Below, one piece after another: positions 1 through 64,000 of a stretch of 64,000 nt of DNA. Position 1 is the stretch's first letter; the number at the start of each line of letters is the position of its first letter. The notes under the pieces were generated by a model that was not told the DNA's origin, did not search any database, and saw only the letters and a list, made by a program, of their open reading frames with translations. The stretch comes from Acidobacteriota bacterium. GTDB taxonomy: Bacteria; Acidobacteriota; UBA890; WLXD01. Location: positions 864,001-928,000 of the forward strand of contig CBDBHB010000009.1 in NCBI GenBank assembly GCA_965205505.1, read 5' to 3'. Made by a program: the position numbers and the translations under genes.

Positions 1-921
1 CCCGGCGCCACCGGAGAAACTCTTGCGCGGCCCGTCCACATAGGCGCCCTGGGCGAGCATGGTGCCGACATCAGGCGACCTTTCGATGCCGCCATCGGCG
101 GTGGCCGCGTAGACGGTCGCCAGCCGGTCGCGTTTTTCCACCGGCAGGTAGAAGTGCGTGTCAGGCATGCCGAGTGGGTCCAGAATCCGCCCCTGAAAGA
201 ACGAGTCGAGATCGGTGCCCGAGACCTGTTCGATCAGCGCTCCGAGAATGTCGCTCGAATAGCCATAGATCCACTCGTCGCCGGGGTGAGCGTTGAAAGG
301 CAGCGTGGCGAGCCGATCGACGGTGACGCCGATAGGCTCGTCCTTGTCGGCGAAATACCAGCCGTAGATCTCGGCGTCCTGGTATGCGGAGCTCGCGGGA
401 CCGTCGCCGTACGAGAGGCCGGTGGAGTGTGTGAGCAGGTCGCGCACCGTGATGGGTCGCTCCGACGGCACCACGTCGTAGCCGCCGTTGTCGCCGGGTA
501 CGGCGACCGTGGTGTCGGCGAACGCCGGTAGGTACTTGCCGACCGGGTCGGAGAGCAGTATGCGCCCTTCCTCGACCAGCATCATCGCCGCCACGCTGGT
601 CACCGCCTTGGATTGCGAGGCGATCCGGAAGATCGTGTCGAGTCGCATTGGTGCACCTGCCTCGACGTCACGCTGCCCGAACGCCTCGTGATACACGACC
701 TTGCCGCCGCGCGTAAGCAGCGCCACGATTCCCGCTACCCGCCCCTCGTCCACGTAGCCTTGCAGGACATCGCTCAAGCGATCCAGGCGTGCGCTTGAAA
801 CGCCCACCGCCTCCGGTACAGCCATCGGAGTTTGTTGTGCGAGCGCCGTGCTCGAGAGCGCCAGAGCGACCAGCAGGGCGGCGAGAGCGAGGCGGCAACG
901 GGCTAGGAAGGGCCGAATCAT
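1..921 (-). CDS. Serine hydrolase, beta-lactamase family (3' end runs off the window)
   Basis: Hand translation from ATG at 921 (RBS AAGGAG): signal peptide MIRPFLARCRLALAALLVALALSSTALAQ, then DTIFRIASQSK (SxxK) and LLTHTTGL. Not in the ORF track because it is open-ended. Confidence 0.9.
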   Translation of the reverse strand, partial: MIRPFLARCRLALAALLVALALSSTALAQQTPMAVPEAVGVSSARLDRLSDVLQGYVDEGRVAGIVALLTRGGKVVYHEAFGQRDVEAGAPMRLDTIFRIASQSKAVTSVAAMMLVEEGRILLSDPVGKYLPAFADTTVAVPGDNGGYDVVPSERPITVRDLLTHSTGLSYGDGPASSAYQDAEIYGWYFADKDEPIGVTVDRLATLPFNAHPGDEWIYGYSSDILGALIEQVSGTDLDSFFQGRILDPLGMPDTHFYLPVEKRDRLATVYAATADGGIERSPDVGTMLAQGAYVDGPRKSFSGGAG

Positions 922-1070
922 CGGGATCTCCTTTGTCTCGACGGAGTCTCGGTAAGCTGCTGCCGCCGCAGCATACCGTACCGCCCTCGGGATAGCCTGG
1001 CGCGAATCAAGAACGTTGGCCGTGCTAGTTTTCCCTATGGGATGCCGAGGTTAGTCGGAGGGGATTCTGA

Positions 1071-1778
1071 ATGAACGATTGGCGAGCACTTTCACTTCTG
1101 GTCTGCTTTGTCGGAGCGGGCTGCCAGCAGGCGGCGGATTCCTCATCGACGCCCTCCCCAACCGGCTCTGACGCCGCGCTCGACACGGCGCAGCAGCGCG
1201 GCAGCTATGCGCAGGGCTGGGGCGTCGGCAGACGAGGAAGCTCGATGCCGCTCGATAACGAGGCCTTCATCGCCGGTATGCGCGATGGCCTCTCCGGGGT
1301 CGAGAGCCGTCTCACCGACGCCGAGATGCAGCAGGCGATGGTGGAGTTCAACGCGTTTGTCGCCGATGCAAAGACGGCCGGGGCAGCCGGCAACCGCGCC
1401 GCCGGGGCGGATTTCTTGGAGCAGAACGCCCAGCGTGAGGGCGTGCGTGTTACCGAAAGCGGTCTGCAGTACGAGGTCGTATTCGAGGGCGACGGGGCGC
1501 AGCCGAAGGAGACCGATGTGGTCAAGGTGCTCTATCGGGGCACGCGCATCGACGGCGAAGTGTTCGACGAGACCGATCCAGCCAGCCCGGCGCAGTTCTC
1601 CGTGAACCAGGTGATCGCCGGGTGGACCGAGGGGCTGCAGCTGATGTCGCTGGGCGCCAAGTACAAGCTCTATATCCCAGCCGACCTGGCGTACGGCGAC
1701 AACCCACGCCCAGGTGTGATTCAACCGGGTGACACACTGGTCTTCGACGTCGAGATCGTCGAGTTGCTGCAGCGCTGA
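1071..1778 (+). CDS. FKBP-type peptidyl-prolyl isomerase (FkpA/Mip-like), probable lipoprotein
   Basis: TESGLQY, YRGTRIDGEVFD, VIAGWTEGL, YIPADLAYG motifs; lipobox-like GAGC. Confidence 0.95.
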   Translation: MNDWRALSLLVCFVGAGCQQAADSSSTPSPTGSDAALDTAQQRGSYAQGWGVGRRGSSMPLDNEAFIAGMRDGLSGVESRLTDAEMQQAMVEFNAFVADAKTAGAAGNRAAGADFLEQNAQREGVRVTESGLQYEVVFEGDGAQPKETDVVKVLYRGTRIDGEVFDETDPASPAQFSVNQVIAGWTEGLQLMSLGAKYKLYIPADLAYGDNPRPGVIQPGDTLVFDVEIVELLQR

Positions 1779-1814
1779 CAGCGGCATAGCTAGCAGATCT
1801 CGCTGGCGCCCTAC

Positions 1815-3668
1815 TCAGCTGGCCACAGCCTCCGCGATGCAGGCCAGAAACGTCTCTCCGAGGTCTGCGAGCTTCTTCTCACCGACGCCGTGCACCTGCA
1901 GGAACTGCTCCGGGCTGGCCGGCTTCTTGCGTGCCATGTCGCGTAGGCTGGCGTCGCTGAAGATCACATACGGAGGGACGTTGCGCTGGCGTGCCAAGCG
2001 GGTGCGCAGGGCGCGTAGATCTTCGAACAGCTCGCGGTCGACGCCCTCCCAGGACTCCGCCTCACCACGCGTTGTGCGTACCCGGCGCGTCTTGACGGGC
2101 ACCAGCTGAACCTTCTGTTCGCTGCGTAGCACCCGCATCGAGGTCTCGTTGAGCTGCAGCACCGGGTACTCGCTGTCGCTGCGATCGAGCACGCGTTGGT
2201 CGAGGAGCTGGAAAGTCAGGTTCATGAGCTCCGCCCGCGTGCGACCGTCGATCAGGCCATAGGTGCTCAGCGCATCGTGACCCAGCGAGCGAATCCGCTC
2301 GGTATCGGCGCCGCGAAGCACATCGGCGACGTGGCCGATGCCATACGACTGGCCGACACGGGCAACGCACGACAGCACCATCTGAGCCTCCTTGGTACCG
2401 TCGACGAGGCCCTCGGTCTCGCCGAGGCACACGTCACAGGCGCCGCAGCCGTCGTCGGCCGGCGGTTCGTAGCGCTGCCCGAAGTACTCGGTGAGCGATC
2501 GATGTCGACACGTTCCGGGAGCACAGAACCGCCGCATTTCGTCGAGCAGGCCGAGCGCGGCCTGCAGCCCTTCGCGCGGGCGGCCGTCGTCGGCATCGCT
2601 GCGCTCCAGAACCGTTCGCCAGCGCAGCGCATCGGCCGGGGAATGCAGCAACACGCATTCCGCCACCAGCCCGTCGCGACCAGCGCGACCGGTCTCTTGC
2701 TGGTAGTGCTCGACCGACTTCGGCATCGCGGCGTGGATGACGCAGCGTACGTCGCTGCGATCGATCCCCATGCCGAAGGCAACGGTGGCCACGATGATGT
2801 CGATCTCTTCGGTGGCGAACGCGTCTTGCGTTCGGCTGCGCTCGCTCGCCTCGAGGCCAGCGTGATAGTAGGCGGCTCGATGGCCCTGTGCCTGGAGGCT
2901 CTCGGCCAGCCGCTCGGTGTCCTTGCGGCTGATGCAGTAGACGATTATCGCCTCGTGGGGATGAGGCCGGAGGATCTCGAGGACCTGGGCGCGCAGCTCG
3001 AGGCGCGGTACCACCCGGTAGATCAGGTTGGGACGGTCGAAGCTGCCCACCAGAATCGTCGGCGACTGCAGTCCAAGCTGGTCGACGATATCGGCACGCA
3101 CGCGCTCCGTGGCGGTGGCGGTGTAGGCATGTAGGCTGGCGCCGGGGATACGTTCTTTGAGTACCGCCAGCTGGCGGTACTCCGGACGGAAGTCGTGACC
3201 CCAGTGGCTGATGCAGTGGGCCTCGTCGACCGCGAAGGTTCTGATCCGCAGCCGCTCGACCGTTTCAAGGAACCACGCGCTGACCAGGCGCTCCGGCGAC
3301 ACGAACACCAGCCGACAATCGCCGGACGCGATGAAACGTTGCGCCTCGGCGCGCTCGGCCGGATCCTGGGCGCTGTGCAGGCTGGCGGCCGGATAGCCGT
3401 TGGCGCGCAGCCCATCGACCTGGTCCTTCATCAGGGAGATCAGCGGCGAGACCACGATGTCGGTGCGGCCGGCCAGCAACGGCGGCACCTGGTAGCACAG
3501 TGACTTGCCGCCGCCGGTAGGCAAGACGACCAGCGAATCGCGTCGATCGAGCTCGGCGCGGATCGCATCCTGCTGCAATGGCCGCAGGGAATCGAAGCCC
3601 CAGTAGCGCCGCACCACCTCGGCCATGTCATCCGTGCCGCTACCGATATCGAAGGGAAGCACGGTCAT
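1815..3668 (-). CDS. recQ: ATP-dependent DNA helicase RecQ
   Basis: PTGGGKS, VDEAHCISHWGHDFRPEY, ATVAFGMGID, QETGRAGRDG, Zn-binding CGACDVC, C-terminal HRDC (VPPYVIFSDASL). Confidence 0.97.
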   Translation of the reverse strand: MTVLPFDIGSGTDDMAEVVRRYWGFDSLRPLQQDAIRAELDRRDSLVVLPTGGGKSLCYQVPPLLAGRTDIVVSPLISLMKDQVDGLRANGYPAASLHSAQDPAERAEAQRFIASGDCRLVFVSPERLVSAWFLETVERLRIRTFAVDEAHCISHWGHDFRPEYRQLAVLKERIPGASLHAYTATATERVRADIVDQLGLQSPTILVGSFDRPNLIYRVVPRLELRAQVLEILRPHPHEAIIVYCISRKDTERLAESLQAQGHRAAYYHAGLEASERSRTQDAFATEEIDIIVATVAFGMGIDRSDVRCVIHAAMPKSVEHYQQETGRAGRDGLVAECVLLHSPADALRWRTVLERSDADDGRPREGLQAALGLLDEMRRFCAPGTCRHRSLTEYFGQRYEPPADDGCGACDVCLGETEGLVDGTKEAQMVLSCVARVGQSYGIGHVADVLRGADTERIRSLGHDALSTYGLIDGRTRAELMNLTFQLLDQRVLDRSDSEYPVLQLNETSMRVLRSEQKVQLVPVKTRRVRTTRGEAESWEGVDRELFEDLRALRTRLARQRNVPPYVIFSDASLRDMARKKPASPEQFLQVHGVGEKKLADLGETFLACIAEAVAS

Positions 3669-4145
3669 CGGAGACGGTCATCCATCCAGAGAGCCCACCA
3701 CACATGCCGCCGCCCCCCGGCGGCAGCAACTAACCATAGCCCGTCGAGCCGGCCAGCGTGGCAGCGTTCGCGTATGTCGCGGTGGCGAACTTGCTGACAC
3801 GGTCGATCAGCTCGTCTACGACGACACCGACGAAGAGGTGGTTAGCGACTTCGAGCCCGACGACTATCCGGCCCCTGCGGCGGGATCCTGGAGGTGCGGC
3901 TGCCGGGATGCTCGGCCGAAACCTGCGTCTTCGGGGTCCAGGTATTCGAGCGTTGAGGCGCGTCCTTCCGCGGTCACTAGACGTCGACGGAAACGTCGAC
4001 ATATTGTCAAAAGTGAACACTGCGCAACACAAAGTGTCAGGATAACGCCGATTCTAGGGAGGATCGACCACGAAGTCGGTCGGCACTGATCTTGCATCGA
4101 CAGTTTGACGGGTTCCCTGCAAACTTTTCTGCCGGGAGGAAGACC

Positions 4146-4520
4146 ATGTCAAAGGGCCGAGTTGCCACCGTGCTCGGTGTCGCCCTCGCGGTCGGCACAC
4201 TTGCGTTCGCCGCGGGCTGTGCCAGCCACTACGGACGTTACGGAGTGTCCTACGGGCACTCGGCACCGGGTTGGCACTACGGATCGTCGTTCAACGTTGG
4301 CGGGCTGGGATTCCAGGTGCTGTACAGCACCCACGGACCGCGGCGCGGCTACTTTTTCCGCTCCGCGCGGTTCGGGTCCTCGCGCTACTGCGGTCGATAC
4401 TGCTACCGAGATCGCGGCCACTATTACCATCACTCGGGCTGCCGACACTTCGGCCGCTACGTGTCGGGCTACGGCTACAACGTCGGGTCGTTGCTGCGCC
4501 ACTACGGGCCACAGTACTGA
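4146..4520 (+). CDS. Small Gly/Tyr/His/Arg-rich putative lipoprotein
   Basis: RBS GGGAGGA, ATG at 4146, hydrophobic signal ending AAGC, low-complexity mature region. Confidence 0.7.
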   Translation: MSKGRVATVLGVALAVGTLAFAAGCASHYGRYGVSYGHSAPGWHYGSSFNVGGLGFQVLYSTHGPRRGYFFRSARFGSSRYCGRYCYRDRGHYYHHSGCRHFGRYVSGYGYNVGSLLRHYGPQY

Positions 4521-4547
4521 AATCGCGTCAGCCGCAGGCCGTCGGGT

Positions 4548-4862
4548 CGGCATGTCGTTGGAGCAGTATCCGGCGTGTGAGCAGTGACCGCGGTTGTCGC
4601 GAACAGTGATGTCTTTCCCCTCGTAGCGATCGAGGGCGTCGGGTCTTCGATCGTCGGCCTTGTCGTCGGTGAAGCCGATGCGCTTGTGGGTGCCGTCGCA
4701 GTACGGCTTGCGCTTCGACGCACCGCAGCGACAGAGCGACATCGCCCCTTTGGAGGGCACCGATTCGCCGCGTGAGTTGCGGAAGTCAGGCACGCCGCTG
4801 ACCTTGATCGGTCCGTCTTTGATCAGCTTGATGAGCGGGCGCTCGCTAGTCGTGTCGCTCAT
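4548..4862 (-). pseudogene. CDGSH iron-sulfur domain protein, 3'-truncated
   Basis: LCRCGASKRKPYCDGTH, then start of a second Fe-S domain (DNRGHCSHAGYC). The frame then runs antisense through the neighbouring gene with no further family features. Confidence 0.75.
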
Positions 4863-4977
4863 GTATGTGCGCCAGTGGCGAGCAACGGTAGCACGATGTC
4901 GATGTGCTCCGCGGGAGGCGGTCCTTGCGCCAGCCGGTAAGCTGATATCGGGCCGGCTCCACCCGAAGGCCTCCGAT

Positions 4978-5225
4978 TCAGCGTCGCAGTCGGGCGATTC
5001 GACCGTCGCTGCCCGCCGCCCAGACGGCGGCGCCATCGGAGCTTGCCGCCACAACGTGAAAACCTGTCTCGCCGAGCCCGATCCAGCTCTGGCCACCGTC
5101 CGGCGAGACGTCTGAGCCGCTGGCGCCAACGGCGATGAGCGCCGGTGGGATGGTTCCCGAGACGGCCGCGACGCACGAGCGGTAGCCGCCCGGCGGCACG
5201 CCCGTCGGAGCCGTCCAGGTGGAGC
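4978..5225 (-). pseudogene. C-terminal fragment of a BNR/Ycf48-like beta-propeller protein
   Basis: GYRSCVA, GSDVSPDGGQSW (Asp-box), VWAAGSDGRIARL; no plausible N-terminus. Confidence 0.65.
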
Positions 5226-5328
5226 CGGTGATCTCCGTCGGTCGGCCGGGCGGAATTGACGGCGTTGCCAGAGGGTAGCTACATTGCGTCCCACACGATA
5301 CCCGAGACGACCCAGTGGCCTGAGGCGG

Positions 5329-6219
5329 ATGAGCTCGAACCAGGCAATGCGGCACGAGGCCTTCTTCTCCGGCGATAGTCCGTACGAAGTGCTGGTGCGC
5401 GGCAACGTGCTCCTGCACCGACAGGCAGAACAAGAGCTCGCCCGGCACCTGCACGCAGTACTCGAATCGCGACCGACAGAAGCCACGATCCGGGTGCTCG
5501 ACCTAGCTTCTGGTGGCGTTCCGTCCACCATGGCGACGGCGATGGAGCTGTTCCCAGAGCGGTTTTTCCGCTACACGGGCGTCGACATCAACAAGGGGCA
5601 AGTGGAGAAAGCGAGGCGGTTTCCGTTCGCCGACAACGTCGAGGCGGAAGTACTCGAGGGTAGCGCCTGGGACCTGCTGCCGTTGTCCTCCCGCGCCCCC
5701 TTCGACCTCATCTTCGTGGGGTTGAACTGGCATCACGGTACGCCAGAAGAGCTGTGGTTCATGGCGCGCCACGCTCATACCCTGCTCGCCGAAGACGGAC
5801 GGTTGGTCAACCACGACTGCTACCGGCCCGACGATGCACCGCACGTCGCCCGGCCGGAGACCGTCGACGAGGACGGAAGGTGCTGTGCTCTCGCGCTGGT
5901 GGAGCCCGCCTCGCTGGCCGCGGCGGGCGTGCCGCGGCTGAATGTCGAGGCGCTGCCGGCCGGAACGTCGACCGAGTGGCGCTCAGACCTGATCGCCCGT
6001 CTCGAGCGCGGCTACCTCGATAGCGGCGGCAACGCGAGCGGCGCGCGCATCCTGACCGCGCACTCTTCGAGGCGTGACTTCCCGGTCTCGGTGGCCGATG
6101 CTCGTCGCATCCTGGAGGCGGCGGGCTTCGAGGTCGTCGCACATCGGTACGCCCTGGTCGATGGCCCGCTGGCCAAGTACCTGGCCATGCTGACAGCCTC
6201 GCCCAAGCGCGCTGACTGA
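5329..6219 (+). CDS. Class I SAM-dependent methyltransferase
   Basis: RVLDLASGG, YTGVD, PFDLIF..LNWHH; candidate TTGACG/TACATT promoter upstream. Confidence 0.85.
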   Translation: MSSNQAMRHEAFFSGDSPYEVLVRGNVLLHRQAEQELARHLHAVLESRPTEATIRVLDLASGGVPSTMATAMELFPERFFRYTGVDINKGQVEKARRFPFADNVEAEVLEGSAWDLLPLSSRAPFDLIFVGLNWHHGTPEELWFMARHAHTLLAEDGRLVNHDCYRPDDAPHVARPETVDEDGRCCALALVEPASLAAAGVPRLNVEALPAGTSTEWRSDLIARLERGYLDSGGNASGARILTAHSSRRDFPVSVADARRILEAAGFEVVAHRYALVDGPLAKYLAMLTASPKRAD

Positions 6220-6605
6220 CCGAGGCCCGGCGTCGGTGAGGTAGCAGGCCATTCTACGGTGTCGGTCGGGCACGGTGTTCGATCGTCACGATACCGTCGG
6301 GAACCTCGACGATCGCCGGCATCGAGGTGCGTCTCCTCCCCTCCACTTTGAGAGCCGCACTGAAGTAACGCCTCGAGGTATCGGCACATGACGGCGTAGC
6401 CGAGCCGGATGCGATCGATGTCGCGATCCACGTAGTTTGACCGGGTCTCGAGCATGAACCGGATAATGGTCGAAGCGAAATCTACCCGACGATGAGCGCG
6501 GCCCGCATGAAGATCTGGGAGGTGACGGCACTAGAATAGTGAGGTGCTCGTCGCTCCAGCGATACCGTTTAGCAGTGCCGGCTTCCATCAGAGCACCAAC
6601 ACACC

Positions 6606-7307
6606 ATGATCATCCTGCATCAATTCCCGCCCGCCTACGGGTCGCACTTCAGTGTCAGCCCCTTCGCCGCCAAGGTCGAGGCCTACATGCGGCTGGCCGG
6701 CATCGACTACGAGACTGCGCCCGGCGATCCGTTCAAGGCGCCCCTCGGCAAGATCCCCTACATCGGCATCGACGGTGAGCTGGTCGGTGATTCCGGCCTG
6801 ATTGTCGAGCGTCTGAAGCAGATCTACGGTGATCCCCTCGACGCGGGTTTGACCCGGACAGAGCAAGGGCTCGGTCATCTGGTTCGCCGGACGTTGGAGG
6901 AACATCTCTACTGGGCGCTCTTGCACTCACGTTTCGGGGATGAACGTTGCTGGCCGCAGCAGCGCGGTGCGGTGGCCGCCGCTTTGCCGCCGGCGCTACG
7001 CCCGATCCTGCCGACGATCGTGCGCCGAGGCATCAGGAAGGCGCTGAAGGCGCATGGGCTCGGCCGCCACGACCAGGCGCAGATCTACCGAGCGGGCATA
7101 CAAGACCTCGAGAGCTGTCTGGAGGTATTGGGAGCCAAGCCGTATCTGTTCGGCGACGAGCCCACGAGCTACGACTGCTCATTGTTCCCCATGGCGAATG
7201 CGGTCATGACTACGCCGACGAGCAATGCCTTAACGACCGGCGCGAAGGGAATGCCGGCACTCGTGGCGTACGTCGACCGCATGGCGGAGCGACTGGGGGC
7301 GCGCTGA
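6606..7307 (+). CDS. Glutathione S-transferase family protein (metaxin/FAX-like)
   Basis: SPFAAKVEAYMR, APLGKIPYI, GDSGLI, YLFGDEPTSYD. Confidence 0.9.
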   Translation: MIILHQFPPAYGSHFSVSPFAAKVEAYMRLAGIDYETAPGDPFKAPLGKIPYIGIDGELVGDSGLIVERLKQIYGDPLDAGLTRTEQGLGHLVRRTLEEHLYWALLHSRFGDERCWPQQRGAVAAALPPALRPILPTIVRRGIRKALKAHGLGRHDQAQIYRAGIQDLESCLEVLGAKPYLFGDEPTSYDCSLFPMANAVMTTPTSNALTTGAKGMPALVAYVDRMAERLGAR

Positions 7308-7396
7308 CCCGGAGCTTCCAGCCTGAACTATGGTTGCGGGGGCTCGGGATGTTAGGTTCGAAGGCAACCAAGCCCCTGAGCGTTCGGAGCCGGATC

Positions 7397-8461
7397 ATGC
7401 GAAGCGCACTCGCCCGTGGTCTGCTGGGGCTCGGCGTCTTGATGTCGGCGGCAACGGCGATTGCCCAGCCGCAACACCAGGACCCAAGGCGACCGCAGCA
7501 GAGCGGAGCAGTTTTTGAAGTCGAGGCGATGGCGGCGGGTGTGCCGATCGAGCTCGACGCCTACGCGGAGTATCGTCGGGGCGGCACCTTCATCATCGAC
7601 GGTCAACGGGTGCGGGTCATCGCTGCCACAGTGATCGGCGGCGAAGTGCAGAACCCGAGCGAGATTGAGCTCGGCTTCGAGGCCAAGGTACAGGGACGTC
7701 GGCTCGAGACCGGGGTGATCGTCGCCGAGCGGATCGAGGCCAGGGAAAACGGCACGCAGTTGCTCGAGACGCAGGTGCGATCGGCCGGTCACGAGCTCGA
7801 GCGAGAGTGGTTGCAGGCGGGCCGTATGTACGACGGCGAGCGCACCATCGGGCAGATCGTTTCCTACGACGATCGTGTTCTTCGCGTGGAAAAGATCCTC
7901 GCCAAGCTCAAGCCCTCGTATTTGGTGCCCGGCGACGTGCGTGTGCATGTGGTCGAAACGCGCTTGTGGAATGCGTCGGCGATGGCCAACGGGTCGATCT
8001 GGATCTACACCGGGCTGATGGACGCCATCTCCGACGACGAGCTGGCGGTTATTGTCGGCCACGAGCTCGCCCACTACACCCACGAACATTCACGGCGCAG
8101 CGCCAAGTCGGGAATGTGGAAGCAGACCTTGGCCAACCTGGGCGCGGGCTTGCTGGGCGGTGCGCTTGCCGGCGGCACTGGCTCTAATGTGGCCAACGTG
8201 GCGGCGCTGATCGGTACTCAGGCCTGGACCAACGGGTACAGTCGCGAGCTCGAGGATCAGGCCGACCGGGTCGGTTTGCGCTACGCGTACGAGGCCGGCT
8301 ACGACGTCTATGCTGGGCCGATGCTCTGGGATCGCTTCCGCGAGCGCTTTGGCGAAGCCGACCCCGTTACCAACTTCATCCTCGGCACACACTCGCGTCC
8401 CACCGATCGCATCCTCAATATTCAGCGTGAGCTGCAGATCAACTACCGGGATGCCCGCTAG
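7397..8461 (+). CDS. M48 family metallopeptidase with N-terminal DUF5666-like domain
   Basis: GHELAH (HExxH), YSRELEDQADRVG, THS; signal peptide; start codon uncertain. Confidence 0.9.
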   Translation: MRSALARGLLGLGVLMSAATAIAQPQHQDPRRPQQSGAVFEVEAMAAGVPIELDAYAEYRRGGTFIIDGQRVRVIAATVIGGEVQNPSEIELGFEAKVQGRRLETGVIVAERIEARENGTQLLETQVRSAGHELEREWLQAGRMYDGERTIGQIVSYDDRVLRVEKILAKLKPSYLVPGDVRVHVVETRLWNASAMANGSIWIYTGLMDAISDDELAVIVGHELAHYTHEHSRRSAKSGMWKQTLANLGAGLLGGALAGGTGSNVANVAALIGTQAWTNGYSRELEDQADRVGLRYAYEAGYDVYAGPMLWDRFRERFGEADPVTNFILGTHSRPTDRILNIQRELQINYRDAR

Positions 8462-8491
8462 CGCAGGCAGAAACTCCACCGCTGCGGCGGC

Positions 8492-10147
8492 TCACAGCGT
8501 GCCGCGGCGCTCGTCGAGCGTGGGGCGGTCGTCGTCGTTCGCCAGCTCCCAGCTGAGGCTGTGCACCAAGCGCACGATGCGCTCCATCTTGGGGTAGTTG
8601 ATCCGATCGGGCGTGTCGGTTTCGCGGTGGTAGTCGGGGTGCAGGCCGGTATGGAAGAACAGCGCGGGAACGCCGCTCTGCAGAAACGGCCACTGGTCGC
8701 TGCGACGCAACAGGTTCGAGGGGTTGTTGTCGTAGGCGAGCTCGAGATCCAGCCCGATGGAGGCGTTGGCTTCGATGACGCCGCTGCGCAGCCCGCCGCT
8801 GTACGTGTACGCCATGATGTGGACGCTGTTGGCGTTGTCCTCGGCGGTCTGTGGCTCGAGGCCGCGGAACCGGCCGCTGTCGTCGTCGGGCACCTCCTCG
8901 TTGCGGCCGATCATGTCCATGTTCAGGGCCGCGGCGGTGCGATCGAGCGGGAACAGCGGATTCTCGGTGTACGCCCAGGCACCCAACAGCCCGACCTCTT
9001 CCGAGTTCCACGCCGCAAACAGCACTGATCGTCGCGGCCGCTGTCCGGCCGCGGCGGCGAGCGCGTACGCTTCGGCGATCTCCAACACCCCGACGGTGCC
9101 AGAGCCGTCGTCGTCGGCGCCGTTGTAGATACGGTCGCCGTCGGCGCCGTCGTGGTCGTAATGGGCGCAGACGATGACCACCTCGTCGGCGAGCTCCGGG
9201 TCGGCACCGCGCATCAGCGCCACGACGTTACGATCTTGTACGCGGCGGCGCTCGATCGTCATCGTCATGTTGATGCGAGCATCCGGTATCTCGACGGTGA
9301 CCGCCCCGGCTCCCGACTCTGCCTCGCGAGAAAGCTCGCCGAGGCTACGTCCGCCGCCTGCAACCAGCCGCTCCGCCAGCGCTGCGGAGATGCGTGCCGC
9401 CGGGATGGTGACGCGATCGGTCCAGCTGGCGAGCAGGTAGCGCGTCCGGGTCGGGGGTACCCAGAGCCCGTCGTGAGCGCTCTGCAAGCTGGCCACTGGC
9501 TCGTGGTTGTGCACGTCGCCGACGAACAGGATTCCCACCGCGCCGCGTTCCTGGGCAGTGAGAGCCTTGCGCAGATCGCGCGACACTTCGGATCGCACCA
9601 GGCCGTCGAACGGGCTCTCGGCCTCGAGCTCGCCGGGCTCGTGATCGAACACGAGCACCACCTTGCCGGTGGCGTCCGCCTCAGCATAGTCATCGTACTC
9701 GAGCGACTCGGAGGCGATGCCGAAACCGGCGAGCAGCAGCTCGCCGCTACCGGAAGCGCTGGCGCTGAAGTTCATCGGGGTGACATCGACACCCATGCGC
9801 GCGACCGAGGCGCGGCCGTCGATCGTCGTGCTGAGACGATTGCTGGTGCCCAGGGTCGTGGTGATGAGCTCGAAGGGTTGATAGTAGGAGCCATCGGGCG
9901 CCGCCGGCTCGAGGCCCAGACGCTGGAAGCGCGCTTCGATGAACTCCGCTGCCAGCGCATTCTCCGGACTCTCGGGCCCGCGGCCGCGCATGCCGTCGCC
10001 GGCGAGAAACTCGAGGTCGGCGCGCAGGTCTTCCTGGCGAATCGTCTCGTTGCCCGGGATCGACGAACCATTCGGACTAGGCGCACAAGCGACCAGTGAA
10101 ACGGACACCAGAAACGCCGACAGAGCGGAAGCAGTGTGTTCGGTCAC
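8492..10147 (-). CDS. M28 family peptidase with PA domain, lipoprotein
   Basis: CAHYDH, NGADDDGSG, SEEVGLLG, NMDMIG, RSDQWPF, HPDYH; lipobox LVAC. Confidence 0.93.
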   Translation of the reverse strand: MTEHTASALSAFLVSVSLVACAPSPNGSSIPGNETIRQEDLRADLEFLAGDGMRGRGPESPENALAAEFIEARFQRLGLEPAAPDGSYYQPFELITTTLGTSNRLSTTIDGRASVARMGVDVTPMNFSASASGSGELLLAGFGIASESLEYDDYAEADATGKVVLVFDHEPGELEAESPFDGLVRSEVSRDLRKALTAQERGAVGILFVGDVHNHEPVASLQSAHDGLWVPPTRTRYLLASWTDRVTIPAARISAALAERLVAGGGRSLGELSREAESGAGAVTVEIPDARINMTMTIERRRVQDRNVVALMRGADPELADEVVIVCAHYDHDGADGDRIYNGADDDGSGTVGVLEIAEAYALAAAAGQRPRRSVLFAAWNSEEVGLLGAWAYTENPLFPLDRTAAALNMDMIGRNEEVPDDDSGRFRGLEPQTAEDNANSVHIMAYTYSGGLRSGVIEANASIGLDLELAYDNNPSNLLRRSDQWPFLQSGVPALFFHTGLHPDYHRETDTPDRINYPKMERIVRLVHSLSWELANDDDRPTLDERRGTL

Positions 10148-10237
10148 GTTCGCCGTCCTCCCGATCAGAGGGGAAGCTCGATTGCCCGGCGATGATGCAG
10201 TGAAACGACTGGCGATACCAGGGTGCTGCGGCTCAAG

Positions 10238-11419
10238 CTAGCTGTATCCGTGATATTCGCGCCGCTCGGGTGCTTCGTCAGGCTCGGGTGGGCTCCAACG
10301 TCCGGACTCGAAATCGAGCCAGCGCATCAACAGCGCCTCGCCGTAGGCCGGGCCAAGCTCGTCCATCAGGTCCCGCTCGCGCAGCTGCTCGACCAGAACT
10401 TCGACGTAGGTGTTGCGCCCCACGGTGATCAGCGCTGCGAGCCCGTCGTAGGCGGTTCGCAGGTCGTCGGCCGGAAAGCTCACCGTGTTGTCGACGTAGT
10501 CGATGCCCGGGACACCCTCGAGGATCTCCAGACTAGCGGGAGGTACGGCCCGCAGGGTGGCGCGGATCGGTGCGCTGACGCGCATCACGCCGGCGGTGGC
10601 GAGGTTCTCGACGGCGCGCTGGGCCGCAGCTGTCATCTCGGCATGAACTTCCTCGACGGGTCGTAGCTGCACCGACGAGGCGCTGGTGGCGGTCTTGACG
10701 GTCACGAACTCGATCCACGGCATGGTCTGGAGATCCGCCGCCAACCGATCGTCGCCCGATCCGAAGATCACCGGCACACCGAACCGACCCCACGACAGCG
10801 CCACCAGCTCGGTCTCGGTGATTGGGGCTCCGTTGATGATGATGTCCATACCCAGCGTGAAGGTGTGTGAGGCGAAGCCACCGCTGCCGGTCTTGGCGTG
10901 CATGCCGACGACGGCAACGGCGTCGTAGCTGGAGGTCTCGGGAACGTCGAAGTAGGTGTCGAATGGCGCGTCGCGCAGCATCTGCGAAGCGCGCGGATCG
11001 AGCAGGTCGGCACGGATGTCGGGATCCGGATTGCCGGAGCCGTGTCCATCGACGACGTGGACCTCGGTAGCTCCGCCGGCGAACAGTCCCTCGATCACCG
11101 CGTTCACGTCGGCGGCCAGCATCTCCTGACCGTGCGGATACTGTGGGTCGCCGAAGTCGAAGCTATGCCAGTCGTCCTGGCCCGCCAGGCCTTCCATGTC
11201 GTGGTGCACCAGGATGCGGATGCCGTCCGAGGTGTCCACCGCCGCGCTCTCGATCGTCCACGGCGCCGCGTCGTCGGCGGGCGATGCGCTCGGCGTCGCC
11301 GTCTGCTCGCCGCTAGGAGCGCCAGCGCAGCCAACAGCGGCCACGATCGTGGTGCAGACCAGCGCCGCTCGCACAACCGCCCGGTGATGAAGCCGGGTGA
11401 GGCCATCGGGACTCGACAT
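10238..11419 (-). CDS. M55 family (DppA-like) D-aminopeptidase with lipoprotein signal
   Basis: DMEG, VDGHGSG, GMHA, SHT, ITETEL, SGDD; lipobox AVGC. Confidence 0.88.
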   Translation of the reverse strand: MSSPDGLTRLHHRAVVRAALVCTTIVAAVGCAGAPSGEQTATPSASPADDAAPWTIESAAVDTSDGIRILVHHDMEGLAGQDDWHSFDFGDPQYPHGQEMLAADVNAVIEGLFAGGATEVHVVDGHGSGNPDPDIRADLLDPRASQMLRDAPFDTYFDVPETSSYDAVAVVGMHAKTGSGGFASHTFTLGMDIIINGAPITETELVALSWGRFGVPVIFGSGDDRLAADLQTMPWIEFVTVKTATSASSVQLRPVEEVHAEMTAAAQRAVENLATAGVMRVSAPIRATLRAVPPASLEILEGVPGIDYVDNTVSFPADDLRTAYDGLAALITVGRNTYVEVLVEQLRERDLMDELGPAYGEALLMRWLDFESGRWSPPEPDEAPERREYHGYS

Positions 11420-11424
11420 CGCGG

Positions 11425-11814
11425 TTACTCCTTCGTGTGCGCCTCGAGCGACGCGCGGAAGCTCGTGCCCAACGTGCTCAGCCGTTCTTCGAGTCGTTCG
11501 GTGCAGTCGCAGTCGCTGCATGCCCAAGGCTCGGTGCCGTTCTTGTCACGGCACTGCTCGGCGTTGTGCGCGTCCTTGATCCGCTCGAGCTCGAAGTATT
11601 CCTCCCAGTACGGAATCTCCTCTTCGAGCGGCGTCGGACAATAGCAAACCTCGACCCAGCGCACGCTGCCGTCGTGTAGCTGGCGAGCGTCGGCCATGTT
11701 GCGCAGGTACTCGTCGCCGGCGACCGAGCCCCGCCCGAGGCTACGATCGGCGATCGCCGTGCGCAACGCCCGCGCGCGGCCTTCCTTCAGGCGGGCTCGA
11801 ACCAGATATCGCAT
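11425..11814 (-). CDS. Hypothetical Cys-rich protein
   Basis: Well-formed 129-aa ORF with VCYC and CSDCDC; ends 5 nt before the M55 start. Confidence 0.75.
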   Translation of the reverse strand: MRYLVRARLKEGRARALRTAIADRSLGRGSVAGDEYLRNMADARQLHDGSVRWVEVCYCPTPLEEEIPYWEEYFELERIKDAHNAEQCRDKNGTEPWACSDCDCTERLEERLSTLGTSFRASLEAHTKE

Positions 11815-11959
11815 CAATCCGATTCTGGCACGCGCAGTTCGCCAGGCATACCGCCGAGCCGGCTACACGGCGGCTCGAGCTGGTATCGTCGTCCGACGAA
11901 ATAGATTTACCTGGAAACAGCCGATGCGCTTCGAGAACGGCCGGACCTCTGGAGAGCAA

Positions 11960-13387
11960 GTGAATAGGCAACAAGTTACGCCACACGGAAGAGCCTTCAT
12001 CCTGCTCTGTGCCGCAGTGAGCCTGGCTGCCGTGATGACTGGGCTGGCCGGACCCGACGGCCGGTTCACCAGCGTTGCTCACGCCACACCGAGCGCTTCG
12101 CAGCAGACGTCGATCGAAGGCACGCCGCAGTGGAGCCCCGAAGACAGGGGCAGCGATAATCTCGAGGTGGTGGCGCACCTCCCGTTGGGGGGTCGCCTCA
12201 CCGTCGCCGACATCGATATCGAGCAGGAGATCGATCGTCCGTATGCCTACGTGGGTCGCGTGGCGATCTTCGATGGTGAGCGTGGCACCGACATCATCGA
12301 TCTCAGCGACCCGGCCAATGCCTCGGTCTTGTACCGCTGGCGCATCGAGGACCAGGATCTGCACGTTGGACCGGGCGGCATGGACGTAAAGCACTTCAAG
12401 TGGAACGACCGCTACTACGTGGTGCAGTCGCTGCAGTTCGGGCAGGGTGGCCCGAACGCCGACCTGGGTGCGGTGGTGCTCGATGTGACCGATTTGCCAG
12501 ACGCGTCATCGGTGCGTGAGGCGGGACCTATCCGTGCTCCCGACCAGCCGGGAGGCTTCCACAACATCTTTGTGTACAAGCACACCAACGGACGCGTGTT
12601 GCTGTTCGCGACGGTGCGCGGACCGTACGCGCACGTCTACGACCTCGGCTACTTGGTCGACGGCGTGGGCGGGGAAGATGATCAGGACGCGCTCGTCGCT
12701 CAGGTCCCGGTGGGCTCCGAGAGCGACAGCCCGATGCGTGGCTACCACGACCTCTACGTCGGGTATCACCCCGACACCCAACAGGATCGCTTCTACGGTG
12801 GCGGTACGGGTGGCTACTACATCTACGACGTCACCGATCTGGAGAACCCACAACTGCAGATCTCGCTCGTCGGCATCGAGGGCGTGGAGTGGGGGCACAC
12901 GTTCACGCCCTCGCCGAACGGCCGTTACGTGGTGGGCGAGACCGAATATCGCTACGCGCCGCTTCGTATCTTCGATCTCAAGCCGGCGCTCGACGGCGAG
13001 ACCAGTGTGATCCGCCAGCCGATCTCCGCCTGGACCGCCGATTGGCGCCACCTGGTCCACAATCACGAGGTGCGTTGGCCCTACGTATTCGTCTCCGGCT
13101 ACGTCGACGGCCTGCAGATATTTACTCTGGCCGACCCGCAAAACCCGGCCACCGTTGCCTGGTACGACACCTATCTGGGTCCGCTCAATACCGACTTCAA
13201 CCCGGTATTCAACGGCGCCTTCGGCGTTGACGTGCGCAACGAAGACGGCCTCATCGTGGTGTCGGACTCGACCAGCGGATTCTGGGCCTTCCGCATGGAG
13301 GGGTTCCACGGCTGGAACGGGGCGGAGTGGGGGATGCCCGACGTTTCCAGCGCGCAGAAATGGGACGTGGGGCCGGGCGGCGAATAG
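11960..13387 (+). CDS. Secreted LVIVD-repeat / beta-propeller protein
   Basis: Repeats IIDLSDP, VLDVTD, IYDVTDLENP, IFTLADPQNP; conserved His (GFHN, GYHD, WGHT, VHNHE); signal peptide. Confidence 0.8.
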   Translation: MNRQQVTPHGRAFILLCAAVSLAAVMTGLAGPDGRFTSVAHATPSASQQTSIEGTPQWSPEDRGSDNLEVVAHLPLGGRLTVADIDIEQEIDRPYAYVGRVAIFDGERGTDIIDLSDPANASVLYRWRIEDQDLHVGPGGMDVKHFKWNDRYYVVQSLQFGQGGPNADLGAVVLDVTDLPDASSVREAGPIRAPDQPGGFHNIFVYKHTNGRVLLFATVRGPYAHVYDLGYLVDGVGGEDDQDALVAQVPVGSESDSPMRGYHDLYVGYHPDTQQDRFYGGGTGGYYIYDVTDLENPQLQISLVGIEGVEWGHTFTPSPNGRYVVGETEYRYAPLRIFDLKPALDGETSVIRQPISAWTADWRHLVHNHEVRWPYVFVSGYVDGLQIFTLADPQNPATVAWYDTYLGPLNTDFNPVFNGAFGVDVRNEDGLIVVSDSTSGFWAFRMEGFHGWNGAEWGMPDVSSAQKWDVGPGGE

Positions 13388-13428
13388 TAGGGCTGCGCTC
13401 GAGTCGCGAAACGCCGCCGGTCCGCTAG

Positions 13429-15084
13429 TTACGCGGGTCCGAGCAGCAGGAAAGGTGTTACCTCCTTCTGGCGGCCCTTCACCTGCATCTTGGGTAACGG
13501 CTCGCAGCGGAAGAGCTTCTTCACGCGCTCATGCGTGCTCTCCCCGATAGCGATTTGCCCGGCGCTGGCGATCGTACTCTCGAGCCGGCTGGCGACGTTC
13601 ACCGTGTCGCCCACAACGGTGTAGTCACGTCGCTTCTGGGAGCCGATGTCGCCGACGATTGCGGGTCCGGTGTTCACCCCGATGCGCATGCTGACGCGCC
13701 GGTCCTCCGGTAGCTCGGAGTTGATGGCGTCGAGGGCTTCGGACATTTCCCACGCCGCCGCTACAGCACGCTCGGCGTGGTCAGGTTGGTCGAACGGCGC
13801 TCCGAAGAACGCCATCATGCCGTCGCCCATGAACTTGTCCAACGTGCCCTCATGAGTGAACACAACTCGGGTGAGCTGTTCGAAGATGGAGTTCAGGAGC
13901 CGCGCGGTGTCGGCGGGCGCCATCGACTCGGATAGTGCTGTGAAGTCGCAGAGGTCGGTGAACAGAACGCTGATGTCACGTTCCTCGGCCAACATCTCGC
14001 TGTACTCACCGAGCGACTTCAACCGCTCGATTACCGAGGGCGAGCTGTAGCGCTCGAGTCGGGAGCGAATCTCTAGCTGGTGGGCGATCTCCTCGCGATA
14101 GCGCGTTTGCCGGATGCCGATGGCGCCGAGCATTCCAAGGACCGTTACCAGACGAAGGTCGCGCTCGCCGAAACGCGAAGCGTTATCGCGGGTGTCCAAA
14201 TAGATCAATCCCTGGACCTGACCGTCATGCTCCATCGGCACGCATACGGCCGAGCGAATATCCATCCGCGCGATCGTGTCGCTGGCGGTGAAGCGGTCGT
14301 CGGCGTCCACCTCGCGGATCAGGAAGGCCTTGTGCTCCTGCACCGCCCCGGTGGCGATCTTGCGGCTGATGCGCAGCTCGTCGTCCCCCTCGAGGCCGCG
14401 CACGACGACAGGACGCAGCTCCGCGCCTTCCTCCTCGCATAGGGTGATGGCGCCGCGCTGGGCGGGTACGTTGTCGAACGCCAGTTGCATGATTTCTTCC
14501 AGAACTTTCTCTACGCTCACGACACCGAGCAGCGCCTCGGCGGCGCTGCTAAACAGCTCCAACACGTGGTGGGCACTCAGCGTCGATCTCGAGCTGACGC
14601 TGAGTCCTCCTGGCGAAGCCGCTGGCTCGGCGGCGGTCTTGTTGGCCGCATCGGCAGCACCGACCGCGTCCCGTGCGCCCATCTGGAGTAGCTGCAACAC
14701 GTCGGCCGAGGCGATGAACGTGCCTACTGACTCGTCCGGGTCGCGCTCGTCGAAGACGATTCCGCCGCCGGCGTCTTCTTCGATGCTGACGGTGAGCTCG
14801 TAGGTGTGAACGGTCACGATGTCTCCGTCGGACAGCAGTCCCGGCTGGCGAAGTTCCTCGCCGTTGACGGCCGTGCCGTTGGTGCTGCCCAGGTCTTTGA
14901 TCGTCCGCTTGCCACCGTCGTGCTTCAGGCGCGCGTGATGCCGCGAAACCTCCGAGTCCTCGATCACGAGGCGACACTCCGCAGCGCGCCCGATCTCGGC
15001 GCCGCTCGGCGGCACCGTCACTTCGAAGGTATCGCCATCGATGGCGTAACGAAGCGTCAGTTTGGTCTTGGCATCCTCAGTCAC
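13429..15084 (-). CDS. FHA-GAF-class III adenylate/guanylate cyclase
   Basis: FHA (IGRA..VSRHHA..DLGSTNGT), GAF (SAVCVPM), cyclase (FTDLCDFT, DKFMGDG, DYTVVGDTVNVASRL). Confidence 0.93.
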   Translation of the reverse strand: MTEDAKTKLTLRYAIDGDTFEVTVPPSGAEIGRAAECRLVIEDSEVSRHHARLKHDGGKRTIKDLGSTNGTAVNGEELRQPGLLSDGDIVTVHTYELTVSIEEDAGGGIVFDERDPDESVGTFIASADVLQLLQMGARDAVGAADAANKTAAEPAASPGGLSVSSRSTLSAHHVLELFSSAAEALLGVVSVEKVLEEIMQLAFDNVPAQRGAITLCEEEGAELRPVVVRGLEGDDELRISRKIATGAVQEHKAFLIREVDADDRFTASDTIARMDIRSAVCVPMEHDGQVQGLIYLDTRDNASRFGERDLRLVTVLGMLGAIGIRQTRYREEIAHQLEIRSRLERYSSPSVIERLKSLGEYSEMLAEERDISVLFTDLCDFTALSESMAPADTARLLNSIFEQLTRVVFTHEGTLDKFMGDGMMAFFGAPFDQPDHAERAVAAAWEMSEALDAINSELPEDRRVSMRIGVNTGPAIVGDIGSQKRRDYTVVGDTVNVASRLESTIASAGQIAIGESTHERVKKLFRCEPLPKMQVKGRQKEVTPFLLLGPA

Positions 15085-15976
15085 GCACCACACTCCCGAG
15101 AACGTACGTGTCGCCCTCGCGCGCCATCGACGTGTTGGGGAGGCGCTGTCTGGCCAGGCCTTCGATCGCGGCGAGCTCGTCATCGTTGTGGGCCGAATCG
15201 TGATGGAACAGCAGCAGCCTTCCGACACGCGCGGCGCTCGCCAGCTCGACGCCCGCTTCCCATGTGCTATGACCCCAGCCGACGCGGGTGGTGTATTTCG
15301 CCGGCGTGTACTGGGCATCGTAGATCAGCAGATCGGCCCCGGTTGCCGCGTCGCGGATCGCCTCGTCGACAATGGTGTCACCGTGCTCGTGATCAGATGC
15401 GTACAGCATCGACTGGCTTCCATCGTCGATCCGGAAGCCGCTCGCTCCCTGCGGGTGAGTCAGGGCCACCGGGGTTACGCGGGCGTCGCCGATCTCCATA
15501 CCTTCCGCTGGCAGGCTCACGAACCGTCGCTGCGCGGCGGTCTGGTCCAGGCGGATAGGGAAGAAGGGCGCCTGCATCTGGCCGTCCAGGGCGGCCTCGA
15601 TGCGGTCTCTGCTGGCGGCGGCGTAGAACACGATCTCGCTGCGCTCGTCGAACAGCGGTGCGAAGTACGGAATCCCCTGAATATGATCCCAGTGGAAGTG
15701 GGAGAGCAGCACATGCACGGTTGCCCCGCCGCTACTGAATTCGTCGTCGAGCGCCTCGCCAAGCCGGCGCATCCCCGTGCCGCCGTCGATCACCAGCACG
15801 TCGTTACTTGAAGTGCGCAGCTCCAAACACGGCGTGTTGCCCCCATGCCCGAGGTGGTCCGTCTGCGGTGTGGGCACGGAGCCACGAACTCCCCAGAAGC
15901 GAATCTGTGGCAGAGCGCCTGTGGTCGTTCCTTCAGTTGACGCGAGCATGACGCCCTCAGCGCTCATCGCCGGCAC
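15077..15976 (-). CDS. MBL-fold metallo-hydrolase (RNase Z / phosphodiesterase-like)
   Basis: FWGVRGS, GGNTPC, SHFHWDHIQG, GWGHS, LFHHD; start uncertain; overlaps the cyclase start. Confidence 0.9.
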   Translation of the reverse strand: MPAMSAEGVMLASTEGTTTGALPQIRFWGVRGSVPTPQTDHLGHGGNTPCLELRTSSNDVLVIDGGTGMRRLGEALDDEFSSGGATVHVLLSHFHWDHIQGIPYFAPLFDERSEIVFYAAASRDRIEAALDGQMQAPFFPIRLDQTAAQRRFVSLPAEGMEIGDARVTPVALTHPQGASGFRIDDGSQSMLYASDHEHGDTIVDEAIRDAATGADLLIYDAQYTPAKYTTRVGWGHSTWEAGVELASAARVGRLLLFHHDSAHNDDELAAIEGLARQRLPNTSMAREGDTYVLGSVVRD

Positions 15977-15980
15977 GCAG

Positions 15981-15997
15981 TGTTACAGGCCACTAGT
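15981..15997. repeat. Solo end of the palindromic MITE-like repeat (TGTTACAGGCCACTAGT)
   Basis: 17-nt exact match to 57113..57129. Confidence 0.7.
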
Positions 15998-16082
15998 GCC
16001 AGGCTGTTGACTGCCTCGTTGACTGCGCCATTCTACTTGTCCGGACGCTTGTCGTCGGGGCTGGTCGATCAACGGCCGCGGC

Positions 16083-17135
16083 TCAGCGTCGGAGCCCGAA
16101 GAACAGCTGGGTCTCGCAGGGCACCGACAACGTCTCGAACCGTTCGAACCCGGCCTCGGCAGCCAGCCTCTGCGCGCCCTCCGTTCCGATCAGCGTTCCC
16201 AGGCCGGGCCCGCCGGCTGCCAGCGATATGGTCAAACAGTGGAATGGGCTCAGGGCGGCTCGCATGCGGGACAGCGTGTCGCGATTTTCGAGCGGGTTCA
16301 CCGACCCGGTGGGCTCCGACCACACCAGTAGCCCGTCGTCGCTGAGGTGCTCTCGGATCGTTCGCAGTGCCCCGACCGGGTCGGCCATGTCGTGAATGCA
16401 GTCGATGGCGAGAGCCAGCTCGAAACGCAGGTCGGGCTCGATACGTTGCAGCGGCAGGGCCACGAACTCGGCGTTGACGACCCCACCCTCAACAGCCAGG
16501 GCGCGGGCGAACTCGATGCTGGGCGGGTGGGGATCGACGCCGAGCACGCTGGAGCGCGGATACGCGCGGGCTATGGCAATGGTGGAGCGCCCCAGCCCGC
16601 ACCCCACGTCGAGCACCCTGATGCCCTCTTCCAGGAGGGCGTTGACACCGGCAATGGCCGTCAGCCATTCGTCGGTGAGTAGGTGATCGAACCAGGCGCG
16701 GTGCATCCGATCGATGGCCGCCGGTACCTCTGGGTGCAGCTCGTCGTAGGCGATGCCTCCGCCGTTTCGAAACACTTCCATCAGCTGTTCGGTGCGTAGC
16801 AGCGACGGCAGCGTGAAATGGAAGGTGCCGGCACCGAACACGGCAGAGCCCTCGTCCACGAGTACGGCGTGCTGCTCCTCGGTCATCGCGTACTTCTCGG
16901 CTGCGTCGTCGTACTCGATGTAGCCGAATGCCGCCAACGCCTTGAGCCACTCACGCACGTAGCGTTCGTTCAGGTCGGTGGCTGCTGCCAGTGCGAAGCT
17001 GTCGGCCGGGCCGAATTGCGCGACGGCGGCGAACAGTCCGAGGCGGTCACCGATGTAAGCAAGGCCGGACACGAACGCGCCGCCGGTGTCGCGTCGAATC
17101 TGTTTGAGAAGCTGCTGTACGGTTTCGTCGTTCAT
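16083..17135 (-). CDS. Class I SAM methyltransferase with N-terminal wHTH (Rv2258c-like)
   Basis: GDRLGLF..LNERYVREWL, VLDVGCGLG, DCIHDMADP; RBS AGGAG. Confidence 0.92.
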   Translation of the reverse strand: MNDETVQQLLKQIRRDTGGAFVSGLAYIGDRLGLFAAVAQFGPADSFALAAATDLNERYVREWLKALAAFGYIEYDDAAEKYAMTEEQHAVLVDEGSAVFGAGTFHFTLPSLLRTEQLMEVFRNGGGIAYDELHPEVPAAIDRMHRAWFDHLLTDEWLTAIAGVNALLEEGIRVLDVGCGLGRSTIAIARAYPRSSVLGVDPHPPSIEFARALAVEGGVVNAEFVALPLQRIEPDLRFELALAIDCIHDMADPVGALRTIREHLSDDGLLVWSEPTGSVNPLENRDTLSRMRAALSPFHCLTISLAAGGPGLGTLIGTEGAQRLAAEAGFERFETLSVPCETQLFFGLRR

Positions 17136-17149
17136 GCTCCTGACGGCGC

Positions 17150-18637
17150 TCAGCCGAATAACTGGATACCGAATACGCGGGCCGCGATCAAGATTCCGCT
17201 GAGTCCAGTGAACACTACCAGCGACGCGCCACTGAACCAGATCGCGAACCGTGACGGGTAATACTGCCTGGCGTGCTTCGGAATGATGGTCAGGCAGTAG
17301 TAGAGATTGAGGAAGAAGATCACCGGCGCGACGAAGAAGGCGAGTGCGGAGGCTACCAGCACCAGGAACACCGGACGCGGCAGACCAATGATGATCGCTA
17401 CTGCCGAGACCAGCGAGAAGAACATCGTGGCGCGGTAGATGTTGTACTCGGAAGACCACGCGGTGCGGTGCTCCTCGGTGAGCTCGGCGCCGGCGGTCCC
17501 CTGCAGTCGGGCGGTGCTATGGAACATGTTGCGGCAGCAGGCGCCGACGACGCGGGGCCAGCCATCGAAGTAGTTGAAGACGGTCGAGAACGTGGCCGCA
17601 AAAGCACCGACCAGAAACACGACCATCATCCAGGGGCCTACGCTATTGGTAAAGATACCGGCGATCTCGCCCATCACCGCGCGCCCCTCGACCGGGCTGG
17701 GATAGAGCCATACCGCCGCCAGCAGCAGGAAGATGCACGCCATGCCGAACGACACCACGTGCCCGAGACGGAAGTCCCAGAGGCTGATGCGGAACCAGTC
17801 TCGACAGTACTCCTGCGCCGCCTCGGGTAGCCGATCAGGGTCCACTGTGAGGTCTTCTTTCCTCGATGAAAACGGATCGAACGCCTTGGCCAGTCCGCGT
17901 CGCTCCAACTCAGGCCGGATCCGGCTCATGCCGGCGCGCTTGGCCTTGCCCCACTCGGAAGCCTGCAGCGAAACGTCCAGTCCGGTCGGTAACAGTCCGA
18001 GGAACGCTGCAATGAGCAGCCACGACCCGACCGGAGTTTCTACGATCCAGAAGTGCTGCAGCGCAGCAAGCGGTGCCGGCCTTACCAGGTACACGGCAAT
18101 CGTCGTTAGGCACAATGCGATAGCGGCAGCCTTGGCGGTGTTCTCGACCGCACGATAGCTGCCGGCCAACAGTATGGTTACCGAAAAGACACCCAACACG
18201 ACTGCGTATGCTCCAAGCGGTAGCGGCAATCCGAACGACACCGTGAACACCGAGTAGAGCACCGCGGATGCGGCGATCAGCCGCCCAGCCTGCCCAATTG
18301 CACATTGCACCAGCGTGGTCACCAGCACGTACCAGAGCGGCCATTTCTTCCAGGCCGTGCCGTATGCTTCGAGGAGGCTCTTACCGGTCGCGCTGGTGAA
18401 GCGGAAGGCCATCTCGAAGCCGTAGTACTTGAAGATGTAAGCGACCGGGATGCACCACAGCAGGGCGTACTGGAAACGACCGCCGGCGGTGGGAGCGGTG
18501 ATCAGGTGGCTGGTGCCGATGCCAGTCATCATCAGGATGATGCCGGGGCCGAAGTAGCCCATCAGGCCGCGCAGCGTCAGGTTGGGGGGGCGGAGCCCCT
18601 CGAGGTCGAGGTTCTCGGTCGAAGGGCTCATGGCCAT
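17150..18637 (-). CDS. Nramp-related (APC fold) transporter
   Basis: GPGIILMMTGIGTSHL..AGGRFQYALLW, many TM segments, GAFAATFST; canonical DPGN motif absent. Confidence 0.8.
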   Translation of the reverse strand: MAMSPSTENLDLEGLRPPNLTLRGLMGYFGPGIILMMTGIGTSHLITAPTAGGRFQYALLWCIPVAYIFKYYGFEMAFRFTSATGKSLLEAYGTAWKKWPLWYVLVTTLVQCAIGQAGRLIAASAVLYSVFTVSFGLPLPLGAYAVVLGVFSVTILLAGSYRAVENTAKAAAIALCLTTIAVYLVRPAPLAALQHFWIVETPVGSWLLIAAFLGLLPTGLDVSLQASEWGKAKRAGMSRIRPELERRGLAKAFDPFSSRKEDLTVDPDRLPEAAQEYCRDWFRISLWDFRLGHVVSFGMACIFLLLAAVWLYPSPVEGRAVMGEIAGIFTNSVGPWMMVVFLVGAFAATFSTVFNYFDGWPRVVGACCRNMFHSTARLQGTAGAELTEEHRTAWSSEYNIYRATMFFSLVSAVAIIIGLPRPVFLVLVASALAFFVAPVIFFLNLYYCLTIIPKHARQYYPSRFAIWFSGASLVVFTGLSGILIAARVFGIQLFG

Positions 18638-18763
18638 CAAACTTCTCCTGGCTCGCTTGGTGGGCGATTTCTTGCAGCAGCCGCTCCGATGCTGAGCTAA
18701 CGTATCGACTGATGCAAGGGTCGCGAATCCTCGCCGCTTGCAAACCGGGACGACGCGCCAACT

Positions 18764-18827
18764 ATGACCGATTCGCGCATTCCTAGGCGCGTTCTCCTTG
18801 GGCCTGGTCCGAGCCATGTCGATGACG
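18764..18827 (+). pseudogene. N-terminal remnant of a class V (alanine-glyoxylate-type) aminotransferase
   Basis: MTDSRIPRRVLLGPGPSHV matches the family's N-terminal LLGPGPS motif; similarity stops after ~21 codons. Confidence 0.55.
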
Positions 18828-18855
18828 TGGCATCGAGATCGGCGGCGGGCGGGGT

Positions 18856-19029
18856 TTACCCGTGCACGTACGTCAGCGAGGCTGGTTGCAACACCCCTAG
18901 CGCACCGGCCTCGGAAGCCGCCGCCACCAACTCCGGGTTGGAGTATGGGTACATGGGACCGCAGATCAGCGGCACCTCGACGCCGGCGTGCCGCGTGAGA
19001 TCAGTGGCCAGCGAAGCCAGGGTGCTCAA
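18856..19029 (-). pseudogene. N-terminal remnant of a nitronate monooxygenase
   Basis: RBS GGAGGA + TTG overlapping the upstream stop; AGVEVPLICGPMYPYSNPELVAAASEAGALG, then TAA after 57 codons. Confidence 0.7.
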
Positions 19030-19511
19030 GTGCTCCTCCGATCCAGCCGCCAGGTCGCGGTTAGCCTAGCGACTTCTTCGCCTGCGCCATCGCGGATCAC
19101 AGCGGCCGGATGATAGTCCATCGGCCCCGCGACCTCCGGTGGGTTACAGCTACACTCCGCGCAGAGCGTTCCTCGTGCTTTCTTGACGTATTCGATCTGC
19201 AGCGCCACGGCAATGCCGCGGATTTCCGGGGCCAGGCCGGTCAGCATGGCCAGCCCGCTGCACAGCTCCCCGAGGTTTGCCAACGCCACAGCATGCACTG
19301 AATCGAGGTGATTGCGAACGCGTCGACGGTCGCGCAGGGTCACGCGACAGTATCCCGGCCGCAAATCGACGATCTGCGCGCCGATACTGCCCGTATAGGG
19401 CGCCATCCGTCCGACTAGCCAGGAGAACATCCGCTTGCCGCCGGGTAGCCGGCTCAGGCGGCCCCAGTTGGCCATCAACGTGGTTTCCGGAGCGGGGCGA
19501 GAGCGCCTCAT
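19026..19511 (-). CDS. Hotdog-fold thioesterase (DUF4442/PaaI-like)
   Basis: [35 protein letters not shown]; RBS AGGAGG. Confidence 0.9.
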
Positions 19512-19585
19512 GGGCTGCCTCCTGACTCGATCTCGAGGTAACTGATCGCGCCGCTTGGGGCGGCGCCGCAGCGGGTCACGGGTCG

Positions 19586-20359
19586 CTAGCTCAGATCCGC
19601 GATGACAGGGGCGTGATCGGAAGCAATGAGCCCCTCCTTCTTCTTGCGATAGTCGCGATCGATCCAAACGTCTTCAATGCGTTCGCATAGCGCCGGCGTG
19701 CCGAGCAGAAAATCGATGCGGAGTCCCATGCCTCGGTGAAACGCGCCGCCCCGGTAGTCCCACCAGGAGAACTTCTGCTCATCGGGGTACCGTAGGCGGA
19801 AAAGATCTTCCAAGCCTCCGTCGAGCAGACGCTTGAAGGCCCGACGTTCCTCGTCGGTATGAAAGATGGCGCCACGCATGGCGCTCTCGTTCCAGCTGTC
19901 GATTCCCTCAGGGCAGATGTTGAAGTCGCCGCAGAGAACGGTCTGTTTCCCCGCCGGGCTCGACGTAGCCATGTGATCGATCAACGAGTCGAACCAGGCG
20001 AGCTTCCTCGGGAAGTCCTCGTGATCGACGGTCTTGCCGTTGGGCACGTAGATGGTGGTGAAGTCCAGGTTGCCGATCCGGGCAGTCAGCAGTCGCGCCC
20101 CGCGCTCCTCCTGACCTGGCAGACCGACCTGCAGAAGCTCGGCTGGCTCGCGACTCAAGATCGCCACGCCGTTCCACGCCTTCTGGCCGTGGGCGACGGC
20201 ATGATAGCCCTCCGCCTGAAATGCCAGATGCGGAAACTTGTCGTCGGCTGTCTTGAGCTCTTGCAAGCCCACCACGTCGGGCTGGCGCGCGCGTAACCAA
20301 TGCGATACGAAATCGATTCGGGCGCCGAGACCGTTGATGTTCCAGGTTGCGATGCGCAT
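19586..20359 (-). CDS. xth: Exodeoxyribonuclease III
   Basis: [43 protein letters not shown]. Confidence 0.96.
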
Positions 20360-20594
20360 CAGGCGATCAGGGTCGGTGGATCGGTCCGGGAACAGAGCAC
20401 GTTAACCGGCCGGCAATCGACCCGCCAGCCGAACTTTCCATTCGCCGGACTGGCCAGTGAGGGGCGCAGGAGCGTATGCTCGATTGAGCATCTCCGCAAA
20501 GGGGCGAAAGCGTTCGATCTTCGGCGCCTGTGGCGCACGGTCGAAATGGCCGGGGATCTGGTTCGGGAGGCGCGAACCGGAGGCGTATAGCGTC

Positions 20595-21884
20595 GTGTTT
20601 CGCGCACTGTTCAACTTCGTCAAGTCGCCTGTCCACACCTTTCCCGCTCTCGCCGCCGCCATCGGGTGCCTGGTCTCGGGCTACAGCACGTTCAACGGCA
20701 TCTCCGAGATCTTCCCCGATTTCCGCTACTCGGTTCTTGCGGCGCTCGGCTTGGCGGCCATTATCCAGCTGGGGATGCTGACCTCGGCGCTCCGACTACG
20801 CGAGCGTAGCCGCTATCAGCCGATGCTCGTGGCCGTCATCGTCTTCACCGTGGTGATGTCCAGCTTTACTTCGTATGTCTTCTACTACCGTGGCTTCTCC
20901 GAGGAGACCATCGCCAAGGAGCGTCGCGTCGAGCGCTACGAGTCGCTCCGCGCGTATCTCGTGGACGCATGCACGCAGACCTCCGGCACGCTGGGCACGC
21001 TAAAGGAGGCGTCCGCCGAGCTGCGCCGTCGCATCGAGATCGAGCAGGCCAGCGGCGGCGGTCTGCGCAATATCTCCAGTCCCTACCTGCAGCAGCTCAT
21101 CGCCGAGTCCGACCTGCTCGTTGACCTGCAGCGCGTCCAGAGTGGCACCGGCGAGCGCTATCGGTTCTTGACCAGTGTGTTGCCGCGCATCGAGCAGATG
21201 GAGATGGAGGTCGGTGGATCGCTGCAAGCCATCGACGCGGAGATTGCCACGCTGACCGACGGCACCGAGATCGACCATGGGGCGCTGAGGGCCTCCTACT
21301 CGCGCGCCTCGGCGGTGATTCCCGCGGATCGCATCCGCGAGGTTCGAGGCGAGTTCACGGCACGCTCGGTCGACCCGGCGATTCTCGACACGCGCCCGCT
21401 CGAGCAAGAGGAGTACTGGCAACGGGCGATGGGCGACATGGTCGCCGGCAGCCCCGCCGCAGTCGTGTTTGCCTTCATCGCGCTGTTCATCGACACCATG
21501 ATCGTCTTCTTCGCGTTCATTGCAGGCGAGTCGCGAGCGCGGCCGGCGATGCCACATGTGTCGCTGGCCCACTGGATGAAGATGGCCTACGAGCAGCGCG
21601 TCGAGGAGGGCGTGCGTCGCTGGCTGGGGGCGCTCGATGGTGTGCGAATCCAGCGTGGCAACGCATACTTGCATCGCCTGGACGCGCGCCGTCTCGACGA
21701 TGCCCGCGACGGCCAGTGCGCGCGCTTTCTGCGCCAGGACGGTTATCTACGCCAGGTAGTGCTGGAAGACGGCCAGACCCACTGGTGTCTTACCGACGCT
21801 GCCTACGCTGCGTTGGTCGAAATGACCATGCGAGCGGCCGCCGAGATGCTGCCGGTCGCGGAGCCCGAGGCGGCAACGTTATAG
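20595..21884 (+). CDS. Hypothetical membrane protein (3 TM + helical domain + TM + C-terminal domain)
   Basis: Long ORF with coding-like GC3; RBS GGAGG before GTG at 20595. Confidence 0.8.
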   Translation: MFRALFNFVKSPVHTFPALAAAIGCLVSGYSTFNGISEIFPDFRYSVLAALGLAAIIQLGMLTSALRLRERSRYQPMLVAVIVFTVVMSSFTSYVFYYRGFSEETIAKERRVERYESLRAYLVDACTQTSGTLGTLKEASAELRRRIEIEQASGGGLRNISSPYLQQLIAESDLLVDLQRVQSGTGERYRFLTSVLPRIEQMEMEVGGSLQAIDAEIATLTDGTEIDHGALRASYSRASAVIPADRIREVRGEFTARSVDPAILDTRPLEQEEYWQRAMGDMVAGSPAAVVFAFIALFIDTMIVFFAFIAGESRARPAMPHVSLAHWMKMAYEQRVEEGVRRWLGALDGVRIQRGNAYLHRLDARRLDDARDGQCARFLRQDGYLRQVVLEDGQTHWCLTDAAYAALVEMTMRAAAEMLPVAEPEAATL

Positions 21885-21896
21885 CGACGAATGACA

Positions 21897-21943
21897 GAAG
21901 CGGCCACCTCCCCTGGAATTGACCAGGGAGGTGGCCGCCTTCT
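21897..21943. terminator. Strong hairpin between convergent genes
   Basis: GCGGCCACCTCCC-CTGG/AATTGA/CCAG-GGAGGTGGCCGC. Confidence 0.75.
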
Positions 21944-21968
21944 CGAACCTGTCGCTGCTGGCGTGAGC

Positions 21969-23909
21969 TCAGCAGGAGATGCAGTTGTGGTGGTTCTCCG
22001 AGCCGAGCGATTCAGCCAAGGCCATGGTCGCCGGATATGGACGCACGCGTTGCATAGGCCCGTTCGCCATGTCCGCGATTGTTTGCCCCCGGCGACTCAG
22101 CAGCAGCGGATCGGCGCCCTTCATGTAGAGGTAGACGACCATCTCGTTGTCGCCTCGCCCGGCCGCGTGATGCAGGGGTGAGTAGCCTTTGTCGTCCCTT
22201 GTGTTGACGTCGGCGCCGAGCTCTTCCACCAGGTACCGCACCGCCGGCATCCATCCGTCCGGCATGTGGCGGTGATGGTTTGCGGCGAACCCGGTGCCTT
22301 CGGCGTAGCCGGCGCCCGAAGCGATGTGGAGCGGGTAGATGGCTGGCCCGCCGATCTTCACCGGTGGCAAGCGGGAGTGATCGATCTCCTTCGTCCGACC
22401 GCGGCGATAGCGACGGCGAGGGATCTTGCGGGTCGGGACGTTCGGATCGGCGCCGTGCGCGACCAGCAGACGCATGACCTCGACATCGAGCGCCTGGGCG
22501 GCGCGCCAGAAAGGCGTCGCGCCGGTGGTGTCCGACTGCTGATCGAAGTTATACGCCTGGTACCAGAGTTTCTTGTTGAGCCGCACGTTCGGGTCGGCCC
22601 CGGCCTCGAGCAGCGCGGCGATCAGCTCCGCATGGGTAGTTTCCTGGTTCTTGTACGCGGTCTGTTGGGGATAGCTGGTCTTGGCCGGGTACTGCGCGTT
22701 AATCGCCGCGTAGACCGCGGTGCCGTTGGCCTCGCTCGCCAGGTTGGGGTCGGCACCGTATTCCAGCAGCATCATCGCCAGGTCGTACTGTCCGTTGATG
22801 GCGGCGATCAGCAGCGGGCTGGTGTCATCACCCGTGACCGGATTGACGTCGACGTCGTGGTCGAGGAGCGCGAGCGCCACACCGGCATGTCCGTCGCGAG
22901 CTGCGAAGTGGAGCGCGGTGAGGCCACCCTGCGCGAAAACGAGACCCGGGAAGGACCGCCGTTGCTGCATGAGCATCAGCTCTTCCTCTGTCAGGCCCCC
23001 GTCGTCGTCCTCGTCCGTAGGCTCCCCTTCGCTCGCCTCGGGCGTCGCGGCTGGCTCGGCCTCCGCGTCAACCTCGGCGGCAGGAGCAGGCTGCTCTGAG
23101 GGCTCCTCGCCGGGTTCTCCGCTCTCGTTCGTTTCCTCGCCCTCCGTCTCCGCCTCGCCAGCCTCATCTTCGGCCGGCTCCGCGTCGCCCTCAGCCTCCG
23201 CCGCCCGTGCAGCAGCCTCTTCCTCGACCTTGCGCAAAGCCGCGCGGCTGGCGCGGCGCAGCTGCTCCTCGTCGCGCAGCTCGTTTCCGGCAGCAACGAT
23301 GTCGACGACCTTGGTAGCGATCGCCGCGTCGGCGCCGCGCTCCAGCAACGCGTTGACCACGCTGAGACGGTTGTTGGCGACTGCGAACATCAGCGGTGTC
23401 TGTCCCCATGCGGACTCGAGCGTGTCTATGTCAGCACCGTGGTCGAGCAGCATCGCGACGACCTCGACGTTGCCCGTCGCCGCCGCGAAGTGAAGCGGGT
23501 TGGCCCCGCCAGCTGTCGTGGCCGCTTCGATATCGCTTCCCGCCTCCAGCAGCACGCGTACGACTTGCCGGTTGCCAGCTTTGCTGGCGAGGTGCAGCGG
23601 CCGGTAGGCGCCCATTCGCGTCCCGGCTTCGAGGTTTGCACCGGCGTAAATGAGCATCTCGGCGAGCTCGGCGGCGTCGTTCTCGGCTGCCCAGTGCAGC
23701 GCCGTCATACCGTCGGCCTGTGCAGCGTTGACGTCGGCAGCCTGGCGGAGCAACGCGCGGACCGCGTCCACATCGCCAGCCATCGCTGCGTCGGCCACGG
23801 GTGACTCGGCAGGCGTTGCGACCACGAGAGCAGGCAGGAAGATCGCGAGCGCCAGAGTCAACCAGAGCCGCCGACTCGCGTCAGGACGCCGTTTACGTGT
23901 TGCCGACAT
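21969..23909 (-). CDS. Secreted ankyrin-repeat protein
   Basis: Repeats DGMTALHWAA, GQTPLMFA, GLTALHFAA, GYSPLHHAA; signal peptide; acidic insert; C-terminal CISC. Confidence 0.93.
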   Translation of the reverse strand: MSATRKRRPDASRRLWLTLALAIFLPALVVATPAESPVADAAMAGDVDAVRALLRQAADVNAAQADGMTALHWAAENDAAELAEMLIYAGANLEAGTRMGAYRPLHLASKAGNRQVVRVLLEAGSDIEAATTAGGANPLHFAAATGNVEVVAMLLDHGADIDTLESAWGQTPLMFAVANNRLSVVNALLERGADAAIATKVVDIVAAGNELRDEEQLRRASRAALRKVEEEAAARAAEAEGDAEPAEDEAGEAETEGEETNESGEPGEEPSEQPAPAAEVDAEAEPAATPEASEGEPTDEDDDGGLTEEELMLMQQRRSFPGLVFAQGGLTALHFAARDGHAGVALALLDHDVDVNPVTGDDTSPLLIAAINGQYDLAMMLLEYGADPNLASEANGTAVYAAINAQYPAKTSYPQQTAYKNQETTHAELIAALLEAGADPNVRLNKKLWYQAYNFDQQSDTTGATPFWRAAQALDVEVMRLLVAHGADPNVPTRKIPRRRYRRGRTKEIDHSRLPPVKIGGPAIYPLHIASGAGYAEGTGFAANHHRHMPDGWMPAVRYLVEELGADVNTRDDKGYSPLHHAAGRGDNEMVVYLYMKGADPLLLSRRGQTIADMANGPMQRVRPYPATMALAESLGSENHHNCISC

Positions 23910-23940
23910 CGATTCAGTCCTCCGCCTTCGGTTTTCGTTA

Positions 23941-25332
23941 TCAGACCGGGTACGCGAATTCCCCGGTGCTGTCGCCGAAGCTCTGTAGGTCGTCGTGACC
24001 CAGCTGGTGCAGCATGCTCAACATCACGTTTGCCATGGGGGTACCGGGCTCGGCTCGTACGTGGAGGTTGCCGTGCGGTTGGGTATTAGCGCCGCCGAGC
24101 ACGATCAGCGGGCAGCGTCTGTGGTTGTGTAGGTTCGGGTCACCCATGGGCGAGCCGTAGACGACCATGGTGCTGTCGAGTAGCGGGCTGTCGCCATCGA
24201 GGGTGTTGCTCAGCCTATCGAGAAGGTAAGGGAGCATACCGACGTGGTAACGGTTGATCTTGGCGAACTTCTCGACGTTCGCTGCGACATCGCCGTGGTG
24301 CGAGGTCCGGTGGAACGGTTCGTGGACGCCACTCTCCGGGAACACCCTGGCCGAAGCGTCGCGACCCAGCTTGAGCGAGAAGACACGCGTCAGGTCGGCG
24401 GCGAAGGCCATCGCCTGAAGATCGAACATGAGCTCGACGTGCTCGGTGAACGAATCCGGTACGCCCGCAGGGGCGGCCGGTAGCTCACGCAGCTCGCCGC
24501 TGCTGTTGCGTTCTTCCGTGATCTGGATGCGCCGCTCGATCTCACGGATGTTGGTTAGGTAACGGTCCAGACGCCGCCGGTCGCCGGCGCCGAACGCCTG
24601 CTGGATGTGCGACACTTCTTCAGCGATCCAGTCGAGGATGCTGCGTTTGCTGGCGCGGCGCGCGGCACGCTGCTCGGGAGTTCCACCGGCACCGAAGAGC
24701 CGGTCGAAGATGGCCCGTGGATCGCGGATCATCGGCAGCGGCTCCGTCGGCGAGCCCCAGCTGATCGTGTCGGAGTAGATGCAGGCGTACCCATAGTCGC
24801 AACCGCCGGCCTGATCGACGTTCTCGATGCACAGCTGCATCGACGGGATCGGGTTGTCCTGCCCAAATCGCTGCGCGTGGACCTGATCCATCGAAACGCC
24901 GGCCATGACGTCCGATCCTTCGGTCTGCTTCGGATGCGCCTGGGTCAGGAAGACCGCGCTCGAGCGGTAGTGGTCGCCGCCGATCTCTTTGGTCTCGTAG
25001 GCCTCGGCCTGCTGGCAGTCGGTGTCGCTGACGATCGTCAGATACTTGCGCCAAGGCTCGAGCGGGGTCAACGACGTCGGGGTCAGATCGAAGTCGTGTC
25101 CGATCGCCGCCGGCGCCCACAGGTTCTTGGTGGCGCCGAAGGCATTGCTTCCGGCGGCGCCGTGTACGATCTCGATGCAAACCAGGCGCTTCGGACCGTC
25201 TACGGTGTTTACGGCGGCCTTCGCGAATGCCGTTCCCGCCGGCACCATCGCGTCCATCAGTGGGAGCGCTACCGTGGCTCCCAGGCCGCGCAAGACAGTC
25301 CGGCGATGCATGGCTTTTTGCGTTATGTACAT
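23941..25332 (-). CDS. DUF1552-family protein with Tat signal
   Basis: HRRTVLRGLG..LPLMDAM, GGDH, CDYGYAC, HRTSHH, HNH. Confidence 0.9.
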   Translation of the reverse strand: MYITQKAMHRRTVLRGLGATVALPLMDAMVPAGTAFAKAAVNTVDGPKRLVCIEIVHGAAGSNAFGATKNLWAPAAIGHDFDLTPTSLTPLEPWRKYLTIVSDTDCQQAEAYETKEIGGDHYRSSAVFLTQAHPKQTEGSDVMAGVSMDQVHAQRFGQDNPIPSMQLCIENVDQAGGCDYGYACIYSDTISWGSPTEPLPMIRDPRAIFDRLFGAGGTPEQRAARRASKRSILDWIAEEVSHIQQAFGAGDRRRLDRYLTNIREIERRIQITEERNSSGELRELPAAPAGVPDSFTEHVELMFDLQAMAFAADLTRVFSLKLGRDASARVFPESGVHEPFHRTSHHGDVAANVEKFAKINRYHVGMLPYLLDRLSNTLDGDSPLLDSTMVVYGSPMGDPNLHNHRRCPLIVLGGANTQPHGNLHVRAEPGTPMANVMLSMLHQLGHDDLQSFGDSTGEFAYPV

Positions 25333-25379
25333 GGGCTGTTTCCTCGCCCGGATGGCCGGAGTCGCGCCGAGCCGAAGGC

Positions 25380-27830
25380 TCAGCGGTTTTCGTCGCGTTC
25401 CGCGGCTACTTCGGGTAGTTGAATCTCGTTGTTGGTGCGAAAGGCTTGGCTCGTCGCCACTCCAACGATGAAGGACGACATTTTGTAGTCGTTGCTTGAT
25501 GCCGCGCGAACGATTGCGCGGATCTCTGGCATATCAGGGTACTCGACCCGGCGGCCAATCCCATACGCCATAAGGTTCTCGGTGAAGGTCGTGATGAGCG
25601 CTGGCGAGTATTTCAGCAGCGCGTCGCGCAGATCCGCCGGGCTCGTGAGGGCGGTGCCGTCGTACAAGCTGCCCGACGTGTCGACGGGGTTACCGGCGTC
25701 CTTGGTGCGCCAGGCGCCGGTCACGTCGAAGTTCTCCAATGCCAGGCCGATCGGGTCGATTGCTCGATGACAGCTGGCACACGCCGGGTTGGCCCGATGC
25801 CGCTCCAAACGCTCACGGACCGTCAGCTCGCGGCCGTCGGCGATTGCCTCTGTGGCATCCAGCTCAGGCACGTCGGGCGGCGGCGGTGGCGGCGGGCTGC
25901 CGAGCAGCACGGACATCACCCACTTGCCACGCAGCACCGGCGATGTGCGCTCGGCATGCGATGTGAGCGTCAAGATGCTGCTATGTCCCAGCAGGCCGCG
26001 GCGCTCCGGATTCGCCACGGCGACGCGGCGGAAGTGTTCTCCGCTCACGTCGGGAATCCCGTAGTGGCGGGCCAGGCGGTCGTTGACGAAGGTGTAGTCG
26101 GCGCGCAGCAAATCGAGCACGCTGCGGTCGTCCTCGACCAAGCTGTTGAAGAACAGCTCTGTCTCGCGACGCATGGCCGCCGCCAGCTCCTCGTGGAAGT
26201 CGGGGAACATCAGAGCATCCGGGTGTACTTTGTCGAGGTCCTGGAGCCGCAGCCACTGGGCTGCGAACCGCGTTCCCAGCGCCGCCGCTCGCGGATCTGA
26301 CAGCATCCTACGAACCTGCTCTTCCAGCACCGCGTCATCGGAGAGCCGGTGCTCTCGCGCCAGCGTCATTAGCTCCCCGTCCGGCGCCGCGCCCCACAGG
26401 AAGAACGACAGACGCGAGGCCAGAGCCACATCGCCGATACTGGTGAGCTGGCTGCTCGCCTGGCCAGTGGCCGGTGCTTCAAAGCGCAGCACGAAGTGGG
26501 GGCTCGACAGCAGTGCCTCGAGCGCCGAACGGATGCCGGCCTCGAATCCACCGTTGTCGGCTCCCTTGCGGAAGAACGACATCAACCCGACGAGGTCGCG
26601 CTCGGTGGTGGGACGCCGGTAGGCCTGCGTCGCCAGCCGCGTGATGATCGCCTCGGCACACGGGACTTCCTCGTCAGACGAGATCGGGCGGCAGCTGAAG
26701 ATCCGTTGACGGCTCGGCGTTGCCGAGACTCCGGTGGCATTGTAAGGGCCGATGATCGCGGCGCCCTGGAGGTGGACGAGGCTCGTGATGCCGTGAACCG
26801 AGCCGATCGAGCGATCCGACAAGCTCCACTCGTGTGGCGACAGCAAATCGACCGCGGGCCCTTCTGACCGCTGGATGAACACTATCGAGATTCGTTGCGC
26901 TCCGGCACGGATGAATATCCGCGGGGTGGAAATGCTCTGGTTGTCGGGGTCCATGAATCGGTCGACATCGAGCAGCGCGGCGCGCTCCCCGTTGACCGAT
27001 ACCTCGATCTGCTCCTGGTGGAGGAGAGCCTTGCCGAACAGCAGCCCCTCGGGTGAGTCGAAGAGCGTCAGGGTGACCTGGTATTCGCCGTCGGCAGGGA
27101 AGTTGTGAATCACCGACAGCCCGCCGCGCGTGCCGTACGGGGCACCCTCGACCCGCTCGCGCTGTGACGTGTAGCGCGACATCGTGTACTTGGTCTCGGC
27201 CACGGAAGCGTTCGGGTCGCCCACCGCCAGACGGCTGATCTCGGCAGCCGCTGCCAGATAGCCTTCCATCACCGTCGCCGAGAGGCCTTGAACGTCGGCG
27301 ATGTTGTCGAAGCCGGCGCTCAGCGGATCGGGTGGCAAGTAGGCGCTGGCGTCGATATCGAGCTCGAGCAGATCGCGCACGGAACGCTCGTACTCGACGT
27401 GGTTGAGTCTCTGGAACGTGCGCCCGCCGGGGTTCGGGTTGGCCGCGGCGGCTGCGTCGACGCGAGAGGCGAGGGCCGCAACCAGCGCGGTGAGCGTTCC
27501 TTCGTCGGGACGCCTCGCCGGAAGCGCGGGCATCATCCCCGCTTCCAGCTTGCGGATCATCTTCTCGGCGACCTCGGCGTTCTCGTGAGCCGTGGCGACG
27601 TCGAAGCTCTCGAGGCTCAGCCCGCCGCGCGACATGCTGTCGTTGTGGCAGCGTAGGCAGTAGCGGCCGATGACCTCGTTCTGCTCCTGGTACGGCGAGG
27701 CGACGGTCGCTGCGTCGCCGGGCATCGAGAGGCTGTCATGCGTCGAGTCGTGCTGCGCCAGACCGGTCCTAGCCGTCACGCCGAGGCCGAGCATGCCGAT
27801 GGCGGCGAGAGAGAGCATGGACCGCTTCAT
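25380..27830 (-). CDS. DUF1592-family planctomycete-type cytochrome c protein
   Basis: CLRCH and CASCH heme motifs, RLNHVEY, LASRLSFFLW, FAAQWL, RTSPVLRGKW, IDPIGLALENFD. Confidence 0.92.
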   Translation of the reverse strand: MKRSMLSLAAIGMLGLGVTARTGLAQHDSTHDSLSMPGDAATVASPYQEQNEVIGRYCLRCHNDSMSRGGLSLESFDVATAHENAEVAEKMIRKLEAGMMPALPARRPDEGTLTALVAALASRVDAAAAANPNPGGRTFQRLNHVEYERSVRDLLELDIDASAYLPPDPLSAGFDNIADVQGLSATVMEGYLAAAAEISRLAVGDPNASVAETKYTMSRYTSQRERVEGAPYGTRGGLSVIHNFPADGEYQVTLTLFDSPEGLLFGKALLHQEQIEVSVNGERAALLDVDRFMDPDNQSISTPRIFIRAGAQRISIVFIQRSEGPAVDLLSPHEWSLSDRSIGSVHGITSLVHLQGAAIIGPYNATGVSATPSRQRIFSCRPISSDEEVPCAEAIITRLATQAYRRPTTERDLVGLMSFFRKGADNGGFEAGIRSALEALLSSPHFVLRFEAPATGQASSQLTSIGDVALASRLSFFLWGAAPDGELMTLAREHRLSDDAVLEEQVRRMLSDPRAAALGTRFAAQWLRLQDLDKVHPDALMFPDFHEELAAAMRRETELFFNSLVEDDRSVLDLLRADYTFVNDRLARHYGIPDVSGEHFRRVAVANPERRGLLGHSSILTLTSHAERTSPVLRGKWVMSVLLGSPPPPPPPDVPELDATEAIADGRELTVRERLERHRANPACASCHRAIDPIGLALENFDVTGAWRTKDAGNPVDTSGSLYDGTALTSPADLRDALLKYSPALITTFTENLMAYGIGRRVEYPDMPEIRAIVRAASSNDYKMSSFIVGVATSQAFRTNNEIQLPEVAAERDENR

Positions 27831-27998
27831 TCGACTATCTCCATTGCGCATCAGGGCTCGTGCACACCAGTGTCGGCGCGGAGTTCGCCAGCCCCCGCGG
27901 AGCCCTACGCGTGCAGTATATGGCTGCCGTCGACGGCTTGCCCAGGCTCCACGAGTGGATTCCTTCGATCGCGTATATCGACCGTCCAGGGCGGCCTG

Positions 27999-28877
27999 CT
28001 AGGGTCGATCCGTTGACTCGGCCGCTGCGATGGCGGCTTGAAGCGCCTTCACCGTCTTGTCGACCCGGAACTGCATGAGCTTGTTTCCTATTTCGAGAGT
28101 AGCCTCTAGGTCGGCGATGCTTTGACCGTTTATGCTCGCCTTCTCGGCCTTTACACGCTGCTCGTAGCGCACCGTTCCGGGGTCGACCGTCATCTGCATC
28201 GCGGTGAGCCAGAAGAAGTCGTGGTAGCCCTCGTTTTCTTCCACGATACCGAGCTCGGTGTTCATGTACTCGATCACGTCATCCGCTGCGTAGAACTCGG
28301 GGATGAAGTGGGCAATCGTCGCGCCCCAGCGCTCGTTGAGCTGCTCGGCCACGTTCCGCATGCCGGATTGGTTTCCGCCGCTGGCACCGAGGAACGCGAC
28401 GTGCTCGAAGCCGTGCGCCTTCAGGCTGGAGGCGGCGTCGTCGAGCATCATCTCGAACGTCTCCTGCCGAACGCTTATCGTGCCCGGATATCGCATGTGG
28501 CCGGTGGGCGGGTCGATGCTGCCCTCAGGGACCAGCTTGATGATCGGCGCGCACAGCGCGTCGCCTAGCGCCCGGGCGATTCGCTCGCAGAGGCCCAGCA
28601 GCTCATAGTTGTGCTTGCCGGTCGCCACATACGGCCCGTTTTGCTCTATGCCCCCGGTGGTCAGAATGGCGGTCTTCTTGCCCGCCGCCATGGCGTCGCG
28701 CACCTCGATCCAGGTGAGCTCCTCGATCCACACGGAATCGAGTGCGTCGATGGGTCGTTGCATGGCGAGCTCGCGCTGAATACGCGCCTCGCGGTCGGCG
28801 TCCTGGCCGCCCGCGATCCCGATGCCCGCCAGCACGATCAGCAGGGTCGCCAGGCTCAGCAGCTTGTGTCTTGTCAT
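27999..28877 (-). CDS. Creatininase-family protein, exported
   Basis: IEELTW, GGIEQNGP, YPGTISV, SGGN; signal peptide. Confidence 0.85.
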   Translation of the reverse strand: MTRHKLLSLATLLIVLAGIGIAGGQDADREARIQRELAMQRPIDALDSVWIEELTWIEVRDAMAAGKKTAILTTGGIEQNGPYVATGKHNYELLGLCERIARALGDALCAPIIKLVPEGSIDPPTGHMRYPGTISVRQETFEMMLDDAASSLKAHGFEHVAFLGASGGNQSGMRNVAEQLNERWGATIAHFIPEFYAADDVIEYMNTELGIVEENEGYHDFFWLTAMQMTVDPGTVRYEQRVKAEKASINGQSIADLEATLEIGNKLMQFRVDKTVKALQAAIAAAESTDRP

Positions 28878-28950
28878 CGATAAACCTCCTTGTTGAGCCG
28901 CTCTCTCTGCGCGTTTGCACGCGGTGACCTGTGCACTGCGTTGGGGACGG

Positions 28951-30660
28951 CTATCTGCGCGTCACACGGAACACCATGTCGCGGTGTACGTTGCCCTGTG
29001 CGCGGCCGATGCGAAAGCGCGCCCAGCCATCCTCCTGCACGGTCATCTCCATTTCCCGCCAGTCACCCATGTCGCCTCGCACCGTCAGGTTGCGGCCGCG
29101 CAGGCGTTCCCCGGCGGCATCGATCCGTTGGGCAAGCATCATCGAAGGCGAGCCCAGGAACGTCGGCTCGCCGTCGGCGGTTCTGCCGACCGCCAGAGCG
29201 CACACCAGCCCGGCGAGGACGAGCTGCTCGCCAGGCTCTCCGCGAACCGCGAAGTAGCGTCGCTCGTGGAACAGGTGCTCGGTGAAGCTGTACGTGCCGG
29301 GCTCGATCTCGTCGGCGCTGCCGACGTCGGCGCCGCCGCGCACACGTGCGATGGGCGACGGAAAGTTCGAGCTCGTTGCACCGGCGAGGATGAAGTCGGT
29401 GGTCGCTCGCACCGCTGTGCCGACGCCGCGGAACAGCTGCTCGGCGCTCGGGGCATCGAAGTAGTCGCCGCCGCCGGCGCTGGCGAGCTTCGATAGCGCG
29501 TCGGCCGCCTGCGCGTCGACACCCAGGCCGACGGCATGGATCCTTATCGGATTCCCGCCGGCACGGAGCTCGGCGGCGACCGCCACAGGGTCGCCGCCAC
29601 AGGATTCGATGCCGTCGGTGATCAGCAGCAACACGCCGCCGCCGCCCGCACTCAGGTCGTTCGCTGCAGCTCGTAGGCTGAGCGCCAGGGGAGTCTGGCC
29701 GCGCGGTTGTAGCGACGCTGAGCGCGCCAGGATCTGCTGGGCACTGCCGGGCTGTGGCGCGATGAGCAGCTCGGTATCCTGACATCCGGCCTCCCTCTCG
29801 TCGTATGCGACGCGGTGACCGTAGGCGCGAAGGCCGACCGGCACCGAAGGAGGCACATCGGTAAGAGCTCCGGCCATTGCTTCTCTGGCGAGCTCGATCT
29901 TGACGCGACCGTCGACCTGTCCCCACATGCTGTTGCTGACATCGAGAATCACTTGCAGCTGGGCGCCGGCGGCACCGCCAACGGTCGCGACCGCCGGCAG
30001 GTCTAGGTCTGTTGGCAGCGCCTCGACCGTCGCGGTCTCGAAGCTGGTCTCGTCGAAGGCACGCGTGTAGGTTCCGCCCGTAACCAGCGCGATCCCGGCG
30101 AGCTGATGCGAGACGCGCTCACCGAGACTAATGGTGTGGATGCGGATGCCGTTGGCCTCGGCGCGTGCCACCCCCACCGGGTCCGCGCCGCAGGTCTCTT
30201 CACCGTCACCGATAATCAGCATCTCTTTGCGCCGTGCGTCCACCGCACGCAGATCTTCGAGTCCCTGGCGCATGCTGAGCACGAGCGGTGTGGCGCCGTC
30301 CCAGCGTATCGACTCCATTGACCGGCGCCAGATCGGTGGCTCGAACGAAGCAAAAGGAACCGCAAGCCGGGACGCGCCGCATTCATCGCTGCCCGGTCCT
30401 TCGCCCAGAAGACGCAGCGCTACCGCCGTGCCTTCGGGGAGCCCGGCAAGCGTACGCAGCAACCGTCGTTGTGCAAGATCCCGCTTGACCCCTCCCTCGA
30501 CCTGTTCCTTCATGCTCCCGGAGACGTCGAGCACGACAACCATGGCTGCGTCGTACGACTGCGCGGCGGTTACCTGGGTTGTTGATGCCAGGCCGGCAGC
30601 GAGTAGCGCGACGGCGGCAGGTCCGCGTCGGGCCGGGTGCCGGTGAGCTGAAGCGGTCAT
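28951..30660 (-). CDS. Secreted tandem-vWA domain protein
   Basis: Two MIDAS motifs (LDVSGSM, LDVSNSM), TPL, GDGEETCG and TDGIESCG. Confidence 0.88.
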   Translation of the reverse strand: MTASAHRHPARRGPAAVALLAAGLASTTQVTAAQSYDAAMVVVLDVSGSMKEQVEGGVKRDLAQRRLLRTLAGLPEGTAVALRLLGEGPGSDECGASRLAVPFASFEPPIWRRSMESIRWDGATPLVLSMRQGLEDLRAVDARRKEMLIIGDGEETCGADPVGVARAEANGIRIHTISLGERVSHQLAGIALVTGGTYTRAFDETSFETATVEALPTDLDLPAVATVGGAAGAQLQVILDVSNSMWGQVDGRVKIELAREAMAGALTDVPPSVPVGLRAYGHRVAYDEREAGCQDTELLIAPQPGSAQQILARSASLQPRGQTPLALSLRAAANDLSAGGGGVLLLITDGIESCGGDPVAVAAELRAGGNPIRIHAVGLGVDAQAADALSKLASAGGGDYFDAPSAEQLFRGVGTAVRATTDFILAGATSSNFPSPIARVRGGADVGSADEIEPGTYSFTEHLFHERRYFAVRGEPGEQLVLAGLVCALAVGRTADGEPTFLGSPSMMLAQRIDAAGERLRGRNLTVRGDMGDWREMEMTVQEDGWARFRIGRAQGNVHRDMVFRVTRR

Positions 30661-30796
30661 GCGTTGCTCCACGGGCGGGCAGGGATCACAGTGCAGGATT
30701 ATAGGTCCGCGGCCGGTTGTGCCGGCCTTGCCGGTGGACGAACACGCCGCTAAGGTTCGCTACGCCATGTCCCACAGATGCACAGGAGCCCGATCG

Positions 30797-31711
30797 ATGA
30801 AACTCCGTCACGCTGCTCTCACCGTCGCGACTACCTTTGTCCTCGCCGTCGGCCCGGTCATACCGGACCTGTTTGCCCAGCAGGATTTCGACGCTGTGGA
30901 GATCGACACCATCGAGGTAGTCGACGGCGTCTACATGCTGATGGGCGCTGGAGGCAACATCGGCCTGAGCGTCGGGGACGACGGCGCGTTCGTCGTCGAC
31001 GACCAGTTCGCGCCGCTTACCGACAAGATCCGCGCGGCCATTGCGGCGGTGACCGACGCGGAGGTCAAGTTTGTCGTCAACACCCACTGGCACGGTGACC
31101 ATACCGGCGGCAACGAGGCCTTCGGATCCGCCGGCGCCGTGATCGTAGCGCACGACAACGTCCGCAAGCGGATGAATCCGGAGCAGTTCGGGGAGGTCAT
31201 GGGAAGCACCGAGCAGGCCCCGCCGGCGGCCTTGCCGGTAGTGACTTTCAGCGACGAGGTTACGTTCTACTGGAACGACGAAAAGATCCAGGTCGAGCAC
31301 GTCAGGCACGCGCATACTGACGGCGATGCCCTGATCTGGTTTACCGGCGCCAACGTAGTGCACATGGGCGACAACTTCTTCAACGGCGTCTACCCGTACA
31401 TCGACGTCGACTCGGGCGGCAACGTCGACGGGATGCTCGCCAGCGCCCGGCACGTCTTGGCGCGAATCGACTCCGACACCAAGATCATCCCCGGCCATGG
31501 GGCGCTCGCCGGCCCCGAGGACCTACGCCGGTTTCGCGACGTGCTGACCTTGGCGCGTGATCGCGTCGGCGCGATGATCAACGACGGGATGAGCCTCGAG
31601 GAGGTCATCGCGGCGCTGCCGATGTCCGACCACGACGAGACATGGGGCGGGGGTTTCATGTCGGCGGATCGCTTCCTGACCGTCGTATACCGCAGCATCG
31701 CCGGCGAGTAG
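30797..31711 (+). CDS. MBL-fold metallo-hydrolase (cyclase-like), exported
   Basis: NTHWHGDHTGGN, AHTDGD, HMGD, IPGHG; signal peptide. Confidence 0.92.
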   Translation: MKLRHAALTVATTFVLAVGPVIPDLFAQQDFDAVEIDTIEVVDGVYMLMGAGGNIGLSVGDDGAFVVDDQFAPLTDKIRAAIAAVTDAEVKFVVNTHWHGDHTGGNEAFGSAGAVIVAHDNVRKRMNPEQFGEVMGSTEQAPPAALPVVTFSDEVTFYWNDEKIQVEHVRHAHTDGDALIWFTGANVVHMGDNFFNGVYPYIDVDSGGNVDGMLASARHVLARIDSDTKIIPGHGALAGPEDLRRFRDVLTLARDRVGAMINDGMSLEEVIAALPMSDHDETWGGGFMSADRFLTVVYRSIAGE

Positions 31712-31823
31712 GCGCAGCAGCGGTCCGCGGCGCGATGGCCGGCGTTGCGCCTCCTTGAAGTAGGCAGATCTACGCCCGCGTCGTCGCGCCTTGGCCCCCG
31801 CGCCGCGTCCTCGCTGTTGCGCC
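31711..31823. repeat. Single-unit palindromic intergenic repeat (same core as 56872..57128)
   Basis: Outer inverted arms GGCGCAGCAGCG / CGCTGTTGCGCC; core CGGCGTTGCGCCTC...CGCGCCTTG shared with 57017..57071. Confidence 0.7.
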
Positions 31824-31841
31824 CGCTCGCGGTCGGCGACA

Positions 31842-33605
31842 CTAGTAGCCGATCGCGGTGCCGTCCTTTCGGGGATCGGTGCCGCCGTGCAGCATGCCGG
31901 TGATTGGGTTGATCATGATCGCCTGGTAGCCGCCCATCGCGCCGCCGCCGGCGCGCCGGATCACGTGCCCCATGGCCTCGAGCTGGGCGATGACTTCGTC
32001 GGGAATGCCGCTCTCTACCAGCACCGTGCCGCCGGTCGGCGCTTCGCCGGCTCGGGGCGTCTCTCCCATGTGGCGCCAGCGTGCCGCATCACCGGCCTCC
32101 TGCACGCTCAAGCCGAAGTCGATGAGGTTGGCCAGCACCTGTGTATGGCCCTGCGGCTGCATGTTGCCGCCCATGACGCCGAACGTCAGCCACGGCACGC
32201 CGTCCTTGGTCACCATGCCCGGCATGTTGGTGTGCAGCGAGCGCTTGTGAGGTTCCAGCACGTTCAGGTGGCCCTGCTCGAGGCTGAAGCCGATGCCGCG
32301 GTTCTGCATTGCGAAGCCGAGGTCTCCGGGCACCACCCTGGAACCGAACGAGTCGAAGATGCTCTGGATCAGCGATACGGCGTTGCGGTCCTTGTCGACC
32401 ACCGACAGATAAACGGTGTCGCCGTGCTCGAGCGGGTCGCCTGGTGTCACGGTGAGCGCCGCGCGCGCCGCGTCGACCATGGCGCGTCGGCTGACCCCGT
32501 AGGGCTTGGAGATGAGCTCCGCCACCGGCAGCGCGTTGAACTCGGGGTCGGCGACGTAATGAGTGCGGTCGGCGAAGGCGAGCTTCTTGGCCTCGATCAT
32601 TCGATGTAGCGTGGCGGCGCTGTTGTGCCCCAGGCTCGCGAGGTCGTAGCCCTCGAGGATGTTGAGCATCATCAGCGCGGTGATGCCGTGACTGTTGGGC
32701 GGTAGCTCCCAGACCTCGTGGCCGTGGTAGCTGGTACTCACGGGCTCGACCCAGGTCGACGTGTGCTCTTCGAAGTCGCGCTTGGAGAAGTAGCCATTGT
32801 TGGCTTCGCTGAAGGCAACGATGCGATCGGCTATGGCGCCTCGATAGAAGACGTCGCGGCCTTCGTTGCCGATCGCCTCGTACACGCGAGCGAGGTTCTG
32901 ATTGCGGAAGACGTCGCCCTTCTTTGGGGCGTGCCCGCCGGGGAGGTAGGTCTTGGCGGAATCCGGCCACTCGGCCAGCGCTGCCTCCTCCTCCTGCCAT
33001 TGGCCGGCGATGATCTCGCTGACCGGGAACCCGTCGCGTGCGTATGCGATCGCCGGTGCCAGCACCTGCACGAGCGTCATCGTTCCGTGTTGTTCGAGCA
33101 GCTCCGCCCAGGCGTCGACCGCGCCGGGCACCGTCCAGGGCACCAGGCCTCTGCCTGGGATCCGATCGAGATTACGCTTGCGTAGCGCTTCCAGACTCAG
33201 CGCGTAGGGGGACCTACCGGTGCCGTTGAGGGCGTAGAGCTTCTGCTGTTCGGCGTTCCAGACGATGGCGAACAGATCGCCACCGATGCCGTTCATGTGC
33301 GGCTCGACCAGCCCTAGCATGGCGTTGACCGCTACCGCCGCGTCGATGGCGTTGCCGCCCGCCTTGAGGATATCGATGCCAACTTGTGCGGCCAGCGGTT
33401 GGCTGGCGGCAACCATGCCATGGGGCGCGATCACCTCCGAGCGGCTGCCTTTGGGCGTGTGAGCCGGCCGATCGTACCCGGATCCTTGGGTGCTCGATTG
33501 ATCCTGAGCGCCCGCCGTCTCGGAGCCGGCCAGCTCAGGAAACTCACCGCTTGTGATATTCACCGCCACCATCGTGATCGCGAGCAACGCTGCACCAACA
33601 TGCAC
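31842..33605 (-). CDS. ggt: Gamma-glutamyltransferase
   Basis: GGNAIDAAVA, GIGGD, HGDTVYLSVVD (Thr nucleophile), MQNRG, GVMGG..QPQGH, DPRKDG. Confidence 0.95.
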   Translation of the reverse strand: MHVGAALLAITMVAVNITSGEFPELAGSETAGAQDQSSTQGSGYDRPAHTPKGSRSEVIAPHGMVAASQPLAAQVGIDILKAGGNAIDAAVAVNAMLGLVEPHMNGIGGDLFAIVWNAEQQKLYALNGTGRSPYALSLEALRKRNLDRIPGRGLVPWTVPGAVDAWAELLEQHGTMTLVQVLAPAIAYARDGFPVSEIIAGQWQEEEAALAEWPDSAKTYLPGGHAPKKGDVFRNQNLARVYEAIGNEGRDVFYRGAIADRIVAFSEANNGYFSKRDFEEHTSTWVEPVSTSYHGHEVWELPPNSHGITALMMLNILEGYDLASLGHNSAATLHRMIEAKKLAFADRTHYVADPEFNALPVAELISKPYGVSRRAMVDAARAALTVTPGDPLEHGDTVYLSVVDKDRNAVSLIQSIFDSFGSRVVPGDLGFAMQNRGIGFSLEQGHLNVLEPHKRSLHTNMPGMVTKDGVPWLTFGVMGGNMQPQGHTQVLANLIDFGLSVQEAGDAARWRHMGETPRAGEAPTGGTVLVESGIPDEVIAQLEAMGHVIRRAGGGAMGGYQAIMINPITGMLHGGTDPRKDGTAIGY

Positions 33606-33708
33606 GGGACTCCTCCTTGGACGCTGTCGATGGCAGCGAAGTTACCAGAACGAAGGGCCGAGTATCAGCGGTGAGAGAAGTCTCGCGCGGTCGCGATGTG
33701 ATCCTTTC

Positions 33709-33756
33709 TTGACAAACTGCGACAGATGCCGCACTTTAAGTGCGACAAGTGTCGCG
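33709..33756 (+). promoter_or_regulatory. blaI-like promoter with two palindromic operator boxes
   Basis: TTGACA at 33709; TGCGACA-GA-TGCCGCA (33718..33733) and GCGACA-AG-TGTCGC (33742..33755), resembling the ACA-NN-TGT BlaI/CopY box. Confidence 0.7.
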
Positions 33757-33780
33757 GTTCTTGAACGAGGGAATCAGGCG

Positions 33781-34176
33781 ATGGCGAGGAAGCTCCCGCA
33801 CTTATCGAGATTCGAGCTTCAGTGCCTTCGGTTGCTGTGGCAGAGGGGAGAAGCATCCGCTGGTGTGGTCCACGCACAACTCCAAGATCCGCCCTCATAC
33901 TCGACTGTCCGGAAGATCTTCGAGCGTCTGGAGACCAAGGGCGCCATCGAGCGCGTCGGCAAGTCCGGCCGCTCGGTGGTGTATCGGCCCTCGGTCAGCG
34001 GGCCGGCAATGATCCGCAAGGAGATCGCGCGGTTGCTCGATTCGTTGTTCGACGGCTCCGCGGCTCCGTTGCTGAGCCACCTGGCACAGATGCGGGCGCT
34101 GGACCTCGACGATCTGCGTGAGATCGAGAGACAGCTAGCCGGCGAGGACGCCCTTGACCGGGAGTCGGAATCATGA
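33781..34176 (+). CDS. BlaI/MecI/CopY family repressor
   Basis: LSRFELQCLRLLW, YSTVRKIFERLETKG, LLDSLFDGS. Confidence 0.93.
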   Translation: MARKLPHLSRFELQCLRLLWQRGEASAGVVHAQLQDPPSYSTVRKIFERLETKGAIERVGKSGRSVVYRPSVSGPAMIRKEIARLLDSLFDGSAAPLLSHLAQMRALDLDDLREIERQLAGEDALDRESES

Positions 34177-35804
34177 ACTTCCTGCAAATCGACCACCGGG
34201 CGTTCTGGGGTGCGTTCGCCATCCACATGTGGCAAAGCGCGCTCGTCGTTGCAGTACTTCTGTTGCTCGACCGCCTGCTGCGCGGCGCACCAGCCCGTCT
34301 TCGCGGCTACCTCTGGTGGATCGGGCTGCTGAAGCTGATGCTACCCGTATCGCTGCTGGCGTCCTGGGCAGCCGAATTGCTCACATCCCTCAGTGCCCCC
34401 ACGGCGAGCGTTACGGTGACGACTGCCGTGCGTGGTCTGCGAGCCGTGTTCGAGCCTCAGCTATGGACTGTTCCGGCGCCGCGCTTCGCTGGCGATGATG
34501 TTGTCTATCAGCTCCTCACCGTGGCCTGGCTGTTTGGTGCGTTGGCGGTTGCGGTGGCGCTGTGGCGTCGCAGGTCGACGCTGGTGCGGCAGCTTTCCAA
34601 TCAGGCGACTGCGCCGCTCTCCGTGCAGCTCGGTCGTGTCGCCAGCCATTATGGGGTAGATCCGGCCCGCATCGAGGTAGTGGATGAGCCAATCATTCCG
34701 AGCCTCGTCGGTTTGTGGCGACCGCGAATTCTGCTACCACGCTCATTGTGTGAGGCGCTCACCGCCAGCTAGTTGGGCGCGGTGGTGGCGCACGAAGATG
34801 CTCACCGACGGCTCGGTCATCCGCTCCAGCGGATCGTCGCATTGCCGGTACTAGTGACTTTCTACTTCTTTCCGGTTGCCTGGTTAGTGCTTGCCAGGCT
34901 CCATCGCGCCGCCGAGCTTGCTTGCGACGAAGCCGTCCTGCGCGCCGGTGTCGACGCGCGCACCTACTCGCAAGCTCTGGCGCGTACGCTCCGTCTTGGA
35001 TTCGTCCAGGGCGCTGGTGATCTTGCGCTCTTGGTACCAAGCAAATCCGTCTTCGCCGCGCGACTGCGCCACATTCACGAGATCGGGAGGCCCGTCGTCA
35101 TGACAAGACACCGCCTCGCACTGACTCTGGCGGTCATCACGTTCACCGTCTCGGTGGTGGCCGGCGCGTTCGGGACCCCGCAGGGGGCGGGCTCGGGCGA
35201 GCCGAGTCTCCCGCAGGCGCGCCGACTCGCCGCGCAGGCTGGCCTGGAGGCAGATTTTCCGCATCTGCTCGAGCTTCGAGGCGGTGGGCGTCAGGCGAAC
35301 GTCGAATTCGAGAACAGGCTGCTGCGCGATGTGCTCGAGCAGCTTGCCGGGCTGGGCGGCTTCGAGCTGGACACGTCGCAGCTTGGTGGTAGCCGGCGGG
35401 TGACGTTGGTAGCTCGCAACAGCACGGTAGTGGCCACGCTGGCGTCTCTGGCCCGATCCGCGGACCTGTGGTTCACGGTCGAGGATCGGCGGCGGTTGGT
35501 GGTGCACGAGGTGGTCTCCATCGCGGATCGCCAGAGGCCCACACGCACTCACTACGTGGCCCCGCGCTACCCGGAGCAGGCGCGCGACGACCGCATCCAG
35601 GGGGAAGTGGTTCTGGAGAGCGTCATCGGGCTCGACGGTCGGATGGAGCGCATCGTGGTGACCGGAAGCGCGCATCCGCTCCTCGACGTTACTGCGAGAG
35701 AATCCGTCGAACAATGGCGCTACGCGCCGGTCATCGTCGGCGGTCAACCGGTGAAGACGCGCCTCATGGTGACGGTCCAGTTTTTTCTGCAATCGCTGCA
35801 GTAG
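34173..35804 (+). pseudogene. M56 (BlaR1-like) peptidase-TonB C-terminal fusion with in-frame TAG at 34770..34772
   Basis: ORFs 34173..34772 and 34773..35804 are in the same frame: LTAS*LGAVVAHEDAH, ELACDE, then P.YPEQAR...IQGEVVL..QWRY. Confidence 0.88.
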
Positions 35805-35988
35805 CGGCCTGTCCGCCCGCCCGGCCAGATGGCGGCAAGTTACCAGAAAGACACATCGTGCATCATGCGGCGGAAGAAAACGCGCGTGTCCTGGCCGATG
35901 GCTACTGCGTAGGCAAGATAGCTGCGTCCCTTCCGCTGCCGGGTTGGTGAGGGTCGACTTTCAGCTGCAGTAGTCGAACCCGCCGGCG

Positions 35989-37758
35989 CTATCCGACGGC
36001 GCGCAGCAGAGGATCGCTGACGCCGATCACATAGGCCGCCAGCAGGCCGAGCAGGCCGAGCACCGTCAGGTAGTAGAGGGTCGGGAGGATCGTCTTGCGC
36101 AGCGTCGAGCCCTCCTGGCCGAGCAGCCCGACGGTGGCCGACGCGGCGACGACGTTGTGGATGGCGACCATGTTGCCGGCCGCGGCGCCGACCGCCTGGA
36201 GGGCGATGATCAGCGCGCTCGACAGCGCCAGACGCTCGGCAACGCCGTACTGAAACGCCGAGAACATCAGGTTGCTGACCGTGTTGGAGCCGGCGATGAA
36301 AGCTCCAAGGGCACCGATCACGCCGGCGAAGGCGGGCCAGCTGGCCCCGACGTTCGTGGCCACCCATTCGGCCAGGGCGATGGGCATGCTCAGGTAGCCG
36401 CCGCTGTTGGCGCCGGAGTTGATGTATACGCGCACCATAGGAACGGTGAAAACGAGGACGAACCCGGCGCTGAGCAGGACGCCGGCGGATCGTGTTGCCG
36501 CTCGCAGCATCTCCGCTCCCCGCATGCGGTGTAAGAAGAATGCGAAGCCGGCTGCGGCCATGAGCACTGTGCCGGGCAGATACAAAGGCGTCGTCGCCGC
36601 GGTGATATCGGTGCCCAGAATTCCTTCCCAGTCGAAACGGGCGCGGCGGAGCCAGGCACCGAGCGGGAGCCAGGGCAGGCGCGTGAGCACCAGCATTGCG
36701 CCGACTGCTGCGTAGGGGAGCCAGGCGCGGAGCACGCTGATCGTCGGGTCGGTGGTGAGGACGTCGCGCGGGGCGCCGGTGGTGGTGGTGTTTCGGGGTG
36801 CGCCGTCGGTCTCATCCTCGAGAGGGCTTCCAGCGGTGATCTCCATGCCGCTGACCCAATCCTGCGGCCAGTTCTTGGGCGGCGGAAAATCCCAATGATC
36901 CGCCGGGACGAGCCACCCGCGTCGAATCACGGCAACGACGATAGCCAGTCCCACCGGCGCGCCGAGTAGCGAGGGGAACTCAGGCCCGAGCAGCGTTGCT
37001 GCCGCCACGTAAGGAACGGTGAACGCCAGACCGGCGAACAATGAAAGTGGCAACACCGAAAGGCCCTCGGTCCACGAGCGTCGGGCACCGAAGAACCGTG
37101 TCATCACCATCACCATGAGGGTCGGCATGAGGGTGCCCGCAATGGCATGCAGGTAGGCCGAGCGCGTCGCAACAAGGTTTACGTACTGTGCGAGCTCGAT
37201 TCCCGACGCGGCCAGTTGGGCGTCGAAGGCCGAGCTACCTACACCGCCCGCGACGCCGACCAGTATCGGCGTCCCCGCAGCCCCGAAGGTGACCGCGGTG
37301 CTCTGTATCATCATTCCGATCACCACGGCAGCCGCAGCGGGAAACCCCATTGCGACGAGCAGCGGTGCCGCGACCGCTGCCGGCGTTCCGAATCCGGCGG
37401 CGCCTTCGATGAAGGAGCCGAAGAGCCAGGCAATGACGATCACCTGAACGCGTCGATCACCACTGAGCGCACCGAAGGACCGACGAATCGCCGCCACGCC
37501 CCCGGATTCTTCGAGCGTATTGAGCAGGAGGATGGCGCCGAAGATGATCCACAGCAGGTCGAATGTGAGGAACAAGCCCTGGATCGTCGAGGCGATGACC
37601 CGGACCGGCGCGACGCCCCAGGCGCCCACGGCGATCACGACGGCGGCGAGATAAACGGCCGGCATCGCTCGCCGTGCCGGCACGCGAAAGCCGACAAGTA
37701 GGACACCGGCTAGCAGTATCGGCATGACGGCTAGTGCCGCCTGCAATCCAAGGGTCAT
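35989..37758 (-). CDS. L-lactate permease family transporter
   Basis: [46 protein letters not shown]. Confidence 0.93.
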
Positions 37759-37878
37759 CGCAGGACACTAGCCTGGGGCGCAGCATACGTACAGTTGACG
37801 TCGGCCATGGATTGCGTTGCCCCGCGGCGATAACCGGTGTCTCGACGTGGGCGGCGGGGCGGGAGCGGTGCGCTGGGA

Positions 37879-38496
37879 TCAGGCAGCTGCCGCCCTCGCA
37901 GCCTCGTCGCCGGTCACAATGACGCTGCCGGCCGGCCCGAGCTTCTCGACGTCGCGGAACAGCGTGCGGCGTTCGTAGATATCGCCTATATAGAGAAACT
38001 CCTGGGCACCCAAAGGATCCAGATCGGTGGGAGCTAGCGCAGCGAGAAGCAGCGACGATCCGCTCAGCGCTACGGTTCCGTTTCCGAGCTCGCGCACGTA
38101 GCAGCGACCGGTCCCCAGAATATCGGTGAATGCCGTGACACGGCAGTCGCGCACATTGAGATCGACGATCGCGAAGGTACCGTCGAGCTCCGCAGCCAAC
38201 GCTATGTGGCCGATCTCGCGCATCCGATCGAGCAGACCGGTCAGGTCGGTCGCGCTGCCGCGGTGAAACCAAGTGCCCGAGGCCAGTAGGCATCCGGCCC
38301 CGTTTGGCTCGAGGACGATCTCGCCGCCGCTGCCGTCTTGGCGCGCGAACGTAGCTGCTAGCATCCCGTCGCCTCGGAATACCTGGCGCGGCTCGGATCC
38401 GAGTAGGTCCCGGGCGCTGCACAGACCGAGGTCGAACGCCTCGGAGGCGGCATGCTGGCGGCTCGCTGGCGCGCTAACGACGAGGAAACAGCTCAT
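37879..38496 (-). pseudogene. N-terminal GATase-2-like fragment of an asparagine-synthase-related protein
   Basis: MSC start, LDGTFAIV, TDILG, TLFRDVEKL.PA; stops before any synthase domain. Confidence 0.65.
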
Positions 38497-38704
38497 ATCG
38501 CGCGTTGGGAATAGAGGGGGGTCGACGGCTCACATCGAAGCTACGGGGCGGAGAGCCTGGCAAGCAAACCGAATCGTCCGGCTCCGGGCGGGTTGCGCAG
38601 GTGTGGCGCGGCCGACTAGGCGCCTGTTCAAGCGGTTAGACTCAGGGCGCGCGGATCTCAGTGCATGCGCGTCCGTGCAGCCTCAACAGCTTCTGGAGGA
38701 CCCT

Positions 38705-40108
38705 GTGTTTCGCCTCTGTGCCCTCGTGCTGGTCGCGGCGTCGGCGATCGGCGGCCTCGATCGAGAGGCGGCCACGGTCGACGAGCGCCCCAATATCCTG
38801 GTCATCTACGCCGACGATCTCGGCTACGGCGATCTCGGAGCGTACGGTCACCATACCCTGCAGACCCCCAGCTTGGATCGACTGGCGCTCGAGGGAATGC
38901 GCTTCACTTCGTACTACGCGCCCTCGCCGCTGTGCTCGCCGTCGCGCGCAGCGCTGCTTACCGGGCGAACTCCGTATCGCACTGGAATCGAGAGCTGGAT
39001 TCCACCGGGCACCGACATCCAGCTGGGGGCTGGGGAAGTCACCATTGCGACGCTGCTGCGAGCCATCGGCTACCAAACGGCGATGGCCGGCAAGTGGCAC
39101 CTGAACGGCGGTCCCGAGGTTGTCGAGCACACTCAGCCGGACGATCATGGCTTCGACCATTGGTTGGCGCTGCACGGCTGGCCGGTGCCGCACAACCGCA
39201 ACCCGCGCAACTTCTTCCGCAACGGCGAAGCGCTCGGCGAGCTCGAGGGATTCACCGCCGATATCGTCATCGACGAGGCCATTGATTGGTTGCAGAGGCG
39301 CGATCCACAGCGCTCGTTCTTCTTGTACGTGCCGATGATCGAGCCGCACTCGACCATCGCCAACCCACCCGAGTACAACGCCCTTTATGGCGAGTACACC
39401 GACGGTGTGCCAGAGCCGCTGGAGAACGGCCTACCCGCACCGCCCAGCAACTTGGCGGCGCGCGGGCCGGGCGAGTACTACGCCAATATCACCTATATGG
39501 ATCACCAGATCGGACGACTGCTGGACCGTATCGACGAGCTCGGGCTGCGCGAGCGCACGTTCGTGTTCTTTGCCTCGGACAACGGGCCGGTGACGACCGA
39601 CTGGCGTCGGTGGTGGGAGGTCAATCTTTACGGCAGCACCGGTGGCCTTCGCGGTCGCAAGCACGAGCTGTTGGAAGGCGGCATTCGGGTTCCCGCCATC
39701 GTTCGCTGGCCGGGCACCGTGGCCGCTGGCTCGCTCGCCGATGCTCCGGTGAGCGGCTACGATCTGCTGCCAACTCTGGCTACCGTGGTCGGCTTCGATG
39801 TGCCAGACGATCGACCGATCGACGGCGAGGACATCTCGGCAGTACTGCGCGGCGAGACGTGGGAGCGGCGGCGACCCTTGTACTGGGAGTTCGATAACGA
39901 ACAGGGTTTCGCCTACGCCTTGCGCGACGGCAACTGGAAACTGCTGGTCGACCGGGGCCTGGAGAGCCCGAGACTCTACAACCTCGCGACGGATCGTTTC
40001 GAGCTGTTCGACCTGGCCACCCAGCGACCCCAGGTTGTCGCCAGCCTGGTGACCAAGTTGCAGGAGATCAGTGAGAGCGTCACGGCCGATCCGTTGCGCC
40101 CCCGATGA
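38705..40108 (+). CDS. Cys-type sulfatase
   Basis: PNILVIYADDLG, CSPSRAALLTGR, GKWHL, SDNG, EGGIRVP. Confidence 0.95.
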   Translation: MFRLCALVLVAASAIGGLDREAATVDERPNILVIYADDLGYGDLGAYGHHTLQTPSLDRLALEGMRFTSYYAPSPLCSPSRAALLTGRTPYRTGIESWIPPGTDIQLGAGEVTIATLLRAIGYQTAMAGKWHLNGGPEVVEHTQPDDHGFDHWLALHGWPVPHNRNPRNFFRNGEALGELEGFTADIVIDEAIDWLQRRDPQRSFFLYVPMIEPHSTIANPPEYNALYGEYTDGVPEPLENGLPAPPSNLAARGPGEYYANITYMDHQIGRLLDRIDELGLRERTFVFFASDNGPVTTDWRRWWEVNLYGSTGGLRGRKHELLEGGIRVPAIVRWPGTVAAGSLADAPVSGYDLLPTLATVVGFDVPDDRPIDGEDISAVLRGETWERRRPLYWEFDNEQGFAYALRDGNWKLLVDRGLESPRLYNLATDRFELFDLATQRPQVVASLVTKLQEISESVTADPLRPR

Positions 40109-40179
40109 CCGATCTCGCTCTGGTACGTCGCAGAGCGGCCGCCATTGAGCGTTCCGTGACATCTCAGGAGCCCATCAAC

Positions 40180-41592
40180 ATGCCTCGTTGGAAAGTACTT
40201 GCCGCGTTACTTATTGCTGCGATGTTGTCGACAGTAGCCGCGGTTCCGGCGTTCTCGGGCCGGCAGCCCGAACGGTATCGGCAGCTGGCCACCGACATCC
40301 TCCGTGAGATGGTCGAGTTCCGCTCGGCCACGGGGTCCCCGGATGAGACCGCGGCGCTGCTCGCGGCGGCCATGGGCCGGCTCGTTGCGGCCGGTTTCGA
40401 CGTCGACGACATGACGTTGGTAAGCAGCCCCGGCGACATTCCGAACCTGGTGGTGCGCTATACCGGCACCGGCGCACGCCGTCCGGTGATGCTCATGGCT
40501 CACGTCGACGTCGTCGATGCCGAGCCCGAGGCTTGGCGGCTCCATCCGTTCGCCTTCCTGGAGGAGGACGGCTACTACTACGGGCGAGGAACGAGCGACA
40601 ACAAGGCCGGTGCGACGACCCTGGTGACCAACTTCATCCGGCTGCGCGAAGAGGGCTATGCGCCCGATCGCGACCTGATCATGGTCCTGACCGGCGATGA
40701 GGAGACCACCGGCGATGGTATCAACCACCTGGTCAACGACCGGCGGGACCTCGTGGATGCCGAGCTCGCACTGAACACCGATTCCGGTGGCGGCACGTAC
40801 GACCCCAACGGCGAGCCACAGATGTTCAAGGTGCAGACGAGCGAGAAGCTATACCAGAGCTATGAGCTCGAAACCTCGAACCCGGGCGGACACAGTTCGT
40901 TGCCACGTCCCGACAACGCCATCTACCGACTGGCCAAGGCACTGGGCCGCATCGAGAGCCACGACTTCCCGATCGAGCTCAACGACGGCACCCGCCTCTT
41001 CTTCCAGCGCTCTGCAGCGTTCGAGCATGGGTCGACTTCCGATCTGATGCGTGCCGTTGCCGGCGAGTCGCCCGACGAGGACGCGGCGCGCCGGTTGGCG
41101 GCGGTCAGCCCTCTGTTCAACGCTACGCTGCGTACGACGTGTGTGGCCACGATGCTGAGCGGCGGGCACGCCGAGAATGCCTTGCCGCGCGCCGCCAAGG
41201 CCACGGTGAACTGCCGCATCCTCCCGGGACACACGCCGGAGGACACCGAGGCGGTGCTACGGGGGGTCATCGCCGACGAGGGTGTTTCGATTCGGCCGAC
41301 GGGGGTAGCAACGCCGAGTGAGCCGTCTCCCTGGGATGCGCAGCTGATGGAGCCGATCGAAGAGCTCGTGCAGCAGATGTGGCCCGGAACACCGGTGATT
41401 CCGAACATGGGGACCGGTGCCACCGACGGGCTGTACGTTCGCAACGCAGGTATTCGTGTATACGCGATCGGGGCGATCTTCGCTGACCCGGGGGACGTTC
41501 GCGCCCATGGCCTCGACGAGCGCGTCGGTGTGAAGGAGTTCCACGACGCCGTCGAGTTCTGGTACCGGATGCTGAAGACGGTCAGTAGCTGA
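40180..41592 (+). CDS. M20/M25/M40 family peptidase, exported
   Basis: AHVDVV, YGRGTSDNK, GDEE, GGHSS, GATDG, AHGLDE. Confidence 0.94.
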   Translation: MPRWKVLAALLIAAMLSTVAAVPAFSGRQPERYRQLATDILREMVEFRSATGSPDETAALLAAAMGRLVAAGFDVDDMTLVSSPGDIPNLVVRYTGTGARRPVMLMAHVDVVDAEPEAWRLHPFAFLEEDGYYYGRGTSDNKAGATTLVTNFIRLREEGYAPDRDLIMVLTGDEETTGDGINHLVNDRRDLVDAELALNTDSGGGTYDPNGEPQMFKVQTSEKLYQSYELETSNPGGHSSLPRPDNAIYRLAKALGRIESHDFPIELNDGTRLFFQRSAAFEHGSTSDLMRAVAGESPDEDAARRLAAVSPLFNATLRTTCVATMLSGGHAENALPRAAKATVNCRILPGHTPEDTEAVLRGVIADEGVSIRPTGVATPSEPSPWDAQLMEPIEELVQQMWPGTPVIPNMGTGATDGLYVRNAGIRVYAIGAIFADPGDVRAHGLDERVGVKEFHDAVEFWYRMLKTVSS

Positions 41593-41716
41593 GCTGCTGG
41601 GCGGCGGATCCCGTCACGCCGCACAGGTCGGCACGCTTCCAACACGTTTTCCATTCTGGCCTCGTCATGTTGTCAAACGGACCGCCTGCGGCCGCCGCTT
41701 CCGGCACCAAGCTGGC

Positions 41717-44420
41717 TCAATCGCGATTGAGCACCGACGCCGGATCGACGCGCGCTGCTCGCCGGGCCGGTACGAGCGCGGCGGCGCAGCCCGCAACGAA
41801 CAGGGCGACCACGACCAGAATGAACGTTGCGGGGTCGGTCGGTCGCACATCGAATAGCAGACCCTCGAGCAGGCGAGTTACTGCCAGCGCAGCGGCCAGA
41901 CCGAGCCCGACGCCGACGACGACCAGGCCGAGACTGCCGCCTACGACCATGCGGCTGATATCGCGGGCGCCGGCCCCGAGCGCCAGCCGTACACCCATCT
42001 CACGCTGACGCAGGCTGACACCGTAGGAGACCACGCCGTACAGGCCGACGACGGCGAGCGTCAGGGCGACCAGTGCGAAGGCCGACATCAGGGTGGCCAC
42101 GAACCGCTCGGCCGCCAGCGAGCCGCCCACCACTGCCTCCATAGTGCCGACATTCGAAGCGGCGAGCAGACTGTCCAAGGCGATGATCTCGCGTCTGACT
42201 GCGGGTGCCATCGAGGTCGGATCACCGGTAGTGCGGATGATCATCGTCATGAATCCCGTTGGAACCTGCGCATACGGAAAGTAGGTGGCGTTGCGCGCAC
42301 TCTGGGCGACGCCGAAGTGCTTGGTGTTGCGTGCGACACCGACGATCGTGCGGTAGGTGGGGTCGTCACCGCTGCCGAAGTAGATACGCTTGCCGACTGG
42401 ATCCGTGTCGTAGAAATAGCGGTTGGCGAGGGTCTCGTTGACGACGACGACGCGCGCTGCTTGCGCATCGTCGGACTCGTTGAAGAACCGGCCGGCGGCG
42501 AGACGCAGCCCCATAGCGTCAAGGTAGCGTGGCGTGACACGGCTGATCCATGAAACCCGTGACTCGCCGGATTCGGCGGGTGCCATTCCCTCGACGTTGA
42601 AGTCCGCGTCGCCGTTGCGGCCACCCAGCGGCAGCGAGCTGACCGCCCCGACGCTCTCCACTCCGGGTAGCGCTCGCACACGGCGCTCCAGCTCCTGGTA
42701 GAAGGTCGCCTGGTCGGTGGCGTTCGCGTATCGGGAGTCGGGTAGATTGAGGCTTACGGTGAGCAGCCGTTCGGTCTCGAAGCCGAGATCTACGGCGTTG
42801 AGCTGCTGGAACGTGCGCAGTAGCAGACCGGCACCAACCAGCATTACCAGCGCCAGCGCCACCTGCACGACCACTAGCGCCGATCGCAGCGGCCGGCCGC
42901 GCGCCGCGCCATCGCCGCTGCGACCGCCCTCCTTGAGTGCTGCCTGCACGTCGGTCCTCGAGGCGCGTAGCGCCGGCAACAAGCCGAACAGTAGCGCCGC
43001 GCCAAGGCTGGCCACGGCAGTGAAGGCCAGCACCCGAGCATCCAGCGTCACGTGCTCGATGCGCGGCGTACCTGGCGGCGCCATCGTGACCAGCAGCCGA
43101 GTGCCCAAGACCCCCAGACCGGCGCCCAGCAGTCCGCCGATGGTCGCCAGTAGAGCGCTCTCCCCCAGCAGCTGACGTACGATGCGATGCCGGCTGGCGC
43201 CGAGCGCCGTTCGCACGCCGATCTCGCCGCTGCGCGACGACGCCTGGGCGAGGAGCAGGTTGGCCACGTTGACGCACGCCATCAGCAGCACGAACCCGAC
43301 CGCACCGAGCAACACCCAAAGCGCCGTCGAGGCCGAGCTGACCAGGTCGTCATGCAGTGGGTAAATCAAGAACCCCTGGTTGGTGTTGGTCTCCGGGAAC
43401 TCGGCTTCCAGCCGTGCGCCGAGCGCGCTCGCGGCCGCCTGGGCAGTGGTTACGTCCACGCCCGTCGCGTAGCCGACCGAGGGCGAGATACGAAGCGCTG
43501 CCGCGACCACCGAAATGCTGCGAGATGTCCTCACGCTGCGGCACCCAGACATCCGCCCGAGGGACGAACGGCGGCTTCAGATCGGCAGGCATGACTCCGA
43601 CGATCGTGTAGGGCTCGCCGTCGAGTTGGATCGTCGTTCCGATGGCGTCGTCGGATGATTGGTAGGCACGCTCCCACAGTGCGTGGCTGAGAACAACGAC
43701 GCGTTCCGCGCCTGGCTTGTCTTCCTCGGGCAGGACGCCACGGCCGACAACGGGTGAAACGCGCAGGACTCGTGAGAGCAGTCCTTGGCTCATCTGCACA
43801 CCGAGGATCTGCTCTGGCTCGTCACCGTGTCCGGTGAGCGTAGGCCCCCAGAAGCTCCAGGTTCCGACCTCCTCGAATACCTCCGAGAGCTGGCGTAGGT
43901 CGTGGAAATCAGGGAAGGACAGCCATTCGCGCTGGCGTCCGTTGATCTTCGTATAGTCGGCCCAGACGGCAACCAGCTGGTGAGGTTCGGGAAAAGGCAA
44001 AGGGCGCAGCAGCACCCCGTCCACGACACTGAAGATCGCCGTGTTGGCGCCGATTCCGAGCGCCAGCGTCAGCACGATAACAATCGAGAAACCGGGGGAG
44101 CGGACCAGAGAACGAGCAGCGAAGCGCAGGTCTTTGAGTAGTAACACGAACATCTGGGCACCGTCCGGGGAGTCGAAGTAGGTTCGATGATGGAGGCGGG
44201 CCGCGCTGCTACGCTGGTCCCGGGTCACACGCCACAGGTCGCGCAGGGTCGATATCCAGAAGCGTGGCAAGGCCAATGACCGGCCCGAATGTCGGGCGGC
44301 ACGATGACCATCGCGGAAGATCGAGAGCATCTCGGCTGCCGCCTCATGCCGGAGCTCAGCCGGGGTCAGTCGCAGCAGCGCCGCGTAGGCGCGCTCTGCA
44401 CGGGTGACGTGCTGCCTCAC
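41717..44420 (-). pseudogene. ADOP-type (duplicated MacB/FtsX) ABC permease with +1 frameshift near 43462
   Basis: TLALGIGANTAIFSVV..LLRPLP in ORF 43350..44420 and GFVLLMACVNVANL in ORF 41717..43552; removing one G of GACGGGCGTG joins them as GRLRDGVDV. Confidence 0.88.
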
Positions 44421-44593
44421 CGCGTCTCCGGTACCGGGACCACCAGATCAACGTTAGCCCGTCGGACCAGCTCGGCCAGGCGCCGAGCCTCCGCGGTGGC
44501 CACTTCGTTGCCGGCGGGGGTCAGCCGATAGTACTGGCGACGCGCGTCTTCTCCTTCGTCGACCGTGCTGGTGTGCTCGATCAAACCGCGCGC
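44052..44593. repeat. 542-bp direct repeat, copy 1 (permease 5' end + padR 3' end)
   Basis: Aligns ungapped to 54731..55272 with about 10 substitutions by manual count. Confidence 0.95.
44417..44593 (-). pseudogene. 3' half of a PadR regulator
   Basis: ARGLIE..RRQYYRLTPAG, nearly identical to the C-terminus of 55096..55458. Confidence 0.9.
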
Positions 44594-45885
44594 CGCCCAG
44601 GAGTCGGGGCTCGATGCGGGCGTTGTTGCCGAAGTGGCTGCCGTGGTGGCGGACGCGGGCACCCGGTTGGCCACCCACAGTTGGCGCAGCGCTGCCGCCG
44701 GCAACGAGGGGGGCTGGCAAGTGGCGCGCACGCTGATGCTCCTCAACGCGCTGACCGGATCGGTGGCGACGCCCGGCGGTACCTACCCGAACGCCTGGAA
44801 CAAGTTCGTACCCCGGCCCATCCACGCACCGAGTCATCCCAAGACATGGAACGAGCTCAACTGGCCGCGGCAGTACCCGCTGTCGATGTACGAGCTGTCG
44901 TTCCTGTTGCCGCACTTGATGCGCGAGCAGAACGGACATCTCGACGTCTACTTCACCCGCGTATATAACCCGGTGTGGACTAATCCCGACGGCTTTTCGT
45001 GGATCGAGATGCTGAGCGACGAGGCCAAAGTGGGGCTCTACGTAGCGCTCACGCCGACCTGGAACGAAACCGCTTACTTCGCCGACTACGTGCTGCCGAT
45101 GGGCCACGGATCGGAGCGTCACGACATTCACTCCTATGAGACCCACGACGCCCAGTGGCTGGGCTTTCGCCAGCCGGTGACGCGTGCTGCCCGCGAGCGT
45201 CTGGGTGAAGTCGTCACCGATACCCGGCAGGTCAACCCCGGCGAGGTATGGGAGGAGAACGAGTTCTGGATCGATCTGACTTGGCGCATCGACCCCGACG
45301 GCGATCTCGGCATCCGCTGGTTCGCGGAGTCGAAAGCGCGGCCGGGCGAGAAGCTGACCGTCGACGAGTACTACGGACGGCCACATCTTCGACAACTCGG
45401 TTCCGGGCCTGCCGGAGGCGGCCAAGGCCGAGGACCTCACGCCGTTGCAGTACATGCGGCGTTACGGTGCCTTCGAGCTGTCCGACCATGTCGGCCCGCT
45501 CTACGAGGAAGAGGTTGCCGGCGATCAGCTGGTCGATATCGGCGAGGATCTCTTCGGTCGCGTCTACACCGCGGCCCCCGCCCCGGCGCCCGACAACCTC
45601 GTGCCCACCGGCGTCCCGGACCCTGATGAGGAAGGTCGCCGCCCCGCCGGCGTGCGCGTCGACGGCGTCGTCCGGCGCGGCTTCCCGACGCCGAGCGGGC
45701 GACTCGAGTTCTATTCATCGACGCTGGCGCAGTGGGGCTGGCCGCAGTTCGCGCTGCCCACCTACATCCGCAGCCATGTGCATCCCGACAACCTTGCCGA
45801 CGGGCAGGTGCCCTTGATCTCGACGTTCAGGCTGCCGGTGCAGATTCACACGCGCTCGGCCAACGCCAAGTGGCTCGACGAGATC
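44594..45885 (+). pseudogene. Internal fragment of a molybdopterin-dependent oxidoreductase, frameshifted at ~45377
   Basis: LNALTGSVATPGG, YNPVWTNPD, WNETAYFADYVLP, GFPTPSGRLEFYS, HTRSANAKWLDEI; both ends missing; ACGG duplication at 45373..45380. Confidence 0.85.
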
Positions 45886-46190
45886 CCGGCCGCAATGCCC
45901 TTGGCCTTGTCAAACACGCTCTTCCAGGTATCCCCCTCTCCGCGAGCGGCCGTCGTGCACCGCTCTCCGCCCAGCAAGTACCACGGGTTGAGGAACTCGT
46001 CGCACGCGCTTTCCCGGTCGTCGCTGTCTCCGATTAGATCCATCCCCGAGGCGAAGCTAGCGCCCCGCTCGCTGCTCAGATAAAAGCCACTGCTCGCCTG
46101 TGCCCAGGCCGGGCCAACACTAACGCCGATAAACGCGACCAGCAGTACGCAGGTCCGTAGGATCAGTGCTCTGAAAGACCGTTTGTGCAT
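45882..46190 (-). pseudogene. 5' fragment of a probable outer-membrane beta-barrel protein
   Basis: Signal peptide (AWA-Q), GFYLS, CDEFLNP; runs into the oxidoreductase fragment after ~100 codons. Confidence 0.6.
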
Positions 46191-46256
46191 CGCTTACTTC
46201 CCTACTAGAGGGGATACCGTAGGGTTGCTTTATTGGAGTTCCCCATGGTCATGCCT

Positions 46257-49160
46257 TCATCCATCTAACTGGAAGCCCCAGTCATAGTTGACGCGCGCGT
46301 AGTAGTAAGCTCCGTTAAAGCCGAACGGCGAAAACTGGCCGTAGTAGTTACCTGTCCCGGCTGCAGCCAGTGGATTGACCTCCGGGTGCGTGTTCAGGAG
46401 GTTCTGGGCCCCTGTAGAGAAAGTGAGATGGTCGTTAATCGGTACGTCGAACACGACATCGAGGAGCGCCTTGCCCGCGTACAACTCGTACAGGTAAGAC
46501 ATATCGGGGTTGCCGAGCGTTGCGGACGCCCAGGCTCTGGCGTCCTCCCGGTCCCAGTATTTGCCGAAGAAGTTCATGCGTGCCATCAGGCTCCACCCGG
46601 GGGCCGTGTGGTCAACGGCGATGTTCCATCGCATCTGGGGCAACCCGCGTTCGATTGCGCTGCGACGGTCGTCGTCGATGGTGTCGGACGTGAAGGACGT
46701 GATCTTGGTCGAGGTGTAGTTGAAAACGACGCTAAAGAGAGTTTCGCCGCCCAGCCCTGTCGTGGCGTAGGTCGACACGACATCGACACCTTCCGTCTTG
46801 GTCGCGAAGTCGTTCACGAAGAAGCGGAACTTCTGCAGGTTGGCCGCCTCGGCGAACCCGCCCGCAATCAACGACATGGTCTCATCCGCCGTGAGCGAGA
46901 AGTTCTTCGTGATGGTGAGACGATCCGAGACGTTGATCCGGAAGTAGTCGGCGGTAAACGTGAAGGGGCCGGTGTCGACGACCGCGCCGCCCGAATAGTT
47001 GATTGACGTTTCAGGCTGGAGTGGTTTCCCTCCCCGCAGCGCCGCAGCCGGGGAGATCGATGGAATCGTGCCGTTATTGACAAGATCCATGAGTGCGAAG
47101 TCGTACTCGGTCGTCACGTTGAACGCATTCTGCTGCCCCGGGGTGGGCGCACGGAACCCGCTACTGATCGCCGAGCGCAAGGCGACAGTATCGCTAAATT
47201 CGTACCGTCCGGCGAGTTTGCTGTTCATCGTGGTACCGAAACCTTGGAAATCTTCGATCCGGACGGCGGCGCCCAGGGTCCACTCATTGGCTGCGTCGCT
47301 CACCTCGACATCGCCGTAGACCGCGACGTTGGAACGGTTCCAGGTGCCGGAGTTCTCGGGCCGGGTGCCGTTGTAGCCGTTGGACCCGGAGCTGAATCCC
47401 TGCGATGCATAGGGGCCGATGGCCCATGAGGCGGGGTCGCCGGCACCGAGATGGTACTGCTCCTGGCGCCACTCGGCGCCGCCCGCCACGTTGACCGTAT
47501 CGCTTGCGACATAGGATAGGTCGAGGTTCACGCTGAGATCGGTCTGCCGCAACAAGTTCGGCCTGAACTGAGTCGGGCTTTCTGGGCCGAGGGAGGCGTT
47601 CACGGTGTCATAGATGAACGTATCGACCTCGTTCCGGCCCCAGCTCACGCTCGCGTCCCAGGTAAGACCGTTGGCCATGAATCCGCGTATACCGGTAACC
47701 ACCGACGCGTCGAACAGGTCACCGCCGAACTGTGGCGTGAACCCTCCTGGAAGGCCACCGGGCGAGCCCGAGAAGGGTTGATGGAACGTGAAACAGTTCG
47801 GGTCATTGACAACCTGGCCGAAGGCGGCCGGGTCGGGAGCATTGTCGGTGATGCCTACCATCGGACAGTTGGCCGAACCCTGGCCGTTAGCGGCTAGCAC
47901 GTCGCCGACGAGCAACGTGTCGCCGCCGTCGATGCTGAAAACCGAGCCGCGGGTATTCGGGTTTCGGTAGTAGAAGCCGCCGGTCACCTTCTTGCTCGCG
48001 TAGTTGCTGTGGGCATACCACTGCAGCCTGTTGGCGAACAGGTAGCCGAAATTGCCGAAGACCTTCAGGTCGTCCTCGATCTTCGGTACGCCCCAGACCT
48101 GGGCAGGGTCTCGAACGTCCAGGTTGCCGGCTGCCCGGAGCGCCGCAGCATCGTCACGCTGGATGGCGCGGTTGGTCGGGCCCACGTTGCCGTATTCCAC
48201 GCTCAGGTTTGCGAACCCAGTTGCACCCAGCGGCAACCCAACGTTGCCGGCGACGGTGTATGCACCGCCATGGCCGCCGATGCCGTTACAGGACGTGCCG
48301 GGAATCCCGCAGGTGCCTTGGTCGCCTGTGTTGACGTCGAAGAACCGTCCGGTGCGTAACTGTATGCTGCCGCCGGAGCGGGCCTCCTTGAGCTGGAAGT
48401 TCATAACGCCGGCGATCGCATCCGATCCGTACTGCGCCGAGGCGCCGTCGCGAAGCACCTCGACCTGCCGCAGCGCGATGGAGGGGATGACCGAGATATC
48501 CGGACCTTGTGAACCGTCCGAGAGCCCGTTGCCGAGCCAGGTGATGACCGCGGCGCGGTGGCGACGCTTACCGTTCACCAGGACGAGCGTGTGGTCGGGC
48601 GCCAGGCCGCGCAGGTTGGCCGGTCGGACGATCGAGGCCGCATCGCTGATCGGCTGCGTGTTGACGTTGAAGGAAGGCACAGAGGTTCGCAATTGGTTGG
48701 TGATATCGCCGTCACCTTGGCTAGCGAGCTCATCGGCGGTGATGACGTCGACGGGCACGGCGGACTCGGTCGCCGATCGTGGCTGGGCACGACTGCCGAC
48801 AACGACCACTTCCTCGTGGAGTTGCACGGACATCTCGATATCGACAGTTACTGTCGCCCCGGCGGTGAGATCCACATCCTCGCGCACGACTGTGCCGAAG
48901 CTGGGCAGGCTGAACGTCGCGTCGTACACACCAGGCGGCAGGGCGATGGTGAACTTGCCGTCGTTGTCGGTGAACGTGGACCGCCGGACCTCACCGCCAG
49001 GCATTGCGCTGCGCACCTGCACGTTGACACCAGGCAGCCTGTGCTGCGCGATGGTAACCGTGCCAGAAATCACCGCGTCTTGCTGGGCGGCGGAGACAAC
49101 AGGCACAAATAGGAGGGCGGTGAAAACCAGCCCACCAACGACGGATTGATAGGATCTCAT
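46257..49160 (-). CDS. TonB-dependent receptor with N-terminal carboxypeptidase-regulatory-like domain
   Basis: EEVVVVGSR, LRGLAPDHTLVLVNGKR, EVLRDGASAQYGSDAIAGV, SSGFRAP, GAQNLLN. Confidence 0.95.
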   Translation of the reverse strand: MRSYQSVVGGLVFTALLFVPVVSAAQQDAVISGTVTIAQHRLPGVNVQVRSAMPGGEVRRSTFTDNDGKFTIALPPGVYDATFSLPSFGTVVREDVDLTAGATVTVDIEMSVQLHEEVVVVGSRAQPRSATESAVPVDVITADELASQGDGDITNQLRTSVPSFNVNTQPISDAASIVRPANLRGLAPDHTLVLVNGKRRHRAAVITWLGNGLSDGSQGPDISVIPSIALRQVEVLRDGASAQYGSDAIAGVMNFQLKEARSGGSIQLRTGRFFDVNTGDQGTCGIPGTSCNGIGGHGGAYTVAGNVGLPLGATGFANLSVEYGNVGPTNRAIQRDDAAALRAAGNLDVRDPAQVWGVPKIEDDLKVFGNFGYLFANRLQWYAHSNYASKKVTGGFYYRNPNTRGSVFSIDGGDTLLVGDVLAANGQGSANCPMVGITDNAPDPAAFGQVVNDPNCFTFHQPFSGSPGGLPGGFTPQFGGDLFDASVVTGIRGFMANGLTWDASVSWGRNEVDTFIYDTVNASLGPESPTQFRPNLLRQTDLSVNLDLSYVASDTVNVAGGAEWRQEQYHLGAGDPASWAIGPYASQGFSSGSNGYNGTRPENSGTWNRSNVAVYGDVEVSDAANEWTLGAAVRIEDFQGFGTTMNSKLAGRYEFSDTVALRSAISSGFRAPTPGQQNAFNVTTEYDFALMDLVNNGTIPSISPAAALRGGKPLQPETSINYSGGAVVDTGPFTFTADYFRINVSDRLTITKNFSLTADETMSLIAGGFAEAANLQKFRFFVNDFATKTEGVDVVSTYATTGLGGETLFSVVFNYTSTKITSFTSDTIDDDRRSAIERGLPQMRWNIAVDHTAPGWSLMARMNFFGKYWDREDARAWASATLGNPDMSYLYELYAGKALLDVVFDVPINDHLTFSTGAQNLLNTHPEVNPLAAAGTGNYYGQFSPFGFNGAYYYARVNYDWGFQLDG

Positions 49161-49556
49161 ATCTACCTCAGACGTATCCGGGAATGTTGCGGCAAAACGG
49201 ATCATCGTAGCCTTTACGCAGCAGTGGATAATACCATCCTAAAGGGTACGTATCCGTCCCTGGTTCGGTGACTCCTGGGGTCGGTGGGAGCTGGGTCGTA
49301 GTCAACGGGCTTCTTTGCGCGACCAGATTCAAACTCAGCCACTACCGTCCGATCCCTCTTAGGTATACACGTATATAATTCCCTAAAGAGTAGGCGCGAT
49401 CAAGAATACCCTCGAGGAAGTAACGGACCCCAGACTCCGAATCGACGATCCCATCAACGTGAAGAAGTCCAAGAAAGTGAAGAGACACAGGACGCCGAAA
49501 GTCCAAATAGTAGGCTTCATCGAGTAGCCTGATCTCGGGCAAGGAGAGTCGCTGTA

Positions 49557-51321
49557 ATGGTCGGTCGGACCATTGCGCACTACGAGATTACGGCTAGGAT
49601 CGCCCAAGGCGGTATGGGCGTCGTATACAGAGCCGTCGATCACAAGCTCGACCGCGCCGTAGCGATCAAGGTGATGCGCGAGGACGTGACCTCCGCGCTC
49701 AACTCCGCCAGATTCCTCCGCGAGTCGCGGATCGTCGCCCGCCTCCAGCATCCCAACATCCTGCCGGTCTACGATTCCGGTGAGGAAGAAGGGCTCCTGT
49801 TCTACGTGATGCCGCTCGTCGAGGGGGAGACTCTCGCGCAACGGTTGGCCCACGAGCGGCGCCTGCCGATCGATAAGGCCCTGCAGATCACGCGTGACAT
49901 TGTCGAGGCGCTTGCTTATGCGCACGCGCGGGAAATCGTGCATCGCGATGTCAAACTGTCCAATGTGCTCCTCTCTAGTGGGCGTGCCATGCTCGCTGAT
50001 TCCGGCGTAGCTGTCGCGCTGGGATCACGGCAGGACGACAAGCTAACCGGTACGGGCTTTGTGCTGGGAACTTCTTCGTATATGAGCCCCGAGCAGGCAA
50101 GCGGAAGCCTCGAGATCGGCGGGCGCAGCGATCTCTACAGCGTTGGTTGCGTACTTTTTGAGATGCTGACCGGAGCACCTCCGTTCACAGGAGAGACTCC
50201 TGCGGCGATTCTCAAGGGTCACCTGTTGGACGCGCCGACTATGCTGCGGACCGTCCGACCGCAAGTACCCGTTGCCGTCGAAGTAGCGGTCGATCGGGTC
50301 CTTTCGAAGAAAGCCGCAGATCGGTTTCCCAACGCCCGACGGTTCTTGGATGCCCTTGCAGGCGAAAGTGAAGGGATGCCCGAGGTGCAAACGGATGCGG
50401 TGACGATAGGTGCCGGCGACCCCGTCGCCGTTGCTCGCCCGACAGCGGCGTCTCTCACATTTCGGCAGGCCATGGCGGGGGGCCTGACCCTCGGGCTGGT
50501 CGTTGCTGTCGCGCTTTGGATGTTCCTTCCACTGGGACAGCCGGCCGTGAGCGAAACACCGTTGCCGATTGTCGCCGTTCTTCCATTCGAGAATCTCACC
50601 GGAGACGCGTCGCTCGATCACGTGGGAATCGGAACTGCCCATGCGCTGGTGTCGGCGCTCTCGACACTGTCCGGCGTTACCGCGATTTCTCGCGCCGCGA
50701 CCCTTCAGTACGGCGCCGACAGCACGAACGTAACCGAGTTGGCGCGAGGCCTTGGCGCAACCTTCGTCGTTCAGGGGGTGGTGCAGGCGGTGGCGGCGCG
50801 GATACAGGTCACGGCGAGTGTGGTTCGCTCGGACGAATCGGTCATCTGGGGACAATCCTACGAAGGCGGTCTTGAGGATTTGTTCGATATGCAGCGCAGG
50901 CTTTTTAGAGGCGTTAGCCAGGCTCTCCAGGTGAGTCTCCGGCCGGAGGACCTTGAACGGTTCAATCAGCCGCCTACGCGCAACAGAAATGCCTACGCCG
51001 AGTACTCGCAGGGTCGGGCCTTTCTGGAGCGCACGGACGTTGCCGGTAAACTCCAGCGAGGAGCTCGCCTTTTCGAGAGTGCGATCAGGCGCGACCCGAG
51101 CTTTGCGTTGGCTCACGCGGGTCTTGCGGAGTCTTTTTGGGAAACGTATCGAGATACCTTGGATCAACAGTGGGTCGAACGTGCCATGGATTCGGCGGAA
51201 GAGGCTCGACGCCTCGAGCCAACGCGCCCGGAAGTCCGCCAGACACTCGCCGTGATCTACGAAGGGATGGGACGTTACGAAGAGGCGCTGCTGGAATTGG
51301 ACGGTGCGCTCGAGCTGCAGC
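49557..51321 (+). pseudogene. Ser/Thr kinase-TolB-like-TPR protein truncated by IS21
   Basis: GGMGVVY, VAIK, HRDVK, YMSPEQ, VAVLPFEN, TPRs; the IS end starts at 51322 and supplies the stop; DFG is replaced by DSG. Confidence 0.88.
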
Positions 51322-51463
51322 TGGTAGCGGCAGACTGAAAAGGGACCCCGTGGCGGGTTGAAAAGGGACCCCCTGAGAAGCGCTGGACTGGCCCCCCCTG
51401 GTGGGGTAGCGAGACGGAAGCAATAGAGCGTTTCGGATACCCGATCCAGGAGGACCCGAGGAG

Positions 51464-52092
51464 GTGATCAGAGTGTCTCAGTGGGCCGAGATTCGGCACA
51501 TGCACGTCGTGGATGGGATCGCCAAGAAGGAGATAGCCCGACGGCTGGAGGTAAACATCAAGACCGTGCGTCGGGCGCTGGACAAAGACGAGGCGCCGCT
51601 GCTGCGGGCAACGCCCCGGCGTGGGCGGCGGCTGGATCCGTGGCGGGAGCAGATCGAGGGCTGGTTGAAAGCCGATACGCCCGTTCGTTCCGACAGGGAG
51701 CCAAGGTGCTGGAGCCGCTACACGTGCTGCCGTTGCTGGAGCGCAAGCACCGGGCGGTGGGCGAGGCGACGGCGCTGCAGGGCTGGGAGCTGCCCGAGGC
51801 GTTCGGCGAGCTCAGAAGACAGCTCCACCAGTGCACCCGCAAACCGGACCGGGAATGGGTGAAGGTGCTGCGGCTGTTGGAGGAGCACGAGCAGCCCGAG
51901 GTGGAAGCCGCGGTCCAGGAGGCGCTACGGAGCGGATCGCCCCGCTACGAGACCGTGCGCTTGTTGCTACGTCGAGCACAGCGGGCGGGGATGCCCCAGG
52001 TACGCCCGGTGCCGGTACGCGCTGAGCTGGCGGCGATGAGGGTCCCAGAGCCGGTGCTGGAGGCGTACGACGTGCTCTGGAGGACAAGCTGA
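51464..52092 (+). pseudogene. istA: IstA transposase with catalytic core deleted
   Basis: N-terminal HTH (KEIARRLEVNIKTVRRAL) joined out of frame at ~51676 to the C-terminal part (HVLPLLERKHRA..YDVL). Confidence 0.88.
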
Positions 52093-52871
52093 TGGCGGTG
52101 GCCAAGATCCAGGAGCCACCGCATCTGCTGGAGGATCTGCGGACCCTGTACCTGACGAGCATGGCCTCACAGTGGCGAACGGTGGCGGAGCAGGCACGCA
52201 GCCACCGGCAACCCTATGCGGAGTTCTTGGCCGATCTGGCGAGGCTCGAGGTAACGGGTCGGCGAGAGCGACGCATCCAGCGGCGCGTGAAGGAGGCGCG
52301 CTTCCCGATGCTCAAGACGCTGGATGCCTTCCAGTTCGAGGCGCAGCCGACGCTGGATCGGGACGAGGTGCTGGAGTTGTTCCGCTGCGAGTGGGTCCGA
52401 GAGGCGGCCAATGTGGTGTTCGTCGGCTCCGTCGGTACCGGCAAGACCCACCTGGCGATCGCGCTCGGGATGGCCTGCTGCCAGCAGGACTACCGGGTGA
52501 AGTTCACCACCGCTGCCGAGCTCACCAACATACTCGTGGAGGCCAAGCAGGACGGCCGGCTGTCCAGAAAGCTCGAGCAGATGGCGCGCTACGACGTGGT
52601 CATCCTCGATGAGCTCGGCTACGTGCCGTTCGACAAGCAAGGAGCCGATCTACTGTTCCGCTTCATCACCCGGGTGTACGAGCGCCGCTCCGTGGTGGTG
52701 ACCACGAACCTGCCGTTCGCCAAGTGGTCCGAGGTGTTCTTGGATGCCACGGCGGCCGCTGCGGTGATCGACCGGATCGTGCACCACGCTACCGTGCTCA
52801 AGACCGAAGGCAACAGCTACCGACTCAGGGCCGCTAAGGACAGAGGCCGACGTCGAAAGGGAGGACCATAA
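52092..52871 (+). CDS. istB: IstB AAA+ helper ATPase
   Basis: GSVGTGKTHLA, ILDELGY, YERRS, TTNLPF, IDRIVHH, SYRL. Confidence 0.96.
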   Translation: MAVAKIQEPPHLLEDLRTLYLTSMASQWRTVAEQARSHRQPYAEFLADLARLEVTGRRERRIQRRVKEARFPMLKTLDAFQFEAQPTLDRDEVLELFRCEWVREAANVVFVGSVGTGKTHLAIALGMACCQQDYRVKFTTAAELTNILVEAKQDGRLSRKLEQMARYDVVILDELGYVPFDKQGADLLFRFITRVYERRSVVVTTNLPFAKWSEVFLDATAAAAVIDRIVHHATVLKTEGNSYRLRAAKDRGRRRKGGP

Positions 52872-52984
52872 CGCTGCAGGACCCCGCGGCCGTGGAAACC
52901 GCCTCTACGACTACATAGGGGGTCCCTTTTTAACCCGCCGCAAAGGTCCCTTTACGACTTGCCATTACCAGTAGGACACCCAAA

Positions 52985-53017
52985 GGCGCAACGGTTTCGC
53001 TCCGGGCGCTCTTTTTT
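52985..53017 (+). terminator. Possible intrinsic terminator
   Basis: Imperfect GC hairpin followed by TTTTTT. Confidence 0.4.
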
Positions 53018-53327
53018 ACCCATGAGACAGCACCGGCACGATGGTCTGGATCGGGGCGGGCAACCTGGAGTGCGGCCCGGGCCCACTGATCGATGGGGAC
53101 AGCAGCATCAGGCCCAGGATGACGGCCGGAATCAGCGTCAGTGCACGGCCCGAAAGGTTGATCCTGGGCGAGCGGAGATCGCCCATCCGCACGTTGCCGA
53201 GCTCACCTCTGTCCATATCATCTCTCCGTAGGCACGGGGGCGGTGGGGTAGACACGTCTTCAGGGTAGCGTGCGTGGCCGTGTGCCAACCCACTTCAGCT
53301 GGCAGGGAACCGACCCGGTACTGCTCC

Positions 53328-54572
53328 CTAGACAGGGCGCAGCATCGGCACCACCTTGCCGCCCTCAGCACTCAGGTAGGCGGCCCAGTCTTCCATCAGC
53401 TTCCGGCGCCGCTCCAGCAGGTCCGAGCGCGCATAGGCCGCCTCGGTGGGGTCGCGCACCGCATGCGCCAGCGCCGCCTCCATGACCGCCCGCGGTGCGT
53501 TGGTGCACTCCGCCGCCCAGTCCCGGAACGATGAGCGAAACCCGTGCGGTACCGCTTCAATGCCCAACTGCCGCAGCACCCGGGAAAGGGTCGCGTCCGC
53601 CAGCGGCCTGCCGGCCCGTGCACCGGGAAACACCAGCCCCTCGCCATCCCTGAGCCCCCGCGCCTGGCGCAGGATCTCCATTGCCCGGCCCGATAGCGGT
53701 ACCCGGTGCGCCCGGTTCGACTTCATGCGCTCGGGTGCAAGAGTCCACTCCCTCGCCTCCAGGTCCATCTCCTGCCAGGTAGCCAACCGCACCTCGCCGG
53801 AGCGGGCCGCCGTCAACACCAGAAACTCCAGGGCCAGCTTCACCACCCCGGAGGCATCCGAAGCCCGTACCGCCTCGATCGCACCGTCCACCTCGGCATG
53901 CGGCAACGCCCGCATATGCTGTCGCCGCTTGCGGTGCCGTGGCAGCGCCTGGGTGATCGCCTCACCAGCCGGGTTGTCGCCACGGTACCCCTGCGCCATG
54001 GCCCACTTCATCACCGCACCGATGCGCGCCCGCACCCGCCGTGCGGTCTCGGCCTTGTCATGCCAGATCGGACCCAGTACCTCCAACACCTCGGCCGTCG
54101 TCACCTCCGACACCGGCATCTCACCGATGCGCCCGTACGCATAGGTGCGCAACTCCGTTTTCCATTGCGCCGCATACTTGGCGTTGCGCCACCCGGGGCG
54201 GTGCATCTCATACACCTTGGCCGCTGCTTGCGCGAACGTCGGCATGCCCTCGGCCCGGCGCTTGTCTGTCAGCGGGTCACCGCCGGCACGGGCCAGCTTG
54301 CGGTTGGCAAATGCCACCTCGCGCGCCTCCGACAGCGACACCAAGGGGTAGCCTCCGAGACCCAGTTCCCGGCGACGGCCCTGGATCACGATCCGCTGTA
54401 CCCAGCTGCGCGCTCCGCTCGGGATCACGTTCAGGTACAGGCCGTGTCCATCGCAGTACCGGCCCGGCTTCATTACCGTGCGTACAAACGCCGGCGACAG
54501 GGCCCGCTCCGGGTGCTTGCCGCTCTTGCGCCGAGGGCTGGGTTTCGGTGTAGTTGCTTGCGCATCGGCCAT
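53328..54572 (-). CDS. P4-like tyrosine integrase with arm-binding domain
   Basis: DGHGLYL..GRRRELGLGGYP.VSLSEAR; catalytic AARSGEVR, MK, HGFR, LAH, AAY all present. Confidence 0.95.
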   Translation of the reverse strand: MADAQATTPKPSPRRKSGKHPERALSPAFVRTVMKPGRYCDGHGLYLNVIPSGARSWVQRIVIQGRRRELGLGGYPLVSLSEAREVAFANRKLARAGGDPLTDKRRAEGMPTFAQAAAKVYEMHRPGWRNAKYAAQWKTELRTYAYGRIGEMPVSEVTTAEVLEVLGPIWHDKAETARRVRARIGAVMKWAMAQGYRGDNPAGEAITQALPRHRKRRQHMRALPHAEVDGAIEAVRASDASGVVKLALEFLVLTAARSGEVRLATWQEMDLEAREWTLAPERMKSNRAHRVPLSGRAMEILRQARGLRDGEGLVFPGARAGRPLADATLSRVLRQLGIEAVPHGFRSSFRDWAAECTNAPRAVMEAALAHAVRDPTEAAYARSDLLERRRKLMEDWAAYLSAEGGKVVPMLRPV

Positions 54573-54685
54573 ATTCTGCCTCCCCCTCTCATTCCACCAT
54601 TAGAGGCTGGAACGTAGCGGATTTCACGGGAACACGCAAGATGGACGAATACTCGTAACTGTCTGACTATACTGATGCTTATGGA

Positions 54686-55099
54686 CTAATAGGTCAACTC
54701 AGGAATGCACCGGATCTGGACGATGGCAGAGATTTCGAGCGCCAGCGTCAGCAAGATAACAATCGAGAAACCGGGGGAGCGGACCAGAGAACGAGCAGCG
54801 AAGCGCAGGTCTTTGAGTAGTAACACGAACATCTGGGCACCGTCCGGGGAGTCGAAGTAGGTTCGATGATGGAGGCGGGCCGCGCTGCTACGCTGGTCCC
54901 GGGTCACACGCCACAGGTCGCGCAGGGTCGATATCCAGAAGCGTGGCAAGGCCAATGACCGGCCCGAATGTCGGGCGGCACGATGACCATCGCGGAAGAT
55001 CGAGAGCATCTCGGCTGCCGCCTCATGCCGGAGCTCAGCCGGGGTCAGTCGCAGCAGCGCCGCGTAGACGCGCTCTGCACCGGTGACGTGCTTTCTCAC
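54686..55099 (-). pseudogene. 5' fragment of the ADOP permease
   Basis: Nearly identical to the first ~121 aa of 44420; diverges after LTLAL at the repeat boundary. Confidence 0.9.
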
Positions 55100-55272
55100 C
55101 GCGTCTCCGGTACCGGGACCACCAGATCAACGTTAGCCCGTCGGACCAGCTCGGCCAGGCGCCGAGCCTCCGCGGTGGCTACTTCGTTGCCGGCCGGGGT
55201 CAGCCGATAGTACTGGCGACGCGCGTCTTCTCCTTCGTCGACCGCGCTGGTGTGCTCGATCAAACCCCGCGC
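54731..55272. repeat. 542-bp direct repeat, copy 2
   Basis: See copy 1 (offset 10679). Confidence 0.95.
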
Positions 55273-55458
55273 GCGTAGCTCCTTGAGCGTTCGGTAGAGA
55301 GTGCCAGGACGGAGGATCGCCTGCTGCCCGACGTGCTCGTTGGCCCGCAGCATGATTCCGTAGCCGTGCAGCGGCGCCTCGCGAAGTACCACTAGGATGC
55401 TGAACACCACGGGCCGAAGCGGCAGGTGGGCTTCGGGGTCGATGATCGTTCGCGACAT
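55096..55458 (-). CDS. PadR-family transcriptional regulator
   Basis: FSILVVL..PLHGYGIM, GTLYRTL, RRQYYRLT. Confidence 0.93.
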   Translation of the reverse strand: MSRTIIDPEAHLPLRPVVFSILVVLREAPLHGYGIMLRANEHVGQQAILRPGTLYRTLKELRARGLIEHTSAVDEGEDARRQYYRLTPAGNEVATAEARRLAELVRRANVDLVVPVPETR

Positions 55459-55564
55459 GGCGTACTAGATGAGATGAGAAGGCCAACCTCCTGACGCAGT
55501 AGTCTGACGGCTCTGCAAACGTTTCTTCAAACGTAACGGGCTCGAAGCCCAAGGAGGTTGGCCG

Positions 55565-56612
55565 ATGAGGAGTGTAACGATTGGACTGGACGTAAGCGAC
55601 CGGTACAGCCGTATGTGCGTGCTCGACAGTAAGGGCAGGGTGATGGAGGAAGGGCGGGTGAGGACGAGCCCGGAGGGGCTGGCGAGGCGGTTCGGGTGCG
55701 AGGAGCCCGCTCGAGTTAGTGCTGGAGGTTGGAACGCACTCGCCGTGGATGAGTGAGCAGTTGAAGCAACTGGGTCATGAGGTGCTGGTGGCTAACCCGA
55801 GGCGGCTGAAGCTGATCTATGGCGAGCACGACAAGACCGACCGGTTGGATGCCGAGCACCTGGCACGAGTGGGCAGAATGGACCCAAAGCTGCTTAAGAC
55901 GGTGCAGCATCGAGGCAGACAAGCGCGAGCGGATCTAGCCGTGATTCGGAGCCGAGATGCTCTGGTAAAGAGCCGCACGCAGTTGGTGAGCCATGTGCGT
56001 GGTGCGGTCAAGTCGGCCGGTTGTCGTATTCCCAGGTGCTCGACGCCGGCGTTCGCGCGCACCGCGCCAGAGCACATACCGGAGCGGCTCAAGGGAGCGC
56101 TCGAGCCGGTGCTTGAAACGATCGCCATGCTGACGGGCAACATCCAGCAATACGAGCGTCAGATCGTGCAGCTGTGCCAGGGGCGATACCCGGAGACACA
56201 GCAGCTCCAGCAAGTGGCCGGGGGCGGAGCTCTGACCGCACTGGCGTATGTGCTGACGCTCGAGGAGCCGGAACGGTTCAATACCTCCAGAGCCGTGGGC
56301 CCGTACCTGGGACTGAGACCGAAGAAACGGCAGTCGGGGGACAAGGACCCTGCGCTACGAATAACCAAGGCGGGCGACAAAATGCTCCGACGCCTGTTGG
56401 TGGGCTCGGCGCATTACATCCTGGGCCCCTTCGGGCCCGATACTGAGCTCAGACGCTGGGGGCTCAAGCTGGCCGGACGCGGTGGTCCTCATGGCAACAA
56501 AAAGGCAGCAGTTGCTGTCGCCCGTAAGCTCGCCGTTGTGCTGCACCGACTGTGGCTGAGTGGAGACGAGTACGAACCGTTGCGCGCACCTGTAGAGGTT
56601 TCAGCAGCATGA
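55565..56612 (+). pseudogene. IS110 DEDD recombinase with +1 frameshift at ~55717
   Basis: IGLD, then LEVG, KTDRLDA, QSG (catalytic Ser), AVARKL, split across two frames at CGAGTTAGTG. Confidence 0.9.
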
Positions 56613-56619
56613 ACTAACC

Positions 56620-56845
56620 CGCAACCAGGAGGTCGGTAGGGCGACGCGACCCAACGGTTATCGATCTGACCGCCCGGTCCGGGCGACTGCGAAGGTCACT
56701 ACGAGCTTCGAGCTCGGCAGCTAGATTGCAGCGCCTCGATCGGGACGGACCCCAGAATGCACCGGACGACCTAGAACCCTCGTCCACCAGAGTGCGAATA
56801 GGAGCATGGCGTGCAGATCGCTAATCGAAGGGCACCATGTTGCCC
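56620..56845 (+). ncRNA. Putative bridge/seek RNA of the IS1111 element
   Basis: Stem CTGCGA/TTGCAG enclosing an internal loop AGGTCACTA / GCAGCTAGA and the hairpin CGAGCT-TCG-AGCTCG; a second stem-loop carries ATAGGAG. RNA boundaries approximate. Confidence 0.7.
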
Positions 56846-56871
56846 TTGACCGAGCTAGGCCTTCTCATAGA

Positions 56872-57128
56872 AGTGGCCTGTAACAGATCATCGTTGCATA
56901 TCGTGGTGGCGAAATGGGTCCGGATGCCAGGCGCGACGACGAGACGATGTTTGCCCATCTTGGAGGAGGAGCAACGCCGCAGACGGGCTGATTTCGCCGC
57001 CAGTTGCGGGCGATATCGGCGTTGCGCCTCGTCGACGATGCCCACTGCATCGCCTTCCTCGCCGCGCCTTGATCTCACCCGCAAATCCCATCTGCGATAT
57101 GCAACGATCATCTGTTACAGGCCACTAG
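56872..57128. mobile_element. CTAG-flanked palindromic MITE-like element (two inverted core units)
   Basis: 30-bp TIRs 56874..56903 / 57095..57124 with 1 mismatch; internal halves are imperfect inverted copies; left CTAG split by the IS. Confidence 0.85.
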
Positions 57129-57148
57129 TTATGCTCGAGGGGAAAAGC

Positions 57149-57190
57149 CTTTGCTTACGAATATATCCATTATCGAATGGATAAGCAAAG
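57149..57190. promoter_or_regulatory. AT-rich palindrome, candidate PadR operator
   Basis: CTTTGCTTA...TATCCATT-ATCG-AATGGATA-AGCAAAG; lies ~30-75 nt upstream of padR once the IS and MITE are removed. Confidence 0.5.
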
Positions 57191-57320
57191 CGCTCTTGAT
57201 CCCGGTGCGGAGGGCTCGGTCGCCGTGTGGGCGCGCCCGGAGCTGCTCGCGCGAGATCGACGGGTGACCGGTAGACTACTGGCGCTCGTGTCGTCCGTAC
57301 CCAGACTTCGAGGTAACCAT

Positions 57321-58091
57321 ATGCGCTGGCTCTGCTCCGTGTGGATGTTGTCCTTGTTGGCGATCCTGGTCGCTTGCGGCGGGGCCGAGCCTGCCGCCGA
57401 GGACGCAGTCCCTAGCGTCGAGCCACCGGCGTCGGCCGAGCCACCGTCGGTCGAGCCACCGGCGGCGCCGCCGTCTCCCGAGTCGGAGCCGGAGCCGACA
57501 CCAACCGTCTTGCCGCCCCTGCTGAACCCGGCGCACCCCGACGCTAACGCCACGGCCCCGACGGAGTATCGGGTCGTCCTCGACACCACCAAGGGCGACA
57601 TCGTGCTGCAGATCTATCGCGATTGGGCGCCGCGCGGGGCGGACCGTTTCTACAACCTCGTGCGCGCCGGATTCTTCACCGACGTGCGGTTCTTCCGGGT
57701 CGTCGACGGGTTTGTAGCGCAGTTCGGAATGAACGGCGATCCTGAGGTGAACGCCGCCTGGGACGCGGCCGAGATGCCGGACGATCCGAGCATCGGCGAG
57801 ACCAATTCGCGCGGCCGCATAACTTTCGCGCACGCCGGGCCGAACACCCGCACCACACAGCTCTTCCTCAGCATCGGCAACAACGCGTTTCTCGACCGAC
57901 AGGGCTTCCCGCCGTTTGGCGAGATCGTCGAGGGCCTCGGTGTGCTGGACAGCCTCCATCAGGGGTACGGCGATTTCCCCCCGTCAGGTAGTGGACCCGA
58001 CCCGGGGCGGATTGGTGTGCAGGGCAACCGGTACCTGGAACGCGAGTTCCCGATGCTCGACTATGTGCGTCGCGCGCGCCTGCTCGAGTAG
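57321..58091 (+). CDS. Cyclophilin-type peptidyl-prolyl isomerase, lipoprotein with Pro-rich linker
   Basis: LVAC lipobox, WAPRGADRF, FFRVVDGFVAQFG, NTRTTQLF, FPPFG. Confidence 0.93.
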   Translation: MRWLCSVWMLSLLAILVACGGAEPAAEDAVPSVEPPASAEPPSVEPPAAPPSPESEPEPTPTVLPPLLNPAHPDANATAPTEYRVVLDTTKGDIVLQIYRDWAPRGADRFYNLVRAGFFTDVRFFRVVDGFVAQFGMNGDPEVNAAWDAAEMPDDPSIGETNSRGRITFAHAGPNTRTTQLFLSIGNNAFLDRQGFPPFGEIVEGLGVLDSLHQGYGDFPPSGSGPDPGRIGVQGNRYLEREFPMLDYVRRARLLE

Positions 58092-58172
58092 CGGGGCCTG
58101 TCGGGTGTGCGCCCACCGGTCGGCCAGTCGACAGCACACTAGTGGCCAGATCCCGGACGGCGGCCGATCAAA

Positions 58173-59942
58173 GTGACGTTCGAGATCGGCATCCTGCTGT
58201 TTCTTCTCGTCGGGGCCATGGTGGTCTTCTCGATGGAGTGGCTGCCGATCGATGTGGTTGCCATCAGCCTGGTCGTGGCGCTGGTGCTACTGGGTATCCT
58301 CACACCGGCCGAGGCGTTCGCCGGCTTTGCCAGCGACGTGATCTTGGTGCTGTGCGCGATCTTTATCCTGTCGGGCACCCTGGTGCGCACCGGGGTGATG
58401 GAGGCGGTCGGCCGCTGGCTACACCGCTTGGCGGGCAACAGCGAGCGCCGCGTGGTGGCGGCGGTGATGACGCTCTCGGCTGCCATGTCGAGCTTTCTCA
58501 GCAACACGAACTCGACGGCCGTGTTGACGCCGGCGGTCATCGAGTTCTCGCGCCATAGTCAGCTCAGCCCGAGCCGGTTTCTCATTCCGCTGGCCTACGC
58601 GTCGATGCTCGGTGGGGCGTCGACGCTCATCGGCACGTCTGCCAACCTTGCCGCCAGTGGCTTCATGGAGCGCGCCGGTCTCGAGCCACTGGGCCTGTTC
58701 GAGCTCCTGCCGGTGGGGGCGGCGATGAGTCTTGTCGGGATCGCCTACACCGTTCTATTTGGCTACCGCCTGTTGCCAAAGACGGCGAAGCCATCGTTGA
58801 GCGAGGAGTATGACCTCGGGCGCTACCTGTCCGAGGTGGTGCTCGATGCCGACTGCGAGCTCCTCGGCCGCGACTTGATAGCGCTCGATCTCGCGGATCG
58901 TGGGGTGTACGTGTTGGCGGTGCGACGAGCCGGGACGCGGATACTGCCACGTCGTGCCGGCGTCTTGCGTGTCGGCGATGTCATGGTGATCGAGGCAGAC
59001 CGCCAGGCTTTGCTCGATCTCGAGGCGATGCCGGGGCTGGACTTCCAGCGCCCGATGCCGCTGGTCGACGAAGATCTGGAAGGTGACGCAGTGGAGCTGG
59101 TGGAGGCGATCATCATGCCAGGATCGTTGTTTTTAGGGCGAACGTTGCGCGATATCGGTCTACGTAGTCGCTATGGCGCCTCGGTTCTGGCGATCCATCG
59201 TCGCGGCGTGCCGTACGCGATCGGACTGCGCGACTTACGTCTCGCGGTCGGCGACATCATGCTGGTGCGCGGTGGCGCGGAACAGCTGGGTCTGCTCGAG
59301 GCCACCGGCGACCTGCGGTTGATCGGCGAGGTGGCGCACGAGCCTGCTGCGCGACGCAAAGGGCTCATTGTGCTCGGGGCACTCCTGGCTGCGGTGCTGG
59401 CGGGGAGCACCGGGATCATGCCGCTCTCGATCAGCTTTCTACTTGCCGTGTTGGTAATCGTGTTGTCTCGGTGCGTGGCGGTCGACGAGATGTATGCGAT
59501 GATCGACTGGCGGGTCATCGTGCTCATCGGGGGCATGACCTCGTTCGGGGTGGCGCTTCAGAAGACCGGCACAGCCGACTGGTTGGCGAGGTTGCTCGCC
59601 GACGCGGTCCTACCCTTCGGCACCTACGCAGTGATGGCCGCCTTCATCGCCCTGACGATGGTGCTCACGCAGCCGCTGTCGAATGCCGCCGCGGCCCTCG
59701 TAGTGCTGCCGGTAGCGCTGTCGGTGGCGGCGCGCATCGGCGTCGACCCTCGCGCCTTGGCGATTCTCGTGACCCTCGCGGCGTCGCTATCGTTCATTGC
59801 CCCATTCGAGCCGGCGTGCCTGCTGGTGTACTCGCCGGGCAGGTATCGCTTTCGCGATTTCATCGTGGCTGGCGTACCGCTGAGCCTCCTCGCCGTGGGC
59901 GTGCTGTTGCTTCTCGTTCCGGTCTTCTGGCCGCTCGGCTGA
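58173..59942 (+). CDS. SLC13/CitMHS permease with two TrkA-C domains
   Basis: SSFLSNT, LGGASTLIGTSANL, VLAIHRRG, LSNAAA, YRFRDF. Confidence 0.92.
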   Translation: MTFEIGILLFLLVGAMVVFSMEWLPIDVVAISLVVALVLLGILTPAEAFAGFASDVILVLCAIFILSGTLVRTGVMEAVGRWLHRLAGNSERRVVAAVMTLSAAMSSFLSNTNSTAVLTPAVIEFSRHSQLSPSRFLIPLAYASMLGGASTLIGTSANLAASGFMERAGLEPLGLFELLPVGAAMSLVGIAYTVLFGYRLLPKTAKPSLSEEYDLGRYLSEVVLDADCELLGRDLIALDLADRGVYVLAVRRAGTRILPRRAGVLRVGDVMVIEADRQALLDLEAMPGLDFQRPMPLVDEDLEGDAVELVEAIIMPGSLFLGRTLRDIGLRSRYGASVLAIHRRGVPYAIGLRDLRLAVGDIMLVRGGAEQLGLLEATGDLRLIGEVAHEPAARRKGLIVLGALLAAVLAGSTGIMPLSISFLLAVLVIVLSRCVAVDEMYAMIDWRVIVLIGGMTSFGVALQKTGTADWLARLLADAVLPFGTYAVMAAFIALTMVLTQPLSNAAAALVVLPVALSVAARIGVDPRALAILVTLAASLSFIAPFEPACLLVYSPGRYRFRDFIVAGVPLSLLAVGVLLLLVPVFWPLG

Positions 59943-60061
59943 GCTGACCGCCGAGCGAAGTTCGCATTTGCCGAAGAAACCCTCGACTTTCGCCGCCGAT
60001 GCGGCATCGCATCAGAGGACGGGCGCATTCCCGACGAACGGCCCGACATCGGAGAGTCGAA

Positions 60062-60385
60062 GTGAGAGGCAAGCACCTGGGCGAGCTCGAGGAGTTGGTG
60101 CTGCTGGCCGTGCTCGGACTAGGCCGGCAGGCATACGGCGTCGGGGTACAACAGCAAATCGAGCAGCGCACCGGCCGCAACGTGACGATTGGTGCGGTCT
60201 ACTCGGCGCTCGATCGCCTGGAGCGCAAGGGGTACCTGCGCTCACGCGTCGGGTCTCCTGGCACGGACCGCGGTGGCCGTCGTAAGCGGTTGTTCGCCAT
60301 CCGACAAGCGGGCCGACGGTCGCTAGAGCAGGTGCGCGCCGACCGCGCGGCGATGTGGCAGGTCGTCGAGCCGCACGATGCGTGA
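60062..60385 (+). CDS. PadR-family regulator
   Basis: LGELEELVLLAV, AYGV, GAVYSALDRLERKG, RGGRRKR. Confidence 0.92.
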   Translation: MRGKHLGELEELVLLAVLGLGRQAYGVGVQQQIEQRTGRNVTIGAVYSALDRLERKGYLRSRVGSPGTDRGGRRKRLFAIRQAGRRSLEQVRADRAAMWQVVEPHDA

Positions 60386-63224
60386 CCCGCAGCCGTCGCC
60401 ACCGGCAACGGCCGCTTGGTTGCTGCGCCGGCTGTGCCGCCCACGCTATCGGGATTTGGTTGAAGGCGACGTCCTGGAGCTCTTCGAGCTCCGGTTGCAC
60501 AGCCATGGCCGATGGCGGGCGGCTGTGAGGTACTGGATCGACGTGTTGAGCCTGGCGCGAAGCCCGTACGGACGTGGCCGCCCAGACGATCGAAACGCTC
60601 CGGACCGGGGGCGGCTAACGGAGTGGATCATGAATCTGCTGCAGGACCTGCGACAGGCTGTGCGCGCGCTGGCGAAGGCGCCGGCGTTCAGCGGTGTAGT
60701 GGTGATAACCCTGGGACTGGCGGTCGGCGCCAATAGCGCGATCTTCAGCGTTGTCGACGCGGTGTTGTTGCGGCCGCTGCCCTTCGACCAGCCCGAGACC
60801 ATCGTCGTGATCAACGAGCGCGGCGGCGGTGAGCTCGAGGGACGGACGCGCTCCGGTGCGTCACAGAACCTTTTCCTCGAGTGGCGTTCCGACAGCCGCG
60901 CCTTCGAGCAGATGGCGATGTACTCACAGCAAGAGGCTACCATCACTAGCCTCGAGGAGCCGGTTCGGATGAACGGGCTCGCGGCGTCGCCGGCGCTGTT
61001 CACATTGCTGCGCGTCGACGCCGTGATCGGTCGGACGTTTACCCCCGACGAGGAGGAGCCTGGGCAGGACGATGTCATCGTCCTCGGGCACAGCGCCTGG
61101 CAGCGGTACTTCGGTGACGATCCGGGCGTGGTCGGCACCCAGCTCCGCCTCGATGATCGCAGTCGGACTGTGGTAGGCATCACCCCGCCGGGGGTCCAGT
61201 TTCCGGACGCCTCCATCGAGTATTACGTGCCCATGCTGGCGTCGCTCCCCGACTCGGTCGGGGGTGTCGAGGAAGCGGCGCGATCGGGAGCCTCGGTGCG
61301 CCGAGAGCGTAACGTCCGCCAGGGCGGTCCAGGTGGTCCGGGTAGTCCAGGTGCGTCGCCAGGTGGCTCCGGGCCAGCTGGAGGTGACGGACAAGACGGC
61401 GATGACGGTGGGGAGAGTGAGGACCGGCTCGAGCTCTGGGGTCGGGTGGTGGCACGGCTGAACCCCGGGGTCACGCTCCAGATGGCCAGCGAGGAGGGAA
61501 CGGCGCTGGTCCGTGGGCTGCGTCAAGAAGATGTCGCTACCCTCGGTGATCGCGGGGCGGAAGTGATCTCGATGCAGGAGGAGGTGGTCGGTTCGGTGCG
61601 CCGGTCGTTGCTGACTCTGATGGGTGCCGTCGGGTTCGTCTTGCTCATCGCCTGTGCCAACGTCGCGAACTTGGTGATGGCGCGTTCGGCGGAACGGCGC
61701 AAGGAGATCGCGGTGCGGTCGGCCTTGGGCGCCGACAAGTGGAAGCTGTCGCGTTACCTGTTCCTCGAGAGCCTGTTGCTGGCGCTCGCCGGCGGGGTGG
61801 TGGGTTTGGGGCTGGCCTTCGGCGGCCTACGGATGCTGGCCGCCTTGGGCCCCGACTTCATCCCGCGGCTCGAGGGGGTGAGTATCGATGGGCGCGTGCT
61901 CGGATTCACGCTGGTCGTGGCAGCGGTCACCGCGGTGCTGTTTAGCTTGATGCCGGCACGCGGCGCCTCACGGCTCGATCTCACACGTGCCTTGAAGGAG
62001 GAGTTCAGCACGACCGGGCTAGGCCGCGACACGCTGCGCAAGCTGCTGGTGACGGCCGAGGTCGCGTTGTCGGTGGTCTTGCTGGTCGGCGCCGGCCTGC
62101 TGCTGGCGAGCTTCGTACGGCTGGCCAGCGTTGACCCGGGCTACGACCCCAACAACCTCCTGCATCTTCACATCAGCCTGCCGGCCAACGCCTACGCTGA
62201 CGCTGCGTCACACCTGAACTACTACGATGATCTGGTGCTGCGCCTGGAGAACGTGCCGGGTGTATCGTCGGCGACGGTCGCTAATCAGCCGCCCCATTTG
62301 CCGGCGAACATTCGCGTGGCGATGTCGACGCAGCGTGACGAAGGCCCTTCATCGCCTGAGCAGCGCCCGACGCCAGTAGGCGTGCGGATGGTCGAGAACG
62401 CGTACTTCGAGACACTGCGTGCCGTTCCCGCGGCGGGTCGGCTCATCAACCGCGATGATCGCCCGGAGACGCTGGCGGTAGCCGTGCTGAGCCGCTCCGG
62501 AGTGCAGGCGATGTTCGGCGATCGCGACCCGGTGGGGGAGAAGATGCCTTTCATCGGCGGACAGGAGCTCGAGATCGTTGGCGTCGTGGGCGACGTCCGC
62601 ACCGCCGGCGTCGATCCGACACCGCAGGCCGACATTTTTCTGCCGTATCGCCAGGCGCCCGAGCGCATGGTGCCGACGCTGTTCAGCACGGCGCACGTGC
62701 TGATCCGTACCGGACCAGCCTCTTTAAGCGTTCTCCCGGCGGTGCGCACCGCACTACGGCAGTCAGAGAGCGGACTGCTCGTGCTCAGTGCCGCCACCAT
62801 CCGCGACCGGCTTTCCGATTCGGTTGCCGAGCCGCGCTTCTATGCGAGCCTCGTCGGTGCCTTCGCGCTGCTGGCGTTGTCGCTGGCTGCCATCGGGATC
62901 TACGGCATGCTGTCGTACTCGGTACAGCAGGGTGTGCGCGACACGGCGATCCGACGAGCTCTCGGCGCACCGGTGAGCGGTATCTTGCGTCGGGTCCTCG
63001 GTCAGGGAATGGGTCTGGCGGGCGCCGGCCTGGTGCTCGGTATTGCGGCTGCGCTGGCCTTGACGCGCCTGTTGGAGTCGATGCTGTACGAGGTCGAGCC
63101 CACGGATCCGTCATCGCTGACCGTCGTGGCGCTAGTTTTTCTGGCCGTGGCGCTATTGGCTGTGTGGATCCCGGCTCGCCGGGCCACACGCATCGACCCA
63201 ATGGACGTGCTGCGCTACGAGTAA
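60378..63224 (+). CDS. ADOP-type ABC permease (MacB/FtsX duplicated), no adjacent ATPase
   Basis: LGLAVGANSAIFSVV..LLRPLP, GFVLLIACANVANL, GIYG, IPARRATRIDP. Confidence 0.94.
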   Translation: MRDPQPSPPATAAWLLRRLCRPRYRDLVEGDVLELFELRLHSHGRWRAAVRYWIDVLSLARSPYGRGRPDDRNAPDRGRLTEWIMNLLQDLRQAVRALAKAPAFSGVVVITLGLAVGANSAIFSVVDAVLLRPLPFDQPETIVVINERGGGELEGRTRSGASQNLFLEWRSDSRAFEQMAMYSQQEATITSLEEPVRMNGLAASPALFTLLRVDAVIGRTFTPDEEEPGQDDVIVLGHSAWQRYFGDDPGVVGTQLRLDDRSRTVVGITPPGVQFPDASIEYYVPMLASLPDSVGGVEEAARSGASVRRERNVRQGGPGGPGSPGASPGGSGPAGGDGQDGDDGGESEDRLELWGRVVARLNPGVTLQMASEEGTALVRGLRQEDVATLGDRGAEVISMQEEVVGSVRRSLLTLMGAVGFVLLIACANVANLVMARSAERRKEIAVRSALGADKWKLSRYLFLESLLLALAGGVVGLGLAFGGLRMLAALGPDFIPRLEGVSIDGRVLGFTLVVAAVTAVLFSLMPARGASRLDLTRALKEEFSTTGLGRDTLRKLLVTAEVALSVVLLVGAGLLLASFVRLASVDPGYDPNNLLHLHISLPANAYADAASHLNYYDDLVLRLENVPGVSSATVANQPPHLPANIRVAMSTQRDEGPSSPEQRPTPVGVRMVENAYFETLRAVPAAGRLINRDDRPETLAVAVLSRSGVQAMFGDRDPVGEKMPFIGGQELEIVGVVGDVRTAGVDPTPQADIFLPYRQAPERMVPTLFSTAHVLIRTGPASLSVLPAVRTALRQSESGLLVLSAATIRDRLSDSVAEPRFYASLVGAFALLALSLAAIGIYGMLSYSVQQGVRDTAIRRALGAPVSGILRRVLGQGMGLAGAGLVLGIAAALALTRLLESMLYEVEPTDPSSLTVVALVFLAVALLAVWIPARRATRIDPMDVLRYE

Positions 63225-63249
63225 CCGCAGCAGCACGCTTGTTACACCA

Positions 63250-63283
63250 CGATAGGCAACGATCATCTGCTACAGGACATTAG
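63250..63283. repeat. Degenerate solo end of the 56872..57128 element
   Basis: 30/34 match to 57095..57128. Confidence 0.8.
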
Positions 63284-63459
63284 TGCTGCGCCCCACAAAT
63301 AGTGGTACGCCTGCTCTGCCCGTAGGGTAGCGGCGGGAGGGGACGATCCCTTTGTCGCGGCTCCTGAACGATGTACCAACATCGCCTCCGTCGCCGCTCC
63401 GCGGGCTCGTCCCGTCGCGCTCGCTACAGGCGTACCACTATTTGTGGGGCGTAGCACTA
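63281..63459. mobile_element. Second MITE-like palindromic element
   Basis: 33-bp TIRs TAGTGCTGCGCCCCACAAATAGTGGTACGCCTG (1 mismatch); internal ACGATG..CATCGCCT..GTCGCCG core. Confidence 0.85.
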
Positions 63460-64000
63460 CTAGAACCCGATCGTGATGCCGGCGGTTACCATCTGCAGGT
63501 CCTGGAGAAAATCGACCCGGAAGCGCTCGTATTCGGCGCGCAGCGAGAACGTGCCCAATCGTAGCGCCGCGCCTGCACCGTATGCGAAGTCGGTACCCTT
63601 CGTCTCCGCGATGTCACCCGCGACGCCGGTCTCATGCTTCCATCGGAACCAGCCGCCGCGGCCGAAGATCTCAAAAGGCCCGGCCGGGAGGATCAGCAGC
63701 ATCGACCCCTGAAAACCGGTCGTGCGCGCCGTCAGGTCTGCTCCCGGGAAGATGGCAGTGAGCTCGTTTAGCGAGCGGTAGTCGATCTCGAAGGCCAAGT
63801 ATCGCGATCGATAGCCGGCGCCGGCCTTCCAGGCGATCGTCGTATCGTCGATCACGTTGATCTCGTCGATGTCGAGCCGAACTAGTGCAGCGCCGACCGA
63901 GCCGGCGATGTACAGACCTTCTGCAGCAAGCCCTCCTTGCGCCAACGCCGGGCTAGCGTAGCCCAGCAGAACGACGAGTACACTGATTCCCCACAGCCGT
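63460..64000 (-). CDS. Outer-membrane beta-barrel protein (OmpA/porin-like); 5' end beyond the window
   Basis: Signal peptide at the window edge, GLYIAGSVG, GAGY, AYGAG, LRAEYE, terminal Phe. Confidence 0.88.
   Translation of the reverse strand, partial: RLWGISVLVVLLGYASPALAQGGLAAEGLYIAGSVGAALVRLDIDEINVIDDTTIAWKAGAGYRSRYLAFEIDYRSLNELTAIFPGADLTARTTGFQGSMLLILPAGPFEIFGRGGWFRWKHETGVAGDIAETKGTDFAYGAGAALRLGTFSLRAEYERFRVDFLQDLQMVTAGITIGF

Follow-up and report, generated by a model that had tools for sequence, protein, structure and literature searches.

An IS1111-group element with a putative guide RNA matching a 10-bp motif at the tips of a MITE-like family in an Acidobacteriota genome

The 64,000-nucleotide stretch of Acidobacteriota DNA analysed here (the window; C9:864001-928000 of a 5.98-Mb, 9-contig assembly) carries, at positions 55467-56873, an IS1111-group element that lies at the tip of a 255-bp MITE-like element. 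Comparison of its copies and relatives indicates that the element very probably specifies its own seekRNA, or bridge RNA, which would direct it to the motif CT-AG-TGGCCT. Its anatomy is that of an IS1111 element, its insertions are site-specific, the putative guide loop covaries with the flanking DNA among relatives and the stems that frame this loop are conserved. The RNA would presumably be transcribed and then bound by the transposase.

Structure and genomic copies of the element

The left junction reads, in order, CT (55465-66), the core AG (55467-68) and ATGAGATGAGAAGGCC, and the right junction reads CTCATAGA, the core AG (56872-73) and TGGCCTGTAACAG. AG is the sole dinucleotide common to both junctions (CT-AG-ATGAG on the left and CATAGA-AG-TGGCCT on the right). 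The split target CT-AG-TGGCCT corresponds to 55465-55468 joined to 56874-79, and deletion of 55469-56873 yields GTACTAGTGGCCTGTAACAG. Insertion is site-specific, and the same flanks at 31 ends reveal no target duplication beyond the shared AG core. An earlier, sequence-only reading of the window had located the element correctly, although its end differed from ours by one base, solely through how the core is counted; the features that it named, ATAGGAG (56798-804) among them, all lie where it placed them.

The subterminal inverted repeats (sTIRs) form a 17-nt imperfect pair (55474-90 and 56852-68) with an exact 11-bp core, ATGAGAAGGCC, and are separated from the AG core by left and right terminal extensions of 5 and 3 nt, respectively. 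The left end (LE) spans 96 nt before the ATG and contains a perfect 12-bp hairpin (55481-92 with 55552-63) that joins the sTIR region to the GGAGG located just before the transposase start, an arrangement that recurs in relatives. A non-coding region (NCR) of ~260 nt (56613-56871) lies 3' of the transposase stop codon. Coordinates are collected in Table 1.

Table 1. Features of the element and the adjoining MITE-like repeat, in window coordinates
Feature	Position	Strand	Description
Left junction	55465..55468	+	CT (left target flank) and core AG
Left end (LE)	55469..55564	+	Extension ATGAG, then sTIR ATGAGAAGGCC (55474-84), hairpin
IS110/IS1111-family DEDD transposase gene	55565..56612	+	Split into ORFs 55565-55756 and 55719-56612
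Target-binding arm of seekRNA / bridge RNA (putative)	56680..56736	+	Outer stem GGGCG-A-CUGCGA / UUGCAG-CGCC, internal loop, inner hairpin 56702-16
5' loop strand AGGUCACUA	56693..56701	+	Complementary to top strand T-AG-TGACCT
3' loop strand GCAGCUAGA	56717..56725	+	CUAG = left flank CT and core AG
CCCCA, candidate left-end guide	56750..56754	+	In the junction before P3; complementary to the TGGG extension of most relatives
Stem P3	56758..56796	+	UGCAC 56758-62 / GUGCG 56792-96; encloses hairpin P4
Hairpin P4	56764-69 / 56780-85	+	GGACGA / UCGUCC; from alignment and fold only
Right-end donor guide AUAGGAG (predicted)	56798..56804	+	Reads in the same sense as the terminal 7 nt of the RE (ATAGA and AG), with one G for A
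TTGACC	56846..56851	+	TTGAC kept 21-22 nt before the right end in 8/8 sequences aligned to the end
Right end (RE)	56858..56873	+	sTIR GGCCTTCTCAT, extension AGA, core AG (56872-73)
MITE-like palindromic element	56874..57128	.	255 bp here, ~275 bp in most copies; ends in CTAG

The transposase gene is broken in the window by one extra T at 55716, a frameshift that the sequence-only reading had recognised, and the two ORFs correspond to one protein of 348 residues that is intact elsewhere. The long ORF scores above cut-off for both DEDD_Tnp_IS110 (PF01548) and Transposase_20 (PF02371), and the NCBIfam model NF033542, "IS110 family RNA-guided transposase", gives 205.5 bits against a cut-off of 140. 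The intact protein contains GLRPKKRQSG; IS1111 transposases are described as 330-350 residues long with a GL-P----S/TG motif (PMC11187229). Every defining feature of the IS1111 group that was tested is present, namely the domains, sTIRs of 7-17 bp with short extensions, a long NCR downstream of tnp paired with a short left end, the protein length and motif, and site specificity; the domains, sTIRs, NCR and motif bear out the group assignment made earlier. The solved IS110-group recombinases are distant, as ISCro4 (E 6e-9) and IS621 (E 6e-8) match only the C-terminal part. The best plasmid-borne relative is 36.4% identical, all 4051 plasmid records fall below 60%, and the plasmid collection yielded no close named relative of the transposase.

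BLAST of the genome returned 27 full-length and 6 partial copies with 97.9-100% identity, and when the ends were searched separately, 31 left and 31 right ends were found. Their 30-nt left flanks are distinct in 30 of 31 cases and the insertions are thus independent. An open frame of 367-369 codons is present in 10 of the 27 full copies, and there are 10 uninterrupted matches over residues 1-348; with 10 intact full-length copies at hand, repair of the window frameshift would be needless for assays. Among the 27, a 4-nt deletion is found in 11, a 1-nt deletion in 5 and the extra T in 3 (the window copy and 2 of the other 26). Because the same frameshifts recur in many copies at different sites, the frameshifted copies, that in the window included, were probably moved in trans by intact ones. 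At ~12 clustered positions (56738-56854), outside the guides, the window copy is unlike every one of the other 26 full copies.

The IS, or part of it, was also found in 20 sequencing runs from 9 studies, 3 of the runs being recorded as RNA. Contigs from 4 public runs (2 metatranscriptome, 2 other), compared with 55380-56920, contain the IS in its consensus form and stop at its boundaries; the metatranscriptome contigs are of a kind that cannot reveal transcription, strand, RNA ends or level. The contigs of those 4 runs contain no joints and hence no circle junction. We infer a circular intermediate with a junction promoter, of which TTGACC near the right end is possibly the -35 box. A promoter scan of the integrated state found no sigma-70-type site in 55400-57200, and it is therefore the conserved TTGAC that suggests the junction promoter.

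The target motif and the MITE-like family

The right flank reads TGGCCT at 30 of 31 ends and TGACCT at the other (31, 31, 30, 31, 31 and 31 of 31 at successive logo positions), while the left flank is C in 29/31 and T in 28/31. Flank information is limited to this CT and TGGCCT, with G at +7 in 27/31; conservation beyond +7 reflects MITE identity. The copies therefore do not sit in unrelated targets. The right flank continues as a MITE-type terminus in 24 of the 31 insertions and does not in 7. The genome holds 111 vacant CTAGTGRCCT sites (~21 would be expected from base composition), 65 of them in MITE-type termini, and occupancy is 24/89 for MITE-type sites versus 7/53 for other sites. The specificity is for the 10-bp motif CT-AG-TGGCCT, not for the MITE as such. 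The earlier proposal that the loop is programmed against the MITE end thus stands insofar as the loop matches the conserved flanks, and gives way insofar as the target is the motif, with 7 of 31 insertions elsewhere.

Within the window, vacant copies of CTAGTGGCCT lie at 15987-96 (-) and 57119-28 (-), the latter being the right tip of the adjoining MITE, and a site with one mismatch lies at 58139-48 (+). These are the vacant targets that had been read from the sequence at 15987, 57119 and, partly, 58138. The guide stands one wobble from the MITE tip, and perfect guide matches, CTAGTGACCT, are rare, with 2 vacant and 1 occupied.

The repeat itself is bounded by terminal inverted repeats (TIRs) of 32 nt that are 97% complementary (56872-56903 and 57095-57126), and 25 TIR pairs are spaced 275-299 bp apart. 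It has the properties of a MITE, being short, non-coding, multi-copy, equipped with TIRs and variably present at orthologous sites. Indeed, the orthologous PadR-cyclophilin intergenic site carries neither MITE nor IS in two genomes of the same genus (G004 and G001). The empty sites fit duplication of either CTAG or TA. When an autonomous parent was sought, no evident transposase emerged between TIRs paired at distances of 0.6-4 kb. The end motif CTAGTGGCCTGTAACAG, allowing up to 1 mismatch, occurs 112 times in the genome of the window, 119, 115, 56 and 3 times in the same-genus genomes G002, G003, G004 and G001, respectively, and a few times in other genera.

Since a MITE-type terminus adjoins 24 of 31 right ends, the IS and MITE could be imagined as a composite unit whose adjacency arose from co-transposition and not from targeting. 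The adjoining MITEs, however, belong to different subfamilies or are truncated: among the 24 MITE-type insertions, 10 are next to MITE-A, 5 next to MITE-B and 9 next to only the 13-nt tip or a variant. Moreover, 7 insertions lack an adjoining MITE, 65 tips of MITE type stand unoccupied, and a protein query (E 1e-30) found the IS transposase in none of the four same-genus genomes, despite their motif copies. We consider co-transposition exceedingly improbable. The MITE family is the older of the two and is widespread in the genus, being abundant in 3 of the 4 other genomes searched. The IS looks like a recent invader using ready-made sites, because the MITE motif is common in 3 of these 4 genomes and the IS is found in none.

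Covariation of the guide loop with the target

In the NCR, CTGCGA (56687-92) and TTGCAG (56726-31) form a stem around two loop strands, AGGTCACTA (56693-701) and GCAGCTAGA (56717-25). The 5' strand, AGGUCACUA, covers one left-flank base, the core and six right-flank bases, with one U-G wobble against TGGCCT. In the 3' strand, CUAG occupies 56721-24, and the last A of GCAGCUAGA corresponds to the base that opens the LE. Of the flanks, the two strands span precisely the bases that are conserved, and the loop is identical in 27/27 full copies.

By itself, the 9-nt match in one element is weak evidence, because a 9-nt match (up to 1 wobble) to the 18-nt restored site arises in 297 of 5000 dinucleotide-shuffled NCRs (5.9%) and the local fold is no stabler than those of shuffled sequences (z -1.14, with 20/200 shuffles folding as well; whole NCR, z -2.9). 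The first of these frequencies also speaks for a rival account, in which CTAGTGGCCT is recognised by the transposase protein without an RNA and the loop resembles it by coincidence, as one element is not decisive. What lends the guide significance is the set of 31 genomic copies together with the covariation among relatives.

The nearest relative, from the same order (G011), is a single split element with 63-68% identity in its two pieces (in the C-terminal 57% of the protein, 67-68%). Both scaffold and left end are near-identical to those of the window IS, and its loop reads CGGACUCUA / GAGUAGA with flanks GAGT-AG-AGTCCG. Further relatives comprise 7 metagenome loci, 1 GTDB contig (43% identical) and matches in 19 more genomes, a tally drawn from 400 genomes sampled across the phylum that includes G166, which was left out of the analysis. 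The scaffold GACUGCG-[loop]-hairpin-[loop ending AGA]-UKGCAG is common to the relatives, but each has a loop sequence of its own; their 3' strands consist of their own left flank, the core and A.

We compared loops and flanks by permutation in 20-21 distinct relatives with transposases 43-68% identical, using one row per distinct element. Duplicates (L035, L039, L052, L059, L061, L063, L064 and L065), elements in which the end or scaffold pattern was missing (L042, L049, L050, L054 and L057), L040 (27% identity, no scaffold) and L044 (unpublished) were left out. The reverse complement of the 5' strand matched its own right flank with a sum of 164, versus 114.6 ± 4.5 for permuted pairs (21 elements), and the 3' strand matched its own left flank with a sum of 133, versus 101.1 ± 3.9 (20 elements). 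For neither strand did any of 20,000 permutations reach the observed match, counts that overstate independence as the relatives are kin. Thus, the loops differ among relatives and track their own flanks. In addition, a change of the core base appears in loop, donor guide and ends alike, as in the AA-core elements L053 and L066, and the loop scaffold is conserved with compensatory changes. Recognition by the protein alone, with a coincidental loop match, is therefore extremely unlikely, and guidance by the loop is strongly favoured.

The structure that presents the loop is likewise conserved. The RNAalifold prediction for 25 sequences contains P3 as well as the outer and inner stems. Over 18 pairs in these sequences, 92.4% of cells are paired, versus 84.4 ± 0.8 in shuffles and 24-46% in slid-partner controls. 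Eight pairs have changed on both sides, and 0/500 shuffles reach the observed value on any of five measures. P3 is paired in 100% of cells, with one compensatory change. Rfam gave zero family matches to 55000-57600, even at E 10. The sequence-only reading had named copies in unrelated targets and a loop that fails to covary with its target as findings that would count against it, and neither was observed.

A conserved NCR structure might also regulate transposase expression, through mRNA stability or as an antisense target, without guiding recombination. IS110-family elements do carry regulatory sRNAs, as reported for ISPpu9 (PMC12288879). Regulation, however, gives no reason for loop bases to match DNA outside the element in each relative, and we judge it very improbable as the sole role of the structure. 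A guide function, by contrast, would account for these matches.

Proposed donor recognition and relation to known elements

Directly 3' of P3, each relative repeats the terminus of its own right end. Among the elements whose end is known, this segment matches the right end at its variable A/G position (ATAGAAG or ATGGAAG) in 22/22 and at the second core base in 21/22, three AA-core elements being included. In the window IS, AUAGGAG differs from the end, ATAGAAG, by a G for A, the only such mismatch in the set, which would correspond to a G-T wobble with the bottom strand. The resemblance of ATAGGAG to the donor end had been noted in the sequence-only reading and is borne out as a predicted right-end guide; that reading claimed no second guide, yet a candidate now exists in CCCCA, 5' of P3.

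The evidence that CCCCA is the left-end guide is suggestive. It is mismatched (C-A) with TGAG in the window IS and also in G011, which pairs CCCCA with TGAG. In other relatives the two partners shift together: CCUCA/TGAG in L036 and L048, CCUUA/TAAGG in L041, UCCA/TGGA in L058 and ACCA/TGGT in L054. The candidate left-end guides match their own ends with a sum of 95, versus 89.7 ± 2.0 when permuted, and 175 of 20,000 permutations reach 95 (G000 scores lowest). Another candidate for a second donor guide, AUUCUUCGC of the consensus copies, in the 3' part of the NCR, was rejected, being not conserved in relatives and altered in the window copy. The window IS thus combines three guide imperfections: the U-G wobble with the target, the G for A in the right-end guide and the C-A mismatch in the left-end candidate.

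The element resembles ISEc11, ISPa11, ISKpn4 and ISPst6 as described by Siddiquee et al. (2024, PMC11187229), which have a DEDD transposase of 330-350 residues with GL-P----SG, sTIRs and a long downstream NCR. In that account the IS1111 seekRNAs lie on the downstream side of tnp and match the top strand first, in the 5' direction, and the bottom strand further 3', the same order as in the window IS. It differs from these four in its distant transposase and in its target, a MITE-like tip with the flanking CTAG; its RNA is at this stage a prediction. With IS621 and ISCro4 (PDB 8wt6 and 9t56; Durrant et al. 2024, PMC11208160), the window protein shares the C-terminal domain. In IS621, however, the RNA is upstream of tnp and has a simple internal donor loop, whereas the RNA of the window IS would be downstream with the order of strand matches reversed, its donor-matching bases beside P3 in an apparent multiloop, and its sTIRs long. 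Durrant et al. place IS1111 bridge RNAs in the RE and describe many IS1111 orthologues in which a multiloop, in place of a simple internal loop, contains the donor-binding bases (PMC11208160), and the layout of the window IS fits this description.

Taken together, these data suggest the following mechanism. The 3' NCR would be transcribed into a seekRNA, or bridge RNA, with one internal loop. The 5' strand of the loop, AGGUCACUA, would pair with the top strand of the target and the CUAG of the 3' strand with the bottom strand, so that the two would jointly define CT-AG-TGGCCT as the target, and strands would be exchanged at the AG core. AUAGGAG after P3 would pair with the element's own right end and core, and the junction stretch CCCCA may pair with the left end. 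Because most occurrences of the 10-bp motif lie at the tips of an older MITE family, and such tips are both repeated and dispensable, the IS would build up at MITE ends, its frameshifted copies being mobilised in trans by intact ones.

A broader reading, which we put forward tentatively and which, with all its parts taken jointly, we hold to be somewhat less than an even prospect, concerns the clade as sampled here (~25 distinct members, from one phylum and metagenomes). Its donor layout may be unlike that of IS621, the two end guides flanking P3 within a multi-helix junction, immediately 5' of the stem for the left end and immediately 3' for the right end. Wobbles or mismatches in 3 of 4 guide segments may be tolerated in the clade, which would yet be highly active (31 copies at 98-99% identity). 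The target may span the flanking CTAG and the MITE tip, a boundary made by the MITE insertion itself. Finally, the IS appears to have invaded only one lineage of the genus and could be a MITE-dependent hyperparasite.

Insertion of IS110-family elements into other repeats, including REP sequences, attC sites and the inverted repeats of Tn21-type transposons, has long been known. Like these, the window IS is site-specific for the ends or repeats of other DNA, which offer safe, multi-copy sites; it differs in that the host element is a ~275-bp MITE-like family of an environmental genus. A literature search listed no paper on an IS110-family element aimed at MITE ends among its top-ranked matches. 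RNA-guided recombination by IS110 and IS1111 elements was published in 2024 and the mechanism is thus known; what is new here is the class of target. A natural IS1111 case is available here: one genome has ~31 independent insertions next to 111 unoccupied sites, and ~20 relatives allow guides to be compared directly with flanks. This material should be of use in working out the guide rules of this less studied IS1111 type, especially donor recognition and wobble tolerance, and it provides a tidy case of a mobile element that exploits the ends of a second one.

Divergence and target-like sequence in the non-coding region

At ~12 clustered positions, the window copy of the IS1111-group insertion sequence (IS) has bases seen in none of the genome's 26 other full-length copies. 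These positions lie within 56738-56854, the 3' part of the ~260-nt non-coding region (NCR) downstream of the transposase gene. For example, it carries GATCG-CTAATCGAAG where the other copies have GATCGATTCTTCGCT, and CCATGT rather than CCACAT. Outside this segment the window copy is near-identical to the others, and the consensus NCR form is also present in contigs of four public runs. Patchy conversion and local decay are both possible causes of these differences.

The same NCR includes DNA resembling the IS target, as the minus strand of 56693-56702, which encodes the 5' guide strand of the proposed seekRNA/bridge RNA, is a one-mismatch copy of that target (GTAGTGACCT vs CTAGTGACCT); none of the 31 IS insertions in the genome lies in this guide-coding DNA.

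Target-bearing palindromes and other IS copies

The identical IS target is found in three forms of palindrome in this genome: the ~275-bp miniature inverted-repeat elements (MITEs), variants of ~550 bp, and very short palindromes in which one MITE tip directly abuts another in inverted orientation (CTAGTGGCCTGTTACAGGCCACTAG; e.g., contig C9:1656966-1656990). For this short form, 14 pairs of MITE terminal inverted repeats lie <50 bp apart.

Located outside the usual target is a single IS mini-derivative of ~115 bp (C9:2875347-2875443), in which left-end positions 1-97 are joined directly to a degenerate right end, with neither transposase gene nor NCR. Two pairs of IS copies on contig C6 share only one flank: those at 423090 and 513833 have an identical 40-nt left flank and differing right flanks, while those at 13156 and 189957 have an identical 60-nt right flank and differing left flanks. 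These arrangements suggest that copies have recombined with one another, that segments have been duplicated, or that the assembly was joined at the repeat.

Features of and around the window copy
Feature	Window position	Strand	Description
Perfect 12-bp inverted repeat	55481-55492 / 55552-55563		Left subterminal inverted repeat region (GGCCAACCTCCT) paired with AGGAGGTTGGCC
TTGAC(C)	56846-56851		21-22 nt before right end; conserved in 8/8 sequences aligned to the end
PadR-family regulator gene	55096-55458	-	
Tyrosine integrase gene	53328-54572	-	Arm-DNA-bind_3, Phage_int_M, Phage_integrase

Neighboring genes

A gap of 6 bp separates the PadR-family start codon from the MITE and IS, which together (55460-57128) lie upstream of the gene and place 1.66 kb between it and the DNA that adjoins it in two genomes of the same genus. 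Its promoter may therefore be displaced. On the left side of the IS, at a distance of 0.9 kb, is the tyrosine integrase gene, where an integrated element is possible.

Candidate expression signals of the IS

In a circle junction only, a -10-like GAAGAT, read by eye, would fall 18 nt after the TTGAC(C) motif. The two may form a weak, putative junction promoter, perhaps of the same kind as that described for ISEc11. At the left end, the AGGAGGTTGGCC arm of the inverted repeat immediately precedes the transposase ATG, and the pairing, if formed, would mask the ribosome-binding site. This pairing is kept in related elements despite their differing sequences, and the predicted hairpin is therefore probably a conserved control on translation.
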